IMG/VR virus record: IMGVR_UViG_3300020057_000496
Span: 102,853 to 166,852 of that record
Length of the DNA stretch: 64,000 nt
Origin: a virus
Direction: 5' to 3' (one strand)
Below, piece by piece: positions 1 to 64,000 of this stretch (the stretch's first letter is position 1; each line of letters starts with the position of its first letter). Under the pieces are notes generated by a model. The model did not search any database, was not told where the DNA came from, and was given only the letters and a program-made list of their open reading frames with translations. A program made the translations under genes and the position numbers.

Positions 1-1
1 C

Positions 2-199
2 GCTAAGCTTCGCCCTGGATTCGGACGTTCTATCATCTATGTAATAAAGAACAGATCTGAGTGTGGCACTATCGGTAAGATAGAATTAGCATTTGATATG
101 AACGCCCAGAAATATATCGACCGACTTGGAAATGAGCTTGACTTTATACCAGAAATGGACGAGGATATAGCTCCAGTCAATGAAGAAGAGTTTAGATAA
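2..199 (+). CDS. C-terminal end of an SF4 (DnaB/T7 gp4-like) replicative helicase, 5' truncated by window
   Basis: Frame 2 reads ...SIIYVIKNRSECGTIGKIELAFD...DEDIAPVNEEEFR*; KNR-x-G-x-G-x-l-x-fd matches SF4 motif H4, followed by an acidic tail. Confidence 0.65.
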   Translation, partial: AKLRPGFGRSIIYVIKNRSECGTIGKIELAFDMNAQKYIDRLGNELDFIPEMDEDIAPVNEEEFR

Positions 200-785
200 G
201 CCACTCAATATTGCAACGATGAAGCTCCCGGCCGATGTGCTGGAGTTCGGGCTTACCCTTAGAAAACTAAGGACGGCTGCTGGGCTTACCTGTCAGCACG
301 TTGCTGACGCTGGCTGGGTCCGTGAGGCTTCGGTCCGGAAGATGGAAGCGGGAATGAAACTCCCGGCAGCACCGTCCACCCTGCGGATGATCGAAAGGGA
401 ATTGAACTGTAAGCCGGAGTACTTAGTTTCACTAGCAGAGCAACACCGGAAGTATCTGGCTCAGTTCATTGAACTCTTTAGCTCTACCCTGATCGAGTTA
501 CATGACCTTCTCAGGTTTTACCAACCGGACGAAGCCGAGAAGGTTCTTTTACAGATTGTGAATACTTGGAAATTTCAAAGAAAGGAGGAGCAAACAGTAA
601 TGAAGTCAACGGCAACCCCACGTCCGCTCGTAGCCCCGAAGGCTGCGCCGACGCGCAAGACGACCACGAAGTCCGCGCCTGCACGACGCAGCACGACAAT
701 GGCCACGGCGAAGACCGCAGCGAAGACCGCAGCGAAGACCGCAACGAAGACCGCACTGAATCTCGCACTGAAGCGCAGCAAGTAA
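180..785 (+). CDS. XRE-family HTH protein with a C-terminal basic, histone H1-like K/A/T/P tail
   Basis: FGLTLRKLRTAAGLT..VADAG..SVRKMEAG is XRE-like; tail contains AKTA repeats. Confidence 0.65.
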   Translation: MKKSLDKPLNIATMKLPADVLEFGLTLRKLRTAAGLTCQHVADAGWVREASVRKMEAGMKLPAAPSTLRMIERELNCKPEYLVSLAEQHRKYLAQFIELFSSTLIELHDLLRFYQPDEAEKVLLQIVNTWKFQRKEEQTVMKSTATPRPLVAPKAAPTRKTTTKSAPARRSTTMATAKTAAKTAAKTATKTALNLALKRSK

Positions 786-1147
786 AGTCCAGTCAAGACG
801 CGGACACGGACCAGAAATGGGACTGTGTCCGCGTCTCCAGCCCCGCCGGTAAGTGGTACCTGTCGAGGGACGACGACATAGAGCGCCTGTCCGTCAGGGC
901 CGACGGAACACGGCGGGCAGTTTTCTCTCGTGACGAACTAGTAAGGATCAACGGCGGGCTTAAGTCCGCAAATAAGGAAGAGCGCCAAGAGTTACTTCGT
1001 TGTCTGATAGACCTGAAAGAAGTAATTGGAGGAAAGGTTCAGTCAGTTAGCAATCGAAGTATCGACACCTTAAAGAATTCCGTGAGGTCCCACGCGGATT
1101 GGGGATATCAGGACGCCCTTGGCGACGATCCGACAGACCCTACTTAG
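566..1147 (+). CDS. hypothetical protein overlapping the upstream gene by 220 nt
   Basis: 193-aa ORF; C-terminal half looks globular and fills the otherwise empty 786-1147; TTG start uncertain. Confidence 0.45.
   Translation: MEISKKGGANSNEVNGNPTSARSPEGCADAQDDHEVRACTTQHDNGHGEDRSEDRSEDRNEDRTESRTEAQQVKSSQDADTDQKWDCVRVSSPAGKWYLSRDDDIERLSVRADGTRRAVFSRDELVRINGGLKSANKEERQELLRCLIDLKEVIGGKVQSVSNRSIDTLKNSVRSHADWGYQDALGDDPTDPT
708..754 (+). repeat. 12-bp tandem repeat GCGAAGACCGCA, about 4 copies
   Basis: Seen directly; encodes AKTA in one frame and EDRS in the other. Confidence 0.85.
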
Positions 1148-1175
1148 CTCAGCGGCTAGAGCACCGGTTTGGCCG
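1138..1175 (+). ncRNA. tRNA 5'-half-like fragment (D arm present, no T arm)
   Basis: CCCTACT-TA-GCTC-AGCGGCTA-GAGC-ACCGGTTTGG resembles tRNA positions 1-36. Confidence 0.45.
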
Positions 1176-1220
1176 TCGGCAACGCGCGAATGCCTATAAC
1201 GTCATCACGATTCGCGACTA

Positions 1221-1294
1221 GGCTCCCGTAGTTCAAGAAGGTAGGGCACCGGATTATCATCCGGGGATGCATGTGCAAGTCGTGCCGGGAGCCC
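1221..1294 (+). tRNA. tRNA-like element with a 6-nt anticodon loop (Glu/Asp-like body)
   Basis: GGCTCCCG/CGGGAGCC acceptor, GTTC/GGGC D stem, CCGGA-TTATCA-TCCGG arm, GCATG-TGCAAGT-CGTGC T arm. Confidence 0.65.
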
Positions 1295-1298
1295 TCTT

Positions 1299-1364
1299 GC
1301 TGCCCGTAGCTCAATTGGTGGGCGCCATCGGCGCCAGGTGCGGGTTCGAATCCCGTCGGGCGGT
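1299..1364 (+). tRNA. tRNA-like element with a collapsed anticodon arm (3-nt loop)
   Basis: GCTGCCCG/CGGGCGGT acceptor, TAGCTCAATTGGTGGGC D arm, GCC-ATC-GGC arm, GCGGG-TTCGAAT-CCCGT T arm. Confidence 0.7.
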
Positions 1365-1580
1365 ATTGTGTTGTATTTTTTACGAACAAGTACTTTTCTG
1401 AATACCACCAGGGATAGACGGAATCGGTCGCCACGGCACTGCTATGGCGACCCTTCGCTCGTTGGGAAATTCAAATACGTCCAACGCCGTGAATGCAATC
1501 TTGCGTTCTCCCCGAATGGTCAGCGAGTTCACGTCCGACAGCTCGCTAAGTTCAGGGCCAGAACTTTAAGGGTAAAATAA

Positions 1581-2438
1581 ATGAAGGTAGTCGTTACTCG
1601 CGGATTGCCTGGCTCTGGGAAGTCGTGTTTCGCAAAGGAACTGATAGACTCCGACAAGAGCTACGTACGCGTCAACCGGGACGAGATACGCCTGACACTC
1701 TATAACGGAAAGTTTTCTGCGAAGAACGAAGAGCTTACGACTGCCGTTCGGGACTCCATGATTGACGCCGCGCTCCTCTCCGGTCGCAACGTCGTCGTGG
1801 ACGAAACTGCGCTGTCCCCGTCGGTCATGGCGACACTCAAGCTTAAGGCAGAGGCACACGGGGCGGAATTCGAAATCAAGGAATTCAACAAGCCGTACGA
1901 AGACTGCATCCGTGACGACTTGACTCGCGCCAATCCAGTCGGCCACAAGGTGATTACGAGGATGTACCTGAAGTACATCAAGCCAAAAGAAAAGAAGCTC
2001 TATGAACAGACTGAAGGACTACCTTCCGCTATCCTCGTGGATATCGACGGCACGGTCGCAAATTGCGATTCCCGCTCTCCGTTTGACACGAATGCTTGTT
2101 TACAGGACAGACCTAATAATCATGTTATTAGCGCGGTGGTTTCATTAAGCCGTGATCACCGAGTCTTTTTTATAACCGGACGAGACGAGCGCTTCCGAGA
2201 AAAGACCACTACTTGGATCAAGCGGCACGTCTTCCCTGGCGACTACTGGTTTAAGTTACACATGCGCGCGGACGCCGACAAGCGCAAGGACTACGAAGTC
2301 AAGGAAGAGATTATCGTCAACGAGATCATAGGGCGCTATAACGTCCTCGTATGCTTCGAGGACCGTCCGCGCAATCTCAGGATGATGCGCCGACTCGGCT
2401 TGTCTACAATGGACTGCGGACTGGGGTTTGAATTCTAA
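1581..2438 (+). CDS. pseT: polynucleotide 5'-kinase/3'-phosphatase (T4 PseT-like)
   Basis: P-loop GLPGSGKS, NRDEIR motif, HAD motif DIDGT, FEDR. Confidence 0.93.
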   Translation: MKVVVTRGLPGSGKSCFAKELIDSDKSYVRVNRDEIRLTLYNGKFSAKNEELTTAVRDSMIDAALLSGRNVVVDETALSPSVMATLKLKAEAHGAEFEIKEFNKPYEDCIRDDLTRANPVGHKVITRMYLKYIKPKEKKLYEQTEGLPSAILVDIDGTVANCDSRSPFDTNACLQDRPNNHVISAVVSLSRDHRVFFITGRDERFREKTTTWIKRHVFPGDYWFKLHMRADADKRKDYEVKEEIIVNEIIGRYNVLVCFEDRPRNLRMMRRLGLSTMDCGLGFEF

Positions 2439-3508
2439 TGGACTGCCATCTCCAGGACTATCTACGTAACGGCGGATCGCTTACTAATCTCGAAGAAGTA
2501 CTTCGCGTCAAGCACAAGCGGCACGGGACATATCCAAACCTCTTACTGTTCTCTTACTCTATCGGCTGTTCGTTCGAATTCCCACTACAGTTAGAGTCAC
2601 GCGGAATCATTCTCGACGAACAAGACGACTGGCGCGTAGTCAGTCGCAGCTTTGACAAATTCTTCAACCTCGGCGAAGGCAGGGCCACAGCTATCGACTG
2701 GGCCAGTATAGTAGTAAACGAAAAGCAAGACGGCTCGCTCGTGAGTGTATATAGACACAACGGAAACTTGCAATTCGCGACTACGGGGACACCGGACGCC
2801 AACTGCCCAATTGGCGACTATCAGGTGACGTTCGCGGAATTGTTCCGGCAGACGCTGCAAGAGCTTAGCCTCTGGCCACTTCCGGAGATGCCCGGCGTAA
2901 CTCTCTTGTTCGAGTTGTGCACGCCGCTGAATAGGGTCGTCGTCAACTCCTTGACGAATAAGGTGTTCTTTCTTGGGGCAAGAGAAGCCGAGACTGGATG
3001 CTGGCTATCTAATGACCTACCGGAGTTCAGTCACCTCCCAAAGCCACGCATATTTTCATTTCGAACACGAGAAGAAGTGCTGGCCTCACTCGAACATTTC
3101 AGTGGGCTCCATCAAGAAGGTTACGTCGTTACCGACGCTAATTACAACAGAGTAAAGATCAAGCACCCCGAATACGTCCAGTTACACCACTCGGTTTTTG
3201 GTACGACTTATTCGAGCATCGTCGAGCTTGCCCTAAAGCAGGAGTCATCCGAGATCCTAGCTCATTTCCCGGACTTAACAAAGCTGCTCAAGGACACTGA
3301 GCAGAAGATCATAAGCCTCTGTGTAACAGTCGAGAATACCTACGCCGAAATTAAAGACCTGACTACGCGTCGGGAGTTTGCACAGAGGGCGAAGTTCTAT
3401 AAGTATTCGGCCGTTCTATTTAAAATGCTAGACAAGAAGCTGTGCGCCCTGGAGGTCCTGAGACTGGAACGAATTAAGACCGTAATTGAATACCTCAAGG
3501 AGAACTAA
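2438..3508 (+). CDS. RNA ligase 1 (T4 RnlA-like)
   Basis: SRGIILD, RSFDKFFN, motif I EKQDGS, FE, QEGYV, RVKIK; translationally coupled to PNK. Confidence 0.9.
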   Translation: MDCHLQDYLRNGGSLTNLEEVLRVKHKRHGTYPNLLLFSYSIGCSFEFPLQLESRGIILDEQDDWRVVSRSFDKFFNLGEGRATAIDWASIVVNEKQDGSLVSVYRHNGNLQFATTGTPDANCPIGDYQVTFAELFRQTLQELSLWPLPEMPGVTLLFELCTPLNRVVVNSLTNKVFFLGAREAETGCWLSNDLPEFSHLPKPRIFSFRTREEVLASLEHFSGLHQEGYVVTDANYNRVKIKHPEYVQLHHSVFGTTYSSIVELALKQESSEILAHFPDLTKLLKDTEQKIISLCVTVENTYAEIKDLTTRREFAQRAKFYKYSAVLFKMLDKKLCALEVLRLERIKTVIEYLKEN

Positions 3509-4014
3509 TGGAAGAGAACAATCGGTCTATATATCTACAGCGTAAAGACGGTCTCTTTGTTGTAAAATTCTTCCGTCAAAAGCATGAATACTACGTTGGG
3601 GCCTTCAAGGATATCAACGTAGCCCGTGTCGAACGGGACAGGGCGTACCTAAAGCTGAAGTGCGGGGATCTTTCCGGAATCAAGGTTCGCGAGTCCGTAA
3701 AGCGCAAAGTCTTCTCCGAAGAGCAGTGGTACAAGCAGTACCTGGAGTACCCGTTATATATGGATACTCCGCAGTATAAGCTCCGTTATGCCGTATTAAT
3801 TTCGGCGTTACGGGATTTCTGCGATACCGCTCGGATAGGCAAGTACACAAAGGCCCAACACTGGATCATGGAATCGTCACATCCGGACGACACCTTCTCC
3901 TTCGTCAATGTCTGCGAACTCTTCCATCTCAGCCCTGCGGCGGTAAGAAAGCAACTAAATGGACTTAATCAAAAGCAAAAGCAAGCACTCAAGTCGTATA
4001 CGATCTTTAACTAA
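3508..4014 (+). CDS. putative DNA-binding protein: AP2-like N-terminus plus helical C-terminal domain
   Basis: YYVGAFKDINVARVERDRAYLKL is AP2-like; AVLISALRDF...AQHWI...FSFVNVCELFHLSPAAVR in the C-terminus. Confidence 0.6.
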   Translation: MEENNRSIYLQRKDGLFVVKFFRQKHEYYVGAFKDINVARVERDRAYLKLKCGDLSGIKVRESVKRKVFSEEQWYKQYLEYPLYMDTPQYKLRYAVLISALRDFCDTARIGKYTKAQHWIMESSHPDDTFSFVNVCELFHLSPAAVRKQLNGLNQKQKQALKSYTIFN

Positions 4015-4282
4015 GACACAGAATCTTATTGTTAAAGAATGCGACTCTATACGTGATCTTCTATTAGAAAAAAACCGTAGTTACGGCGATTCATTTTCAA
4101 GGCCAATTGGAATATTCGCTGCCGGTCACGATGCCGATGTGCAAATTAGGGTCCGAATTGATGACAAGCTGGCCCGCATCTCGCGCGGAACTGAGTATTC
4201 AAATGAAGACACGATCACGGACCTTATTGGATACTTGATATTATTGCGCCTCCTTGTAAACGTGAAAAAGAAAAAACATTAG
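3959..4282 (+). CDS. nucleotide-modification-associated domain 1 (DUF1599/Nmad1-like) protein
   Basis: LLEKNRSYGDS, VRIDDKLARI, EDTITDLIGYLIL. Confidence 0.8.
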   Translation: MDLIKSKSKHSSRIRSLTKTQNLIVKECDSIRDLLLEKNRSYGDSFSRPIGIFAAGHDADVQIRVRIDDKLARISRGTEYSNEDTITDLIGYLILLRLLVNVKKKKH

Positions 4283-4288
4283 TATCTC

Positions 4289-4437
4289 GTGCAGTACATG
4301 GGCGGCAAGGTCAGGTTAATTAAAAGATCAGCAAGCGAGCTTCCGTAATTGCGTCCTTCCCGCACAAAACTGAAATGCGTACTCCAACTTCGAAAAATCA
4401 AACAAGTAGAGTCGAGAACCTGTATCTCGTAAGGTAG
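4289..4437 (+). pseudogene. internally deleted Dam-like (D12 class) DNA adenine methyltransferase remnant
   Basis: GTG-start MQYMGGKVR (typical N-terminus), followed by a segment ending ...SRVENLYLVR* (typical C-terminus); the middle is missing. Confidence 0.5.
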
Positions 4438-4447
4438 GCAAAATTTA

Positions 4448-5422
4448 ATGAGCAATAGCACACATGACGTCGTAGTATACAAACTAGGTCCCGTTACCGA
4501 GCACCCGGCCGCCGACCAAATCGAGATCCACCACGTCTGGAATTACGTCTGCATCTCCCAGAAGGGTCTCTATAAAGAAGGAGACTTAGTTGCGTTTATT
4601 CCGCCGGACAACGTCGTCCCAGACATCGAACAGTACGCCTGGCTAAGTGGCAAGCGGCGAATTAGGGCAAAGAAGATTCGTGGCATAGTGTCGTACGGGT
4701 TGCTGGTCGCCGCACCGGAAGGTTCGATTGAAGGGGACGTAGTCACTGAGCAGCTCGGAGTCGCACATTACGAGCCGCCAATATTAACATCCAATGGAGG
4801 TGGTTTCAGTCAGGCTAAGCCACCGCCCGGCTACTATGCCAAGTACGACATAGATTCCCTTCAGCGATACGCGGACTGCCTTGAGCCGGGCGAGGAAGTA
4901 TGGATTACCGAAAAGCTCCACGGATGTTGCTTTTCTGCGATCTATATCGACGGAGCCCTGCACGTCCAGTCACATAATTTCTGGCGCAAGGAGGACGACG
5001 ACAACGTATTCTGGCCGGCACTCCGGAACACTCCGGGCCTAGCGGAGTGGCTAGAAGAGCATCCGGGAACTCTACTACAGGGAGAAGTAGTCCCGACCGC
5101 ACGTGTCGCCAAGACAGTCTTCGACTACGGGTACACCTGGGGGACTCCGCGAGTCGTGTTGTTCGATATGTCCCAAGACGGTTCTTACTTCTCACACGAG
5201 GTGGCGCGAGGACTTAGCAAGGACCTGACTTGGGTGCCTACTATTGGCCGCGAGGCGTTCTCGTTGGAGCGAGCGGAGGAGCTGACAACTGGGCCGAGTC
5301 TTATGCCAGGTGCAAATCATCTCAGAGAGGGCCTTGTTCTCACGCCGGTCAATGAGCGCATGCACGACCGCATAGGACGAATTAAACTAAAGCTCGTATC
5401 GCACAAGTACCTAGAACTTTAA
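4448..5422 (+). CDS. ATP-dependent RNA ligase, DRB0094 (Rnl5-like) family
   Basis: N-terminal OB-like HPAADQIE..IPPD..IRGIVSYGL; motifs TEKLHG, GE, FD, REGLV, KLKLV. Confidence 0.88.
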   Translation: MSNSTHDVVVYKLGPVTEHPAADQIEIHHVWNYVCISQKGLYKEGDLVAFIPPDNVVPDIEQYAWLSGKRRIRAKKIRGIVSYGLLVAAPEGSIEGDVVTEQLGVAHYEPPILTSNGGGFSQAKPPPGYYAKYDIDSLQRYADCLEPGEEVWITEKLHGCCFSAIYIDGALHVQSHNFWRKEDDDNVFWPALRNTPGLAEWLEEHPGTLLQGEVVPTARVAKTVFDYGYTWGTPRVVLFDMSQDGSYFSHEVARGLSKDLTWVPTIGREAFSLERAEELTTGPSLMPGANHLREGLVLTPVNERMHDRIGRIKLKLVSHKYLEL

Positions 5423-5458
5423 TAGCCCGCAACACGCCTGACGGCGCCTGGGGATACT

Positions 5459-5779
5459 ATGACGAAAAAGATAAAATTCCTTATCGAAGTTGAATACGTA
5501 CTGGATAAATGGGACCCGAAACAGAAAGACAAGGACTGGATTCCGGACTACGCCCTTGACCTCCGTGAGCGCTGTGACATGGTGATTGAATTCCCATGTA
5601 GCGAAGTAATGGACGCCGGGCGCGAGCTAGGCCACACCGGTGCGACCTATGACTATCTCGACGTCAGTTACTGTCGCGACCTGGGCTACCCCTCGAAGAT
5701 CAAGGTTCGCCGTGTTAAGACCCCAGCGCCGCGCCGTAAGCCAACGCCCGGGGTGGCAAAGCGTAAGGCCAAGAATTAA
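5459..5779 (+). CDS. hypothetical protein
   Basis: 106-aa ORF in operon context. Confidence 0.6.
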   Translation: MTKKIKFLIEVEYVLDKWDPKQKDKDWIPDYALDLRERCDMVIEFPCSEVMDAGRELGHTGATYDYLDVSYCRDLGYPSKIKVRRVKTPAPRRKPTPGVAKRKAKN

Positions 5780-5780
5780 C

Positions 5781-6206
5781 GTGATCTTTCTCGGTGGAAC
5801 TTGCGGCAACAACGACTGGCGCAATCGTCTCTTTACGGACTTAAATAGGGCGCAAGTAAATACGGACAACCTCTACAACCCAGTAGTGCCCGACTGGACT
5901 TCTGTCGCACAGGCAAGCGAAGAGAAGGCAAAGGCGAGTGCTGAGTATTGTGTTTTCTATATTGCCAACCCTCGCTTAGATGGCGTCAATATTTCTGCTT
6001 TCTCAATGGTTGAGGCAACGATGGCACTCTACGACAGTCCAGACACGACTGTCGTGGTGTTCGACGAAGACGGGATAGAAGGACACGTACTTAAGGCGAT
6101 GCAGCGGACACGTCAGGTTCTACAGGCTCGATTCCCTACCGTCGAGTTCTTGAGTTCGTATCAAGCACTAGTAGATTACTTGATCGTAATGGCAGTCAAG
6201 AACTAA
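5781..6206 (+). CDS. nucleoside 2-deoxyribosyltransferase-like protein
   Basis: IFLGGTCGNNDWR, YNPVVPDW, FSMVE; GTG start at 5781 within the 5640 ORF. Confidence 0.75.
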   Translation: MIFLGGTCGNNDWRNRLFTDLNRAQVNTDNLYNPVVPDWTSVAQASEEKAKASAEYCVFYIANPRLDGVNISAFSMVEATMALYDSPDTTVVVFDEDGIEGHVLKAMQRTRQVLQARFPTVEFLSSYQALVDYLIVMAVKN

Positions 6207-7363
6207 TGCCGACGTTGCTCTTTAAGAAGGGTTCGAATGGGAAAATTATCCAGTGGCGAAACTGGGTAATTGGTGCCGAACTCCAGACCGAACACGGCCA
6301 AGTCGGAGGCAAGTTGCAGCTTACCTCTGAGGTGTTTTTCGCAGGGAAGAATATCGCCAAGTCAAACGCGACCACGGCCGAAGAGCAGGCCGAGCTGGAG
6401 GCGCAGGCGCGCTGGACGAAGAAGAAGAAATCCGGCTATGTCGTTTCACTAACAGAAGCTAGAGCTGGCGGACGTGACGTGGTGATCCAGGGGGGCGTTG
6501 ACCCGATGTTGGCACAGTCTTACTCGAAACACGCCGCAAAGATCAAGTGGCCGGCTTACAGTCAACCCAAACTCGACGGAATTAGATGTCTGGCGTTACT
6601 CACCGAAAAAGGTGACGTAACGCTGTGGTCACGGACTCGAAAGCCTATCAAGTCGATGCCTCACGTGATCAAGGCGCTCAAGGGCCTGCACGTCAAGGCA
6701 GGTACCGTCCTGGACGGCGAGTTATATTCGCATGCGGCCTGGAATGCTGTCGCCGACGAAGCCGAGGACTCGGAGTCGGCCCATAAAGTCTTGTTCGAAA
6801 AGATAACAAGCCTGGTGCGTCCGCTTGAGCCAGTACCGGGCCACGAAATTATGGAATACCACGTCTACGACATGTGTGTAGATCTACCTTTCGAACAACG
6901 ACATTGGAATTTAGCCAGGCTACTAAGGAAGGCAACCCTGCCGCTCGTCCTAGTCGAGACCTTACATTGCGAGTCCGAGCCCGACGGCGTGTCTCACTAC
7001 GGGGACTGTCTTACGCGTGGTTACGAGGGTGCGATGTTCAGGAATGCCGACTCAACCTACGAATTCGGCAAGCGCAGTTATTCGCTCCAGAAGGTCAAGC
7101 AGTTCGATGACGCCGAATACGAGATTACCGGAGTAATGGAAGGGCGTGGTAAACTTGCCGGGTGTGCGGGCTCCATGGAGTGCAGGTTGCCGAACGGAGG
7201 GGTGTTCAATGTCAAGATGAAGGGCTCCTTCGAAAGATTGCGGGAGTTCTTCCAGCATCCGCCGGTGGGAAAACTACTCACGGTGCAGTACCAAAACTTA
7301 ACGGCAGCCGGTGTACCTAGATTCCCCATTGGACTAAAGATTCTACAGGACAAGGACTACTAA
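6206..7363 (+). CDS. ATP-dependent DNA ligase with N-terminal WGR-like domain
   Basis: PMLA, QPKLDGIR, LDGELY, YEGAMFR, KRS, OB-fold VPRFP. Confidence 0.93.
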   Translation: MPTLLFKKGSNGKIIQWRNWVIGAELQTEHGQVGGKLQLTSEVFFAGKNIAKSNATTAEEQAELEAQARWTKKKKSGYVVSLTEARAGGRDVVIQGGVDPMLAQSYSKHAAKIKWPAYSQPKLDGIRCLALLTEKGDVTLWSRTRKPIKSMPHVIKALKGLHVKAGTVLDGELYSHAAWNAVADEAEDSESAHKVLFEKITSLVRPLEPVPGHEIMEYHVYDMCVDLPFEQRHWNLARLLRKATLPLVLVETLHCESEPDGVSHYGDCLTRGYEGAMFRNADSTYEFGKRSYSLQKVKQFDDAEYEITGVMEGRGKLAGCAGSMECRLPNGGVFNVKMKGSFERLREFFQHPPVGKLLTVQYQNLTAAGVPRFPIGLKILQDKDY

Positions 7364-7464
7364 AGCGACATTAGTCTTTATATCCATAGCTGGCGGTAAG
7401 TACTGTGCTAGACATCTCGCCAGACTTTGTCTCTAACTAGCAGAATTAAGCAAGGAAAACGGTA

Positions 7465-7908
7465 ATGCGAACTAAGATTAAATTCCCAATTGGTGACTGG
7501 TCAGATGATGGCCACGGCAGGTGTGACTGGTACATGGCTAGCACCACGATGACGGTCGAGGACGTCAGAGAGGCACATTTTGCTTGTAAAAATAAGTTCG
7601 GGTTCGATATCGGTGAGATCTGTTCCCAGTACGGAGAGACGACTATCGACTCCGATTTAGCTAAGAAGATTTCCGCCGTAGTTCCACTAGGTGATTATGC
7701 GTACGGCGCAGAAGGAAGTGGCGAATATACCTTTGAGTACAATACTGAGGCCGTTTTTGCGCTATGGATTGCTATCTTAAATAAGTCTAACCTAGATTTA
7801 GATTTAGTCACAGAAGAAGTAGCGATTGAAGCTATTCAGTTCAGCGGCCACGACTCGCTAGGGAGACATATAGTCGTACCGGGCTACGGAGTGTTCGGGG
7901 AAGCCTAG
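7465..7908 (+). CDS. hypothetical phage protein
   Basis: AAGGA RBS; IGDWSDDGHG...GYG motif recurrent in phage proteins. Confidence 0.7.
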   Translation: MRTKIKFPIGDWSDDGHGRCDWYMASTTMTVEDVREAHFACKNKFGFDIGEICSQYGETTIDSDLAKKISAVVPLGDYAYGAEGSGEYTFEYNTEAVFALWIAILNKSNLDLDLVTEEVAIEAIQFSGHDSLGRHIVVPGYGVFGEA

Positions 7909-8111
7909 TGGACTGCCAGGGGTGCTTCAAGCCAACGAAGGAGTACGGACCTATCTGTCCTGAATGCAACCCACTACTGTTCGAAATGATCAAAGCTGGT
8001 GCGGACATAGGCGGGGTAGAGTACCGCTGGTCTGTACTCTGTCCCGCCTGCGTTCATCTCCATAAACAGGAACATGCCCTCAGCCGAGCGGGGCCTGACA
8101 TCGAACTTTAG
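7908..8111 (+). CDS. small Cys-rich (zinc-finger-like) protein
   Basis: Three CxxC pairs; coupled start. Confidence 0.5.
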   Translation: MDCQGCFKPTKEYGPICPECNPLLFEMIKAGADIGGVEYRWSVLCPACVHLHKQEHALSRAGPDIEL

Positions 8112-8187
8112 GCCACAACGCAAAGAGGCCACCCGGAGGCGACCTTTCTACAGGCATACGATTTCAGCGTTGCCCTTTACTGAGAGT

Positions 8188-8262
8188 AGAAATGGACAGG
8201 ATTCGAACCTGCATCAATACCGTAATATGGTACCAGCCTTGACCAATTAGGCTACCATTTCT
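8188..8262 (-). tRNA. tRNA-like element, nominal anticodon ATT, non-canonical arm
   Basis: AGAAATGG/CCATTTCT acceptor, GCCT/AGGC D stem, GTACC-ATATTAC-GGTAT, GCAGG-TTCGAAT-CCTGT. Confidence 0.7.
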
Positions 8263-8269
8263 ATCCAAG

Positions 8270-8340
8270 TCGGACCGGCAGGAGTTAAACCTGCGTCCTG
8301 GGAGCGACCCAGTGCTCTGGTCGCTAGAGCTACGGTCCGA
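8270..8340 (-). tRNA. tRNA-like element with a 5-nt anticodon loop
   Basis: TCGGACCG/CGGTCCGA, GCTC/GAGC D stem, CTGGG-TCGCT-CCCAG, GCAGG-TTTAACT-CCTGC. Confidence 0.7.
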
Positions 8341-8344
8341 AAAG

Positions 8345-8417
8345 CTGGCAGGGCACGACTTGAACGTGCATTTCCTGGTAACAGGCCCAGGGTCCTTTCT
8401 TTTAGATGACCTGCCAG
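8345..8417 (-). tRNA. tRNA-like element with an 8-nt anticodon loop (Asn GTT-like)
   Basis: CTGGCAGG/CCTGCCAG, CCTGG-GCCTGTTA-CCAGG, GCACG-TTCAAGT-CGTGC. Confidence 0.65.
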
Positions 8418-8426
8418 ACAAAGCGA

Positions 8427-8488
8427 GGCGACACCGGCGTTTCACCGAGACCTTTCGGCCTTGTCCCTCTCTAGAACTGTAGCCTGCC
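8427..8488 (-). ncRNA. highly diverged tRNA-like element with a GAAA-tetraloop hairpin in place of the anticodon arm
   Basis: GGCAGGC...GTCGCC ends, GGCC-GAAA-GGTC hairpin, TCGG-TGAAACG-CCGG T-arm-like. Confidence 0.4.
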
Positions 8489-8498
8489 GACACTCTAA

Positions 8499-8580
8499 CT
8501 TCGGCAGCATGAGTCGAACATGCACCACTTTCTTTCTTCTTTTTAAGAAAGAATCGCTCTACCGTTGAGCTATACCGGAG
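8499..8580 (-). tRNA. tRNA-like element with an elongated U/A-rich anticodon arm
   Basis: CTCCGGTA/TGCCGAAG, TAGCTCAACGGTAGAGC, TTCTTTCTT-AAAAAG-AAGAAAGAA, GCATG-TTCGACT-CATGC. Confidence 0.7.
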
Positions 8581-8587
8581 CAAGGAC

Positions 8588-8616
8588 AGATTGGCCGTTT
8601 CTTAACAGAAAGTCAA
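8588..8616 (-). promoter_or_regulatory. putative sigma70 promoter for the - strand tRNA-like cluster
   Basis: TTGACT-N17-CAATCT on the - strand; predicted start about 8581, next to the first tRNA-like 5' end. Confidence 0.55.
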
Positions 8617-8668
8617 CTATTTTATTTCGAACAAACAAAATAAATCATTCGAGCTTTCGGCCACTTGT

Positions 8669-9166
8669 GTGTCAGACTGGTGTCTACCTAATTACGACTC
8701 AACAGGGGGCCATATCGCAACATACGTTTCAAGTGCAACGTCATTCTTGACGCAGACCGGGAGCCTAGCTTTTTCTAAGCTGCGGGACGGGATCAAGGTC
8801 GATGTCCTGACACAACGCGGAACCTGGAAGCCGGGCACGGTCCGGAGCGTCGGGCGTCGGCCCATGTCGGACCTTACCTTCGTAGCCTCCGACGGAGACT
8901 CGATGGTAATACAGGCGACTGCCGGGTCCAAGTGGCTCCTGGCCGACGACAGTATTTCTTTCGTTCTGGGCCCAGGTGACTTCGTGAAATCCTTACGGCT
9001 CAAGGTCTTTACTGGGGACGAGGTTCTGTTTGTTTTAGAGAACGAAATGTGGCAGCTCCGGGAGGTCAGCGAGCCTCGGACGCGTGACGCCTGGACCATT
9101 GAACTGGCCGAAGACTTCTTCTTCGTCGCGACCGGCAACATCGTTATCGGTGGGAGCGCCAGGTGA
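8669..9166 (+). CDS. free-standing degenerate Hint (mini-intein-like) domain protein
   Basis: YVSSATSFLTQTG (block A without Cys1), ATAGSKWLL (block B without His), AWTIE..FFVATGNIVIGG (blocks F/G without terminal Asn). Confidence 0.65.
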   Translation: MSDWCLPNYDSTGGHIATYVSSATSFLTQTGSLAFSKLRDGIKVDVLTQRGTWKPGTVRSVGRRPMSDLTFVASDGDSMVIQATAGSKWLLADDSISFVLGPGDFVKSLRLKVFTGDEVLFVLENEMWQLREVSEPRTRDAWTIELAEDFFFVATGNIVIGGSAR

Positions 9167-10161
9167 TTCATTCTTCCTCTTACGTTCTTACGAGCAAGGG
9201 GCTGCGGCGAGCAGGCGACATCCGTGACGCGGAGGTCGTCACGTTTGACGAGAAGGGGGTTTCACTTACTTTAATCACCGAACCACGCCCTTTGTATAGG
9301 GAAGGCAATTTACTTACACTCGTGACCAGTGACGGCCACGAGCTTCTTTGTAGTGGCCTAATCAAAATCAAGACGCCGTTCGGGTTCATAGCGGGGACCG
9401 ACCTGGCGGCAGGGGACCGCGTAAGCCTCCAGCCACGAGAGGGCAACTTTGGTGAAGCTAGCTTACTACACAACGACTGCGAGACTGGGCTCATTTTGGG
9501 ACTACTAGCAAGGGGGACAGTCAGCGCCAAGGATACGCTGGCGCTTTTCGGTACCTCTTCTTTTATTGATCCTGAAGAAGCGCGGGCGGCAGTGGCCAGT
9601 CTTACGGCACTCTCTGGACCTGTAGAGTTGTTCGAAAAGAATATTGACCAGATTGGCGGAAGTAAGCTTTTCTATTGGCTTGCCGACTACGTCAGTCACC
9701 CCGAGTTAATCCTCGACCAAGTGATTGAGCCCGTCATGAGTGGTTCGATTGAGGCAACGCTCTGTTACCTCGCTGCGCTATTCGCGGACCCTGACCTCAA
9801 GGCAGAGCGACTGGGCGAACAGATCTCGGTTTACTCCTTGAAGACGCACACCTTCGCTAGGCAGGTCCAGCTCTTACTACTTAATCACGGGATTCTTTCT
9901 AGTGTCCATGGAAAAGTTGTCTACATGGACATGAAATCTTTTTCTTCTTTAATTGGCAAAATCGCCAGATACGGCCGGACCTTTTCTTACAGCGACAAGC
10001 TCTGGGCGATGTTAGATCCGTTTTTCAATCAACAGCGGGCTTTCTTCTCCACTGTTAGGTCTGTTAAAACTAGTCAGATGAGTTCCGCGCCGGACTCGTC
10101 GGGAATATACGCCATATCAAGTCAACCATATATAGCTAACGGACTTATTGTCCAGGAATAG
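9163..10161 (+). CDS. free-standing degenerate intein with LAGLIDADG-like core
   Basis: MIHSSSYVLTSKG, LVTSDGHELLCS, DLAAGD, GLILGLLARG, YLAALFAD, RQVQLLLLNHGILS, YIANGLIVQE*. Confidence 0.75.
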   Translation: MIHSSSYVLTSKGLRRAGDIRDAEVVTFDEKGVSLTLITEPRPLYREGNLLTLVTSDGHELLCSGLIKIKTPFGFIAGTDLAAGDRVSLQPREGNFGEASLLHNDCETGLILGLLARGTVSAKDTLALFGTSSFIDPEEARAAVASLTALSGPVELFEKNIDQIGGSKLFYWLADYVSHPELILDQVIEPVMSGSIEATLCYLAALFADPDLKAERLGEQISVYSLKTHTFARQVQLLLLNHGILSSVHGKVVYMDMKSFSSLIGKIARYGRTFSYSDKLWAMLDPFFNQQRAFFSTVRSVKTSQMSSAPDSSGIYAISSQPYIANGLIVQE

Positions 10162-10167
10162 CAACGC

Positions 10168-12090
10168 ATGTCAAATATTCTCACCGACGCTTTTCTCGCC
10201 AAGTACGCTACTAAGGCCCCACCGTTCGGTGGCTCCGGCTTGGGCCAGTTCGTTGCTAATCGTACTTACGCCCGCCTCAAGGCGGACGGAACAAAAGAGC
10301 ACTGGAGGGAAACTATCGCTAGGTGCGTGAATGGTGCCCAAACGATTGGTGCAGAGTTCACCGAAGACGAAGCTATGGCGCTTTTCGATCACATGTTCAA
10401 TCTGCGCGGCCTAGTTGCTGGGCGTTGCCTGTGGCAACTAGGCGTAGATAACATGATCGAAAGATTCGGTTTTGGCAGCCTAGTGAACTGTTATTATACA
10501 AATATCGAATCGATTGATGATATTAGGTACTTATTTACTATGTTAACCTTAGGTGGCGGGGTCGGCGTAGGAATAAAGCGCGCCATGATCCACGAGTTCC
10601 CTAAAGTCAAGCATAATGTTACTATCTCGCACGAACGAACTAACGATGCCTCGTTTATAGTACCTGACAGCCGTGAGGGTTGGGCAGAACTCCTAGTCAA
10701 GACACTTGAGTCTTATTTTTTTACCGGTAAGTCATTTACATACTCGACTATCTTAGTGCGTCCTCCTGGGTCAAAACTTGCCAGCTTTGGTGGTCGCGCC
10801 TCTGGCCCGCAAGCTTTAATTGATGGCATTAAGGATATTTGCAATCTACTGGACGGTCGTGCTGGCAAAAAGATTCGCAGCATTGATTCTTTAGATATAG
10901 TAAATATTATTGGGCGAGTTGCCGTTGCCGGGTCTTCCCGGCGTAGCGCTATTTTAGCGATTGGCGATACGGACGATTACAGTTATTTACGCGCGAAGAA
11001 CTGGGCCGCTGGTAAGATTCCGGCATGGAGGTCCCAGTCTAATAATAGCGTAGCTGCCGATAGTTACGACCAGATTGTAGAAGAGTTATGGAAGGGATAT
11101 ACGGGAGACTCTGAGCCGTACGGCTTAGTAAATCTAGAATTAGCAAAAAAGTACGGTCGCCTAGGCGAACTAAGACCAGATCCAAACATTGAAGGTTTTA
11201 ACCCCTGCGCGGAGCAGGCACTAGAGAGTCGTGGGTGTTGCAATCTATCTACCGTATTCCTGCCACTAATTTCGTCGCGCGACCAATTCTTTGAGGTGTC
11301 CAGATTACTCTTTAAGGTCCAAAAAGCAATCACGCGCCTACATCATGTAGACAAAGAGACCGAAGAGATTACCCACAAGACTCGTCGAGTGGGTCAGTCT
11401 ATTACTGGCTGGATGCAATTAACATCAGAGCAGTTATCGTGGATTAGCCCTGCATATTCTCATCTCAGAGAATACGACAAGTCACTCTCGGCTCAATGGG
11501 GTATTAATCAATCAATTCGCATTAGTACTTGTCAACCGTCTGGAACCATGTCCCTTTTGCCGTTCGTAACTCCGGGAGTACACCCGGCGTATGCAACTCA
11601 CTTTATTCGGAGAGTCAGACTCGCTGCCGACGACAACCTCGTTCAACAGGCCAGTAAGAATGGCTACGAAGTAGAATACGAAATTCAACTTGACGGTAGT
11701 AAAAACCACAATATCTGTATCGTTAATTTCCCCTGCGAAATGCCAAGCCATGCCGTGACTAGTAATCAACTATCGGCGATTGGTCAACTAAACTGGCTCG
11801 TAAGGGTAAATACCGACTGGAGTGATTCGGCCGTCTCGTCTACCGTTTATTACAAGCGAGAAGAACTTGAGGAAATCAAGGCTTGGTTAAGGGATAATTA
11901 CGAATCTAAGATCAAGGCAGTTTCTTTTTTACTGCACCAGGACCATGGCTTTGCGCAACCACCTTACGAAGAGATCTCGCGAGAGCAGTTCACGAAGATG
12001 TCTTCTCAAATTACCAGTACTAGCTTCGACGACGAAGGATCAGAGGAAATCGATCTAGAGTGTGCCGGCGGGCACTGTCCGATTAAATAA
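10168..12090 (+). CDS. nrdJ: class II (adenosylcobalamin-dependent) ribonucleoside-triphosphate reductase
   Basis: RTYAR, LVNCYY, GGGVG, RRSA, FNPCAEQ, QPSGTMS, C-terminal ECAGGHCPIK. Confidence 0.95.
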   Translation: MSNILTDAFLAKYATKAPPFGGSGLGQFVANRTYARLKADGTKEHWRETIARCVNGAQTIGAEFTEDEAMALFDHMFNLRGLVAGRCLWQLGVDNMIERFGFGSLVNCYYTNIESIDDIRYLFTMLTLGGGVGVGIKRAMIHEFPKVKHNVTISHERTNDASFIVPDSREGWAELLVKTLESYFFTGKSFTYSTILVRPPGSKLASFGGRASGPQALIDGIKDICNLLDGRAGKKIRSIDSLDIVNIIGRVAVAGSSRRSAILAIGDTDDYSYLRAKNWAAGKIPAWRSQSNNSVAADSYDQIVEELWKGYTGDSEPYGLVNLELAKKYGRLGELRPDPNIEGFNPCAEQALESRGCCNLSTVFLPLISSRDQFFEVSRLLFKVQKAITRLHHVDKETEEITHKTRRVGQSITGWMQLTSEQLSWISPAYSHLREYDKSLSAQWGINQSIRISTCQPSGTMSLLPFVTPGVHPAYATHFIRRVRLAADDNLVQQASKNGYEVEYEIQLDGSKNHNICIVNFPCEMPSHAVTSNQLSAIGQLNWLVRVNTDWSDSAVSSTVYYKREELEEIKAWLRDNYESKIKAVSFLLHQDHGFAQPPYEEISREQFTKMSSQITSTSFDDEGSEEIDLECAGGHCPIK

Positions 12091-12127
12091 TGCTCTCCCA
12101 CATTCTAACCGGCGCACGGTGTTCATA

Positions 12128-12337
12128 ATGCTATACCATATAATAACTTCATATACTTGTGGGGATTGTTATCAAAGAAATATAAGTTGGTCCGCCGAGG
12201 AGTACGAAAGAGAACAAAGAGAACCAAGTTCAACATTCACCGTCTGCACCCACGACTCAACTGGTATACATTTCGGAGAAGAAATCTGCCCCTGGTATGC
12301 TGTAAACAAAGAGATTGATGAAGGATATGACATTTAA
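12128..12337 (+). CDS. small AT-rich hypothetical protein
   Basis: ATG at 12128 within the 12062 ORF; CxxC. Confidence 0.4.
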   Translation: MLYHIITSYTCGDCYQRNISWSAEEYEREQREPSSTFTVCTHDSTGIHFGEEICPWYAVNKEIDEGYDI

Positions 12338-13868
12338 TAACAATAGAATGATTAACAACTTGTACCATGATCGAGCTTACCCTGCGAAGGAGGTTTCGGC
12401 TAAGGGAACTTGCGCTTACACATTCCCTTCTTTGGCGGCTGCCGAAGAGTCCGGCAGGTCCTTCATGCTTATGCCGAAGAATAATCTGATAGTTATCGAT
12501 TTCGATAGGTCGGAGCCTGCTTATAAAACTGAGCCTTACTTCATTTACCTTGACTGGCTAAAGTCTCGCGAAGTCGCTTACTTCGAATGGAACTCCGGAC
12601 GGGCCGGACACCGGCATCTCGTTGTAGCTTTCTCTACCGTTGCGTTGCAGACGGAAGCGTGGCATTACTTGAAGTCCATCAAGTTGCCGTGTCGCTGGAA
12701 CCAGTACTGTCGGCCGCCGCTCGCGCCTCACAAGCACGGCCTGAATGTCGGACTTTGTGACGGAGTAACTTTAGAAGATGTAGAAAGGGTACTTTCCGTA
12801 CAGTCGGACGGTGAGTTCGAATCCCCAAATCACTTGCTGAACAATACGGTGCGTGTCCTGCGTCCGGCTCCGCCTCGTGCCCTCAGTCAGGAGATGCAGG
12901 CTTTCCTTGTGTCCGGAGCCCCTGCCGAATCAGACCGTTCTTACTTCGTGACGAAGGTGGCGCTGGCACTCGTGAATTCCGGCTATTCTGATACGGACGG
13001 CGGTGCCGCACTGGCCAATCCGAAGAACGGAATCTCGGCACATATCCTTGACAAGCGGCGGGGGACGCAAGAACAGGCCCGTTACGGCCAGTTCTTCATG
13101 CGTAAGGCGCGGGTTTTCGCCCAGAAGAATCCAGTCCAGGTGGTTCGCTCCGAAGAAGAAACAGAACAAAACAGGAAACTTCTTTTCTTTATACAGAACC
13201 GTCCGTGGCCCGGACGTACCGGCTCAAGTGACTTGAGCACGCTGGAGGCACATCTTGGCTGCGCGTTGCGAGCCGGAAGCAAGCAGTACGGCCTCTCCGC
13301 AAGAGAACAGGAGCTGGAGTCCCGTCTAGCCCTAAAGACCTGCCTGAAGGCCAACCGGCGGCTTGTCGAGGCCGGCTGGCTCCGTCGGGTAAAGAAGGGG
13401 TCAGGGGACGAGGCTTCGGTCTGGGTGGTTGGCCTACCCTCCCACCTAGAGCAAGAGTACCACACTACCTTCCAAGAGAGAGATGCAAGAGAGTGTGGTA
13501 GATTAGCTCGCCCCGTAAAAAGCCCCGTATTCCGTGCCTTTCTCTCTGGCGGGTTGCGTGGACTCGGGCAGGCCGCAGGCAGGGTGATGCCTTACCTGGA
13601 GGCCGGAATCACCTCTACAGGGCTCCTGGCTCGCAAGACTGGGCTGTCCGTCTGGAGTGTCCGGCGGGCTTTGAAGATCCTTTCAGGGGTCGGGATGGTA
13701 AAGAGCACCTCGGAAGGGTTCGTTTTGGGTCGGGAAGTCCCGGAATTCCTGGAGAAGTCGGCTAACCGGAAGCTGGAGCTGATTTCAGCCAGGCACGTCC
13801 GCGAACGGGACGCCTGGAAGGCTGGCCGGGTCGCCCGGCAGATCGCGGAATACCGCCTCTGTGCCTAG
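12315..13868 (+). CDS. AEP-superfamily primase-polymerase / Rep-like protein with helical and winged-helix domains
   Basis: LIVIDFD (motif I), NSGRAGHRH (motif II), RPPLAPH; DRS..VALAL helical domain; C-terminal LARKTGLSVWSVRRALKIL HTH. Confidence 0.7.
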   Translation: MMKDMTFNNNRMINNLYHDRAYPAKEVSAKGTCAYTFPSLAAAEESGRSFMLMPKNNLIVIDFDRSEPAYKTEPYFIYLDWLKSREVAYFEWNSGRAGHRHLVVAFSTVALQTEAWHYLKSIKLPCRWNQYCRPPLAPHKHGLNVGLCDGVTLEDVERVLSVQSDGEFESPNHLLNNTVRVLRPAPPRALSQEMQAFLVSGAPAESDRSYFVTKVALALVNSGYSDTDGGAALANPKNGISAHILDKRRGTQEQARYGQFFMRKARVFAQKNPVQVVRSEEETEQNRKLLFFIQNRPWPGRTGSSDLSTLEAHLGCALRAGSKQYGLSAREQELESRLALKTCLKANRRLVEAGWLRRVKKGSGDEASVWVVGLPSHLEQEYHTTFQERDARECGRLARPVKSPVFRAFLSGGLRGLGQAAGRVMPYLEAGITSTGLLARKTGLSVWSVRRALKILSGVGMVKSTSEGFVLGREVPEFLEKSANRKLELISARHVRERDAWKAGRVARQIAEYRLCA

Positions 13869-13875
13869 AATTCTG

Positions 13876-13905
13876 TTGACGAACCATGCCTAGTCGTGTT
13901 AACGT
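13876..13905 (+). promoter_or_regulatory. putative sigma70 promoter
   Basis: TTGACG-N18-TAACGT with a TGn extension. Confidence 0.45.
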
Positions 13906-13931
13906 GCGGATCTCTGGATAGGGGGTATGCC

Positions 13932-14246
13932 ATGGCGAAGCTGATACTTACATTACTGTGTGTTCTTCTGGCTAGTTCGGCATTTGCGTGGACCAAATGC
14001 ACGACTCGTGGGGCGAACACGTACTGCGACGACGGGACCACCTTGCACCGGACTCCGGGCGGTGGAATTGTGGATTACAAGACCGGCGAGACGCACTCGC
14101 GGTACGGGCAACACCTTTACAGTAATAAAGACGGTTCGTGGCGCGCGAAGAACGGCAAGGGGCGAGTCACGAGTAGCCTGAATCACAAGCCTCAAGTCAA
14201 GGACCGGGTCCTGGACGAGATCTTCGGCAACTCGGAGGACTGGTAG
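13932..14246 (+). CDS. small secreted protein
   Basis: Signal peptide MAKLILTLLCVLLASSAFA; GGGGG RBS. Confidence 0.65.
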   Translation: MAKLILTLLCVLLASSAFAWTKCTTRGANTYCDDGTTLHRTPGGGIVDYKTGETHSRYGQHLYSNKDGSWRAKNGKGRVTSSLNHKPQVKDRVLDEIFGNSEDW

Positions 14247-14270
14247 TCGTGAGTAAAGGAACTTCCTGAT

Positions 14271-14325
14271 TCATCGATTCTCCGGGGCGGAAACCCCGTC
14301 CTTTAGGGCCGTACAGAGCGCCACC
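14271..14325 (+). mobile_element. IS200/IS605-family left-end remnant
   Basis: TCAT-CGATTCTCCGGGGCGGAAACCCCGTCCTTTAGGGC; near-identical to the reverse complement of 21368-21406. Confidence 0.65.
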
Positions 14326-14456
14326 GCAGTTTAGGAACCAATGCTTTACTATATTCAAACTGGCGTTTGGTGTTCTCATTGCGACAACCCAGTCAACGGC
14401 ATCAAGGCGAACCATATTCGGGTTTCCTGGCAGTCTTGGTTTTGCTTATTTCAGAA

Positions 14457-14476
14457 TCGAACAAGCGCTTGTTCGA
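14457..14476. promoter_or_regulatory. perfect 20-bp palindrome, candidate XRE operator
   Basis: TCGAACAAGCGCTTGTTCGA directly upstream of the XRE gene. Confidence 0.55.
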
Positions 14477-14494
14477 AGTAGAGAGGGATGCGAA

Positions 14495-14737
14495 TTGAAG
14501 AATGACGGCGCGCTACCCGAACTCGGCGTTCGGGATTTGAGATTGAAATTACGCTTGACTCAAGAGGAGTTGGCGCACGCGATAGGGGTGACGTTCTCGA
14601 CGATCAATCGCTGGGAGAACGGCCATGCCAAGCCCAGTAAGCTCGCCAGGCGCGCTATCGAGCTTTTGCGGCAGACTCGCGGAATGACGGCCGCGTCGCG
14701 TCAGAGCAGTAAGTCGAGTACTACTCAATTCATTTGA
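14495..14737 (+). CDS. XRE/Cro-family HTH regulator
   Basis: LTQEELAHAIGVTFSTINRWENGHAKP. Confidence 0.88.
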   Translation: MKNDGALPELGVRDLRLKLRLTQEELAHAIGVTFSTINRWENGHAKPSKLARRAIELLRQTRGMTAASRQSSKSSTTQFI

Positions 14738-14741
14738 CGCT

Positions 14742-14815
14742 GCGCCCGTAGCCCAATTGGAAGAGGCACTTCCCTCAAGAGGAAGTTAGTGTCCGTTCGA
14801 ATCGGACCGGGCGTA
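14742..14815 (+). tRNA. tRNA-Leu(CAA) with a short variable loop
   Basis: GCGCCCG/CGGGCGT, CTTCC-CTCAAGA-GGAAG, GTCCG-TTCGAAT-CGGAC, discriminator A; no encoded CCA. Confidence 0.85.
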
Positions 14816-14841
14816 TTCAGGAGTGGTGGGAGGCTTCAAGC

Positions 14842-15582
14842 ATGGGCACTGTGTTCGTAGGTGATCTACATGGGCGTATCAGGACCTTACGTGAGATTGA
14901 AAAACTGGATCACTACTTTGTCTTCATGGGGGACTTCCTGGACTCGTTCACGCAGTCACGCGAGGATCAAATCGAAGTGGTCCGGGAGGTGCTACGCCTG
15001 GACGGAGAAGGCAAGGCCAGGTTCCTGCTCGGCAATCACGAATTGAGTTATGCAAACCCGGACTGGCGCTGTTCTGGCTGGAATAAGCAGACACAGCACG
15101 CCGTTGCTCCGTACCTAGATCAGCTATTGCGACGCGGCTTGAACTGGTATTCACCGGGACCAGGAGTTCTCGTTACTCACGCCGGGGTCACGGCGCGACT
15201 CTGGCATTTGCTGACCGACTACCCGGCATTCGACACGCCAGAGGCGAAGCTCGACGAGTGCTGTTGTCAGATAAATCGTGCGAGTGGGGACGCCTATTCA
15301 TGGCTATATGCGGCTGGAGCCGGTCGAGGTGGGGGCAGCCTGTTGCCAGGCCCATTTTGGTGTGACTGGAATTCCGAATTCGAACCTGTTTCCGGACTAA
15401 CACAGATTGTCGGGCACACGGCAGTGGTGGAAAGTACCCGCTTCTTTAAGCAAACGACGAGACAGGGGTTGCGCCAGACCCCGAACGGAGACTGGAACAT
15501 AGACTGCCTAGATCTCGATACGGCACGGACGGTATTACTGTACGAAGAAGGCGCCTTGACGCCACTTCCGCTAGGGGGCTAG
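14842..15582 (+). CDS. calcineurin-like metallophosphoesterase
   Basis: GDLHG, GDFLD, GNHE, THAG, VGHT. Confidence 0.92.
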   Translation: MGTVFVGDLHGRIRTLREIEKLDHYFVFMGDFLDSFTQSREDQIEVVREVLRLDGEGKARFLLGNHELSYANPDWRCSGWNKQTQHAVAPYLDQLLRRGLNWYSPGPGVLVTHAGVTARLWHLLTDYPAFDTPEAKLDECCCQINRASGDAYSWLYAAGAGRGGGSLLPGPFWCDWNSEFEPVSGLTQIVGHTAVVESTRFFKQTTRQGLRQTPNGDWNIDCLDLDTARTVLLYEEGALTPLPLGG

Positions 15583-15846
15583 ATGGGAATCTACGACACT
15601 CTTCATGGTAAGTGTGCTCACTGTGGAGAATACTGCGAGAAACAACAGAAGCCCGGTACGTTTATCTTTTTCGATCTAGAAAGGGCAACCGGAGCAGAGC
15701 TAGCGCGATTCTGTGGCAAGAATGAATTGCTCTGTGGGATGTGCAGCGGCGTTACCGTCGTTACTATCGAAGTGGAGAAGGTGTCAGTATCTATCAGTAA
15801 AAAGGAAAAGGAAATAGCAAAGGAAATAGCAAGGGGGCAGTCGTGA
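15583..15846 (+). CDS. hypothetical zinc-binding protein
   Basis: MGIYD..CAHCG...CGMC. Confidence 0.6.
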   Translation: MGIYDTLHGKCAHCGEYCEKQQKPGTFIFFDLERATGAELARFCGKNELLCGMCSGVTVVTIEVEKVSVSISKKEKEIAKEIARGQS

Positions 15847-16250
15847 GTACGGCGCGCGATAAGTTAGTAGCGGAACTGGTACGGGACTGCCTAGCCGCCG
15901 GAATCGCGCCAGAGGAGACGGGTGAGGGCCTGGATACAGGGCGAATACACCGCAACGGGCTTCGTCGCGGCATCGTCGAGTGGTTGCGGTGGTACGACCT
16001 GGACTCAATTCTTGTCGAGTTGCCAGAGTCAGAGTCGTTGTGTGCGCCAACTGGTCACGGCTGGTGGTGGGCGCGACGCAGAACCAGTGCTCAATGGGCG
16101 GCCGTTAAGGTCTTCGTGATTAGCGATGAGACCGCCACGGAGAAGTGGACAGTCCTGGAAGTTGGTGACAATCACGGTTATTCGTTGCACCACTATAACG
16201 CCTGGCTGCCGCTCGCCCAGCCAGTGAAGTCGAAGGATACGCCCAAGTGA
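15843..16250 (+). CDS. hypothetical protein with MST-leader variant
   Basis: MSTARDKLVAELVRDC; ends KDTPK. Confidence 0.6.
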   Translation: MSTARDKLVAELVRDCLAAGIAPEETGEGLDTGRIHRNGLRRGIVEWLRWYDLDSILVELPESESLCAPTGHGWWWARRRTSAQWAAVKVFVISDETATEKWTVLEVGDNHGYSLHHYNAWLPLAQPVKSKDTPK

Positions 16251-16426
16251 GGAAAATGCGGCCGCTTGCAAGTTGCGTCAATGGTTGCCAAGCCGTGCCG
16301 CAACTTCCATCGCTCGTGCTTTGCGCGTCGTGCCTGGCAGGCTTGACGCGCAAGTTCAACGCATTAGCGGATTTGTTTGCGGCCAGGGGTCGCGCGCTAG
16401 CGAAGCCGAAGGAGATTTCCAAGTGA
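16247..16426 (+). CDS. small hypothetical protein (59 aa)
   Basis: GTGA overlaps at both ends; CxxxC and CxxC; ends PKEISK. Confidence 0.5.
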   Translation: MRKMRPLASCVNGCQAVPQLPSLVLCASCLAGLTRKFNALADLFAARGRALAKPKEISK

Positions 16427-16674
16427 GCACGACCGACGACCTGCTGCGCGCCGTCGCGATTCGCATCATGAACGAGTGCTACCTTGCCTTGCGATCGGGT
16501 TCGAGTTGTCGGACCCCCGACATGCAGGCGTGGCAGCGCATCACCGAGCGCGTCGGGAACCACCTCGAAGCCTTGATCGAGGACGTCAAGGCCGAGCGTG
16601 CCTTCTGGGGCTTGCCATCTGGCGATTGCGCCGCGCTCGACAAGGCTGCGGAGCCGAAGGATACGCCAAAGTGA
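16423..16674 (+). CDS. hypothetical protein with MSTTDDLLRAV leader
   Basis: AAGGAG RBS plus GTG; shared leader. Confidence 0.65.
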   Translation: MSTTDDLLRAVAIRIMNECYLALRSGSSCRTPDMQAWQRITERVGNHLEALIEDVKAERAFWGLPSGDCAALDKAAEPKDTPK

Positions 16675-17027
16675 GCACACGCGATGAACTGCTGCGCGCC
16701 GTCGGGGAGGCGGTGCGCGATAAGTGTCGCGTCGCCAAGGGTGACGCATACGGGGTCGGAAACTCCGATCTCGACGCTATTATCGCCCGCGTCAAGTCAG
16801 AATACGCCCAGCGCGAGCCAGATAGCGCGAGCGAGGTGGTTTCGCTTCGTGCAGAGGTGGCACGCTTGAAAGCAGACGTGCGGGCAGCGCGGGAGTTAAG
16901 CGCCGAGATCCGAGTTATTCGCCGCGCTCGACAAGACTGCGGCCGGGGATAAAAAGGAGACGCCCAAGTGAGCACACGCGATGAACTGCTGCGCGCCGTC
17001 GGGGAGGCGGTGCGCGATAAGTGTCGC
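16629..17027 (+). repeat. about 100-bp direct repeat (16629-16730 and 16920-17027) spanning gene end, RBS and the first 20 codons
   Basis: GTGAGCACACGCGATGAACTGCTGCGCGCCGTCGGGGAGGCGGTGCGCGATAAGTGTCGC is identical in both copies. Confidence 0.92.
16671..16952 (+). CDS. hypothetical coiled-coil protein with MSTRDELLRAVGEAVRDKCR leader
   Basis: GTG start overlapping the upstream stop. Confidence 0.65.
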   Translation: MSTRDELLRAVGEAVRDKCRVAKGDAYGVGNSDLDAIIARVKSEYAQREPDSASEVVSLRAEVARLKADVRAARELSAEIRVIRRARQDCGRG

Positions 17028-17411
17028 TTCTGGTCTGGCTTTCCAGCGGCCACGAAGGCTGAACCCCACGGCGTCGTTTCTCACGAGGCTAGAAGTGCCG
17101 ACGTCACAGGATCGGCGCCGAGCCCCGTGGTGGCGACCACGGCGACTGAGAAGGACGATGCCATGCCGCCTCCGAACTACGAGCGTCGGCTCACATACCG
17201 ATTCCTCACGCTGCCATTCCGCCACCAGATAACCGTCGCCAAGAACCTCGACGTACTCACCGACGCCGATCGGGCGCTCAGCGACGGGGCGCTCTTGCGT
17301 GTCCTGTTCAAGCGTGCCGCCGAAAAGAGCCTCCTCGGGAAGCTCTGGGCCGAGACGGAGAAGCTTCACGACGATCCGGCGGACTTCAACCCTTTCGAAA
17401 CCTCAAAGTAG
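16968..17411 (+). CDS. leader fused to a GTPase-associated adaptor domain (GAAD)-like C-terminus
   Basis: RRLTYRFLTLPFRHQITVAKNL...LFKRAAEKSLLGKLWAETEKLH...NPF resembles the helical adaptor of GTPase-centred conflict systems. Confidence 0.6.
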   Translation: MSTRDELLRAVGEAVRDKCRFWSGFPAATKAEPHGVVSHEARSADVTGSAPSPVVATTATEKDDAMPPPNYERRLTYRFLTLPFRHQITVAKNLDVLTDADRALSDGALLRVLFKRAAEKSLLGKLWAETEKLHDDPADFNPFETSK

Positions 17412-17505
17412 ACGGGAGCAGAGCACATGCACAAGAACTTTGGCGAACGGTATCGGCAAGTCTCGATCCGCCGCTGATGATCTGGCGGAGGAGCAAGGTG
17501 CCCGA

Positions 17506-17578
17506 GTAACGTCTTCCCCGGCCTAAAGGCTGGGGCTTTCCGGACTGAAGTCCGGGGTCTCCGCCGAGAGGATTTCAG
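17506..17578 (-). mobile_element. miniature IS200/IS605 derivative (fused left and right ends, PATE-like)
   Basis: - strand TCAT|CTGAAATCCTC..CCCCGGACTTCAGTCCGG-AAAGCCCCAGCCTTTAGGCCGGGGAAGACGTTAC. Confidence 0.7.
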
Positions 17579-18397
17579 ATGATCACAATTGAAGAACTGC
17601 AGAAGGTCGTGGATGACAACTTCGGCGGCGTACTCACGGCTGGGGGTCAGCACTCCAATACCAGGGGCAAGGCCTGCGTCTGGGAGGCGTACAACTTCGC
17701 CGAGGGTGATTACTGGGGAGACCAGTGCCCTGATTGTGTCGAGCCGGATCTATACCGGCTCCTGATCAAACTGAACGACTCGCGTCACTGGGCGAACGAC
17801 ACAGAGAGCGCGGAAGTGTTGTTGCCCGCCGTGGTCCGCTCCCTCGGGACGCGAGGCGATGTCGAGGCACGGCGGATGCGGTCGTTCCGGTTGGCCGACG
17901 TGGCTGTCCGCGTGATCGCAGCGGATGCGCTAGACTCAGCGAAGCTGCCCGAGTTGGCTAGCCAGCTACGCGCGCTCGTGCCGATCACGGACGTGGCAAC
18001 GGCCCTGGCTGCTCGCGACAAGTGTTGGGACGTGAGCACCGCCGACACCGACACCGACACCGCCGCCGACACCGCCGCCGACACCGCCGCCGACACCGCC
18101 GCCGCCATCGTCAACACCGCCGCAGCCGCCACCGTCGACGCCGCCGCAGCCGGGCACGGCGCCGGCGGCGCCGCCGGCGCAGCCACTTTAGCCGGCGCCG
18201 TGCCCGACGCCGCCGCAGCCGGGCACGGCGGCGGCGGCGGCGCCGCCGCCGCAGCCACTTTAGCCGGCGCCGTGCCCGGCGGCGTCGTCGCCGTCGCCGC
18301 AGCCGCCTCCGCCGCCAGGCACGGCGCGTGGCGATCGTACGTCGACGCGATACTCGTCGCGGCCGGGCTCGCTGGCGAGAAGGGAGCTTGGGCGTGA
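17579..18397 (+). CDS. hypothetical protein with Ala-rich low-complexity repeats
   Basis: ACVWEA..WGDQCPDCV..LND motif; ADTA repeats and a ~60-bp duplication. Confidence 0.7.
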   Translation: MITIEELQKVVDDNFGGVLTAGGQHSNTRGKACVWEAYNFAEGDYWGDQCPDCVEPDLYRLLIKLNDSRHWANDTESAEVLLPAVVRSLGTRGDVEARRMRSFRLADVAVRVIAADALDSAKLPELASQLRALVPITDVATALAARDKCWDVSTADTDTDTAADTAADTAADTAAAIVNTAAAATVDAAAAGHGAGGAAGAATLAGAVPDAAAAGHGGGGGAAAAATLAGAVPGGVVAVAAAASAARHGAWRSYVDAILVAAGLAGEKGAWA

Positions 18398-18795
18398 GGG
18401 ACTGGTGCGACGATCCGAGCCGCGAGAGGCGCGATGGCGCACGCGCCGCTGAGCGTGGGTACGTATCGCACGATGAACGCGAAAAGCTCCGCGACTATGA
18501 GGACGAATGCGCGCGGCACTTCCGGGAGGGGTATCGCACTGAAGAGCGTCGCCAGCAGTATCGCGAGGAAGAGCGCGCAGAGGAAGCTCGCCTTGAGCGT
18601 GCAGCATTCGAGCGCCGCGAGATAGCTCGCGGCGAGGCGGACGCGTACGAAGGCCGCAGGCAGGAAGAACAGGAAGAGGAGCAAGCCGGGCCGGATGCCG
18701 CGATGTGCGACGAATGCGGTCGCAAGACGCGGCACCAGCTCACTGGCGAATGTACGGCGTGTGGCTCGATACTGGATCCGAAGGGGACGCCATGA
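18394..18795 (+). CDS. hypothetical E/R-rich protein with C-terminal zinc ribbon
   Basis: GGAG RBS plus GTG overlapping the upstream stop; CDEC/CTAC. Confidence 0.6.
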   Translation: MRDWCDDPSRERRDGARAAERGYVSHDEREKLRDYEDECARHFREGYRTEERRQQYREEERAEEARLERAAFERREIARGEADAYEGRRQEEQEEEQAGPDAAMCDECGRKTRHQLTGECTACGSILDPKGTP

Positions 18796-18983
18796 TGGAC
18801 ACGAGCAGCTGGCTGCTGGTCGAGACGTGGCTCTCTCTGGGGCTGCGGATCGAGTGGTCACATGCGTGGGACGACGACAAGGATAAGGACGAGACGAGGG
18901 AGAAACGTGATCACAATACGTGCAGAGGTGGCGCGTTGGCGAGGCACGGCCGCGAACGAGATGATCACCGACGCTCGTCGTGA
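18792..18983 (+). CDS. hypothetical protein
   Basis: ATGA overlap; partly overlaps the next ORF. Confidence 0.35.
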   Translation: MMDTSSWLLVETWLSLGLRIEWSHAWDDDKDKDETREKRDHNTCRGGALARHGRERDDHRRSS

Positions 18984-19113
18984 GGTGTTCGAAGAGTGCG
19001 CTGAGATCGCGGAGGCAGACGAGCCGCGTTCGCTGGCTGATTCCTCGACTCGGATGGCCCCGCGCCGTATCGCTGCCGCTATCCGCGCCAGTGCGCAGAA
19101 AGGGACCTTATGA
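18907..19113 (+). CDS. hypothetical protein
   Basis: GGAG RBS plus GTG; AREVFEECAEIAE..IAAAIR motif common in phage small genes. Confidence 0.5.
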   Translation: MITIRAEVARWRGTAANEMITDARREVFEECAEIAEADEPRSLADSSTRMAPRRIAAAIRASAQKGTL

Positions 19114-19451
19114 GCGAGCGGTGTCACGTTAAGCAGTGCCCAACGTGTCCGTGGCGAGTAGACTGTGACCCCGAACAGGACATTCCGAACGGCTACAGTG
19201 TCGAGTTACATTTAAAGCTGCGCGGCACCATCAACGAAGGGCTCGCATCCTTATTCCCTCGCGGCGGCATGCGTATCATGGCGTGCCATCACTCCAAGCC
19301 CGGTGAGGAGTTTGCCTGCGCCGGTTGGCTCTACAATCAGATCGGTGTGGGGAATAACCTTGGCGTGCGGATGGCCGCTGCTCGTGGCGATTTACCTGTG
19401 CCCGAGATCGGCGGCGAGCAACACGAGAGATTCGAGGACACGTTACCATGA
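19110..19451 (+). CDS. Cys/His-rich hypothetical protein (DUF6283-like)
   Basis: CPTCPWR, MACHHS, CAGWL. Confidence 0.7.
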   Translation: MSERCHVKQCPTCPWRVDCDPEQDIPNGYSVELHLKLRGTINEGLASLFPRGGMRIMACHHSKPGEEFACAGWLYNQIGVGNNLGVRMAAARGDLPVPEIGGEQHERFEDTLP

Positions 19452-19816
19452 GTGCCAAGCGGAAGCTTCCTAGTGTTCCACCAACGGTTGAACCAGCCGG
19501 GTGCGTCCCTCGTTCATCACTAACGGGTTACGATCCTGGCCCGATTCAACTGGTCCCGACCGCTAACTATCCGCTCACTCACCGAGAGATCGACGTGATC
19601 GAGGTAACACACTCGCGCGATATTCAATTCCCCTACGTGCGGGAACTGTGCGCGATGGCGCGACGCGCGATTGGGGATCAGGGTGTGCTCCATATGGCCG
19701 TCGTGCGCCTCGGTGGCGAAGTGGAGGGGCGACCGACTGGACGACATAACTTCCTGCAGCGCATCGATGAGCTGAGGGAGCTGGAGAGGCGTTTGGCCAG
19801 GCGTGATCCTAGATGA
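19448..19816 (+). CDS. hypothetical protein
   Basis: ATGA overlap; RLGGEVEGRPTGRHNFLQRIDEL. Confidence 0.6.
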   Translation: MSAKRKLPSVPPTVEPAGCVPRSSLTGYDPGPIQLVPTANYPLTHREIDVIEVTHSRDIQFPYVRELCAMARRAIGDQGVLHMAVVRLGGEVEGRPTGRHNFLQRIDELRELERRLARRDPR

Positions 19817-19844
19817 ACGAGACTTAGTTAAAGGAGTTTTACAA

Positions 19845-20141
19845 ATGAAGAAAGTTTTACTTTGTGGACTACTGGTCGTGGTGAGTTTTTCGCTCGTCGT
19901 TGTATTTACTCGTGGCGAAGCCGACTGCGAGGGGGAGATCGAAACGGACATCGATGGCAGAATTTGTGTCACCGAGACGAGTCCGGACGGCGGAGCGCTC
20001 CATATTAAACAAGCCGATCTACCCAGTGTGGGGCCTCACGGGGGACTCGTCGGGGCGGACGGTCAACACGGGTTAGTCCCGGCGGTGTCGGCCCGAAGAC
20101 TGGACATTGAACACAGAAGCGAGACAACCAGTGAACACTAG
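19845..20141 (+). CDS. hypothetical membrane-anchored/secreted protein
   Basis: AAGGAG RBS; MKKVLLCGLLVVVSFSLVVVF. Confidence 0.55.
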   Translation: MKKVLLCGLLVVVSFSLVVVFTRGEADCEGEIETDIDGRICVTETSPDGGALHIKQADLPSVGPHGGLVGADGQHGLVPAVSARRLDIEHRSETTSEH

Positions 20142-20179
20142 GTGGTGCCTTCAGCGCGAGTACGAGAGGAGGAATCACG

Positions 20180-20467
20180 ATGAGTAGCGCGGAGTTAAAG
20201 AAACGTACGTGGCGCTACCTGCAGGCGCCGTCGGTTTACGAAATGGCCCCATGCGCGTGCGGGAACGTCGATACGCAATGGTCCGAGTACGAGAAGCACC
20301 TGTGGTGCAATCGCTGTGAGATCGACTTTGTCCCCGAGCACGCCGGAATCTTCGATGGCCCGATTCCAGTTAATATCAGTCGTCTACTTGGTATTTCGTT
20401 CGATCGCATCGACCTCGCCACGGGTACGATCGAGCCGTTCATGCTGGAGGAGTCGGCCGATGTTTGA
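20180..20467 (+). CDS. hypothetical zinc-binding protein
   Basis: GGAGG RBS; CxCG..QWSEYEKHLWCxxC. Confidence 0.7.
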   Translation: MSSAELKKRTWRYLQAPSVYEMAPCACGNVDTQWSEYEKHLWCNRCEIDFVPEHAGIFDGPIPVNISRLLGISFDRIDLATGTIEPFMLEESADV

Positions 20468-20786
20468 CACAACCGACGAGCTGTTGCGCGCCGTCGCTGA
20501 AGCGGTTCTCGAACGCTGTACGGATTTTACCGACCAAAACTCGTGTGCGTACGTTGTTGGCTTAGAACTCGACGCCATCATTGTTAGGTGCACGTCAGAG
20601 CACACTCCAGAGTGGCATGGTGGGGGCGACAGGCTCGCCGCCGCCCGCGCGGAGGGTAGGGCCGAGGGTACTCGCGGCGCGTACGAGAACGCTGCCATGA
20701 TCGCGGAGGAGAACCCACGCGGCTACGGTGAGTTCATCGCTGTTCTGATCCGCCGTGCCCGAGCGCAAATTAAGGCGTCGTGCTGA
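20460..20786 (+). CDS. hypothetical protein with TTDELLRAVAEAV leader
   Basis: Paralogous to 16671-16952 (shared ELDAII/DLDAII). Confidence 0.65.
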   Translation: MFDTTDELLRAVAEAVLERCTDFTDQNSCAYVVGLELDAIIVRCTSEHTPEWHGGGDRLAAARAEGRAEGTRGAYENAAMIAEENPRGYGEFIAVLIRRARAQIKASC

Positions 20787-20992
20787 CCGTCAATAAAGCA
20801 AAGTGCCGGAAGTGCCAGCAGGTGCTTGAGTCGAAGCATTTGACTGAGGTGCTTAAATGTAAGTGCGGAGCACTCGGGGTTTCTGGTGGTATCGGGAAGG
20901 CCGGGCACATTCACCGCATAGGCAACAGCGAAGATTGCGAGGAAATGAGTGAATACGAACGCAAAACCAAACCACTCCAATGGCCGTGGTAA
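20780..20992 (+). CDS. small zinc-ribbon protein
   Basis: NKAKCRKC..ES..CKCGA..SGG. Confidence 0.7.
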   Translation: MLTVNKAKCRKCQQVLESKHLTEVLKCKCGALGVSGGIGKAGHIHRIGNSEDCEEMSEYERKTKPLQWPW

Positions 20993-21242
20993 GCAAAAGC
21001 CCAGACCAGTTCGAGTCAGCACCGGGCTCAAGAAGGAATGGCTTGAGGCGAGCAAGGAGTACCGGCGACTGGAGAATGGTGCCTGGATACCGGCCGGGTT
21101 TATGCTGGTGGTCGTAGACCGCGAGTCGCGCGAGGACTACCCGGTCTATGCCGAGAAACAGCGTGATGTCAAGAGACTACAAATCGAGCTTGAGGGGAAA
21201 CAGCAGACGGTCAGGGGCGTGGTCGAATGCCTAGATCAGTAA
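20949..21242 (+). CDS. hypothetical protein
   Basis: 97-aa ORF, start uncertain. Confidence 0.45.
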   Translation: MNTNAKPNHSNGRGKQKPRPVRVSTGLKKEWLEASKEYRRLENGAWIPAGFMLVVVDRESREDYPVYAEKQRDVKRLQIELEGKQQTVRGVVECLDQ

Positions 21243-21406
21243 AGAGACGCGAGGACGGATCAGTCGTTATAAGGCTCAACGGGAGAATGGTGGTCTTCGA
21301 GAAATTGTGCTTGGATGAGGCAAAAAAAGCAGATGCTACAGGGAGGGGCCGGGCAGTAATCAACCCCGCCCTAAAGGACGGGATTTCCGCCCCGGAGAAT
21401 CGATGA
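21227..21406 (+). CDS. small hypothetical protein whose 3' end is formed by the IS remnant
   Basis: MPRSVKRREDG...INPALKDGISAPENR*. Confidence 0.4.
   Translation: MPRSVKRREDGSVVIRLNGRMVVFEKLCLDEAKKADATGRGRAVINPALKDGISAPENR
21356..21402 (-). mobile_element. minimal IS200/IS605 derivative (47 bp, single hairpin)
   Basis: - strand TCAT|CGATTCTCCGGGGCGGAAATCCCGTCCTTTAGGGCGGGGTTGATTAC. Confidence 0.7.
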
Positions 21407-21888
21407 TTCGTTATGTCAACGGGGATGCGACCTACCCAGTGGGCACTGGGTCCCGTGTAATAATACATGTAGTAAACGATTCGGGGGGTTGGGGGCGTGG
21501 CTTTGTTAGGGCCGTGACAATGCGCTGGCTGCACGTCGAGAAGGCTTACCGGGAATGGGCCAAGGCAACGAATCCGGACGTCCCGTTCGAACTAGGCAGT
21601 GTCCAGTACGTGGCGGTCGGGCAGGATCTGTGGGTCGCTAACATGGTAGGACAGCACAACGTAGTCTGGGACGACGGGGTGCCACCTGTGCGCTACGGGG
21701 CCATTCGGACGGCCCTGGCTGACGTTGCAGCCTTCGTGCGCCCACTCGCAGCGACGGTCCATGCGCCCAGGTTCGGTGCTAGTCTTGCCGGTGGCTCATG
21801 GCGCGAAATCGAAAAGCTAATCCTGGAAGAACTGGCCGATACCGACGTTACTATCTACGACATGCCTGGCGGGAAGTACAATCCTTAA
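21403..21888 (+). CDS. macrodomain ADP-ribose-processing protein (TARG1/Poa1-like)
   Basis: IRYVNGDAT, HVVNDSGGWGRGF, VANMVGQ, HAPRFGASLAGGSW. Confidence 0.9.
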   Translation: MIRYVNGDATYPVGTGSRVIIHVVNDSGGWGRGFVRAVTMRWLHVEKAYREWAKATNPDVPFELGSVQYVAVGQDLWVANMVGQHNVVWDDGVPPVRYGAIRTALADVAAFVRPLAATVHAPRFGASLAGGSWREIEKLILEELADTDVTIYDMPGGKYNP

Positions 21889-21911
21889 AGCCAGAGCGGC
21901 CGGAGGGACGA

Positions 21912-22103
21912 ATGAATTTGCTTCAGCAAGTATATCTAGCGGCATACATGGGCCACTTAGGAGTAAACGCCGGGCAGGACCGGCACCTGTTGTCCTATCC
22001 GTACACCCGCCGAGAAGCTCGCGACTACGCCGACTGGGTACTTCTGGACGTTACGTTAATTAACCGCCTACGAGAACTAGGAGACCCCGAGCCGCCACTT
22101 TAA
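21912..22103 (+). CDS. hypothetical protein
   Basis: GGAGG RBS plus ATG. Confidence 0.5.
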   Translation: MNLLQQVYLAAYMGHLGVNAGQDRHLLSYPYTRREARDYADWVLLDVTLINRLRELGDPEPPL

Positions 22104-22118
22104 TATTACGCCGCCCAC

Positions 22119-22150
22119 GAGCCGCGCCTGACGGTGCGGCTCTTTTTTTT
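22119..22150 (+). terminator. rho-independent terminator ending the early/accessory block
   Basis: GAGCCGCGCC-TGAC-GGTGCGGCTC followed by T8. Confidence 0.85.
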
Positions 22151-22267
22151 GCTCAATGTCAAGCATAAATATGGAGTTAAGATTTCGACTCCGAATTGCT
22201 TCTTCTTTCGTCCGACTGGCACAATGAGAATTGTGTTTTATTCTAGGAGACAGAAGGAGAAGTAGAA

Positions 22268-22558
22268 ATGCCAGTAGTTCGTTTGTTCGTAACTAATTTA
22301 TCGTATGAGGCGGAAGAGGGGGAGTTAAGAGAGCTGTTCAGGCAAATCGGCAAGCCTACGATCATCAACATCATGCATGACCGTAAGACAGGCAACCCGC
22401 GTGGATTTGCTTTCGTAACGCTCGATACGCTGAGTGCTCCAGAGGACTGCTGGCGTGCCGTCATCCAGGGCGAGATGATCAGGGGTCGCCCGATTCATGT
22501 CGATTTCGCAATTCCCAAGGGGAAGCCAATTCAGGGGAATGATGTCGGCCGGACCTAA
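22268..22558 (+). CDS. RRM (RNP-1) RNA-binding protein
   Basis: RNP2 LFVTNL, RNP1 RGFAFVT, GRPIHVDFA. Confidence 0.9.
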   Translation: MPVVRLFVTNLSYEAEEGELRELFRQIGKPTIINIMHDRKTGNPRGFAFVTLDTLSAPEDCWRAVIQGEMIRGRPIHVDFAIPKGKPIQGNDVGRT

Positions 22559-22878
22559 TGGCGCGCAAGTCCGACATAGATAAATCCGTATCTGACAAGC
22601 TCGACGAACACTTACTGGAAGCCCTCGATGAGCTGAAGAAGATCGTCACGGACGCACGTCACCCGGAGCACAAGCGTCACTATTTCGAGGCGCTGCGCTT
22701 GATCATGAGGCATTGTGCGCCTGTCCGTAAGGAAATGGGTCCACCTGACCCTGGGCTAACTCTCCAGATCGGAGCGCTCTTTCCAGGTACCCAGTCCGAG
22801 CCTCGTTGTGAAATTGACGTAACTCCGTCAAGCATAGAAGAATCAGAAGAACCGGATGTCGATCCAGAACTACCTTAA
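22558..22878 (+). CDS. probable terminase small subunit
   Basis: Position directly upstream of TerL; small helical protein. Confidence 0.55.
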   Translation: MARKSDIDKSVSDKLDEHLLEALDELKKIVTDARHPEHKRHYFEALRLIMRHCAPVRKEMGPPDPGLTLQIGALFPGTQSEPRCEIDVTPSSIEESEEPDVDPELP

Positions 22879-24310
22879 GCTTAGGCCAGAACTAAAGAAA
22901 TACGAAAACGACCCGGTCGGATTTGCGAAGGCGGTATTTAACTGCCCGATTGACCCATGGCAGGAAGAGTTTCTTTGGAACATCCAGAACCACCAAAAGG
23001 TGGCGTGTGCTGGCGCGACCGGAACGGGCAAGGGGTACGCGTCGGCACTGGCAATCTGGTGGTTCATCTCGACGAAAGAGGAGGGAGGTAAGTTTCCGAA
23101 GTTAATGTGCACCGCGCCTGACGAGAACACATTGAAGCGAGGGGTCTGGGCGCAACTTTCCGAGTTGGCGCGACAAGCTCCGTTGATTCAGCTATTGTTC
23201 ACTATTACGGCACAGAAAATTTACCTAAAGGGTGCCGAGCGTGAGTGTTTCTGTATTCTTAAAACTACATCGGCAAGATATTCCGCATCCGGCGATGCCC
23301 AGGCCGAAGGTTTGGCCGGTATGCATGCCCCCTGGACCCTTACGCTTCTTGACGAAGTAAGTGGCGTGGCAAGACCCAACGTGGAGGCCATTTTAGGTAG
23401 CTCCGTGGGGCCACAGCGCAAGGTCGTTATGACGTTCAATCCGTTGCGCGACGACGGGTATGTGTATCAGATATACACGGACAGGCGATACGGCGACGCC
23501 TGGAAGAAGATGAACGTATCATTCTATGATGTCAAAAGGCTATGTAGCGACCCGACACTAAGGGCCGAGAGGGAAAGTTGGGTAAAGACGTACGGGATGA
23601 ACTCGGCATATGTCCAGGCTCGCGTGTACGGGAAGTTCCCGACCGCAGCTACTACGAATCGAGTCTTTACTATCGACGAACTAAAGAAAGCTCGCGCACG
23701 TAACGACTCACTCGAAGACGACGACACCCAGTCAGTACAGATAGGAGTTGACGTAAGTCGCTACGGATCTGACGAGACAATTTACTACGTTCGGCGTGGA
23801 CTAAAGTCACTGGAGATGGTCTGCGAATCGCAGACGTCGGCGCCGCACGTCGAAGGCCGTACAATTGAGTTAGCCACGAAGTGGTGCCCGGAAGGTAAGG
23901 ACCCAAAGCAGCATACGTTGCTCGTCATCGACGAGACTGGACTCGGCGGTGGCCCGGTTGATCACCTACTTGAAGAGGGTTGGCTCGTGGCTGGCGTGAA
24001 TAATGGTTCGTCCCCGACGATGCCCGAAGAGTACCGAATCATGATCGACGAACTATGGCTGGAGGACGGCAAGGACGCCGTCCGTGACTGTGGGCTGGTT
24101 GACGACGACATATTAGTTAATCAACTACAGGGGCGTACTTATACGTTCACTGGCAAGATGAAGCAACGGCGCATCTCGACTAAGGACGAAATGAAAGCGA
24201 AAAAGCTGGATTCGCCTGACCGCGCCGATGCGTTTATTCTGGCGTTCGCAGACCCCGGGAAGCTGAGCTTGCGCTCGATTGACTTGAAGTCAAGCATATA
24301 TTTCCTTTGA
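22856..24310 (+). CDS. terL: terminase large subunit
   Basis: DPWQ, Walker A ATGTGKG, Walker B LLDE, TFNP, nuclease GVDVSRYGSD, SPDRADA. Confidence 0.95.
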   Translation: MSIQNYLKLRPELKKYENDPVGFAKAVFNCPIDPWQEEFLWNIQNHQKVACAGATGTGKGYASALAIWWFISTKEEGGKFPKLMCTAPDENTLKRGVWAQLSELARQAPLIQLLFTITAQKIYLKGAERECFCILKTTSARYSASGDAQAEGLAGMHAPWTLTLLDEVSGVARPNVEAILGSSVGPQRKVVMTFNPLRDDGYVYQIYTDRRYGDAWKKMNVSFYDVKRLCSDPTLRAERESWVKTYGMNSAYVQARVYGKFPTAATTNRVFTIDELKKARARNDSLEDDDTQSVQIGVDVSRYGSDETIYYVRRGLKSLEMVCESQTSAPHVEGRTIELATKWCPEGKDPKQHTLLVIDETGLGGGPVDHLLEEGWLVAGVNNGSSPTMPEEYRIMIDELWLEDGKDAVRDCGLVDDDILVNQLQGRTYTFTGKMKQRRISTKDEMKAKKLDSPDRADAFILAFADPGKLSLRSIDLKSSIYFL

Positions 24311-24380
24311 CGAATTTCATGTTCTTTACATTAATTTGTTATGATGAGACACTTTGAGGACACTTTTCCAAGGGACCTAA

Positions 24381-26354
24381 ATGTTCGAAAGAATCAAGAG
24401 CGCTATATTTGAATCGCCAGCATCGCGCGAGATTGAACTGTCTGACACTTCGGTACAGGTACGTGGTGGTGCGCTCGCAGGTATTGCGGCCTCACGCGAT
24501 CGTTTTCTTCGTGGCTTTGACTTAACGTCGAACGGTAGTGGCGCAGTACGACTGGCGAATCCGTATCCGCAGCACGTCTCCGTGTTCCGTTGCGTGAATC
24601 TTATCGCGACGGCAGTCTCGACCATTCCATATAAGCTCCGTAACGGCGAGAAGGACGTTCTATCCGGTCCAGTGTTCAGCAAGGTAGCACAACCGAACGA
24701 ACTAATGAACTGGTCCGACCTATTGCTCAGGTTCATAACTGATTTACTTGTAGACGGAAACGCGTTCCTGCTCTGGGACGGCGAAGACCTATACCCGCTA
24801 CCTCCGTCACTAATGTCTCCAGTAATGGAAAAGGGTAGTTACGTTAATATACACCACTGGGAGAAGTCGAACGGCAGTGGCCAAAAGCCGGACAGTATCG
24901 ATCCAGCTAGCGTTATTCATATGGGGTACGCCCCTAGTATGAATAATTACATTATGGGTATTGGTCCACTTGTTTCCGCCAAGATCGTAGTTGATGCCGA
25001 CTATGCGTCTATGTGGAATAACCTTACAACACTGAATGGTGGCGGTCTGCCGGCCGGGATTCTGAAGTTCGTCGGCAAGGGGATGTTGACCGAGACGATG
25101 CGTAACGACATTCGCGAGACGTGGCGGCGTACGTTCGGTGGCCCCAATGCGGGCTCTCGACTGGCCGTTATTAATCAGGACTGGTCATGGATGCCGACGG
25201 GTGCGACGAACGCCGAGCTTGAATCAACAAAACACCGAGACTGGAATCTCTCGGACATTTGCCGAGCGTTCAACGTACCTAAGCTTTATTTATTCGAACA
25301 AGAACGCGGAGCGGTCGGTGACGCCACGATCAAGGTTCACCAGAAGATGTTCTATTACAATTGCATTATTCCGATTACGCGTAGACTTGAGGCTAAGCTG
25401 AACAAACAGCTCATGCCACTGCTTGGCGGACGCAACATCGTCGGAAGGTTCGATTTTGAGGAAGTCGAGGCGCTACGCGGCGACTTCAGTGAAAAGGTCA
25501 AGACTGCACAGATCCTCGTAAAGATGGGTTTTTCTCCCAATTCAGTGAACAAGAACCTGGGCCTTGGACAGGAAGATATGCCCTGGGGTGACGACTTTCT
25601 TGCTCCGATCAATCTCGTCCCCGCACAGGACATTGTTGACCACGAAGTTGTTCTACCTAGCGGTAGTGACGGAAAGATTGGCGGCATCGGCAGTGATCAA
25701 ATAGACAATGCGAAAGACACGGCACCCCCGACGAAGGCTTCCGCGACGCACTGGGAGACCCTCTCCACGCCGGTCGAAAACCTGATTGACGAAGCAAGCG
25801 GCAGGAGTCGGCGGGCGCTCTCTAAGGACCGAACCCGTATCCTGAGTGGGGACAGTGACGGCTTTGATGGCCCGGCTCTTATTGAGAAGTTGATGCCGTA
25901 TATCGTTAAGTCGTTCGTGCACGGGTATAAGACTGTCGATTTGAACCAAGACGAGGCGCTAAGGCTAGGTGCCGTATACGGTAATTCTCGATATGAAGAG
26001 ATTGCCGCATTTACAATTGCCCTTTCTGGGTTGCTGAGGATTGATCTGACGGAGACCGACAAGGACCGTGTTTTGCGCAACTTGCTCAATCGGATCATTA
26101 GGAAAATTAATGACCTATGTACGGCTGAAATTTATTCTGCCTACAACCATGCGCGGTATGCCGCGATACGTGCGACGAACTATAGTGAGGCGATTTGGGT
26201 AGCTGCACCGGAAGCTCGTTGTGATGACAGCAGTAACCACGGTCACGTCAGGATTCTTGGAGAGCAATTCCCAACCGGGCACAGATACCCAGGCGATCGT
26301 AAGGCGATCGTAGCGGTTGATTGTGATTGCATTATTTGCCCGAAGCTTAGCTAA
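24381..26354 (+). CDS. HK97-type portal protein with C-terminal MuF/gp7-like extension
   Basis: VFRCVNLIA, DGNAF, GIGP, PAGIL, ICRAFNVP; C-terminal W..HG..RYPGD..CDC. Confidence 0.9.
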   Translation: MFERIKSAIFESPASREIELSDTSVQVRGGALAGIAASRDRFLRGFDLTSNGSGAVRLANPYPQHVSVFRCVNLIATAVSTIPYKLRNGEKDVLSGPVFSKVAQPNELMNWSDLLLRFITDLLVDGNAFLLWDGEDLYPLPPSLMSPVMEKGSYVNIHHWEKSNGSGQKPDSIDPASVIHMGYAPSMNNYIMGIGPLVSAKIVVDADYASMWNNLTTLNGGGLPAGILKFVGKGMLTETMRNDIRETWRRTFGGPNAGSRLAVINQDWSWMPTGATNAELESTKHRDWNLSDICRAFNVPKLYLFEQERGAVGDATIKVHQKMFYYNCIIPITRRLEAKLNKQLMPLLGGRNIVGRFDFEEVEALRGDFSEKVKTAQILVKMGFSPNSVNKNLGLGQEDMPWGDDFLAPINLVPAQDIVDHEVVLPSGSDGKIGGIGSDQIDNAKDTAPPTKASATHWETLSTPVENLIDEASGRSRRALSKDRTRILSGDSDGFDGPALIEKLMPYIVKSFVHGYKTVDLNQDEALRLGAVYGNSRYEEIAAFTIALSGLLRIDLTETDKDRVLRNLLNRIIRKINDLCTAEIYSAYNHARYAAIRATNYSEAIWVAAPEARCDDSSNHGHVRILGEQFPTGHRYPGDRKAIVAVDCDCIICPKLS

Positions 26355-26372
26355 CCACATACGGAGATTAAT

Positions 26373-28289
26373 ATGAAATACAATCACACTACACTAATTC
26401 CCGGCGAACAGCCCAATACTAGCGAATTCGCGTGGGTCCCTACTCTTCTCGATAATTCACTACTGGCAAGGGCTGCCATTGATACTGACGAGATTGCTCC
26501 AGTTAGGTTCGAAGATCCGAAGGTTGACCAGCGCTGGACGCAGCTTCGGCAGTTCGGACTTGATCTTCCGGGTAAGGACCTGTCGGTAGATCTTGATGCC
26601 AACAAGCGTATTCTCCTGCAGCGCGGGATGCACCTCCGTCAGGTGATTCCGGCCCCAGATATGGGCGACGGAGTTGTACAGTTTATCGCCGCGACGGAAG
26701 GCATCAAGCGTGACGGTAATATGCTGCTCAATAGTGGCTGGAAGTTCGATAATTTCGCGAAGAACCCCGTATTTCTTTTTCAGCACGACTACTCGCAGCT
26801 TCCGATCGGCAAGCACCTCGCCTGGCAGGTAGACAGCGACGGCGGCAAGCCTGTTCTGCGTATCTGGAGCCGCTTCGTTTCTGCCGACATCTACCCGTTC
26901 GCCGAGCGTGTTCGTATGATGTACGAGAAGGGCTTTCTTCGTGCCGTAAGTATCGGCTGGATTCCACTTAAGTACTCGGCTGTTAAAAACGAAGAAGATA
27001 TCCAGACTGGCTGGCTGTTCGAAGAGAACGAGCTACTGGAAGTCAGCGCTGTTTCCGTCCCCGCAGATCCGGATGCCATTATCCAGGGTATTAACCAGCG
27101 CATCCTGGAGCCTAGTGATATCGAGCAGATGGCTACGTATGTAGATTCTATCCGTGCGTACCGGAACATCGTCCACGTCGTATCGAACATCGATTCGGCG
27201 ATCTCGGCCCGTGCGGAGGTTGAGTCTGATCCCGAAGTCAAGTTGGAACTTGTAGCTGACGAGCCGGTGGTCGAAGTTGTTGTCGAGCCAGCAGCCGTAG
27301 ATGAAGCCGCAGTTGAAACCCCAGTCGAGGCCGTGGTCGAGGCGGCGACTGAGACGGTCGGCGGCGTTGAGGAGGCTTCCAATGAGTCGAATTATCGACT
27401 CAACGCCGAAGACTCCGTAGTTCATTCCTTCCCGGAGTGGACTTCGACGCTTACCGGTATGCGCGATCTACTGACTAGTGGGAATCACGCATTCGGTGGT
27501 GAGCCGTACAGTGCGGCGCGCGAAGACAGGCACAGGGAACTTGTGGCTACGTATGAAAGTGCCGGACGGAAGGCTCCTACTTTTGATGAAGTAGAAACTG
27601 TCTATCAAGTGTCGCGACAGCTCTATAGTCGAGGTCTTGCACATCTAGATAAGTACGAAGCTGCGACTGACGCCGAGCTTATTGAAGGGCTACTCTACGT
27701 CGGAGCCTCATATCCAGATGAACTAGCGGACATTCTCGGCCAGGTCCGTGACGCCGTGGACAGGCTGCACGACACGACCCGTGACTTCTCGTTAGCGGTG
27801 GAGCGTGTTGGTTCGAAAATTTCGAAGGATACACGCAAGTCTCTAATGGAGTGCGACTACTGCCTTGAACAGGCACGTACGCATCTGAAAAAGTTAATGA
27901 CAGCGGCCGACAACCTAGACGACTACGGCGAGAATGACCACGCATCGGCAATTATAGGAGTTGACGTAAGTCGCTACGGATCTGACGAGACAATTCACTA
28001 CGTTCGGCGTGGACTAAAGTCACTGGATATGGTCGGCGAATCGCAGACGTCGGCGCCGCACGTCGAGGGCCGTGTCGTGGGCGACGATTTCATTTTGAAT
28101 GACAGAATCAAGAAGGTAAGGCGTACATTCACCGGCGAACCTGAGCCCGTAAGTGTGGACGACGTCCTGGCGCGAGTGACTCGAATGAAAGCTTCACTAG
28201 CGGAAGAAGTCGTCGCGGACGTGTCCCGGACGAGTCGGTCTGAGTATATTCGTTCCTTGCTACAGAAAATTATCGACTCACAGTCGTAA
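26373..28289 (+). CDS. HK97-family prohead protease with long acidic scaffold-like tail
   Basis: NPVFLFQHD, PIGK, AVSIGW, LLEVSAVSVPADPDA. Confidence 0.9.
   Translation: MKYNHTTLIPGEQPNTSEFAWVPTLLDNSLLARAAIDTDEIAPVRFEDPKVDQRWTQLRQFGLDLPGKDLSVDLDANKRILLQRGMHLRQVIPAPDMGDGVVQFIAATEGIKRDGNMLLNSGWKFDNFAKNPVFLFQHDYSQLPIGKHLAWQVDSDGGKPVLRIWSRFVSADIYPFAERVRMMYEKGFLRAVSIGWIPLKYSAVKNEEDIQTGWLFEENELLEVSAVSVPADPDAIIQGINQRILEPSDIEQMATYVDSIRAYRNIVHVVSNIDSAISARAEVESDPEVKLELVADEPVVEVVVEPAAVDEAAVETPVEAVVEAATETVGGVEEASNESNYRLNAEDSVVHSFPEWTSTLTGMRDLLTSGNHAFGGEPYSAAREDRHRELVATYESAGRKAPTFDEVETVYQVSRQLYSRGLAHLDKYEAATDAELIEGLLYVGASYPDELADILGQVRDAVDRLHDTTRDFSLAVERVGSKISKDTRKSLMECDYCLEQARTHLKKLMTAADNLDDYGENDHASAIIGVDVSRYGSDETIHYVRRGLKSLDMVGESQTSAPHVEGRVVGDDFILNDRIKKVRRTFTGEPEPVSVDDVLARVTRMKASLAEEVVADVSRTSRSEYIRSLLQKIIDSQS
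27954..28073 (+). repeat. 120-bp in-frame copy of terL 23741-23860 inside the protease gene
   Basis: Four mismatches in 120 nt; encodes IGVDVSRYGSDETI..SAPHVEGR. Confidence 0.95.
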
Positions 28290-28483
28290 ATTTGCATCTT
28301 CTTTTTATTATACAATAGTATAAGTCCTAGACGGTAGTCGGCAACCATTTGCAACGATTACAACGTCGAAGATTAACTTAGTCGAATGTCGGCTAGGTAA
28401 GTAGGAATCTTAGTTCATAACAAAATATCTTCGGTCGCCAAGAGCGACGGCGTTGTTGAGACGCGGCAAAGGAGTTGATTACT

Positions 28484-29752
28484 ATGTCTACCAAAGTTTT
28501 TGATATCGATCCAAAGGACAATCTGCACCCAATCATGGAGGCGCTTGAAGTTATCGAGCATGCCCAGAAGGAAAGTGCAAAGAAGCAGACCGAAGTCGCC
28601 GAGACCTCGATCCGCGAAATCGAGTCCGTCAAGGGTGCCCTGGCAGAGATGAAGCAGACGTGTGAGCGTCTGGATAAGGCTCTTCCGAAGGGTTCGAAGG
28701 TTTATCAGGCATCATCGCCTGACAAGACGCGCGGCATGTACAACCTTGGCCGTTGCATTACGGAGGCATGGCGCGTCAAGCAGTACGGCCAGACTTCACG
28801 CGATTTCGCCGAACTACAACGTGATCTAAGTTCAGGCGGTGGCCAGAAGGAAACTTCTGGTTCGGCAACCGGTGACTTGCTCGTTCCGACGATCATCTAT
28901 CCGGACATTGCTCGCCTGATTGGCGAGGCTTCTATTATCCGTCGAGTGGGTACCGTCATTCCGATGAGTTCACTGACGATGAAGCTGCCAACCAAGGGCA
29001 CTGGTCCTTCGGTGTCGTGGCCCAATGAAGGTATTGCTCCGAGCCAGACGTCAGTCGTCCTGCAGGACAAGACCCTTACGGCCAAGACCATGATGGCCCT
29101 GTCTGAGATCACCTCAGAGCTTACGGAAGATTCCGTGGTCGCACTGGAGCCCTTTTTCGCTCGTCTCTTCGCAGAGGCGGTTGCGCAAGAAGAGAACCAG
29201 AAGGCATTCTCTTCGACGACTATCTTTACCGGCGTTGGAACTGACGCTGACGTTACCTTGAAGTACTTCGGTAACTCGATCAGCTCGGGCAAGCGTGCCT
29301 TCTCGGACATCACTCACCAGGACCTCGTTCGGCTACAGTTCGCTGTAGATTCGAAGGTTGTTCACAAGGGTGCGTTCGTTCTTTCTAGTGCAGCATTCTC
29401 GAACATCGTCGGAATGCGCGACACCCAGGAGCGCCCTCTCTATATGACGAGTTGGAATGCCCTGCCTGGAATCGACAATGCCCCGGATCAGGTTCTTCCT
29501 ACCCCAACACAGATCATGGGTCGCCCGGCGTATCTTACCGATACGATGCCGGGTACGTCCAGTAATGTCCAGCTCTTCGCACTCTACGCAGACTGGAGCA
29601 AGTTCGTGTTCGGCGACCGTGCCGAACTGCGAATCGACTGGTCAGACCAGGTGTTCTTCGAGTCTGGCAACCTTGCCCTGCGCGTTCGTGAGCGTATCGG
29701 CATGATCACGGCAATTCCCGGTGCATTCGCGAGACTTTCGACTGCCGTCTAA
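28484..29752 (+). CDS. major capsid protein (HK97 fold, with delta domain)
   Basis: AAGGAG RBS; coiled-coil N-terminus, GDLLVP, ITSELTEDS, IMGRP, YADWS. Confidence 0.93.
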   Translation: MSTKVFDIDPKDNLHPIMEALEVIEHAQKESAKKQTEVAETSIREIESVKGALAEMKQTCERLDKALPKGSKVYQASSPDKTRGMYNLGRCITEAWRVKQYGQTSRDFAELQRDLSSGGGQKETSGSATGDLLVPTIIYPDIARLIGEASIIRRVGTVIPMSSLTMKLPTKGTGPSVSWPNEGIAPSQTSVVLQDKTLTAKTMMALSEITSELTEDSVVALEPFFARLFAEAVAQEENQKAFSSTTIFTGVGTDADVTLKYFGNSISSGKRAFSDITHQDLVRLQFAVDSKVVHKGAFVLSSAAFSNIVGMRDTQERPLYMTSWNALPGIDNAPDQVLPTPTQIMGRPAYLTDTMPGTSSNVQLFALYADWSKFVFGDRAELRIDWSDQVFFESGNLALRVRERIGMITAIPGAFARLSTAV

Positions 29753-29857
29753 CGCCTAGTCGGATTTAACTAAGAGTCGAATTACGACTCACCCCTAGAA
29801 ATGGGTTGGCTCTGGAAACGGAGTCAGCCCATTTCTTTTACAGCCCAGGAGAAATAT

Positions 29858-30007
29858 ATGATTAAACAAGAGGCGCTCGACAAGGCCCCTGCCGCGAAGG
29901 CAAAAGAAAAGAAACTCAAGCCCAAGCTGGGTAAGGTGTACGAATACGTAAAGGGGTCGTCATTCCCGGCCCGACACGGGCGGATCAGTAACGTAGTTAC
30001 TCGGTAA
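29858..30007 (+). CDS. small basic protein downstream of MCP
   Basis: AGGAG RBS plus ATG (alternative start 29801). Confidence 0.45.
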   Translation: MIKQEALDKAPAAKAKEKKLKPKLGKVYEYVKGSSFPARHGRISNVVTR

Positions 30008-30052
30008 GAAAGAGTTTCACTTTCTGTTTGAATTGGGCTAGACTGGCGTGAC

Positions 30053-32251
30053 GTGAAGTTACACTGGGCTTTGCCCTTTCGATTCATGGGCGGTAACGCC
30101 GCCGGTTATACCGGTAGCTCTATCAATCTGCGAAATGCGCTTACGGCCGAAGGTGTCGAGTTTACCGAAAAGGCGCGAGTCGTGTTGCATTACTGCCACC
30201 CGGCCGATTGTTTCCCGATCTCGGGGAAAACCAATTTATTATGGTCCATGTACGAAGGTGAACCCTTGCCGCCGATCTTTGCGGCGAAGTTCGCGCGAGT
30301 CCATGCCGTGATCGCGCCGTCGCAGTTCGTGTACGACCTGTTCAAGCCGCATGTCGGCAAGAAGCCGTTGGTGGTCAGTCACATTGGCTTTGACGATTCG
30401 TTGTATACATACAAGGAGCGTAGCTGGGAGCCAGGTAAGGGGCAATTCGAGTTCCTGTGGGTTGGGGCACCTAATCCGAGAAAAGGTTGGCCGGCAACTT
30501 TCTCGTCCTGGGCTCATCTCTTTCAGGATAAGGAATGGGCTCATTTGACCATGAAGACCTCGTCCGAGACTGGCAAAGGGACCTTGCGACATTTTGGTAA
30601 TGCAACGTTCGATTCGCGCCTGTATACACGTGAGGAAATGCGCGACCTGTATCACCAGGCGAATGCTTTCGTCTTCCCGACGGCAGGTGAAGGATTTGGT
30701 CTTTGTGTAGGTTTTTCTACTGAAATTATCACAAGTAACGGCACTGTGGATATTTGCGATATTCGATCAGGGGATACGGTACTTAGTTCAGATGGAAAAT
30801 ATCATAAGGTTAATAAGACCGTATGTAAATACGGGAAAACAATTTCAATAAAAATTACAGGTCAACTACCTGTCGAGGCAACTGAATGTCATCCGTTTTA
30901 TGCCGTTAAGCGGAGGGCTAAAAGGTTTAACGCTAGTGCTAACCCAAGCTCCGTAAATATTGAGTCACTTGCCGGATGGATCAAAGCAAGCGAATTGAGT
31001 AAGGGTGATTTCGTTGCATATCCTAGATATTCCATCAATGAGCCACTTATTAAATCAATTAATATTAAAGATTACCTAGATAACAATAAGCTATATAAGG
31101 AATGTGATAGTTTTATTAGGTGCAAATCGTCACCGTCATCTACCGCCTGGTTTGTTGATCAATATGATAAGATTGGTGAAAGTCGCAAAATTCGACGCCC
31201 AAAGCGCACGTTGGTTAGTAAAAACATAGAAGTTGATGATGATCTTTTATATCTTTTTGGCTGGTACATAGCGGAGGGTTCGTCTAATGGTGGTGTTGGC
31301 ATAGCATATACTATGTGCGGCGATGAATTACGTGATGCAAAATATCTATGTTATTTATTGAATAAGAAATTCAATATACTTCCGGCGATCGAAACTGCTG
31401 GCGGTAATTGTATTAAGGTTAAATCATATAGTAGAATTGTATCACGTTGTTTTAGTCAATGGTTCGGTAGTGGCGCTAAGGACAAGAAGATTCCAGAATT
31501 CCTTATGAATTCTCCACGATCAATGGGTCCCCTACTAAGGGGCCTATTTTTGGGGGACGGCTGTATGACTAAGAATCAAGAATGGTCACTATCTAGTGCA
31601 TCGCGAACATTAGTCTATCAAGTAAGGCTCGTTCTTTCTGCCGTTGGTATTCATTCATCTATGTCGTATAACGAACCCAGAAATAGTTCTTACTTGCGTA
31701 TTTATACGTTACGCATAGCTGGTCAATTTATTGATTCATTTTGTGTATTCACGAAACTTCAAAATCCGCGCGTTTCTAAGCGCACGCCGGCGAATACCGC
31801 TATTGTTAGTAATAAATATATCTTTACTGCAATTAGAAAAATAGACAGTAATACAAAAGAGCAGATAGTCTATGATCTTTCGGTAGAGAAGGAGCATTCG
31901 TTTGTTGGCAACGGAGTGTTATTACACAACACGGCGGCCGAGGCCCTGGCAACTGGTTGTCCGGTGGTGACTACGCGTTACGGCGGACAAATGGAATTTT
32001 TAGACAACGGCGTCGCCTGGACGATTGACTCCGTGTTCGAGAATATCCCGATGACTAACGGGATTGGCTATCTCCGGTCGGCCTGCGCGGACGTGCCGGA
32101 CCTTGGCCGAAAGATGATCGAGATCATCCAGGACTACCCAAAAGCCCTGGAACGCGCCAAACGTGGCTCGGTACGGATGCACGCCAAATTCACTATGCGT
32201 GCCGCAGCGCGTCAACTCCTGAGAAATATACAGCTATTAGGATATGCGTAA
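30053..32251 (+). CDS. GT4-family glycosyltransferase containing an intein
   Basis: RKG, FVFPTAGEGFGL/TAAEALATGCPVV motif split by the intein. Confidence 0.9.
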   Translation: MKLHWALPFRFMGGNAAGYTGSSINLRNALTAEGVEFTEKARVVLHYCHPADCFPISGKTNLLWSMYEGEPLPPIFAAKFARVHAVIAPSQFVYDLFKPHVGKKPLVVSHIGFDDSLYTYKERSWEPGKGQFEFLWVGAPNPRKGWPATFSSWAHLFQDKEWAHLTMKTSSETGKGTLRHFGNATFDSRLYTREEMRDLYHQANAFVFPTAGEGFGLCVGFSTEIITSNGTVDICDIRSGDTVLSSDGKYHKVNKTVCKYGKTISIKITGQLPVEATECHPFYAVKRRAKRFNASANPSSVNIESLAGWIKASELSKGDFVAYPRYSINEPLIKSINIKDYLDNNKLYKECDSFIRCKSSPSSTAWFVDQYDKIGESRKIRRPKRTLVSKNIEVDDDLLYLFGWYIAEGSSNGGVGIAYTMCGDELRDAKYLCYLLNKKFNILPAIETAGGNCIKVKSYSRIVSRCFSQWFGSGAKDKKIPEFLMNSPRSMGPLLRGLFLGDGCMTKNQEWSLSSASRTLVYQVRLVLSAVGIHSSMSYNEPRNSSYLRIYTLRIAGQFIDSFCVFTKLQNPRVSKRTPANTAIVSNKYIFTAIRKIDSNTKEQIVYDLSVEKEHSFVGNGVLLHNTAAEALATGCPVVTTRYGGQMEFLDNGVAWTIDSVFENIPMTNGIGYLRSACADVPDLGRKMIEIIQDYPKALERAKRGSVRMHAKFTMRAAARQLLRNIQLLGYA
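30704..31930 (+). mobile_element. intein (409 aa) with LAGLIDADG homing endonuclease
   Basis: Starts CVGFST, ATECHPF, FGWYIAEG, LRGLFLGDG, ends YDLSV..HSFVGNGVLLHN, +1 Thr; AT-rich relative to flanks. Confidence 0.95.
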
Positions 32252-32299
32252 CCCCGCATAAAACCACACGATTCTCCTCGACCGTTCGAGGAATCCGGG

Positions 32300-32352
32300 T
32301 TACATTACGCAGCGAGCGCAGGCCCCGTCCTTCAGGGCGGGGTAAATGTCAA
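32300..32352 (+). mobile_element. miniature IS200/IS605 derivative (PATE-like)
   Basis: TTAC|ATTACGCAGCGAGCGCAGGCCCCGTCCTTCAGGGCGGGGTAAATGTCAA. Confidence 0.6.
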
Positions 32353-32422
32353 CAGTTGGGACAGTTGTCTAAGTCTTTGAGAACGGCTTTTGTGGAGACG
32401 ACTTGGAAACCGGAGGTGTGGG

Positions 32423-32635
32423 TTGAGGCGGAATGGTGACTCGCGTTGGGGGCCGTACATTAAGTCGATTAGGACGTCCGCGAAGCTTACGCAAGAGCAG
32501 CTTGCGTACAGGCTGGAGGTGACGTTCTCTTCCGTGAATCGGTGGGAGAACGGGCTCTGTACGCCGAACAGGCGCTCCCAGAAGGATATCCGCGCGCTAG
32601 GGAAGGAGTTCTCCGTCGAGGAGGCCGAACGCTGA
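32423..32635 (+). CDS. XRE/Cro-family HTH regulator, paralog of 14495
   Basis: GGAGG RBS; LTQEQLAYRLEVTFSSVNRWENG. Confidence 0.8.
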   Translation: MRRNGDSRWGPYIKSIRTSAKLTQEQLAYRLEVTFSSVNRWENGLCTPNRRSQKDIRALGKEFSVEEAER

Positions 32636-32687
32636 GCCGTAACTCGACTCCTCGCTGAGTCGTAATACGTAAGTTAGTAGGCAAAGG

Positions 32688-32722
32688 AAAGGGTGCGGGC
32701 GGAAGCTCGCGCCCTTTCTTTT
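32688..32722 (+). terminator. rho-independent terminator
   Basis: AAAGGGTGCGGGC-GGAA-GCTCGCGCCCTTT-CTTTT. Confidence 0.8.
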
Positions 32723-32725
32723 GCT

Positions 32726-32755
32726 TTGACTTTCCGTCAAGTACTAGTGTAATAT
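32726..32755 (+). promoter_or_regulatory. putative sigma70 promoter of the GT island
   Basis: TTGACT-N18-TAATAT, 7 nt before the ATG (leaderless-like). Confidence 0.55.
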
Positions 32756-32762
32756 AGCCGCT

Positions 32763-33500
32763 ATGGCCAATAGCGACACTGTCGTACTACTCACCACCTG
32801 GAATCGCCCGGCGCTACTGGCGCAGGCGTTAAGTCACATAACGCGCGAGGCTGCGCTCGTAGGCGCGCCCGTCGTCGTCGTGGACGACAAATCCGACAAC
32901 CGTCAGACGCTTGCCATTCTCAGTGAGGCTAGAGCGCGCGGGACGGACGTGGTCACACGCGAGTGGGCGCGTACGGAGTACGACAACCCCCACTACGCAA
33001 CCGGATTCAACGCCGAGTATGCGTTCCGGTACGCCCTGGACAAGTACGACCCGGAGTTCGTGATCAAGGTGGACGACGACATCGTGCTCGGGGACTTCGC
33101 GTTCGCGAAGCTCCGTGATAGCTACGATGCGGCCGTCACGGAGGGCTGCCAGGTCCTGGCTTGCTCGGGCCTGCAGGGGATCTACGAAGATACCACGATG
33201 GAACGCGATTACTGGCGCTTCTGTCTAGTGGCGACGGCCTGCGCCGCGTGCTGTCTTTATCCGGCGTACTACATGCGGCACTTCCTGGACAATACCCCGC
33301 TAGGTGAAGTCGGAGCAAATGGCTGGGACCACGCATACTTGGACTACCGGAACAAGTGGCACCCGAACGGAGTGTTCGCCAACACGTATCCGAAGAGTGT
33401 TGCTTTTCATGCAGGATTTTCAGGTGTTCACCTATCAGGCGTCGATATCAATCGCAAAAACAAGTTCGACGGCTCGATTGAGGGAGTTGTCACAAATTGA
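32763..33500 (+). CDS. GT2-like glycosyltransferase
   Basis: LTTWNRP, VVVDDKS, KVDDD. Confidence 0.85.
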   Translation: MANSDTVVLLTTWNRPALLAQALSHITREAALVGAPVVVVDDKSDNRQTLAILSEARARGTDVVTREWARTEYDNPHYATGFNAEYAFRYALDKYDPEFVIKVDDDIVLGDFAFAKLRDSYDAAVTEGCQVLACSGLQGIYEDTTMERDYWRFCLVATACAACCLYPAYYMRHFLDNTPLGEVGANGWDHAYLDYRNKWHPNGVFANTYPKSVAFHAGFSGVHLSGVDINRKNKFDGSIEGVVTN

Positions 33501-33605
33501 GATTATGCGAAATTGTGGAGGAATTCCACTGGGGGAAGCTTCCTTCCTCATCTAAGTATCTGCCATACTTAACGGAAGACACGAGATAGGAGATGACCAA
33601 CTAGA

Positions 33606-34721
33606 ATGGCAGACCTGGACAGTATTTACTCACCACTAAAAGCGGCGCATCACTGGGACAGAATCCAGCAGCTTCGCGAAGGTAAGCAGCCAGCCCCCGT
33701 GTTTGTGCAGATCATGATTTCAGATCTTTGCAACCACGACTGCGATTTTTGTGCGTATAGGATGTCTGGTTATACTTCGAACGAGTGGTTTAAGGTGGAC
33801 GATCCAGTTACTGGACTAGTAAGCAATAATCCTAACAGGATGATTCCCTACGAGAAGGTTGTCGAGATCCTTGACGACTGTGTCGCGATGGGCGTCAAGG
33901 CATGCGAAATTACGGGTGGCGGTGAGCCGACGGTGCATCCGAAGAGCCGGGACATCTTTCGTGACGTTATTTCTCACGGCCTGGATGGTGGGCTCGTAAC
34001 GAACGGTATGCTGTTCCGCGAAGGGACTCCGGAAATTCTTTCGAACTTCAAGTGGGTACGGGTTTCGGTAGATGCCGGTACTGCGGAGACTTACTCGCGG
34101 ATGCGGTCTGTCCCGGACCAGTCTTACGCAAGGACTTTATCGAACATTGAGGCATTAGTTCGATGTAAGGCAAATAATCCAGACAGTGAGACAATCGTCG
34201 GAGTTGGCTACGTGGTGACAAAGGATAATTATAATGAAATCCTCATGGCGGTCGAGCGATTTGCCGGGATGGGCGTGGATAATATTAGACTATCCGCAGT
34301 GTTTACACCAGAGAACGCAAAGTATTTCGAAGGGATTTATCAGGAATGCAAGGATATTACCCTGGAGGCCGTGGCTAAGTATTCGCGCCCTGACTTTAAG
34401 GTCTTTAATCTATTCGGAGACAGGCTTGCGGACTTAGAGCAGGGTCGTCCGGATTACAAGAAGTGCCAGTTTATTAACTGGCAGACAATTATTGGTGGTG
34501 ATCAGAATGTATATTTTTGCTGCAACACTGCATATAATCCACAAGGGTTCATTGGTTCGATTAAGAACCAAAGCTTTAAGGCTCTTTGGGAATCTAAAGC
34601 GAAGCGTGATCGTTTTGATGCGTTCGATGCAACTACTTGCGAGCGATGCATGTTCAACCAAAAAAACAAGACGATCGCTTATTTAGTTCAAGCGAAGCCG
34701 GACCACAGTAACTTTATTTAA
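33606..34721 (+). CDS. radical SAM protein with SPASM/twitch domain
   Basis: CNHDCDFC, TGGGEP, VTNG, C-terminal C..GDQNVYFCC..IGSI..CERC. Confidence 0.93.
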   Translation: MADLDSIYSPLKAAHHWDRIQQLREGKQPAPVFVQIMISDLCNHDCDFCAYRMSGYTSNEWFKVDDPVTGLVSNNPNRMIPYEKVVEILDDCVAMGVKACEITGGGEPTVHPKSRDIFRDVISHGLDGGLVTNGMLFREGTPEILSNFKWVRVSVDAGTAETYSRMRSVPDQSYARTLSNIEALVRCKANNPDSETIVGVGYVVTKDNYNEILMAVERFAGMGVDNIRLSAVFTPENAKYFEGIYQECKDITLEAVAKYSRPDFKVFNLFGDRLADLEQGRPDYKKCQFINWQTIIGGDQNVYFCCNTAYNPQGFIGSIKNQSFKALWESKAKRDRFDAFDATTCERCMFNQKNKTIAYLVQAKPDHSNFI

Positions 34722-35326
34722 TGAACGTATTATTTATTCCACCCAAGGACGCCGTTTCTATAGTTCGTTCCAAAGTACGTCCGGTTAATGTCTGCCTGGA
34801 CATCGGCTGTGGGATTCACCCGCAGTCTATCTATGCCCGCCCGGCGGTGGCGCACCACCTAACCGACCCACACTTACCGTATCTGGAAGTTGCCAGGGGT
34901 GCGCGTCCGAACAATGTCGGATGGGTAGAGCAGGCGACGTGGGCCGAGACGGTCCCTTTATTCGCGCACGTGGGACTGGATACCGTATTTATCCTAGATG
35001 TGATCGAACATCTAGAAAAGGAAGAAGGCATGGCGCTGCTTGAGCCGACCGTCGCGCTTGCGACGAGCCAGGTTCTCGTCTTCACGCCATACGGATTCAT
35101 GTTACAGCCGTTACTAGAGGGGCCTGATCCGTGGGGGATGACTACCGGTGGTAACGAGCTGCAAGTACACAGGAGTGGCTGGCTACCGGAGGATTTTGCT
35201 TTCCTGGAGCACGACGGGGTCGTCGTTGATGCCTATGTCGCTGAGGATTATCACACAAAGGGCCCTAGAAATAGTCCACTACCGGAAGGTCCGTACGGCG
35301 CAATGTGGATACATATACAGAAGTGA
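34721..35326 (+). CDS. class I SAM-dependent methyltransferase
   Basis: LDIGCG, DVIEH, FTP, HRSGW. Confidence 0.85.
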   Translation: MNVLFIPPKDAVSIVRSKVRPVNVCLDIGCGIHPQSIYARPAVAHHLTDPHLPYLEVARGARPNNVGWVEQATWAETVPLFAHVGLDTVFILDVIEHLEKEEGMALLEPTVALATSQVLVFTPYGFMLQPLLEGPDPWGMTTGGNELQVHRSGWLPEDFAFLEHDGVVVDAYVAEDYHTKGPRNSPLPEGPYGAMWIHIQK

Positions 35327-35835
35327 CAGACCGAGAAACTTTACTTTCGACCGTAGCAAGAATGGCCGGGTATAGTTCGTACCTGGAACTCGGCCTGTAC
35401 GACGGTACTAATCTATGTGGTGTCCAGACCGGCTCGGGCTGTCTTTCTCGATGTGTCGGGGTTGACATTCAACTGCGCATCCCCGAGCGTCCGGGCATTA
35501 AGCTATTCCAGATGACTACTGATGTTTTTTTCGAACAAAATACCGAACGGTTCGATATGGTATTCATAGATGCTGACCACAACTACGAAAGCACCAAGAA
35601 GGACCTGGCGAACTCACTGAAGATCCTCATTAAAGGGGGAGCTATATTCATGCACGACACGGACCCAATGAACGAAGGACTACTTGATCCTGGGGAATGC
35701 GGGGATAGCTATCGACTAATCAGGGAGCACCTAGTTAATCAGCCGCATCTGTCGCACATTACTCTTCCACTAGAAGGGGCCGGCATGACGGTAATAACGC
35801 GAACAAACGACAGAAGGGTCCTGGATTTTACCTAA
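35323..35835 (+). CDS. SAM-dependent methyltransferase (Methyltransf_24-like)
   Basis: YLELG, GVD, FDMVFIDADH, GGAIFMHD. Confidence 0.88.
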   Translation: MTDRETLLSTVARMAGYSSYLELGLYDGTNLCGVQTGSGCLSRCVGVDIQLRIPERPGIKLFQMTTDVFFEQNTERFDMVFIDADHNYESTKKDLANSLKILIKGGAIFMHDTDPMNEGLLDPGECGDSYRLIREHLVNQPHLSHITLPLEGAGMTVITRTNDRRVLDFT

Positions 35836-36596
35836 TGATCTCCATTATAATGGGATACAGGGACCGCGTATTTCAGTTTAAGCAGACCCTGGACAGCTAT
35901 GTACACTTCTATCACGACATCATGGACGAAATACAATTAGTCGTAGTGGACGACACCTCGACAAATAGTCAATGTCTAGACTTACTCCAACTTTATAATA
36001 TTCCATTCCACTATAAGGCAATCGACCGTCGGGACAAAGAGTTCAGGAATCCGGTTACGGCATATAACCTAGCGGCGAGCATGGCTAAGTATGAATATTT
36101 AAACATCACGAACCCCGAGAATATGCACCTAAGTCCAGTCCTGCACCACGCACGCGGGTGGCTAGCTGAGAATAGGTACTTAGTTTACGGATGTAAGTAC
36201 TCGATACGTGGCCGTGTTGAATTCAATGACGTGTTATTAAATAACGACCTATCTATCGGGCCTGACTCATTAGGGTGGCACCAGCATACCGAGCATAATA
36301 ATAGACTTCTGCATTTTTCGACTATTATTAGTAAGTCTGACTTTTTTAGAATTGGAGGATTTGACGAGCGGTACGTGGACGGAGTTGGGTTCGATGACAA
36401 TGATTTTGCGGAGTCTGTAGTCTCGTCTGGCATGGAGGTGTTGGCTTTCGACGACCCGTGCGTTCTCCACCAGGAGCACGACCGCTCTTACGTACACAAT
36501 AACTATGCAGTTGGGTTCAATAGGAACGAAGACTTGTATTTTCAGAAATGGGCAAAGAAGGCACCGGTCCATAGACCTGGAGTTGGGGTTAGGTGA
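35835..36596 (+). CDS. GT2/GT7-like glycosyltransferase
   Basis: ISIIMGYRDR, VVVDD, NPE, IGGFDERY..GFDDNDF. Confidence 0.88.
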   Translation: MISIIMGYRDRVFQFKQTLDSYVHFYHDIMDEIQLVVVDDTSTNSQCLDLLQLYNIPFHYKAIDRRDKEFRNPVTAYNLAASMAKYEYLNITNPENMHLSPVLHHARGWLAENRYLVYGCKYSIRGRVEFNDVLLNNDLSIGPDSLGWHQHTEHNNRLLHFSTIISKSDFFRIGGFDERYVDGVGFDDNDFAESVVSSGMEVLAFDDPCVLHQEHDRSYVHNNYAVGFNRNEDLYFQKWAKKAPVHRPGVGVR

Positions 36597-37336
36597 TTTC
36601 TGTTTTAATGTCTTACTATAGACGGCCAGATCACCTTCGGAATACCCTGGAGTCATATCGGCATCACTATAGCGATATGGACATAGAGGTAGTAGTAGTA
36701 GAGGACACCCCGGACGACGGCGGGAAGGCGTGTGGCCGCGTCCTCTCGGAGGGTGGAATTCCCTATCAGCACATAACGGTAAATCGTAGTGATAAGACGT
36801 ATCGCAATCCGGGAGTATTGTGCAACAAGGCCGCCGAGCTAGCGAAGTACGAGGTGCTCCACTTGACGAATCCGGAGAATATGCACATGGGGCCAATTTT
36901 GTCTCACTGCGTAGACTATATTAAGCCTGATAATTACTTAGTCTACGGGTGTCGCTCCTTGAGAACTCTACCTTCTTCATTCACATCAGCTCGTGCGTGT
37001 ATTGAAGATATGACCTACTGGGAAGAGTGTGACGGGTGGTACCAGCATTCCGTTATTCACAATCGTCTTCTTCATTTCGCTACTGTGATCTCCAAGGATC
37101 TTTACTTCAGTGTGGGTGGCTTTGACCCAAGATTCGACGACGGGGTCGGCTACGAAGACAACGACTTTATTCGGCGTATTAAGAGTAGGAATATCCCTGT
37201 GCTGACATTCGACGAGCCTTACGCGGCGCACCAGGTTCACGAACGTGGACATTGGAATGGGGACGGCTCTCTGGTTAATCAAGCGGTGTACCGGGATATC
37301 TGGGGCGAGAATGCCGTAAAGCACTGGTGGGACTAA
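36593..37336 (+). CDS. GT2/GT7-like glycosyltransferase (paralog of upstream gene)
   Basis: ISVLMSYYRR, NPENMH, VGGFDPRF..GYEDNDF. Confidence 0.88.
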   Translation: MISVLMSYYRRPDHLRNTLESYRHHYSDMDIEVVVVEDTPDDGGKACGRVLSEGGIPYQHITVNRSDKTYRNPGVLCNKAAELAKYEVLHLTNPENMHMGPILSHCVDYIKPDNYLVYGCRSLRTLPSSFTSARACIEDMTYWEECDGWYQHSVIHNRLLHFATVISKDLYFSVGGFDPRFDDGVGYEDNDFIRRIKSRNIPVLTFDEPYAAHQVHERGHWNGDGSLVNQAVYRDIWGENAVKHWWD

Positions 37337-37377
37337 TGTTCTGGTCTATTTTAATTGCGGCGCGGAGCGAATCCTGA
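37336..37377 (+). pseudogene. N-terminal stub of a GT2 gene
   Basis: MFWSILIAARSES* matches the start of 38101 (LWSILIAA). Confidence 0.5.
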
Positions 37378-38016
37378 ATGGAGTGTCCTGATATTTTTAT
37401 TCCGTCATGTAGGCCAAGCCTCGCGGCCGAGGCGAAGGCCCTCCTCCCGGAATATGCCCAGATATTCGACGGTACGGGCATGAAATGTTACTCCTGGATG
37501 ATTAACGCATGTATTGTTCGCAGTAATACGGAAGTGGTAATTATCTGCAATGACAGAGCCAGGCCAGTGCCCGGACAACTGGACAAGCTATGCGGACTAC
37601 TCGCAAGCGGGTATGGCCTAGTTGGCTTACATAGATTTGGTTTTTATGGCTTTCATAAGGACCTGATCCGTAGGATAGGGTTCTTTGATGAGAGATTTAT
37701 ACTGGGGGAGTTCGAAGACTGTGATATTCTGCGCAGGATGCGCGAGGCCGAGATTGCATACTACGAATCAGAGGAGGTTTCCTATCTCTATGTCAGTTCT
37801 AATTTTACCGAATGGAATACCATGAAGGCGAAGGAGCATTTCCATAAGAAGTGGCATCATCAGGAGGGGCTATTAGCAAGGTTACTCCCGGAAGAGCAGT
37901 ACGATTACGATATTGGCAAAGATACTGGTACCACCTTTCTTCCATGGAGCGCGAGTGAATTTCTCGACCAATCGTCCTCTTTCTTGACGGTATCTTACGA
38001 GAATAGAGTTCCGTGA
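37378..38016 (+). CDS. GT-A fold glycosyltransferase
   Basis: IICND, IGFFDERFILGEFEDCD. Confidence 0.8.
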   Translation: MECPDIFIPSCRPSLAAEAKALLPEYAQIFDGTGMKCYSWMINACIVRSNTEVVIICNDRARPVPGQLDKLCGLLASGYGLVGLHRFGFYGFHKDLIRRIGFFDERFILGEFEDCDILRRMREAEIAYYESEEVSYLYVSSNFTEWNTMKAKEHFHKKWHHQEGLLARLLPEEQYDYDIGKDTGTTFLPWSASEFLDQSSSFLTVSYENRVP

Positions 38017-38100
38017 TAGCCTGGCAACTGGGAAGTCTGGCGGCATAGTGGTCAGCAGAACCTTATATGAAAAAATATGGAATAAATCAACCATAAAGAA

Positions 38101-38685
38101 TTGGCCGAGATAGTGCTTTGGTCAATTCTCATTGCGGCCGTCCCTTCTCGCGTGGCTAGTTGCCTGGCTGGACTTATTACCGACCTACACGAGCAGACTC
38201 AATTCCTTGACAATGTGGAGATATTGACATTACTCGACAACAAGCAACGTAGTGTCGGCGCGAAGCGTAATGCGTTACTACAACTAGCGCAGGGTGATTA
38301 TGTGTCATTCATTGACGACGACGACCAAATCGCGGACGACTATGTATTGAGCATAGTTGATAAGTTAAAGTTAGGTCCGGACGTTGTATGTTTCGACGTG
38401 CTCTGTACGGTGGGGAAGCAAAAGAAGTACTGTCACTACGGAATTGAGTACAATGGATATAGGTGTAGGAATCTTCCGAACGGCGACGAGGAGTGGTGGA
38501 CTCGTCCGTACCATCTCCATCCATGGAGGAAGAGCGTAGTCGGCTGGTTCCCTAATATATCACTCGGAGAGGACACGCAGTGGGGTTCGAATATTGACAT
38601 TAGCCAGGTGCGTCAAGAGAAGATAGACAAGACATTGTATTACTATAGGTATAACCCGAAAGCAACGGAGATTGAAAGAAAGTGA
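38101..38685 (+). CDS. GT2 glycosyltransferase
   Basis: SVGAKRNALL, YVSFIDDDD, GED. Confidence 0.88.
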   Translation: MAEIVLWSILIAAVPSRVASCLAGLITDLHEQTQFLDNVEILTLLDNKQRSVGAKRNALLQLAQGDYVSFIDDDDQIADDYVLSIVDKLKLGPDVVCFDVLCTVGKQKKYCHYGIEYNGYRCRNLPNGDEEWWTRPYHLHPWRKSVVGWFPNISLGEDTQWGSNIDISQVRQEKIDKTLYYYRYNPKATEIERK

Positions 38686-39254
38686 AACTCAGCATTCTAG
38701 TTCCGACAGTTCCTTCCAGGATAGAAACATTCTATCCTAAGATCATGAATGAACTAAATCGACAGGTGGGCGAGAATCCGGAGATCGAGATCCTTGCATT
38801 CTATGACAACAAGCGTCGAAGTGTTGGTTCGAAAAGAAATGCATTGATAGAATTGTCACGCGGAGAGTTTATTTGTTTCGTGGACGACGACGACGAGGTC
38901 GCCGAAGACTATATCGAGAAGATTGTTCAAATGATAGACCGACATCCGGACTCCGACGTTGTCGTATTTGATGTCCTGTGTACGATTGATGGTGCACAAA
39001 AGCAGTACTGTCGGTACGGAATAGAGTTAGAATATACCACTGACCATAATAACTGGTATGGCAAGCCCGCACACACGCACGTCTGGAGAAGGGAGATTGC
39101 GAGAATGGCGCACTTTTCCGAACGACCGTGCGGTGAGGACATAGACTGGGTGTCCGAGGCTTGGCCGCGAGTCAAGATTCAGCATAAAATTGAGAAGGTC
39201 CTGTATTACTATAACTTCAACGAAAAAACTACAGAAACTCGACCAAGAAGCTGA
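38682..39254 (+). CDS. GT2 glycosyltransferase (paralog of upstream gene)
   Basis: SVGSKRNAL, FICFVDDDD, GED. Confidence 0.9.
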   Translation: MKLSILVPTVPSRIETFYPKIMNELNRQVGENPEIEILAFYDNKRRSVGSKRNALIELSRGEFICFVDDDDEVAEDYIEKIVQMIDRHPDSDVVVFDVLCTIDGAQKQYCRYGIELEYTTDHNNWYGKPAHTHVWRREIARMAHFSERPCGEDIDWVSEAWPRVKIQHKIEKVLYYYNFNEKTTETRPRS

Positions 39255-39263
39255 ATACTTAAT

Positions 39264-39965
39264 ATGCACAAAAAAGATAACGTAGATGTTACCGTTATTG
39301 GGCTTATTTATAGAAGTAAGAAGTGGCTAGATTTCTTGCTGGATCAACTGAGTATTGCGAAGAACAACTGTTCGTATAAGACATTGATTGTCGCTAACGA
39401 TCCTTATCTAGAAATCCGGACGGACCACAGGGTTGGGTATGTCCACGACAACCCGGACACGTCAGTGCATTACATAAAGAGAGTTTATTCCGCATGGAAT
39501 AGATCAGTTGAGGTGGCCGACACGAGGTACGTAGTTCTCGTAAATTCCGATATGGCATTCGCTGACGGCTGGCTGGATGCGCTCGTGCGGTACGGGGGGA
39601 CTAACATTCTCCCGACTTCACTCTTGGTTGAGTCGGGACGCATCCCCTCAGCGATGCCGGAGTACGTCAAGGACTGCGGGGTGACGCCGGACACATTCGA
39701 CCGTCGAAAATTCGTGGACTTCGCGTCCGAGATCCGCTGTCGGGCGATCGAACGCGGAAGGCTCTTTATGCCCGTCCTGTTCGAGCGAGAGAGATTCCTG
39801 GCAATGGGCGGGTACCCGGACGGAAACATCTATCACCCGGACGGAAGGGTCGAAAGTGGTGATGCATTTTTCTTTGACCGACTGGTTGCGTCCGGAATGG
39901 AGTGGGTGACTGTCATGGACAGTGTCTGTTATCACGTACAACAAGGGGAACAGGACTTATCTTGA
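39264..39965 (+). CDS. GT2-like glycosyltransferase
   Basis: VYSAWN, VLVNSDM, GGY, SGD, YH. Confidence 0.82.
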   Translation: MHKKDNVDVTVIGLIYRSKKWLDFLLDQLSIAKNNCSYKTLIVANDPYLEIRTDHRVGYVHDNPDTSVHYIKRVYSAWNRSVEVADTRYVVLVNSDMAFADGWLDALVRYGGTNILPTSLLVESGRIPSAMPEYVKDCGVTPDTFDRRKFVDFASEIRCRAIERGRLFMPVLFERERFLAMGGYPDGNIYHPDGRVESGDAFFFDRLVASGMEWVTVMDSVCYHVQQGEQDLS

Positions 39966-40846
39966 GAGGGTGGCTTGTCAATGATTACCTAACGTGTATT
40001 CCTGGTACGTCTACTTTTTGGCACAACCTGTTGGAGTGGTTCCCGGAGTTAGTAGACAAGACCGGCGTAGACTTCCCTTTCCTTGCTGATTCAGTGGAGC
40101 GGGATGCCGAGGTCGAAGGCTGTCCAGATCTCGTAATACGGAACGCCAGCTACTTCCGCCCACTCAATCTCACCACCCGGACCGTGTCCCTCCTACAGGA
40201 CATCGGCAGTTCGGACGAACAGCGCGCCGTCTGTCTTGGCTCGGACGTTGTCGTTGCTAATTCCCGCTATACCCTCTCGCATTATCCTTACCTTACGAAC
40301 CACCGTGTCATTCCGTTAGGCGTAGATTTCGGGCTTTTTCGGCCACTGTCGGATACCTCTTCGCTCCGTGAGAAGTGGGGCATACACGGGGACACCGTCC
40401 TGTTTATTGGTTCGACAAATGAAATCAAGGGCTGGGCGGAAGTCGTCGAGTTGGTGACTCATTCGGACTATAATTTCGTGCTCGTACTGAAGGACACGGA
40501 CACCGTCCAGATTCAATCGAACAACTACCGGGTGGTTTCGCGGGTTGGTCACGAAGATCTTGTAGAGATTATCAACTGCTGTGACGTCGGTGTATGTACT
40601 TCCGTAACCGAAACGCAACACCTTGCAGGGATCGAGATGGGGGCGTGCGGGCTTCCGATGGTAACAACGAACGTCGGTGCTTACTACAACCTTGAGTCAG
40701 GTGACTGGGGGTGTCGCTATGGGGACATTGGGTCAGCGATTGACTGGGCAATGACCGCCGACCTGAATCCGCGCGCTTACTGGCAGAATGCTGGCATGTC
40801 ACTTGAGTCGTGCCGAAAGGAATGGAGCGAGATTGTTTATGGTTAA
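39962..40846 (+). CDS. GT4 (GT-B) glycosyltransferase
   Basis: IPLGVDFGLF, KG, ETQHLAGIEMGACGLPMVTTNVG. Confidence 0.88.
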   Translation: MRGWLVNDYLTCIPGTSTFWHNLLEWFPELVDKTGVDFPFLADSVERDAEVEGCPDLVIRNASYFRPLNLTTRTVSLLQDIGSSDEQRAVCLGSDVVVANSRYTLSHYPYLTNHRVIPLGVDFGLFRPLSDTSSLREKWGIHGDTVLFIGSTNEIKGWAEVVELVTHSDYNFVLVLKDTDTVQIQSNNYRVVSRVGHEDLVEIINCCDVGVCTSVTETQHLAGIEMGACGLPMVTTNVGAYYNLESGDWGCRYGDIGSAIDWAMTADLNPRAYWQNAGMSLESCRKEWSEIVYG

Positions 40847-41702
40847 GTGGAACTTAGAACAAATACCAAAGATTGTTCACTTTTACTGGGGCAGGACGCC
40901 GCTTAATTTCATGCGTTATCTTTCGGTGAAGTCGTTTGCCGCGCATAATCCGGACTGGCAAATTCTCGTGCATGTACCGGTGGAGTCCCAGATCATTAAT
41001 ATCTGGCCATGGGCGAGCCTGGAGCATACGACTCGTGCGGTACCAGATATTGACTATTTCGAACAACTCTGGAGTATTCCGGGGGTTCAAAAAATAGAGC
41101 ACGAGTTGTCACGTGAAATTTCTAGATGGTCCGACGTGCACAGGTCTGACTACTTAAGGCTCACCGTGGTCTTTGAACACGGAGGGTTCTGGTCTGATTT
41201 TGATGTTCTTTACGCCAAGCCAATGACTAACCTACTCGTGAACCACACCCCGTCCATGGAGGCTATTTTCTGCCCGTGCCACAGCCATGCGGCTGGGTTT
41301 AGCGGTTACGTGATTGGACTATGGGGCGCGGCTGAGCAGTGCGGTTTTGTTACGCAAATACTGAATGAAGTTAGTCGGGCCGAAAAGCGAGATGAATACC
41401 AGTCTATTGGAAGCGACCTTTGGAACAAGTGCCTGCCATGGTCACAGCTTCTGGGCCGTGGCGCGAGTGTAGCGAATCTCGGTACGGCAAGTGTTTATCA
41501 CTTCAATTATTTAGATATCCATGACTCTCTTAGGGCTCGATCAGGGGTACCCTACGGGGCGGATGTTCTAGATTTTCATGAGATTGGAATTCACTGGTAT
41601 GGTGGCGATCCAGTGATGTGCAGACTGGCGTCAGTAATTGACGAACACAACTATGCCGAGATGGGGCAACTTTACTCGTCCATTATCGAACCGATCCTTT
41701 AG
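40839..41702 (+). CDS. GT32/DXD-type glycosyltransferase
   Basis: IPKIVHFYW, SDYLR, HGGFWSDFD. Confidence 0.88.
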   Translation: MVKWNLEQIPKIVHFYWGRTPLNFMRYLSVKSFAAHNPDWQILVHVPVESQIINIWPWASLEHTTRAVPDIDYFEQLWSIPGVQKIEHELSREISRWSDVHRSDYLRLTVVFEHGGFWSDFDVLYAKPMTNLLVNHTPSMEAIFCPCHSHAAGFSGYVIGLWGAAEQCGFVTQILNEVSRAEKRDEYQSIGSDLWNKCLPWSQLLGRGASVANLGTASVYHFNYLDIHDSLRARSGVPYGADVLDFHEIGIHWYGGDPVMCRLASVIDEHNYAEMGQLYSSIIEPIL

Positions 41703-41704
41703 CG

Positions 41705-42478
41705 ATGAAAACTTGCTTGATATATCCGTCATTTAATCGAGCCGACCTATTGAAGATTACATTAAGGCGGCTAGCCAGTATCCGTCGCTCTGAAGAAATT
41801 GAGATTATTGTCGTCAACGACGGACTTGATGACGGGACGGAGCAGGTTGTTGCGGAAAGTAACTTGCCATATAAATACTTCTTCACTGGCCAGCGCCACG
41901 AGAATGGGGTTGTCCGAAGAAATCCTGGGGTAGTTCACAACATAGGCGTAAGGAATAGTGATTCGGACTTTATTATCATTACTAGCCCCGAGATATACCT
42001 ATGGGATGACTGTTCGCTATCTAAAACAATTGAGGCGACTAGCGGAAATAGAAAAGCACTGGTCACGCCAAGTGATGTAGTGGACGATCAAGACGGGTAC
42101 GGTCTTTTCAGGCTACGTAATGGCCATGAAGTTGACACTCTGGAGTGTCTCATGTCGCACCGGGCGACTGGTCCATTTGTTTCGAACCGCTACATGCCTT
42201 ACTGGATGGGTATGTGGAGGTCTGAATTCGAATTGATTGGCGGCTACGACGAAGATCTAACTGGCACGTGCTCCGACGACAACGACCTGGTGGACAGACT
42301 TCTGTGGAATGGATGTAGCTACTTGCACGAGAATTTTTACGCTGTTCACCTATATCACCCAAAGCCAGACCCGGACAGCGTGCTAAATGATCCGTTGTAT
42401 AAATTCAACCTCGACGTAAGGGCAAGTAAGGGACGGTCAATTGTCCGTAACGCGGGGCGCGTCTGGGGTAAGCTGTGA
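41705..42478 (+). CDS. GT2/GT7-like glycosyltransferase
   Basis: FNRA, IVVNDG, SPE, IGGYDEDL..DDND, HLYH. Confidence 0.88.
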   Translation: MKTCLIYPSFNRADLLKITLRRLASIRRSEEIEIIVVNDGLDDGTEQVVAESNLPYKYFFTGQRHENGVVRRNPGVVHNIGVRNSDSDFIIITSPEIYLWDDCSLSKTIEATSGNRKALVTPSDVVDDQDGYGLFRLRNGHEVDTLECLMSHRATGPFVSNRYMPYWMGMWRSEFELIGGYDEDLTGTCSDDNDLVDRLLWNGCSYLHENFYAVHLYHPKPDPDSVLNDPLYKFNLDVRASKGRSIVRNAGRVWGKL

Positions 42479-43227
42479 TAGCCGATTGCTTCTGTTTCTT
42501 TAACGAGCTAGAGCTTCTTAAAGCTCGTTGTGAAATCCTAAAGGACGTAGTTGATGTTTTCGTCTTAGTTGAGTCTAGATTTACTTTTACTGGGGAAAGG
42601 AAGATTCTTTTTTTCGAAGAAAATAAACATCTATTCGATCAGTACAATATTCATCACGTGATTTGTGATGATATGCCCAATAATGGAAATGCTTGGGACA
42701 ATGAGTATCATCAGCGAAGTAAGATCTGCCCGGTCGAAATTGCGAATGACTGGCTTATCATTGGCGATCTTGATGAAATTCCAGATCCGGGTGCGACCAT
42801 AAATGCGCACAGGAACGGGGAGCGTGATAAGTTTTACGTATTTCGAGGCCCAACATGTTATTATAAAATGACCTGGATGTCTGTCATTTGGGATGGATCT
42901 AAGATTGTGCACCGAAGCTATATGAATAAGGTGTCAGGGGACCCCGCTCAGTTCAGGAACATATGGCAGGGCGAGGACCGTATTACGATTGATGGCGGTT
43001 GGCACTTTAGTTATCTACTAACTGGTGAAATTGACGAATCGATTCGATATAAAATGAACAGCTTCTCTCATACTGAATTCAGAAATGAAATAGACAGAAC
43101 GATTAGTGATGCAAAAAAAATGATTGACCCAAGGCGGCGGGGGTTGTCTCGTATGTCGATCTCGGAATTGCCTGAGTATATTCAGAAAAACCAGGACCAT
43201 TACAGACAAATTGGCTGGATTGATTGA
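42475..43227 (+). CDS. GT17 (GnT-III-like N-acetylglucosaminyltransferase) protein
   Basis: DCFCFFNELELL, FVLVES..TFTG, E..QR, GDLDEIP, GGWHFSY, FSHTE. Confidence 0.9.
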   Translation: MIADCFCFFNELELLKARCEILKDVVDVFVLVESRFTFTGERKILFFEENKHLFDQYNIHHVICDDMPNNGNAWDNEYHQRSKICPVEIANDWLIIGDLDEIPDPGATINAHRNGERDKFYVFRGPTCYYKMTWMSVIWDGSKIVHRSYMNKVSGDPAQFRNIWQGEDRITIDGGWHFSYLLTGEIDESIRYKMNSFSHTEFRNEIDRTISDAKKMIDPRRRGLSRMSISELPEYIQKNQDHYRQIGWID

Positions 43228-43963
43228 TATCGTACTGATAACAACTAATTGGTCTCGTGAACGACTTGATATTCTAAGTCGAACCGAGTCGTACTTGGTT
43301 GGCAGTTTCGCCAAGAAAATCATGTCGGTAGATATGTTACCCAATGGAGCATTGGGGCGCGAGGATTTTTCTATATTCGCAAAAAATGGATGGGAGGTAT
43401 ATTTCGGTGAGGGCGGTGGTCGCAGTGGAATGGTGAATAATCAATTGCGAGGCATTAAGCATGCTACGGCTGAGTGGCTATTGTTATGCGAGGACGATGC
43501 GCCGCTTTTATTGTTTCCGGATATCTCAACACTAGAAGAAGGTGAGATAAACTGGTTGTGTTATAATTGCCACTTGAATGACGAGGACTTGCTCAATGAT
43601 TACGTTCAGGATCGTGGTTCGTATCTTGTGTCGAACGGTGGCGTCTTTATGATAAAACCCGTTAACTTGTGCGATAAGTGGCTCCTTACGTTTCCGGCAT
43701 CTATTACGAAGAAAAGCGTTATTCTTGCCCTGCACGAAGTGGCGGCTCGGATTGCGATCGGAACTTCAATTGAGGAAGGACTGAGCGTGGCATGGCGGGC
43801 GGGGAGCTTTGGTAACGTAGCCATATACCTGAATAGGGAAGTCCTTGATAACTTACATCGTATCACGACCAGTGACCTACATAAATTCGCGAACATGCGC
43901 TATTGGAACAATGATGAGTCCACGAGACATGGTTCTGTCGATAAGTCGTGCATGTGGTATTAG
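43220..43963 (+). CDS. putative GT-A fold glycosyltransferase
   Basis: LITT..R, SVD, WLLLCEDD. Confidence 0.6.
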   Translation: MIDIVLITTNWSRERLDILSRTESYLVGSFAKKIMSVDMLPNGALGREDFSIFAKNGWEVYFGEGGGRSGMVNNQLRGIKHATAEWLLLCEDDAPLLLFPDISTLEEGEINWLCYNCHLNDEDLLNDYVQDRGSYLVSNGGVFMIKPVNLCDKWLLTFPASITKKSVILALHEVAARIAIGTSIEEGLSVAWRAGSFGNVAIYLNREVLDNLHRITTSDLHKFANMRYWNNDESTRHGSVDKSCMWY

Positions 43964-44960
43964 CCAAATCGAACCGCGTCTATTGAGTCGTACTTCGACT
44001 CAACCCTTGTGACTTCTCCTAGTTTAAAGGCAGACTTAACGCAAGAAAAATGGAATAGAATGAAGGATGATATAGAGTACTACCTATGAACATCTTAACA
44101 TTAAAGGAACAGGAATCCGTAGGGAGGATTGAACCAAATAGCTTGATTAAAGCAGACTGCTTACATGCTATGAAGTTTATCGCAGACAAAAGCATCGATA
44201 TGGTGCTCTGCGATCCTCCCTACGGATAGTGGCACCACGGCTTGCAAATGGGATACAGTCATCCCATTTGAACCTATGTGGGCGCAGCTCAAGCGCATTG
44301 TGAAGCCGAACGGGGCGATTGTGCTGACGGCATCGCAGCCGTTCACGTCGGCGCTTGGGGCTTCAAATCTCACCATGCTTAGGTACTCTTGGATATGGAA
44401 AAAAACAGCGGCGACAGGGCATCTGAATGCGAGACGTATGCCTATGTCAGACAGTGAAGACATTCTTGTTTTTTACCGTCACCAACCTGTTTACAACCCC
44501 CAAGGTTTGACACCCCACGGAAAAACTACTCGGCGTGGTGGGAATGGTGGATGCTATGGTGAAAGCGGAAAAGAAAACTTCCAAGAGTTTACAAATTATC
44601 CTCGACGTACTTTAGAAATTGCGTCTCAAGGTGGTACAGTCCACCCCACCCAGAAGCCTGTCGCCCTGATGGAATACCTGATCCGCACCTACACCAACGA
44701 GGGCGAAACCGTTCTGGACTTCACGATGGGCAGCGGGACAACCGGAGTCGCCTGCATCCGCGCAGGCCGCAAATTCATCGGCATAGAGAAAGACCCGACG
44801 CACTACGCCACGGCACTGAAACGAATCACCGACGAATCACCGACGGACTCGCCTGCAGCTCGCTGAGGTTGGCGTGTCCGGGGCAAGCTGGATTAGCCAA
44901 ATCGAACCGTACCTATTGAGTCATACTTCGACTCGCCCCCTTGTGACTTCTCCTAGTTTA
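43959..44960 (+). repeat. about 68-bp direct repeats (43959-44026 and 44892-44960) flanking the MTase cassette
   Basis: ATTAGCCAAATCGAACCG..TATTGAGTC.TACTTCGACTC..CCCTTGTGACTTCTCCTAGTTTA in both copies. Confidence 0.9.
44086..44866 (+). pseudogene. N6/N4 DNA methyltransferase (beta class) interrupted by a 7-nt insertion with TAG right after DPPYG
   Basis: DPPYG* then +1 frame GTTACKWDTVIPFEPMW...HPTQKP...VLDFTMGSGTT. Confidence 0.85.
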
Positions 44961-45003
44961 GTGGCAAACTCTAGAGTAAGGCTTATAATAAATAAAGGAA
45001 AAT

Positions 45004-45243
45004 ATGCCGTCATCTACTGGAGGGCTTACTGGCCGTAAAAATGTAACTGGAAGAATAACTGGAGCAACTTCTGCTGGAGGGCTCACTGGCCGTAAAAACG
45101 GAACTGGAAGAATAACTGGAGCAAATTCCTCAGCGTCGACGATCACCCCTGCGGAGGTCTTCTGGTACCGGAAGGGGAAGGGGTACTTCAGTAGACTTGA
45201 TTTTGACAGTGTAGTTGACAATGCTGTCGTAAGCGACGGATAA
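45004..45243 (+). CDS. small virion-module protein with a 19-aa (57-bp) tandem repeat
   Basis: AAGGA RBS; GGLTGRKN.TGRITGA twice. Confidence 0.55.
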   Translation: MPSSTGGLTGRKNVTGRITGATSAGGLTGRKNGTGRITGANSSASTITPAEVFWYRKGKGYFSRLDFDSVVDNAVVSDG

Positions 45244-45249
45244 CTAGAT

Positions 45250-45597
45250 ATGATATTCGGCGGAACTGGAATCGAGATAGACGCCGGCAGCGACCTCTAT
45301 ATGGGGGCGATTGTCGACCCCTCGCGCGAGGCGGTATGGATTCCCCTGCCCAGTGTCTCGATGACTCATCTCTATGTCGCGTCGAGCCTGGCGCCGGGGG
45401 CGGGCGAAACATACGTCTTTACGGTCTACAAGAACACGGTCGCAACGTTGATGGTGGCAACCATCTCTAATTCGGAGACCTCGTCAAGCTATGTTGGAAC
45501 TATCACCTTTGCCGCAGGTGACAAGTTCTCTGTTAGAATCGTTTCGTCGGCAGGTGCGAGCACCGGTTTCGTGACATACTCGGCAAGAATCGAGTAG
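45250..45597 (+). CDS. hypothetical beta-sandwich virion/fibre protein
   Basis: APGAG..FTVYKN..FAAGDK pattern typical of fibre C-terminal domains. Confidence 0.6.
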   Translation: MIFGGTGIEIDAGSDLYMGAIVDPSREAVWIPLPSVSMTHLYVASSLAPGAGETYVFTVYKNTVATLMVATISNSETSSSYVGTITFAAGDKFSVRIVSSAGASTGFVTYSARIE

Positions 45598-45607
45598 AGG
45601 TATTCTT

Positions 45608-46597
45608 ATGAAGAAAATTCTAGTTATTTGTCTATTGCTCACTCTGCCGTCGCGTGCGTACGCCCTTCGGGCAACCGCGCCGCTGGCGTTCGACAACGGC
45701 GGAATCACCTGTACGAATTGTTCGACCGCAGCGGGGACCCTTACTTCTAATGCCGTTATAATCGGCGGTGGCACTAAGGCCGTTAGTGCTGTTGGTATAA
45801 ACAGCACGGCGACCGCTATGTACCTGAGGCAGGCGTCTAGCGGGGCACCCGCCTTTACTGAAATTGTCATTGGGGACCTGGCCGCGATGGCGTCGGCCGC
45901 ACTGTTTGCTAAAATATCGGACGAAACTGGCTCTGGTAGTGGTACACCGGTGGCGGTGTTTAGTATCAACCCGGCATTGACTGGCGTTACGGTGACGGGC
46001 ACGGCAGCCCTTACTGGCGCGACGGTCAATTTGCCTAGCGGCGCGGTCGATGCGATTGGTGAAATTGCCACCGGTATTAAATCTGGCGGCGCAGCGGGCG
46101 TGCTGTTGGCCACTACTGCGGCGTCGTTAACCAATGGCCAGTGCGTACAGTCTAATGTGGACGGGAACCTCGTTTCGAGCGGTGCTGGGTGCGGCGGTAC
46201 CGGCGTATTTTCACGTATCGTTGCCAATTCGGAAACGCCGGTGACTGTCACGACTGCAACGCCTGTATATATGAGTCTCGGTGGTGCCCTCTCGACGACG
46301 GAGGCGGACGTCAGAACTCCGATTGTTTCAACGGCAACCTTCACTGGACTGGCTTGCATTGCTAAGACCGGAACGACGAACGCTATTACGGCAACGCTTG
46401 GCGAGAACGCCTGCACGGTGACAGCGGACGTAGCTACGAAGCTGGCCAACGTCATGTCAGCCACTGCCAATACGTTTACGGCCGACAATACCGGAACGAC
46501 CATAGTGTCCGGCGGTGAGTGTGCAGTTATTAAGCTGACGGTGGGAACGGACGCGCTCGTAACGGACATTGTCTGTACGCTTGAAATTACTGGCTAA
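45608..46597 (+). CDS. fibre-like protein with N-terminal signal peptide
   Basis: MKKILVICLLLTLPSRAYA; ATAPL, ISDETGSG, NGQCVQ..GNLV fibre repeats. Confidence 0.7.
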   Translation: MKKILVICLLLTLPSRAYALRATAPLAFDNGGITCTNCSTAAGTLTSNAVIIGGGTKAVSAVGINSTATAMYLRQASSGAPAFTEIVIGDLAAMASAALFAKISDETGSGSGTPVAVFSINPALTGVTVTGTAALTGATVNLPSGAVDAIGEIATGIKSGGAAGVLLATTAASLTNGQCVQSNVDGNLVSSGAGCGGTGVFSRIVANSETPVTVTTATPVYMSLGGALSTTEADVRTPIVSTATFTGLACIAKTGTTNAITATLGENACTVTADVATKLANVMSATANTFTADNTGTTIVSGGECAVIKLTVGTDALVTDIVCTLEITG

Positions 46598-46623
46598 TGC
46601 ATAAAATGGAGGACTGGCCTTTG

Positions 46624-49425
46624 ATGTTTCGGATTCTACTACTGCTAGTGGCGGCCGTCTTTCTGGGGACCGTGCCAGCGCACGCCATTAACGATGGGCT
46701 GAACGGCTACTCGGGGCCGCAGCTTAACGTGCGCGCGTTCAACGTCGGCTGCGCGTACTCGAAGAACGAGACGGCGGTACTGCGGGCCGCGCTCGAATCG
46801 GGCGGCGCAGCAGCCGGCAAGACGCTGTTCGTTCCGAGTGGCTGCAAGATTTTGCTCGGTACGTCGGGCGCGGCCGACTCGGTTGCGGACCTCGCCAGCA
46901 ACACGACGATCCAGTGCGAGGATGGAACCGCTGGCTTCGTGCTGGCGCGCAAGTCGTGCAGTGGAGTCAGCGACACGCCGGGCGCTGCCTGCACGGCCGA
47001 TAACCAGTGCGTCAACGGGACGTGCGTCGCCGACGCTAATGCGGTGACGGCCTTCGCCCCGACCGAAGCATCGACCTACACCGTCTTTGGCGCTGCGGCG
47101 AGCGCCAAGAACATCGCGATCAAGAACTGCGGAATCTGGGTCAACGGTGCGTCTGGCGACTCGCCGGCAATGGGTGGCGCCGGGAAGTCGTGGGGATACT
47201 GCGACGGTACCGGCACGTCGATCCTGGGCGCGGCCTGCGCGCAGTTCTGTAACGCGGCGTCCGGCGGGCTGGAGGGCGTCGCCTGTAACGTCAACGGCAC
47301 CTGCGGGGCTGGCGCCTGCACGATCCCCGCCGGGCACTGCAAGGCGTCGAGCGGAACCTGCGGCGACCCTCCCCATGCGACGAATTGGGCTGCGAGCGGC
47401 CCGGGCAAGATCAACCCGATCGACTTCAGCGCGGCCTCGAACGCTCGGGTGGAGAACGTCACGGTCTACGACCACCGTCGCGGCGACTTCACGATCAAGA
47501 CCGGCGCCAGCGGCCAGGTGATCGACAGCGCGAGCAACGGCGACTCGCTGACGACGCCGCAGATCGCCACGAACGGCTGGGTCAACTACCTGCCCAACAA
47601 CTACGTTGACAAGGGCATCATCGCCGGCTTGGCCACTTCGGTTGTCCGGTCGACCGGCTACGGCTGGACGGCCGGTATTCACGCGATGGGCTTCAACACC
47701 ATCTCGTCGTCCACCGGAGGTGGCTATGGCGGCCCGTCGCTGAGCGGCTGGGTCGGCAACTCCGACCTGTTGATCTCGTATGCTGGCGTGATCGCCGACG
47801 ACTTTCGGGGTGGCTCCAGCCTCTATTGCGTCCTGCCAAAGTTCGCCGACGGCTACAACTTCATCGTCACGAACGCCTTCTGCGACGGCAACATCGGGTC
47901 GAAATTTATCGTTCAGGGGGCCGGGAACCAGTACATCGGCAGTCGCGGTGCATGGGGGGGCCGTGGCGCAGTCGTGGGCCTCGGCGACCAGCGCGGCCTC
48001 TGCGCGTCGGGTACCAGGTCGGGGCAGGTCTGTGTCTTTGGTGCTGGCAACGACGCCACGATCGGGTGCCCGACTGGCGCAACGTGTGCCGCGAATGACT
48101 TGTTCCCGGCTGGCTCGGCGGGTCACTTCGTGCTCGGCGCTGGTTCGCTATGGCACACCGACCAGGTCCTTGAGACGACCTTCCTTCGGACGACAGACTC
48201 GAAGCGTTGCGTGAACTCCGACGCTACCGACTTGGGGGGGCCGTGCACGGTAGATGGCGACTGCTCCATGGGCTCGTGCGACTTTCTAAACTGGAACAAT
48301 TCCCTGATTGACGGTGCAATGTTCCTCGGCAGCCTTGGGAAGGCAGTCGATCTCTCAACTTCCTCGGTCGGTGTTGCCGTGGTGGCTGACACACCATCAA
48401 TTTTAAATTGGGGCGTGTTCGGCGTCAGTCTCCCGGGATTCACGACTGGCTTCAAGTTCCCGGCAATCGCGCGCGTCTGCGTCGGCGGCACGAACGACGG
48501 AACATCGTGCGCAGCCGACGCCACCTGCACCGGGAGCGGCAAGTGCAGGGGGCAGGTGGAGGGAGTGACGATCTCTGGTGACGCCTCCGGGGTCACGACG
48601 CCGCTGGTGAATTGGGACTGGAGCTATGGCGACGTCTCGGGCCTGAAGGGATTGCTCGCGACGGACTACCAGGGCGCGCCCGTCACGCTGACTGCGGGCG
48701 AGGCGCTGACGCGCGGCCAGGTCGTATCCGTCTCGACTGCGGCAGCCAACACGGTCACCAAGACGACGACGGCAAATCCCGAGCGCGCGGTCGGTGTCGT
48801 GCTCGCGACCACGCTGAGCACCTACCCGGCGAAGGTGCTGACATCGGGTGTTGGGGCATGCATCGCGCAGGGCTCGGTGACGCGCGGCGACATCCTGAAG
48901 CCGTCCGGAACCACGGACGGCAGCGTCGCGACGGTGTCCAGCAGCTCCGACATTTCGATCGGCTCCGCGCTTGAGACCACCACGACCGGCCTCACGTTCG
49001 ATTGCTTGATCGGTGTTACGCCGCCGATCCAGAACACCACCCAGACGTTCCCGAAGTTCGCCTACGGGCAGAACGCCGGCACCGTCGGCATGACGGGCTG
49101 CACGACCTTCACGCAGGCCACGTCGATCACTCACGCCGCCACCAGCGGCCGGACCATCAGGCTCCAGGGCTTTGCGGCGGCCGATATCACCGGCGGAGTA
49201 ACGCGCATATTCACCACGAAAATCGCGCGCGGGGCGGATTGCTCCGCTGCCGCGCTCGTGACGGCAGACACCGAACTCAAGTCGAATGAGAACACCACGG
49301 TCGCGCTGGGCTTTACCGACACCGGGCAGTCCGGCTCCGTGTCGTATCGGCTCTGCGCCTGCGCCGACACCGCCGCCAGCGCACAGTTCGGCGCCGGGGC
49401 GACGTTGCAGTTGACGGAGTACTAA
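46624..49425 (+). CDS. large Cys-rich spike/fibre protein with signal peptide, beta-helix-type N-terminus and DUF2190-like segment
   Basis: GGAGG RBS; MFRILLLLVAAVFLGTVPAHA; NVRAF..TAVLRAAL..TLFVPSG; repeated C..G..C..D..C..G.C; TAGEALTRGQVV..AVGV. Confidence 0.7.
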   Translation: MFRILLLLVAAVFLGTVPAHAINDGLNGYSGPQLNVRAFNVGCAYSKNETAVLRAALESGGAAAGKTLFVPSGCKILLGTSGAADSVADLASNTTIQCEDGTAGFVLARKSCSGVSDTPGAACTADNQCVNGTCVADANAVTAFAPTEASTYTVFGAAASAKNIAIKNCGIWVNGASGDSPAMGGAGKSWGYCDGTGTSILGAACAQFCNAASGGLEGVACNVNGTCGAGACTIPAGHCKASSGTCGDPPHATNWAASGPGKINPIDFSAASNARVENVTVYDHRRGDFTIKTGASGQVIDSASNGDSLTTPQIATNGWVNYLPNNYVDKGIIAGLATSVVRSTGYGWTAGIHAMGFNTISSSTGGGYGGPSLSGWVGNSDLLISYAGVIADDFRGGSSLYCVLPKFADGYNFIVTNAFCDGNIGSKFIVQGAGNQYIGSRGAWGGRGAVVGLGDQRGLCASGTRSGQVCVFGAGNDATIGCPTGATCAANDLFPAGSAGHFVLGAGSLWHTDQVLETTFLRTTDSKRCVNSDATDLGGPCTVDGDCSMGSCDFLNWNNSLIDGAMFLGSLGKAVDLSTSSVGVAVVADTPSILNWGVFGVSLPGFTTGFKFPAIARVCVGGTNDGTSCAADATCTGSGKCRGQVEGVTISGDASGVTTPLVNWDWSYGDVSGLKGLLATDYQGAPVTLTAGEALTRGQVVSVSTAAANTVTKTTTANPERAVGVVLATTLSTYPAKVLTSGVGACIAQGSVTRGDILKPSGTTDGSVATVSSSSDISIGSALETTTTGLTFDCLIGVTPPIQNTTQTFPKFAYGQNAGTVGMTGCTTFTQATSITHAATSGRTIRLQGFAAADITGGVTRIFTTKIARGADCSAAALVTADTELKSNENTTVALGFTDTGQSGSVSYRLCACADTAASAQFGAGATLQLTEY

Positions 49426-49565
49426 AGCTCTTGAGGCCGAAATTAACGGTTCATATATAACGAACGAGTTATACTTACGAATGGCGCTTCTCTGGCCTGA
49501 CGTGCTATAGTGATTGAGTTGAGTTGTCGCCTCAATGGCGTAAGTAAGCAGTGAACGGAGCGTCA

Positions 49566-50144
49566 ATGAAATATATACTTGGTTTAATCTTACTGTTAGT
49601 TACCGCATCCGTCTCTTACGGTAAACCACTGAAGATCGAAGACTACGACGGCAAGTTGGTAAATTGCGGGAAGTGGGAAAATACGCTGCGTGCGGTTATA
49701 ATTCGTGGCTGTCCCGGCTTGCTTTACGGTACTGATCCGCTTCCAACTCCGGAACCAACTCCGTTCCCCACCCCAGAACCTCCAGTTGTTCCGACTCCCA
49801 AACCAACACAGGGTCCGGTTTTGTGTAGTGATGGCCGCTTTGTCAAGGTGAATGCCGGTTATTATGTCCTGAAAAATATCACTGTTCAGTACGGAACCCC
49901 CCAATACTACTGCGTGGACCTGCCCGGCGAAGGGTCTATTCCGTTCTTTGAACTGTACACAATTAATCTAGGTAACGCTAGCTGCAGTGACCTCCGCATG
50001 GTCGTTACGGACCCTTCCGGGCGTGTCTGGACGGACAATGGGCCTGCCCCAGGAGTGCGGCCATTCCGAGAGGCCGGCCGCTGGCAAATGAAACTATCTC
50101 AAGATGAGGGGTGTAACCGTTACGACTTCCATATCGATTACTAA
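49566..50144 (+). CDS. secreted protein with PT-rich linker
   Basis: MKYILGLILLLVTASVSYG; PTPEPTP; paired Cys. Confidence 0.65.
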   Translation: MKYILGLILLLVTASVSYGKPLKIEDYDGKLVNCGKWENTLRAVIIRGCPGLLYGTDPLPTPEPTPFPTPEPPVVPTPKPTQGPVLCSDGRFVKVNAGYYVLKNITVQYGTPQYYCVDLPGEGSIPFFELYTINLGNASCSDLRMVVTDPSGRVWTDNGPAPGVRPFREAGRWQMKLSQDEGCNRYDFHIDY

Positions 50145-51067
50145 TGTCATTCGCTAGATATCAACCGAATACTTCCGCACTATTCAGCGGCACATTGATC
50201 GACGAGGCCGGGGTCGCCGTCCCCCTTGCCAATATCAATACGTTTACCTTGACACTGGTTGACGGGATGACCGGCAGTACCGTTAATGGGAGGAACGCGC
50301 AGAACGCCCTGAACGCCAATAATGTCACCGTGAACAGTACGACCGGTGCGGTTAATTGGTCAGTCCAAGTAGGGGACTTGACACCGGCTAGTCTCTTGAC
50401 GACGTACCGCGAGCATGTCGCGACGTTTGTCTGTACGTATTCAACCAGTAAGGTCATCCGCTTCCAGCATCGAATGCGGATAGTTACGGCCTTGACGCTG
50501 TGTGCACTGGAAGATATCGAGACATATCTCGGCGTAATTGAGGAGTCAGAACAGCCGTTCATTGAGATGCTGATCGAGCAAATCTCGGCGCGTGCCGAGA
50601 CGGAATGTGACCGAAAGTTCCTGCGTGTCGTCGACAAGGTCGAGTATTTTAGCCCGGACGGACGCGACACGCGTCTTCGCGTCAAGCACTACCCGATTGA
50701 ATCGGTATCGGAAATAATTGAAGAAGCAAGCGGGACGTGGACCAGCGGGTATGTGTATCCGGCAACCGACTACGGCATAGACAACGACAATGGGATTATT
50801 CGAACAAGGTTTTCTACTGCCTATGCAGGTCGCCAGTCTGTTCGAATTACGTATACAGGCGGACTGGCGCGTGATTGTAGCGGTATCCCTATGGACCTTC
50901 GGTTCGCCTGCACGCGGCAAGTAGTATTCGGATACCAGCGCAGGAAGAGTCTGGGAGTCGGGGCCATCAGCGTTGCGCGCGGAGGCAAGGAGGTGTTCGA
51001 TTTGTCAGAGCATGACCTGCTCAGCGATGTCCAGAGAGTTTTTGATCTCTACAGGAGCCTGTACTAA
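50144..51067 (+). CDS. head-tail adaptor (gp6-like) with extra N-terminal beta domain
   Basis: LCALEDIETYL, SARAETECDRKF, YPIESV, ITYTGG, IPMDL. Confidence 0.8.
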   Translation: MSFARYQPNTSALFSGTLIDEAGVAVPLANINTFTLTLVDGMTGSTVNGRNAQNALNANNVTVNSTTGAVNWSVQVGDLTPASLLTTYREHVATFVCTYSTSKVIRFQHRMRIVTALTLCALEDIETYLGVIEESEQPFIEMLIEQISARAETECDRKFLRVVDKVEYFSPDGRDTRLRVKHYPIESVSEIIEEASGTWTSGYVYPATDYGIDNDNGIIRTRFSTAYAGRQSVRITYTGGLARDCSGIPMDLRFACTRQVVFGYQRRKSLGVGAISVARGGKEVFDLSEHDLLSDVQRVFDLYRSLY

Positions 51068-51684
51068 TGGCCGAGTTAGTCGGGATTACTGTTGACGTCA
51101 AAAATCTTAGCCGAGCGTTTTATACGGCGCGCAAAAGTATACGCCTGGGTATAGAGCGCGGGCTTACGAAGTCTGGTCCCAAGTTACTGAAGAATGCGAA
51201 GTCAAGGGTTCGTGTTCGAAATAATAGACTGAAGACTGCGCTGAAGTTCAAGGTGGCGTACTCGTCCGGAGACGCCACGCTCGCCATCGTTGCGGACGAC
51301 CCGCGTGCGAAGAAGTACATGTGGCAACTAGAGCAAGGCGGCGATATTTACGGTAATCCGTTACTGGCGTTCGTGCCAGAGTTCAGTCCGTTCTATTCCA
51401 AGTCGGACATGTCAGTTGCTGGCGCAGAGCAACGCGCTAGGGCGGCCGGGTATCAGCATTTCTTTAGGGCTGGGAAGTTGCTCCTTGGTGTCCGTCGCCA
51501 GCGACGCGGGCCTCGCCGTAAGTGGGTCAAGGTCGGGGCCGAGTATGCACCGATCGCCGTTATCACGGAGATGGTCAGCCAAAAGGGTCATCCTTATATT
51601 CAGCCGGCATTTACTGAGGAGATGCCGGACATTCAACAGAGAATCATCGCGGAGATAGTGAGTATTTTTAATGGCGAGAGCTAA
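51067..51684 (+). CDS. HK97 gp10-like tail completion/neck protein
   Basis: AKSRVRVRNNRLK, LEQG, HPYIQPA. Confidence 0.7.
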   Translation: MAELVGITVDVKNLSRAFYTARKSIRLGIERGLTKSGPKLLKNAKSRVRVRNNRLKTALKFKVAYSSGDATLAIVADDPRAKKYMWQLEQGGDIYGNPLLAFVPEFSPFYSKSDMSVAGAEQRARAAGYQHFFRAGKLLLGVRRQRRGPRRKWVKVGAEYAPIAVITEMVSQKGHPYIQPAFTEEMPDIQQRIIAEIVSIFNGES

Positions 51685-51769
51685 GTTCAAAGAGGTTCAG
51701 TAATGGCAACAATAATGGCAACAATAATGGCGAGAGCTAAGTTTAAAGAGGTTCAGTAATGGCAACAAT
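51669..51769 (+). repeat. nested tandem duplication of a gene junction
   Basis: TAATGGCGAGAGCTAAGTT(C/T)AAAGAGGTTCAG twice and TAATGGCAACAA three times. Confidence 0.85.
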
Positions 51770-52241
51770 TCGCGACACGGCCATATCCTACGTCAAGGCC
51801 AGGCTAGCAGACATAACGATTGCCAACGGCTACGCACTAGACATCGGTGTTAAGCGCGTTCACGGTATTCGTGCGACCCCCAGTGAAGTGATTCCACCTG
51901 CCGTAATTCTCATGCAGGGCGAAGAGCAAGTCGAAAACAATATTGGCGAGCGCTTCAGTTGTGAACTGGAAGTCGCCGTAGGTTTCGTTGACCGCCAACG
52001 GACGCAGGACCCCGACGCGGACGCGACGGCATTTATGGCGATGATCCAGAAGGCCGTACCGATCGAGTTCGAAATCATCGCTAAGGTATATCCTAGCGGC
52101 AGCGACGTGCCAGGAAAGATCGTCATGATGGAGGTTGGCAATACAATTAACATCACGTCCGCCGGTAGTGGCATTGTCATGGGGCAAGTGACATATATCA
52201 TGTCGTACCGAAGGAATATCTACGACCCTAGTCGATTCTAG
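51759..52241 (+). CDS. tail terminator-like protein
   Basis: LADITIANGY, PAV; position before the tail tube gene. Confidence 0.7.
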   Translation: MATIRDTAISYVKARLADITIANGYALDIGVKRVHGIRATPSEVIPPAVILMQGEEQVENNIGERFSCELEVAVGFVDRQRTQDPDADATAFMAMIQKAVPIEFEIIAKVYPSGSDVPGKIVMMEVGNTINITSAGSGIVMGQVTYIMSYRRNIYDPSRF

Positions 52242-52401
52242 TGTTGTATGCTTTTTCGACGCTCTATGTCGAGGGAATCCTGGCACTGTATAGATATCCG
52301 AGCACGCTAATGCTCAGCGTTAAGAGTGGAAACGTTACTCATAAAACAGAAGAGTACCTGGCAAGTATTCACGACTGTCAAGAGGTGTTAGTTAGTTACA
52401 G

Positions 52402-53382
52402 ATGAAAGTAGAATGGGTCAGTCCCGCTAAGGATAATATCATAGGTAATAGTTTGGGTTACGGCTTGGCGAACATAAACTTACGTGCCGCCGCAGCTAAG
52501 GTAATGGAGCTAGACTGGCGGTCAGACGTTGCGTTACATTTTACGCACCCGCAGTTCTATTTTTCGGTGCCACGTCGCAAGAATGTCATTTTGACAATGT
52601 GCGAACATTCGTGGCTTACGGAAGATTACGAAGAGGCGTTCAAGCGAGTGGACCTTATCATTACGGTCTCGCAGTTCTGTAAATCAGTGTTCGAAAAATA
52701 CACAGACAAGCCGGTGTACGTCGTTCCACTCGGCGTTAACCCCAACATCTGGCACGCAAAGCGCAGGGTGCTTGATCCAAGAAAGAAATTCAGATTCCTT
52801 TACTGCGGAGCGCCCAACCTGCGGAAGTTCTCGATCATGGAGAGCGCCTGGCGGGCCTTGATGGACGGTTGTTCGAATGTGGAACTCTATATCAAAACTA
52901 CGGGGGCGGACATCCCGGAGGAGTTAGGTTCGATAGTAAGAAGTAATAACTGGATTGTTGACAACCGAAAATTGCCAGTCAGGGACTTAGTGAAGCTGTA
53001 CCACTCCGCGCACGCTTTCTTATTATTACATCTAGGCGAGGGTTACTCACTGTCGGCAATCGAGGCTCAGTGCACACAGATGCCTTTGATCATAAGTGAC
53101 CACACCGGCTCGATGGACTTTTGTAACGTGAGTAATTCATTCCCGGTAAAAGTTGACCCAGGAAAGATTGAAGTAATTACGGGGAGTGGACATAAGACGG
53201 AGACTAAGGTTATTGATGCCGGTATTCCGAATATTATCTCTGCGATGACGCAGATGGCGACGGTAATGCGCCATTACGGTCGCGCCTCGGAAGTGGCGCG
53301 GCAGGCTGCAAAGGATGCTCGTAAGTTGACGTGGGACAATTCGGCGAAAAGATTGAAAGAAGTTCTTGATTCTTCATTGTAG
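52402..53382 (+). CDS. GT4-family glycosyltransferase, paralog of the 30053 extein
   Basis: GNSLGYGLANINLR, LHFTHP, GAPNLRK, GEGYSLSAIEA. Confidence 0.88.
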   Translation: MKVEWVSPAKDNIIGNSLGYGLANINLRAAAAKVMELDWRSDVALHFTHPQFYFSVPRRKNVILTMCEHSWLTEDYEEAFKRVDLIITVSQFCKSVFEKYTDKPVYVVPLGVNPNIWHAKRRVLDPRKKFRFLYCGAPNLRKFSIMESAWRALMDGCSNVELYIKTTGADIPEELGSIVRSNNWIVDNRKLPVRDLVKLYHSAHAFLLLHLGEGYSLSAIEAQCTQMPLIISDHTGSMDFCNVSNSFPVKVDPGKIEVITGSGHKTETKVIDAGIPNIISAMTQMATVMRHYGRASEVARQAAKDARKLTWDNSAKRLKEVLDSSL

Positions 53383-53491
53383 AATCTGTCAGATTTAAAC
53401 TAATGGCTGAGCACAATCGCGACCTAGTTGGACGAAGGAATCGATCAACGAAAATACGGGTTGCCGGAATAACTCTAAGAGGTTGACGTAA

Positions 53492-54586
53492 ATGGCAGTA
53501 TCTCCTAATCTAAGTCGTAAGACACTCGTATTGGCTCGGCGCGAAGCAACTGGCGACACGGCAACAACGCTCGGAAGTACCGGCACGAATAGTTCGGCCA
53601 TGTTGCTGTGGGACGAAGTTAATCCTATCCAGATCGATACGACTATCCTTGATCAGCAGGTTGTGCGTGCTTCGTTCTCGAAGTACCCGGATCTCGTCGG
53701 TCGTTCACTGTATATGTTCCGTCCGAAGACGATGCTCATGACCACGCCTGGTGGTGCGCACAGTCATGCGGACTTCGGTGAGACTGCCGGAACTGGCGAC
53801 AATTGCGGCCTTGCGGCTGGGGCTGGTAAGCCGCCGTTCTTCGGCCCGCTTCTGCGTGCTTGCGCAGTAAGTGAGACGGTGACCTCTTCGTCTACGGTCG
53901 TGTATGCTCCGGTCTCTTCGAACTTTAGTGCAGCGACTGTCGTTGTCTGGGCGGACGGACTGAGGCACTTTGCGAAGGGCGTCGTCGGCACGGCAGTTTT
54001 CGAGGGTCGCGCCGGTGAGGGTATCGACATTTCGTTCGACATGAAGGGTACCTATGCTGCGCCGGTTGGTGGTACAATTCCGACCAGCGTGACTTACCCG
54101 CTTGACGGCAAGGCGCTTGTCGAGAAGGAGTCGCTGCAGATCTCAACTGGCTACGTCGCGCCAGTTGCGCACGGCGTGCAGGAGCCGGTTACTGGTCCGA
54201 TCGTTCGTTCGTTCCGGTTCGACATGGGTGTAAATATTATCGAGCGTCGAGATATGAACAGCCCGTTCGGTTTGTTCGGCTTACTGCCGACTGACCGTAA
54301 GCCGACGCTGGATCTCGTGATCGAGGTCGAGAATAACCTGGCCGGTGCTGGCAATACTTCTCCGTACTTCAATCCATGGAGCATCCTGACAAGTGGTTCG
54401 AGTGCCCTGCAGACGGTAACGTTCACGCACGGCGCGGTGACTGCTAAGAAGAGTGAATTTACTTTCAGCTCCTGCCAGCTCCGTGAGGTCCAGTACGCCG
54501 ACGACCAGGGCGTCCGTACTTACAACCTGTCTTTTAATATCGTTTCTACACTAGACGACAACGACTGGCGTTTAAAGATTTTCTAA
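53492..54586 (+). CDS. tail tube (major tail) protein
   Basis: GPLLRAC, YAPVS, G..GT, FDMKG; followed by terminator and chaperone genes. Confidence 0.8.
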   Translation: MAVSPNLSRKTLVLARREATGDTATTLGSTGTNSSAMLLWDEVNPIQIDTTILDQQVVRASFSKYPDLVGRSLYMFRPKTMLMTTPGGAHSHADFGETAGTGDNCGLAAGAGKPPFFGPLLRACAVSETVTSSSTVVYAPVSSNFSAATVVVWADGLRHFAKGVVGTAVFEGRAGEGIDISFDMKGTYAAPVGGTIPTSVTYPLDGKALVEKESLQISTGYVAPVAHGVQEPVTGPIVRSFRFDMGVNIIERRDMNSPFGLFGLLPTDRKPTLDLVIEVENNLAGAGNTSPYFNPWSILTSGSSALQTVTFTHGAVTAKKSEFTFSSCQLREVQYADDQGVRTYNLSFNIVSTLDDNDWRLKIF

Positions 54587-54601
54587 TATAATCATAGCAA
54601 G

Positions 54602-54645
54602 GAAATTGAAGGTGGCTGCCTGCCTTCAATTTCTCTTTCCTTTCT
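54602..54645 (+). terminator. rho-independent terminator
   Basis: GAAATTGAAGGT-GGCTGCCT-GCCTTCAATTTC followed by a T-rich tract. Confidence 0.7.
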
Positions 54646-54674
54646 GTTGGTAGTGTAATATCCTGAGTGGGTCA

Positions 54675-55106
54675 GTGACCCGGTGTTGTGTGAGCAATTT
54701 AGATTTATTCAAGAGACCATACCAAATAGATCCAGACGTAGCCGCCTTGAACGCCCTCGTGCGTTCCTACCAGGGCGGCGCCACGCGCCGGGGTCACGCC
54801 TTCAAGCTCTCCCTGGGGGAGTGCATCTTTCTTTTTAATTCGAACTGTTACTACTGCGGGGCCGAACCCGCGAATATAAAGCGCTCCGGGACCGGCCGTT
54901 ACGTTTATAACGGGATCGACCGGGTCGAAAACGACGTGGGTTACGTCGGCACGAATGTCGTCGCTTGCTGCTCGGCGTGCAACTACGCTAAGGGCACGCG
55001 CGGGCTGCCGGAGTACCTGGAATGGGTCGAGCGGTCCTACTTGTATCAAATGAAGTACCGCGATGTGGAGTTAGACGTAAAGTACGACCTAATAGATTTA
55101 AACTGA
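54675..55106 (+). CDS. HNH endonuclease
   Basis: CYYCG, NGIDRVEN..GY..NVVACCSACNYAK. Confidence 0.88.
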   Translation: MTRCCVSNLDLFKRPYQIDPDVAALNALVRSYQGGATRRGHAFKLSLGECIFLFNSNCYYCGAEPANIKRSGTGRYVYNGIDRVENDVGYVGTNVVACCSACNYAKGTRGLPEYLEWVERSYLYQMKYRDVELDVKYDLIDLN

Positions 55107-55140
55107 GACATAGATTAAGGAATAGTATGTGGAAGAATAA

Positions 55141-55399
55141 TGGCGAGACGACCGGCAGGAATGTTCTTATTGCGGCATTGGTCCATCGCATATTCAGCGG
55201 TACTATAAGTACGTTGAGACCCATAGGTATAATGGAATTGATAGAATTGACTCTAGTGGTCCTTGTCGTGTAGATAACTGCGTGCCGTGTTGTGCTACGT
55301 GCAATAAGGCTAAGCTGGCCCAAACTCAGAATGAATTTTATTCAATGGATAGACAGAGTCTATAATCATATTTACGTACAGCCAAATCTTGGCTATTAG
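55141..55399 (+). pseudogene. degraded second HNH endonuclease
   Basis: ECSYCG..YNGIDRIDS..NCVPCCATCNKAK..EF, then frameshift to IQWIDRVY; no start codon. Confidence 0.75.
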
Positions 55400-55413
55400 G
55401 AAAGGTTAATGCA

Positions 55414-55887
55414 ATGAGTGTAAGTTTTCTACCGAAGGGGTTCGAGCTAGAGGAGGTCGATGACCCCGTCATTGAGTGTCCTATTATTCAGGTTGACGAA
55501 CTTGGCCCCGTGTTCGTAGTTTTTGTAAAACAGATGCCCGTGAAGCGTTACAAGAAGATTTTCGAGAAGTTAAGCAATCAGCCGACGAGTGGTGGGTTTC
55601 GTAAGAACAAGAGCCTCGATGATAAGGTTGATCGCGACTACCTGCGTGAAGTAATTAGTGGCTGGCGTGGACTGACTGTTGATAATTTCAATGGTTTCGT
55701 GAAGTCAGGAATGGTACTTAAGGGACCGAAGGAAGGGGAGATTGAATATTCTGAAGATGCAGCATTTTTTTGCTATCGCAACTCGTTCCCAAGTGAATTT
55801 GGTGATAAACTGTGGGATACACTGAAGAATGGGGCTGAAGAGCAGGAGGCCGAAGACAAGGACAAGGAGGAGGCGGCCAAGAAGTAA
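55414..55887 (+). CDS. tail assembly chaperone (gpG-like)
   Basis: Position; ISGWRGL motif. Confidence 0.75.
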   Translation: MSVSFLPKGFELEEVDDPVIECPIIQVDELGPVFVVFVKQMPVKRYKKIFEKLSNQPTSGGFRKNKSLDDKVDRDYLREVISGWRGLTVDNFNGFVKSGMVLKGPKEGEIEYSEDAAFFCYRNSFPSEFGDKLWDTLKNGAEEQEAEDKDKEEAAKK

Positions 55888-55970
55888 GAACATTAGTGAA
55901 GTCGTTACACGCCGAGTGTGGCGACTTCGGTAACTTCCCGTCATTTGTCTAAGTCTTTGAGAACGGCAAT

Positions 55971-56852
55971 ATGAGCTTCCTTGGTAACGAGAAGAAGAAG
56001 GTCGTCAGGCTGGAGTGCGTCGTCTGCCGGGAAGGCGACTCGCCTGAGTTTAAGTTGATCCTTAACGAACCAACCACGCGGGAGTACCGGGAGTTGATGG
56101 CCTCCATTAGAAACGCCGACGCCACTGAAGAGGACGAAAGGGACTACCTCAAGGCCGTCGTGCACGGCTTTAGTGGCTTGACCGTCCGGAACTTTACGCA
56201 CCTGTGGGGCAGTGGCAAGTTGCGGTATCCGGAAACAACGGACGTAGACGTGTTCGAAATAGAATACAGTCCGGAGTTAGTTTTCGAACTATACAAGAAC
56301 TGTTGGCCGGGTAGTTTTGCCGATGTGCTATTTCAGTGCTTGAATGAGTCCTATTCGGAACACGAAGAGGAAGAAGAAGAACTAAGAACGAAGATTCAGG
56401 ACTACGTACACGCCACGTACCGCTCGAAAGCCCCGTCCAGTTGCGAGGACTGCGAACTCAAGATGGAAGGTGCCGAGGAATGTTTCTTCCACAAGCACTG
56501 GGGCGTCCCGGAATGTCCCTACATGGTGCTGCACAGTGATCCAAAAATGGCGCAGTTCATGTCGTTCGCAACAAAGGCCATCGACTCATGGGAGGTAGAC
56601 GCAGACCCAGTCAAGCAGACATCGCCAAGACCGGGACAGGTAAAGGTAACAGACAGGTCGAAAAAGAAACAGTACGGCATCTCGGTTGAGAAATTCGACT
56701 GGGCTTGCCGTCTGCACCAAGTTGAGGGGGCAGACCAGCTAGAGGCCCTGACGTGGGTAGGGATCGTCGTGAAGGCTGCGAACGAAGCGCCAGAGCTGGA
56801 GATCCTCAAGATGCGTGAGGAAAGAAAGGCCGAATTAAGGAAGCGATTCTGA
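55971..56852 (+). CDS. second tail assembly chaperone (gpGT-like): paralogous N-half plus Cys-rich C-half
   Basis: DYLKAVVHGFSGLTVRNF versus DYLREVISGWRGLTVDNF; CEDC..C..CP. Confidence 0.65.
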   Translation: MSFLGNEKKKVVRLECVVCREGDSPEFKLILNEPTTREYRELMASIRNADATEEDERDYLKAVVHGFSGLTVRNFTHLWGSGKLRYPETTDVDVFEIEYSPELVFELYKNCWPGSFADVLFQCLNESYSEHEEEEEELRTKIQDYVHATYRSKAPSSCEDCELKMEGAEECFFHKHWGVPECPYMVLHSDPKMAQFMSFATKAIDSWEVDADPVKQTSPRPGQVKVTDRSKKKQYGISVEKFDWACRLHQVEGADQLEALTWVGIVVKAANEAPELEILKMREERKAELRKRF

Positions 56853-56970
56853 GTAGTTAATCGCTTCTTCATTGGTTAGTATAGTAAGATAATAAAGTCA
56901 TTATCAAGTCGGCATCTCGACTAATTGTTTGAGTTTATTCGAACCTTCCATTCTCCCAGGACCCCGCTAA

Positions 56971-59900
56971 ATGGCAAATGAGATCAAATTAACCGTAAAA
57001 TTTAGCAAGGACGGTTCGATTGAGGGACTGGAGCAAGTCGAGAATGCCATTAAGGGTATCTCTGCGGCGGCGAAGACGGCCACCGCGAACATCGTCGGAC
57101 TCCGTAACGACGCCAGTCGGGTCGCGCGTGAGGTTCGTTCCACGCAAGACCTGCAGCGCGAGAACCGGCGGAGCGCAGCTAACCCGCGCAACATAGAAGA
57201 GTACAGAGCAACCCAGCGTGAGGCTGGGGAGTTACGTGGGGTCCTGGACAGGGAACTCGGCGAGCTACGTGGGGCCCAGCAGGGGTTAGTGGCTCAGCGT
57301 GGAATTGCCCAGCGCCTTGCGCGGCAGGTCATTCAACAGTTGACCGTTTCTGCCGAGAGTATCATAGGGGCTTTCAATGATAGTATCGGCAGTGGTATGC
57401 CGGGTATCTTGCAGGGGGTCCGTGCCGATGTGTCAAAGAAGGGCCTGGATTCATTTCGAGCAGCGGCGGGTCAACTTACTGGTAAGCTAAAAACTGAGGC
57501 CCAGGCTAAGTTAAGCCAGTACGACAAGACTATCGACGAAGCGGTCCAGAACGCCATTATTGCGGCGATCAATAGGCCAGCGAAGCCTACGATCAATTAC
57601 GGGATGGCGTGGTTACGTCCGCTCTTGATGAAGAGTGGCTTATTCCAACTTGGCGGATTTCCTTCCGGGGCAGAGATCAGCAAGGTGATCGGCGATCAAA
57701 TGGTATCGCAAATAAAGGCTCGCCTTGGTGGAGCGAGTAATCGCAACTTCTTTGGTGAGATTGCCAGTGCCGCTAAGATTCCACACCTTGAGGACAAGCT
57801 CATTGTGGACAAGGTACTGCGTGGTTACTACCAAGATATCGCAGTAGCGCTAAAGCGTTCTAACGGAAATATCCAGGACGCCTTCCAGGACTTCAAGCGT
57901 CAACTACAGTCACAGATAGGTGAGCTTAATCCAGAGAAGCTGCGGGCTATCGGGAGCGTAGTCCAGGACCTTCCGGAGGTTGGCAACAAGATCGCCGCCA
58001 TGCTGAGGAAGGAGGCTGCTGACCTTGAGCGGTTCCAGCGGACGGTTGCGAGCGGCGCACAAGCAATGCTGGCGCGGTCCATCGCGTCTCAGCCACAAAG
58101 CCTAGATACGGCAGCTCGCCAGATGGCATCTGAGTATGTAAGTTCGGGTTCGCGCCAGCCACTCGGTTTTATCGGGCCACCACGACCGCCAGGTTTCGAT
58201 TCCAAGAGTTTTGGGGAAGGACCAGTCAAGGGGTCCGCTGCGGCGCTGGGCCTTTGGGCTAACGCCGCACAGCGGGCAGGGGCTGCCGCGAAGTCCGCCG
58301 ACGGCGTGATCGGGGGCTTCACGCGCCGGATGGGTTCGATGAATCTAAATAGCTTGTTCCATGGATTCTTGAACATTCCGAACCGCATTAGCTTCGCGTG
58401 GTGGAGACTGAATAATATGTTCTTCCTGGTTTCCCAGGGAGTTAACATTGTACAGGGGGCGTTCAAGGGACTTACCGCCGGACTTATGGCCAGCAACGAA
58501 CTCTTCGAGATGCACCGACGCCTGGGCTTTTCGATTAGCTTCCTGCAGGAGATGTCGATCGCCGCGAAGATGACGGACAGCTCGCTTGCCAACCTGCAGG
58601 TGTCACTAAAGAACCTTTCTAATTCGGTCGGTACGGCCCAGAAGAAGGCCCCGAATGCGCAGAATGTTGCCTTCAGGCAACTAGAAGAATTCCTTGGGCC
58701 GGAGCGCGTTGCCGACGTACTAGCGAAGGACGGTGTCAAGCAAGGTGCCACCATGCTTGACTCGCTGGCCAATAGTGCCAATCGCGGCCAGACGGCACTG
58801 CTCTTACTACAGGAGGCAATGAAGAAGGCGAACGAAGAAGGGAAGAATACGACCTTCACGGCAGCTAAGCAACTAGAAATCTTTACTGCACTTGGTGGTA
58901 AGGGAGCATTCGCTAACATGCTGCCGGTAATCGAGAAAATGGCTGGTCCCGAATTCGGGAAAGCCATGACTATGATGGGGGAATTGGGACTTCTTCTTGG
59001 TAAAACTGAGGAGGAGTCGTTACAGGCGGCCGAGGGGGCCGAGAAGTTCCGGGAGACTTGGGCTCAGGTAGCGGCTATCCCGCTCGGCGCAATTACACAG
59101 TTCGACAAGGGGGCCGCACCGTTCTTGACGCTGTCGTTGGAGCGCGTCCGTGATCTTGTTAGGGAGATGAACATTGGTGGCGGTGGGTTGGAGTCGCTCG
59201 GTGTAAATTTCGGAGTTGGCGTACTTGCTGCTACGAATAAGGTCGTTGACCGACTCCGTGAGTTCGTAATCGAACTCGGGGCACTCAAGCCCGGTGAGGC
59301 ATTCGGGAATCTTGCCGAAGATATCGGTAAGCTTTTCGGTGAGAAAATCCCGGAAGTAGCCGGGCAGGTTCTTCCGATCATGCTGGAAATAGGCCGTCGC
59401 GGGGCGCTTGGCTTCATTGAGGGACTAAAGAGCGGGATGAGTGGCGATGCGATGTCGGCCATTCTGATCGGTGCAGTCGGCGGAATAGGCCTTGGCGATA
59501 TTTTCGAAAAAATGGCCGTTGGCGCGACTGGCGCGAAATTCCTTGGTCCGCTGGCCCCGATATTAGGGACGGCACTGGCTGGGGCAGTAACGGGGGGGCT
59601 TGCGTTGGCATTACTGAACGCCGTAAGTAATAATCAAGTAGTTGCGTTCGGTCAAAAGATTGGCAAGCTGCTCGGTGACACCGTAAGTGCCTCCGTGAAG
59701 ATTGTCTTATCACTGTTCGATTTGGCCAAAGGTATTATTCCTCAAGCCATAAAGGCCGGATACGAACTCGGCACAGGGATAGTTTCCGGGATAAATCAGT
59801 CGCTGAGGGAGAATCTAGGTGTGTCCCTGACGTCAGCGCTCGGCCTAGCCTTCGCCGGGTTTGGCCTCTATAAATTGCTGTTTGCCGGTCTGGGCACAGC

Positions 59901-62900
59901 AATCGCGGCGGGATTAAAGGGGGTTAGCTTTGCCAGTATAGGCACAGCAATGACGGCGGCCTTCGCGTCGAGTAACTTTGCCCGTGTTGGGGCCGCAGTA
60001 GCGGCACTCGGGGTGTCTCTTGGACACATATTCAGGCTCGCCTTCCTTACTCCACTCGGCGCAATGGCTGTTGGCATAATTACGTACGTGTTCGGCGAAG
60101 CTGCCGAAGTGAAGGCCGCTGCCGCCAGGGGGGGGTCTGAGGCTGGTAAGACCTGGCTAACAGCTTTTCTACTGGCAATTGCAAATATCGGTGACCGTAT
60201 GGCTGATGCGCTCGCTGGTGAGAGTCCGGGAGAAACCTCCATTCAAACGGCCCCTGACTTTTTTGATAAGGTGGTCGCCGGCGGGAAATCGGGGTTTTTA
60301 GGGGGCGCCGCAGGCGCTGGTCGAACCGCGTCTGAAGCGGCCAGGGCGGCGTTAAGGGTACTTGGGCTTACTGACGAAGATATCGCCAAGGCGAACCAGG
60401 CAACGGCTGCGGTCAAGGAGGTGACGGCTGCCGTAAGTGACTTAGACAAAGAGAAGGCAAAGGCCGAGGCTCGCGCAGGCGGACTTGGCCTAATTGTTAA
60501 CCCAGGTTCCGGGCTCAAAGAGATCGGCGATATGCATAACACCATGAGCGAGGTCGAGGAGTTAAATAAGAAAACCGAGAAGTTAGCTTTCGACATCGCT
60601 AAGGCAAGCGATAATAATGACAAAGAAGGCATCAGTAAAGCTACTGAAGAACTGAAGGGCTTGCAGTCTAAAGCTGCTGCGGCTGTCCTTAAGAACCCAG
60701 CCCTCGCGGAAGACCCCAATGCCCCCCAGAGCCTGGCGGCGAGACTCGAAGCAGAACGCGCGGCCGAGGCTGAGCGCAAGAAGGCGGCAAGTGCTGCCGA
60801 GTCGGACGCTAACCGGGAACTGAATCTGCGTACAAAGATTGCCGACCAGGTCAGGGCCGCACACGTAGTCGCGCAGGCCATAGCCAGGGGCGGCGGGACA
60901 CAGGACATGGCCGCTGCACTGATCGAGGCCGAGGCGGCGGCACAGGGTCTTACGAAGGGACTAGAGGATGCCGGCGTGAAGCAATCGCTGCTGTTTGTTG
61001 CGATCGTCAAGGGTACTGCCGAGATCCGGAAGGCACAGATAGACAAGGGCTTCAAGCTGGAGGACAACGAAAAGAAACTAGACATGTTCGACGAGTTGGT
61101 CGCCGGTGGGATGAAGCTCGAAGATGTCCAGGCTCGTATCGGTGCGATTGGAGAGTCCAACCTTGGCACGATTGATGCCCAGATCAAAGCTGCCCGTGAG
61201 GGTCTGGCAGTCGGCGAATCTTCGGCTGCTATCGGGGCACTTGAGGTTACTCGCGCGGTCGAGCTGAAGCAGATTGAGGATGCCATAACGCAGGCGGTCC
61301 GGCAGCGTGTCGCCGAGCAGAAAGCAGCGGCACAGGACGAGCTTGGGGGTATCAATCAAGAGATTGGGCTCACTGCTGAATTTAATCGCGGTGATATTTC
61401 CAGTGACGAACTAAGGATTAAGAAAGCCGGGCTTGGTGCGCTGAATGAAGAGACACGCGAACTACTGGAGCTAGGGGAAAAGGGGCGTATCCAGCTAGAG
61501 AACATGCAGCGTGGAGTCATCGACTGGCGCGAAGAGTTGATTTCCGGCTTTGGCCAAATCTTCGACGCGTTCATAGACGGGTCTCAGGATCTCGGCGAGA
61601 CACTGAAGGACATCGGCAAGCAGTGGGGTCGTAACCTATTCAACGCGACGCTTGACTCCAAGCTTAACTTCGACGGAAAAGTCCAGAGCAATTTCCTTGG
61701 ACTTGCCGCGTTTGCCGCCGACGCATTCTCCGGTATCTTCGACGGAGCAGAAGGCGGGGGGTTCTGGAGTGGCGTTGCCGGGATATTCGGTGGCGGTGGT
61801 GGCGGCGGTGGCGGCGTTACTTCGGCAAACGGCAGTAGTCCCGGCATTCTTTCGTATCTTGGCCTAGGTGGGTCAGGCGGCGGTGTCGCGACCGGAGCCT
61901 CGCTGATTTCAAGTGGCGGAACTAAGACCGGGATTCCACTAGTTGACTTACTGCTAGGCCGCGTACCCGGAGTTGTGGACGGCGCCCAGGGTCTATATTC
62001 TTCCGCATTCGGTACGGCCACTTCCGCTCCGAGCTTGGGGGGGTTCGGGCTGGGGCCGACAGGGAGCGCAATCCCACCGGGGGCGATTGGGCAGAATCTT
62101 GATGGTTCTTTCTTATTTTCGAATGGAGAAACTTCGTTTGGTCAGACGTTTAGTGATGGGTCAAACGCGGTAAGTGGGGGTGCTGCTGGACTAGACCTTA
62201 CTAATATAGCGGCCGGCCTCGTCGGAACAGCCGTAGGTTCTTACTTGGGTAATCTTGCCGGTGGGTATGCCGGCGAGTCACTTGTTGGCAAGCCACAGAG
62301 CCTGGCCGAAGGCGTGTCTAGCGACATTGCCGGGGCTATTATGGGGGTGATCGGTGGTGCGATTGCCGGTGCGATAGTCGGCAGTATATTCGGGCCTATT
62401 GGGACTCTCGTTGGCGCCCTGGTCGGTGGTGCCGTCGGTGGGTTTGGTGGCAAGTTTCTCGGGACACTGACAGGGGCGGACTATCTGCGCGGAAATACGG
62501 ACGATGCATCCGGCCTTAACGGTATTCGTAACCCCGGCGGGCTAGGTACTACGACCCAGTACGCACTCGGGCTTCACACTTCGTCGATGGCAATTCCTGG
62601 TGGAATGGGGGCGCTTGGCAAGTCACTTGGCGCTCCGGCGTTCGCTAGCCTTGGCGGGCTTGACTTGAATTGGGTGAGCCTACTTGATCCATTAGGTACT
62701 GCACTAGCAACGACGCTGGCGCTACTAGGTGGTCTGATGTTCCAAGGCCCGACTACGGGGAGTTTGAACCGCCGGGCCGGGGAGAGTGCGTTCGATGCTA
62801 TTCCGGTGTTTTCCAAGAAAGAAGGACTTCAGAGTAAGGACCAGTTAGGGGACTTAACTCGCAGCCAGAACCGGCTAGAGAACAGTCCGGATCTGGCCGA

Positions 62901-64000
62901 GCGTCGCAAGAAACTAGCTGATGCGCGTGTTAATGCATCTGGCCCGTCGGCGCTTGACGACATCGCGGGCTTTGCTGGTTTCTTTGCTCAGATGACTTTC
63001 GGAGACGCCCCAAGGACGGGGAAGAAGGGCAAGGACGCGGTCCCCATGGGGACACAGGTCGAGCAGTGGACGAATATCCTGACCAACTTCTTTGGTCGGC
63101 TGGACGGCGACAGTGCCGAAGTTGCGGCCACTATTCGCGAAAAACTAGGCACCGCATTCAAGGAACTCGGCATTGATGCCGGCGATGCATTCGAGACGGT
63201 CGGCAAGCTCGGCATTCAGCTCATGAAGGAGGAGGCCCCAACTCACTTCGGCGAAGAAGTAGACAATGCCAAGAACTACATGGAGACCCTGAAGGGTGTC
63301 GCTTCCGTTTTCCAGGCGGACCTTCCGAAGGGCGTACACCTGACGCAGATAGCACTCGAAAGCATGACTCTCGACGGCGAGAAGCTTTACAAGAACCTTA
63401 CTCAGGCTCAGAAGGAACAGTTATTTCAATTCTCTCAAAACGAAGAAGGGTTCCAGAAGTGGATGACTGGTCTGGCTGCGTCGGGAGCTGAGTTTAACGC
63501 CGAAGAGATCAACGAGCGCCTCAAGGACATCTCGGCTAGCGCCGCTGCGGTTGGTGAGGCATTGCCCTCCCTATTCAACGGCGAGAATGCCGCTGCCGGA
63601 GTGGCCGCGTTCGGCGCAGCGATCCAGAGTGAAATTTCCGGCAAGGCACAGGAAGTCATGTTCGGTCAGTTGCTTGACAAGACCGAGATCGCCTCGACGT
63701 TCGAGGGTGCCTTCAAGCTTGTCCGTGAGGCGACTGAAGGAAAGTTCGATCTTACGAGTATTACGGGGACACGTGAATTTGGTCGTCGGCTGAAGGAGGC
63801 AATTTCGGAAGGTAAGAAGAATCTCATGGAGTACGCCGAGGTGCTAAAGACCGCCCGCGAACAATTAGAGGCGGCGCTCAAGCCAACCACGAAAGAAGAG
63901 CTTGATGCAGACCTGGTAATTCGCGAGGAGGGGCTACGTGACCAGCTTCGCGGAACGTTCGGCGGGGCTCTGGAAGCCGGGATTGCCGCCGGGGGTGGGG
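56971..64000 (+). CDS. tape measure protein, more than 2340 aa, 3' truncated by window
   Basis: MANEIKLTVKFSKDG...; frame 1 appears open to the window end; Ala/Gly-rich helical with hydrophobic segments; follows the chaperone genes. Confidence 0.85.
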   Translation, partial: MANEIKLTVKFSKDGSIEGLEQVENAIKGISAAAKTATANIVGLRNDASRVAREVRSTQDLQRENRRSAANPRNIEEYRATQREAGELRGVLDRELGELRGAQQGLVAQRGIAQRLARQVIQQLTVSAESIIGAFNDSIGSGMPGILQGVRADVSKKGLDSFRAAAGQLTGKLKTEAQAKLSQYDKTIDEAVQNAIIAAINRPAKPTINYGMAWLRPLLMKSGLFQLGGFPSGAEISKVIGDQMVSQIKARLGGASNRNFFGEIASAAKIPHLEDKLIVDKVLRGYYQDIAVALKRSNGNIQDAFQDFKRQLQSQIGELNPEKLRAIGSVVQDLPEVGNKIAAMLRKEAADLERFQRTVASGAQAMLARSIASQPQSLDTAARQMASEYVSSGSRQPLGFIGPPRPPGFDSKSFGEGPVKGSAAALGLWANAAQRAGAAAKSADGVIGGFTRRMGSMNLNSLFHGFLNIPNRISFAWWRLNNMFFLVSQGVNIVQGAFKGLTAGLMASNELFEMHRRLGFSISFLQEMSIAAKMTDSSLANLQVSLKNLSNSVGTAQKKAPNAQNVAFRQLEEFLGPERVADVLAKDGVKQGATMLDSLANSANRGQTALLLLQEAMKKANEEGKNTTFTAAKQLEIFTALGGKGAFANMLPVIEKMAGPEFGKAMTMMGELGLLLGKTEEESLQAAEGAEKFRETWAQVAAIPLGAITQFDKGAAPFLTLSLERVRDLVREMNIGGGGLESLGVNFGVGVLAATNKVVDRLREFVIELGALKPGEAFGNLAEDIGKLFGEKIPEVAGQVLPIMLEIGRRGALGFIEGLKSGMSGDAMSAILIGAVGGIGLGDIFEKMAVGATGAKFLGPLAPILGTALAGAVTGGLALALLNAVSNNQVVAFGQKIGKLLGDTVSASVKIVLSLFDLAKGIIPQAIKAGYELGTGIVSGINQSLRENLGVSLTSALGLAFAGFGLYKLLFAGLGTAIAAGLKGVSFASIGTAMTAAFASSNFARVGAAVAALGVSLGHIFRLAFLTPLGAMAVGIITYVFGEAAEVKAAAARGGSEAGKTWLTAFLLAIANIGDRMADALAGESPGETSIQTAPDFFDKVVAGGKSGFLGGAAGAGRTASEAARAALRVLGLTDEDIAKANQATAAVKEVTAAVSDLDKEKAKAEARAGGLGLIVNPGSGLKEIGDMHNTMSEVEELNKKTEKLAFDIAKASDNNDKEGISKATEELKGLQSKAAAAVLKNPALAEDPNAPQSLAARLEAERAAEAERKKAASAAESDANRELNLRTKIADQVRAAHVVAQAIARGGGTQDMAAALIEAEAAAQGLTKGLEDAGVKQSLLFVAIVKGTAEIRKAQIDKGFKLEDNEKKLDMFDELVAGGMKLEDVQARIGAIGESNLGTIDAQIKAAREGLAVGESSAAIGALEVTRAVELKQIEDAITQAVRQRVAEQKAAAQDELGGINQEIGLTAEFNRGDISSDELRIKKAGLGALNEETRELLELGEKGRIQLENMQRGVIDWREELISGFGQIFDAFIDGSQDLGETLKDIGKQWGRNLFNATLDSKLNFDGKVQSNFLGLAAFAADAFSGIFDGAEGGGFWSGVAGIFGGGGGGGGGVTSANGSSPGILSYLGLGGSGGGVATGASLISSGGTKTGIPLVDLLLGRVPGVVDGAQGLYSSAFGTATSAPSLGGFGLGPTGSAIPPGAIGQNLDGSFLFSNGETSFGQTFSDGSNAVSGGAAGLDLTNIAAGLVGTAVGSYLGNLAGGYAGESLVGKPQSLAEGVSSDIAGAIMGVIGGAIAGAIVGSIFGPIGTLVGALVGGAVGGFGGKFLGTLTGADYLRGNTDDASGLNGIRNPGGLGTTTQYALGLHTSSMAIPGGMGALGKSLGAPAFASLGGLDLNWVSLLDPLGTALATTLALLGGLMFQGPTTGSLNRRAGESAFDAIPVFSKKEGLQSKDQLGDLTRSQNRLENSPDLAERRKKLADARVNASGPSALDDIAGFAGFFAQMTFGDAPRTGKKGKDAVPMGTQVEQWTNILTNFFGRLDGDSAEVAATIREKLGTAFKELGIDAGDAFETVGKLGIQLMKEEAPTHFGEEVDNAKNYMETLKGVASVFQADLPKGVHLTQIALESMTLDGEKLYKNLTQAQKEQLFQFSQNEEGFQKWMTGLAASGAEFNAEEINERLKDISASAAAVGEALPSLFNGENAAAGVAAFGAAIQSEISGKAQEVMFGQLLDKTEIASTFEGAFKLVREATEGKFDLTSITGTREFGRRLKEAISEGKKNLMEYAEVLKTAREQLEAALKPTTKEELDADLVIREEGLRDQLRGTFGGALEAGIAAGGG

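Follow-up and report, generated by a model that had tools for sequence, protein, structure and literature searches.

The 167-kb record of an uncultured phage (IMGVR_UViG_3300020057_000496) raises the question of why clusters of tRNA-shaped genes whose products appear unable to decode should flank both sides of a set of RNA-repair genes. tRNA is a main battleground between phages and bacteria, on which PrrC, RloC, PARIS, retron effectors, Cas13 and Schlafens act, and repair enzymes and decoding tRNAs that resist nucleases are the responses known from phages. Non-decoding tRNA look-alikes have been annotated since T4 and T5, and after decades we know of no function assigned to them by anyone. 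The locus lies in the 64,000-nucleotide window analysed here (positions 102,853 to 166,852 of the record), and independent assemblies of at least five samples yielded this same sequence.

Six tRNA-shaped genes were recognised in two clusters, 1222-1364 on the plus strand and 8188-8579 on the minus strand, each with intact acceptor, D and T stems and an abnormal anticodon arm. A sequence-only reading of this DNA had counted seven to eight such units, of which six were recovered using Rfam, relaxed ARAGORN and R1, a covariance model of the tRNA body only with 17 training sequences. The Rfam tRNA model (RF00005, gathering score 29 bits) found five units at 33.1-53.2 bits, and the sixth, unit F, was added by relaxed ARAGORN and R1. 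All six scored 52-62 bits with R1, values that are not independent because the units are among its training sequences. Four of the six fold unaided as a cloverleaf (z -2.5 to -3.7). Clustered units are separated by spacers of 5-8 nt, and they contain neither an encoded CCA nor a G3:U70 pair. The rest of the genome holds just two more tRNA-shaped genes, Ile-UAU and Leu-CAA-like, and therefore the units do not represent a decaying decoding set. The elements of the two clusters are as follows.

1138-1221, plus strand: tRNA 5'-half relic ('unit A'), an acceptor 5' strand and canonical D arm followed by non-tRNA hairpins
1222-1293, plus strand: unit B (Rfam 39.4 bits; ARAGORN 'tRNA-???'; R1 61.6 bits)
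1300-1364, plus strand: unit C, 65 nt (Rfam 33.1 bits; R1 51.9 bits; fold)
8188-8261, minus strand: unit H, the best tRNA match of the set (Rfam 53.2 bits; ARAGORN Asn(att); fold)
8270-8339, minus strand: unit G (Rfam 38.4 bits; R1 54.6 bits; fold z -3.67)
8345-8416, minus strand: unit F (ARAGORN -ps90; R1 57.5 bits; fold z -3.49; not reported by Rfam)
8417-8498, minus strand: spacer 'unit E', 82 nt, with three small hairpins, among them one that GAAA closes
8499-8579, minus strand: unit D (Rfam 42.4 bits; R1 55.5 bits; fold z -2.85)

Two elements of this list were not confirmed as tRNA-like units. With filters off, R1 matched only the 5' part of unit A, its acceptor 5' strand and D arm, at 8.4 bits (E 0.07). 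In its T arm, 7 bp of stem close a loop of 18 nt; unit A as a whole has a fold z of -0.66, and its 5' bases overlap the stop codon of the open frame 566-1147. Spacer E, formerly taken for a unit with a GAAA tetraloop, gave no R1 match with filters off (fold z -1.16) and could be a co-released small RNA.

The anticodon arms depart from the canonical form in different ways: loop lengths of 3, 5, 6 and 8 nt occur, one stem is a 9-bp U/A helix and H has an extra base, all as the sequence-only reading had described, with a 6-bp stem as the alternative for H. Unit B carries a 6-nt loop (UUAUCA) on a 5-bp stem, whereas the arm of unit C is cut down to about 11 nt, with a 3-nt loop on a GGCGCC palindrome; in the predicted fold of C, the D stem faces competition from this GGCGCC/GGCGCC hairpin. 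In unit D a 9-bp U/A helix capped by an A-rich loop of 6 nt takes the place of the arm, the D and T arms are canonical and the acceptor stem has one C/A mismatch. Unit F, the only one with an 8-nt loop (GCCUGUUA, a frameshift-suppressor-like length) on its 5-bp stem, could alternatively form a 7-nt loop with C33 and U37, and has a weak D arm. Unit G displays a 5-nt loop (UCGCU) on a 5-bp stem and the T loop UUUAACU. Unit H alone has a 7-nt loop (AUAUUAC, anticodon AUU, A34); its D and anticodon stems lie two bases apart, or else the anticodon stem has 6 bp and the variable loop 4 nt. None of the six therefore has the canonical arm, defined as a 5-bp stem, a 7-nt loop, U33 and R37. Across the window and six relatives, this arm was found in 3/25 units, compared to 15/20 in the phage T5 tRNA region analysed with the same model and rule (Fisher p = 3e-5).

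The proposed confinement of damage to the anticodon arm does not hold strictly: the D-loop GG is present in B, C, D and H and absent in F and G, whose elbows are weakened by the lack of G18G19, while G has U56 and B has G55 (T loop UGCAAGU). Alignment A3 shows no variation at G53, T54, A58 and C61. Each of the six units can form a pair between positions -1 and 73, again in agreement with the earlier reading, and so can 8/8 when the genome's two other tRNA-shaped genes are counted (chance 0.0004); in relatives, this pairing is possible in just 8/18 units. Arm geometry and paired stems together thus bear out a tRNA body kept alongside an anticodon arm unable to decode.

Comparison of strain assemblies (99.5-99.8% identical) revealed no SNP positions in 1148-1364 versus eight in the adjoining non-coding 1365-1580 (p = 0.004), and none in 8112-8668. 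In six distant syntenic relatives, tRNA-shaped genes occupy both of the same slots, even at about 50% Rnl1 identity and with no detectable similarity of intergenic DNA. Canonical tRNAs in related genomes would have spoken against the sequence-only reading; mostly remodelled ones were found instead. Among the 25 units of the window and relatives, acceptor, D and T stem cells are paired at 96.7%, versus about 40% with the 3' partners slid (alignment A4 was fitted to the model), and 15/16 pairs show changes on both sides. This covariation is family-level, as in any tRNA set, because no 1:1 orthologue was found for any window unit, body identity being 60-70% to all relatives. Compensatory changes also occur in the relatives' remodelled anticodon stems, for example in L014 versus L018. 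Three relatives (L013, L012 and L010) share an 18-nt purine loop, GRAURAGAGGAGAAGAGU, whose closing stem shows compensatory substitutions; in a single copy, a 20-nt hairpin is inserted in the loop. No copy of this family was found in the window, nor a complementary target for the loop in the available loci. It is supported by these comparisons that the units are maintained by selection and are not decaying.

The minus-strand cluster is framed by two putative expression signals.

8588-8616, minus strand: sigma-70-type promoter, TTGACT, 17 nt, CAATCT, ending 7 nt short of unit D's position -1
8126-8145, minus strand: GC hairpin resembling a terminator, with CUUUG after it, downstream of the cluster

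The promoter, already suggested from the sequence, was missed by a consensus scan, but four relatives (L010, L014, L017 and L018) keep a motif ahead of the minus-strand cluster, TTGACTTT-N15-TAATCT/TATTCT/TATGAT; in the window the -10 element is the weak CAATCT, also 15 nt on. TTGACTTT was also found ahead of two other transcription units.

Between the clusters lie the following genes.

1581-2438, plus strand: Pnkp, polynucleotide kinase-phosphatase (PF13671 and PF25109; phrog_505, 3e-76)
2438-3508, plus strand: Rnl1-type RNA ligase of the T4 gp63 family (PF09511; phrog_562, 5e-51; motif I KQDG, residue 96)
3508-4282, plus strand: two small ORFs of 168 aa and 107 aa (phrog_1485; alignments A6 and A7)
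4448-5422, plus strand: second RNA ligase with an N-terminal OB domain, Rnl2/Rnl5-like (PF09414 and PF21189; phrog_968; motif I EKLHG)
5640-7363, plus strand: nucleoside 2-deoxyribosyltransferase-like gene and ATP-dependent DNA ligase (KLDG) (PF15891, PF01068, PF14743)

All three RNA-repair enzymes anticipated by the sequence-only reading, Pnkp, Rnl1 and a KxHG RNA ligase, were recovered with their catalytic motifs, those of Pnkp being the P-loop GLPGSGKS and the HAD motif (DxDxT) DIDGT. The two small ORFs share 36-57% identity across six phages and always lie between both RNA ligases in the clade; a Pfam search with them gave no match. A CCA-adding-like gene is also present in the phage genome. 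The clusters bracket Pnkp, Rnl1 and the second ligase in 6/6 relatives, and no tRNA-shaped genes were found within 10 kb of three other Rnl1 homologues (one phage, two bacterial). Adjacency to the ligases is weak evidence, because the whole replication and repair module is syntenic, and the link between RNAs and enzymes, drawn from synteny within one clade, may be plain synteny.

The kinase, HAD phosphatase and Rnl1-family ligase with intact motifs resemble the T4 Pnkp and Rnl1 pathway against PrrC, while the window goes beyond it in a second KxHG ligase, an ATP DNA ligase and the flanking tRNA-shaped RNA genes. Those RNAs are best read as a variant of the 'tRNA-like stable RNAs' of T5 and T4. 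T4 species 1 and 2 (rnaC and rnaD) are tRNA-like stable RNAs, and RNA1, RNA2 and RNA3 of T5 are annotated as 'tRNA-like stable RNAs with unknown functions'. Like these small, partly tRNA-like, non-decoding RNAs among phage tRNA genes, the window units are partly tRNA-shaped, lie in a phage tRNA-gene cluster and lack a usable anticodon. R1 also matched inside T5 RNA1, at 21.7 bits (L026:10513-10581), in a stretch with an aberrant anticodon arm, but the kinship is one of type and not of demonstrated sequence homology. In T5 and T4 such RNAs are a minority beside 8-25 real tRNAs, whereas 6/8 are non-decoding here and about 85% in the clade; unlike them, the window units are compact (65-81 nt), have a full cloverleaf body and adjoin RNA-repair genes.

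It is quite probable that the six units are selected, non-decoding tRNA-shaped RNAs, kept for their body, meaning the acceptor stem, the T arm and, for the most part, the D arm. Our best explanation as a whole combines such body mimics with the following course, and we hold it with somewhat less than even confidence. Host RNA polymerase would transcribe the clusters early, the minus-strand cluster from its own sigma-70-type promoter and the plus-strand cluster probably together with an HTH gene and the repair operon. RNase P and 3' nucleases would then separate the tightly spaced units, and, CCA not being encoded, it would be added by a host enzyme or the phage CCA-adding-like enzyme. Because their anticodon-arm geometry is wrong, the RNAs would be unable to pair with codons on the ribosome. 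The mimics may instead occupy host, and possibly phage, proteins that recognise the tRNA acceptor and elbow, most likely components of tRNA-directed defence or stress responses, and this mimicry would work alongside the heal-and-seal pathway in which Pnkp and Rnl1 mend cut tRNAs. That the RNAs act as competitors or decoys in this manner is possible rather than probable. Decoys for enzymes that read the anticodon loop, such as PrrC, are unlikely, because the loops are unlike one another and unlike real anticodon loops. T4 Rnl1 recognises tRNA-shaped substrates, and competing tRNA bodies might be a hindrance to the phage's own Rnl1. The broader proposal that clusters and enclosed enzymes form one counter-defence module, in which early decoys soak up tRNA-directed abortive-infection effectors or sensors while ligases, Pnkp and the CCA enzyme repair cut tRNAs, appears unlikely, with a precedent for RNA-based anti-defence in the RNA anti-CRISPRs that mimic CRISPR repeats (PMC10651486).

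Other explanations start from the same features. Functionless, decaying tRNA pseudogenes would account for the relic unit A, the degraded D loops of F and G and the lack of orthologues for individual window units; however, body stems paired almost perfectly, the absence of strain SNPs though flanking DNA varies, slots filled in all relatives, the conserved promoter, the compensatory changes in remodelled arms and the purging of useless DNA from phage genomes make decay very improbable. The units could instead still decode, their loops having been mutated to evade anticodon nucleases of the host, an idea already put forward for tRNAs of T5 and mycobacteriophages. Substitutions in the loop or stem are documented as a means of escape, in phage tRNAs whose anticodon stem-loops differ from those of host tRNAs as they do here, and T5 tRNA-Lys/Thr/Asn escape PARIS AriB, competition with host tRNAs for immune effectors being mentioned as possible (PMC12409363, PMC10264068). 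Loop changes at positions 32-34, the PrrC-type cut site, and the 7-nt Lys/Asn-type loops (CUAUUAA, UAUUUAA, UAAUUAA) of unit H and its look-alikes in relatives are consistent with this. Escape tRNAs, however, retain a canonical 7-nt loop and decode, which most window units cannot: in five of the six, the loop measures 3, 5, 6 or 8 nt or the stem 9 bp, H combines A34 with a shifted or 6-bp stem, several relatives carry A33, and discriminator bases misfit Lys or Asn identity, so that continued decoding seems improbable.

The tRNA body might also serve as a chassis that provides folding, RNase P/Z processing and nuclease resistance, with the remodelled arm as the working part (a protein-binding helix, aptamer or antisense loop). 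The conserved purine loop of three relatives, with its compensatory closing stem and one hairpin insert, and the related purine strand in the 9-bp helix of unit D point this way, but most window loops, at 3-8 nt, are too short for an aptamer, and the purine-loop family has neither a window member nor a complementary target in the available loci; we regard this reading as unlikely. Quite unlikely, too, is a role in which the phage's own enzymes for RNA repair or CCA addition use the RNAs as cofactors or substrates, by analogy with YrlA Y RNAs, which act with Ro/Rsr beside RtcB operons. Bracketing of the three enzymes in 6/6 relatives and the recognition of tRNA-shaped substrates by Rnl1-type ligases, as in T4, would suit such a role, and bacterial Y RNAs offer a precedent as non-decoding RNAs with a tRNA-like module beside RNA-repair ligase genes (rtcBA) (PMC7824862). 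Against it, the YrlA model (RF02553), which includes the Ro-binding helix, gave no match (15.8 bits versus a gathering score of 69, E 2.5), no Ro/Rsr TROVE gene (PF05731) was found in the 166.8-kb record, which is about 87% complete, the window ligases are ATP-dependent Rnl types whereas YrlA neighbours RtcB, the whole module is syntenic and other Rnl1 loci lack such RNAs.

With selected, non-decoding tRNA-body mimics as the preferred reading, the locus defines a clade in which non-decoding RNAs are the majority of tRNA-shaped genes, under purifying selection and with their own conserved promoter, and, at about 450 nt, is a compact setting in which to study the use of a tRNA body by itself. 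If the RNAs are decoys or scaffolds, they would add an RNA-mimicry arm to phage counter-defence and also provide natural tRNA-scaffold designs; if the counter-defence module is real, large phages would widely practise anti-defence through RNAs that mimic tRNA.

ARAGORN at default settings recognised three tRNA-like genes across the two clusters, the Rfam tRNA model recovered four units at the gathering score and a fifth by focused search (33-53 bits), and relaxed ARAGORN added 8345-8416 (-). A hand-made loose scan for acceptor, D and T stems returned too many chance matches and was dropped for covariance models. The body-only model R1, in which pairing is specified for the acceptor, D and T stems alone and the anticodon region is unstructured, scored all six units at 52-62 bits, although the units are within its training set and this support is not independent. 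With filters off, R1 gave nothing above noise in both intergenic regions beyond these six, and its sole partial match (1138-1181, 8.4 bits) took in no more of 'unit A' (1138-1221, +) than the D arm and the acceptor 5' strand. The 7-8 tRNA-like units counted in the sequence-only reading are reduced to six, unit A being partial and the GAAA tetraloop stretch (8417-8498, -, 82 nt) not being tRNA-like, with a fold no better than shuffles.

1222-1293 (+), unit B: Rfam match; anticodon arm with a 6-nt loop
1300-1364 (+), unit C: Rfam match; 3-nt loop on a GGCGCC palindrome, in competition with the D stem
8499-8579 (-), unit D: Rfam match; anticodon arm a 9-bp U/A helix
8345-8416 (-), unit F: anticodon arm with an 8-nt loop
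8270-8339 (-), unit G: Rfam match; anticodon arm with a 5-nt loop
8188-8261 (-), unit H: Rfam match; 7-nt loop AUAUUAC, with an extra base or a 6-bp stem

Every anticodon arm is abnormal, each differently, and the geometries of all six are as that reading had described them. Its claim that the damage is confined to this arm was somewhat overstated: the D-loop GG is absent from units F and G, G also carries U56, and B carries G55. Most of what that reading observed nevertheless holds. The proposed pairing of position -1 with 73 is possible in all six units and in the two other tRNA-shaped genes of the genome, but occurs at chance rate in relatives.

The source virus record (166,852 bp, estimated to be ~87% complete) carries only eight tRNA-shaped genes, namely a normal tRNA-Ile(UAU), a class-I Leu(CAA)-like gene and the six cluster units, which are therefore unlike a degenerating decoding set. 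The Leu(CAA)-like gene (14742-14815, +), called by ARAGORN but not by Rfam at gathering score, has a canonical CUCAAGA loop with anticodon CAA, a 3-bp D stem, a G1-U72 pair and a short variable loop in place of the long arm of bacterial tRNA-Leu. The window spans positions 102,853-166,852 of the record. Nearly all of its genes lie on the + strand, with replication and nucleotide metabolism occupying the first 12 kb as one module. At least five samples yielded independent assemblies of this sequence, 99.5-100% identical, which excludes an assembly artefact. Nearest-sequence and protein searches of cultured phages revealed no close relative, and a Pnkp-anchored search of IMG/VR yielded no related loci.

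The three RNA-repair enzymes reported earlier are indeed present with their motifs: Pnkp with a P-loop and HAD motif, an Rnl1-family ligase with KQDG, and a second ligase with an N-terminal OB domain and the motif EKLHG, followed downstream by a deoxyribosyltransferase-like protein and an ATP DNA ligase. Two conserved small ORFs lie between the RNA ligases. Six distinct phage contigs found via Rnl1 homologues (~50% identity) share the gene order of the window, i.e. primase-helicase, HTH gene, gap, Pnkp, Rnl1, two small ORFs, second ligase, further genes, gap, Hint-like ORF and NrdJ. An open frame lacking ATG (566-1147, +) overlaps the window's HTH gene (180-785) in a different frame, runs 360 nt beyond its stop and ends within unit A; third positions of its codons take 8 of the 12 strain SNPs in 786-1137 (p = 0.019). 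This frame is probably a genuine gene overlooked by gene callers, or may be reached via a frameshift from the HTH gene.

No SNP positions fall in 1148-1364 among strain assemblies at 99.5-99.8% identity, whereas non-coding 1365-1580, of equal length, has eight (p = 0.004); 8112-8668 likewise contains none. The intergenic DNA of the six relatives cannot be aligned to the window, and no orthologue of an individual window unit closer than generic tRNA similarity was found; Rfam, ARAGORN and R1 nevertheless placed 18 tRNA-shaped genes in these contigs, exactly in the two gaps. Across 25 units, which are paralogues in an alignment fitted to the model, 96.7% of body-stem cells are paired, compared to ~40% in slid controls. 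Only three of the 25 have a canonical anticodon arm, versus 15 of 20 in the T5 tRNA region under the same model and rule. Three of the five T5 failures are annotated tRNA genes with ordinary 7-nt loops, one of them marked as a pseudogene, and the two true outliers fall in annotated T5 stable RNAs. The relatives thus do not show canonical tRNAs with mutations spread evenly over all arms. In our reading, the six units are tRNA-shaped RNAs that do not decode and whose tRNA body is under selection, and we judge the earlier claim of such selection to be right.

Judging from the sequences, the remodelled anticodon arms are themselves maintained in relatives. A Lys/Asn-like unit occurs at two loci, L014 and L018, with two compensatory pairs distinguishing the anticodon stems. 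Another family (L013:6949-7030, L012:8651-8732 and L010:8196-8298) carries in the anticodon-loop position an 18-nt purine loop containing the Shine-Dalgarno-like GAGGAG; the stem that closes it shows covariation, and in one member a 20-nt hairpin interrupts the loop. Scanning viral contigs for an 18-nt purine loop plus T arm gave seven chance matches, none of them tRNA-shaped, and no complementary targets of the purine loops were found in the available loci. In the Lys/Asn-type units L014:9289-9360, L017:11464-11534 and L018:7417-7488, A33 replaces the near-universal U33 (UAUUUAA, UAAUUAA), and U32-A38 pairing could give a 6-bp stem with a 5-nt loop. The orthologous units L014:9366-9437 (-) and L017:11385-11457 (-), with 77% body identity, have one canonical CUCUAAA loop (anticodon CUA, amber-suppressor type) and one 6-nt CUUGAU loop. 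Downstream of the minus-strand tRNA-shaped genes, three relatives have a same-strand ORF of 96-100 aa (L014:8987-9286, L017:10975-11277 and L010:16235-16525, all -); the window has a terminator and no such ORF at that place.

Upstream of the minus-strand cluster, the window and four relatives share TTGACTTT, 15 nt and a -10-like hexamer, and a terminator-like hairpin lies downstream of the cluster. In the window TTGACTTT occurs at 138-145, 8609-8616 (-) and 32726-32733, ~35-40 nt upstream of transcription-unit starts, and is likely to act as a -35 element of early promoters in this phage clade. The clusters would undergo early sigma-70-type transcription, which fits the usual route, as do the spacers of 5-8 nt and the fact that no CCA is encoded; the transcripts would be processed by RNase P and 3'-trimming, followed by CCA addition. 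A CCA-adding/poly(A) polymerase family protein (PF01743, 37 bits, 368-aa frame) is encoded outside the window, at G000:C1:49344-49715 (-) of the whole phage record.

Several other identities were considered and rejected. A split or nested (intron-like) tRNA, as in the Lak megaphage paper, would be at odds with inserts of only 0-11 nt, and no matching 3' half was seen for unit A. The genome encodes no Ro/TROVE protein, as a Y RNA reading would call for, and a mascRNA-like reading scored 14.2 bits against 42.5. Among described RNAs, those annotated as "tRNA-like stable RNAs with unknown functions" in the tRNA region of T5 come closest, together with the T4 species 1 and 2 RNAs. R1 matches inside two of the T5 RNAs, RNAX and RNA1 (L026:21433-21504 and 10513-10581), are tRNA-shaped modules with aberrant anticodon arms.

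The decoy function that the sequence-only reading proposed against host tRNA-targeting defences is a hypothesis. The loops are unlike one another and unlike genuine anticodon loops, which makes it unlikely that the RNAs serve as bait for anticodon-loop-reading enzymes; they would more plausibly compete for factors reading the acceptor and elbow, and competition of viral tRNAs for immune effectors has been explicitly raised in the PARIS literature. Unit H may be a nuclease-escape tRNA, as may its Lys/Asn-like relatives (CUAUUAA, UAUUUAA, UAAUUAA), but this leaves the other five units unexplained. The conserved purine loop in relatives favours a rival reading in which the tRNA body is merely a chassis for a displayed element. 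It is also possible that the units work with the phage's own ligases, a role based on synteny; this synteny, however, extends over the whole module, and such RNAs are absent at three other Rnl1 loci, which also led us to reject a general linkage of Rnl1 to tRNA-shaped genes.

The literature searched described no clusters dominated by non-decoding tRNA-shaped RNAs and gave no function for them. The six units represent a new form of a long-known type of phage RNA, and they offer experimenters a compact, conserved unit with promoter and terminator.
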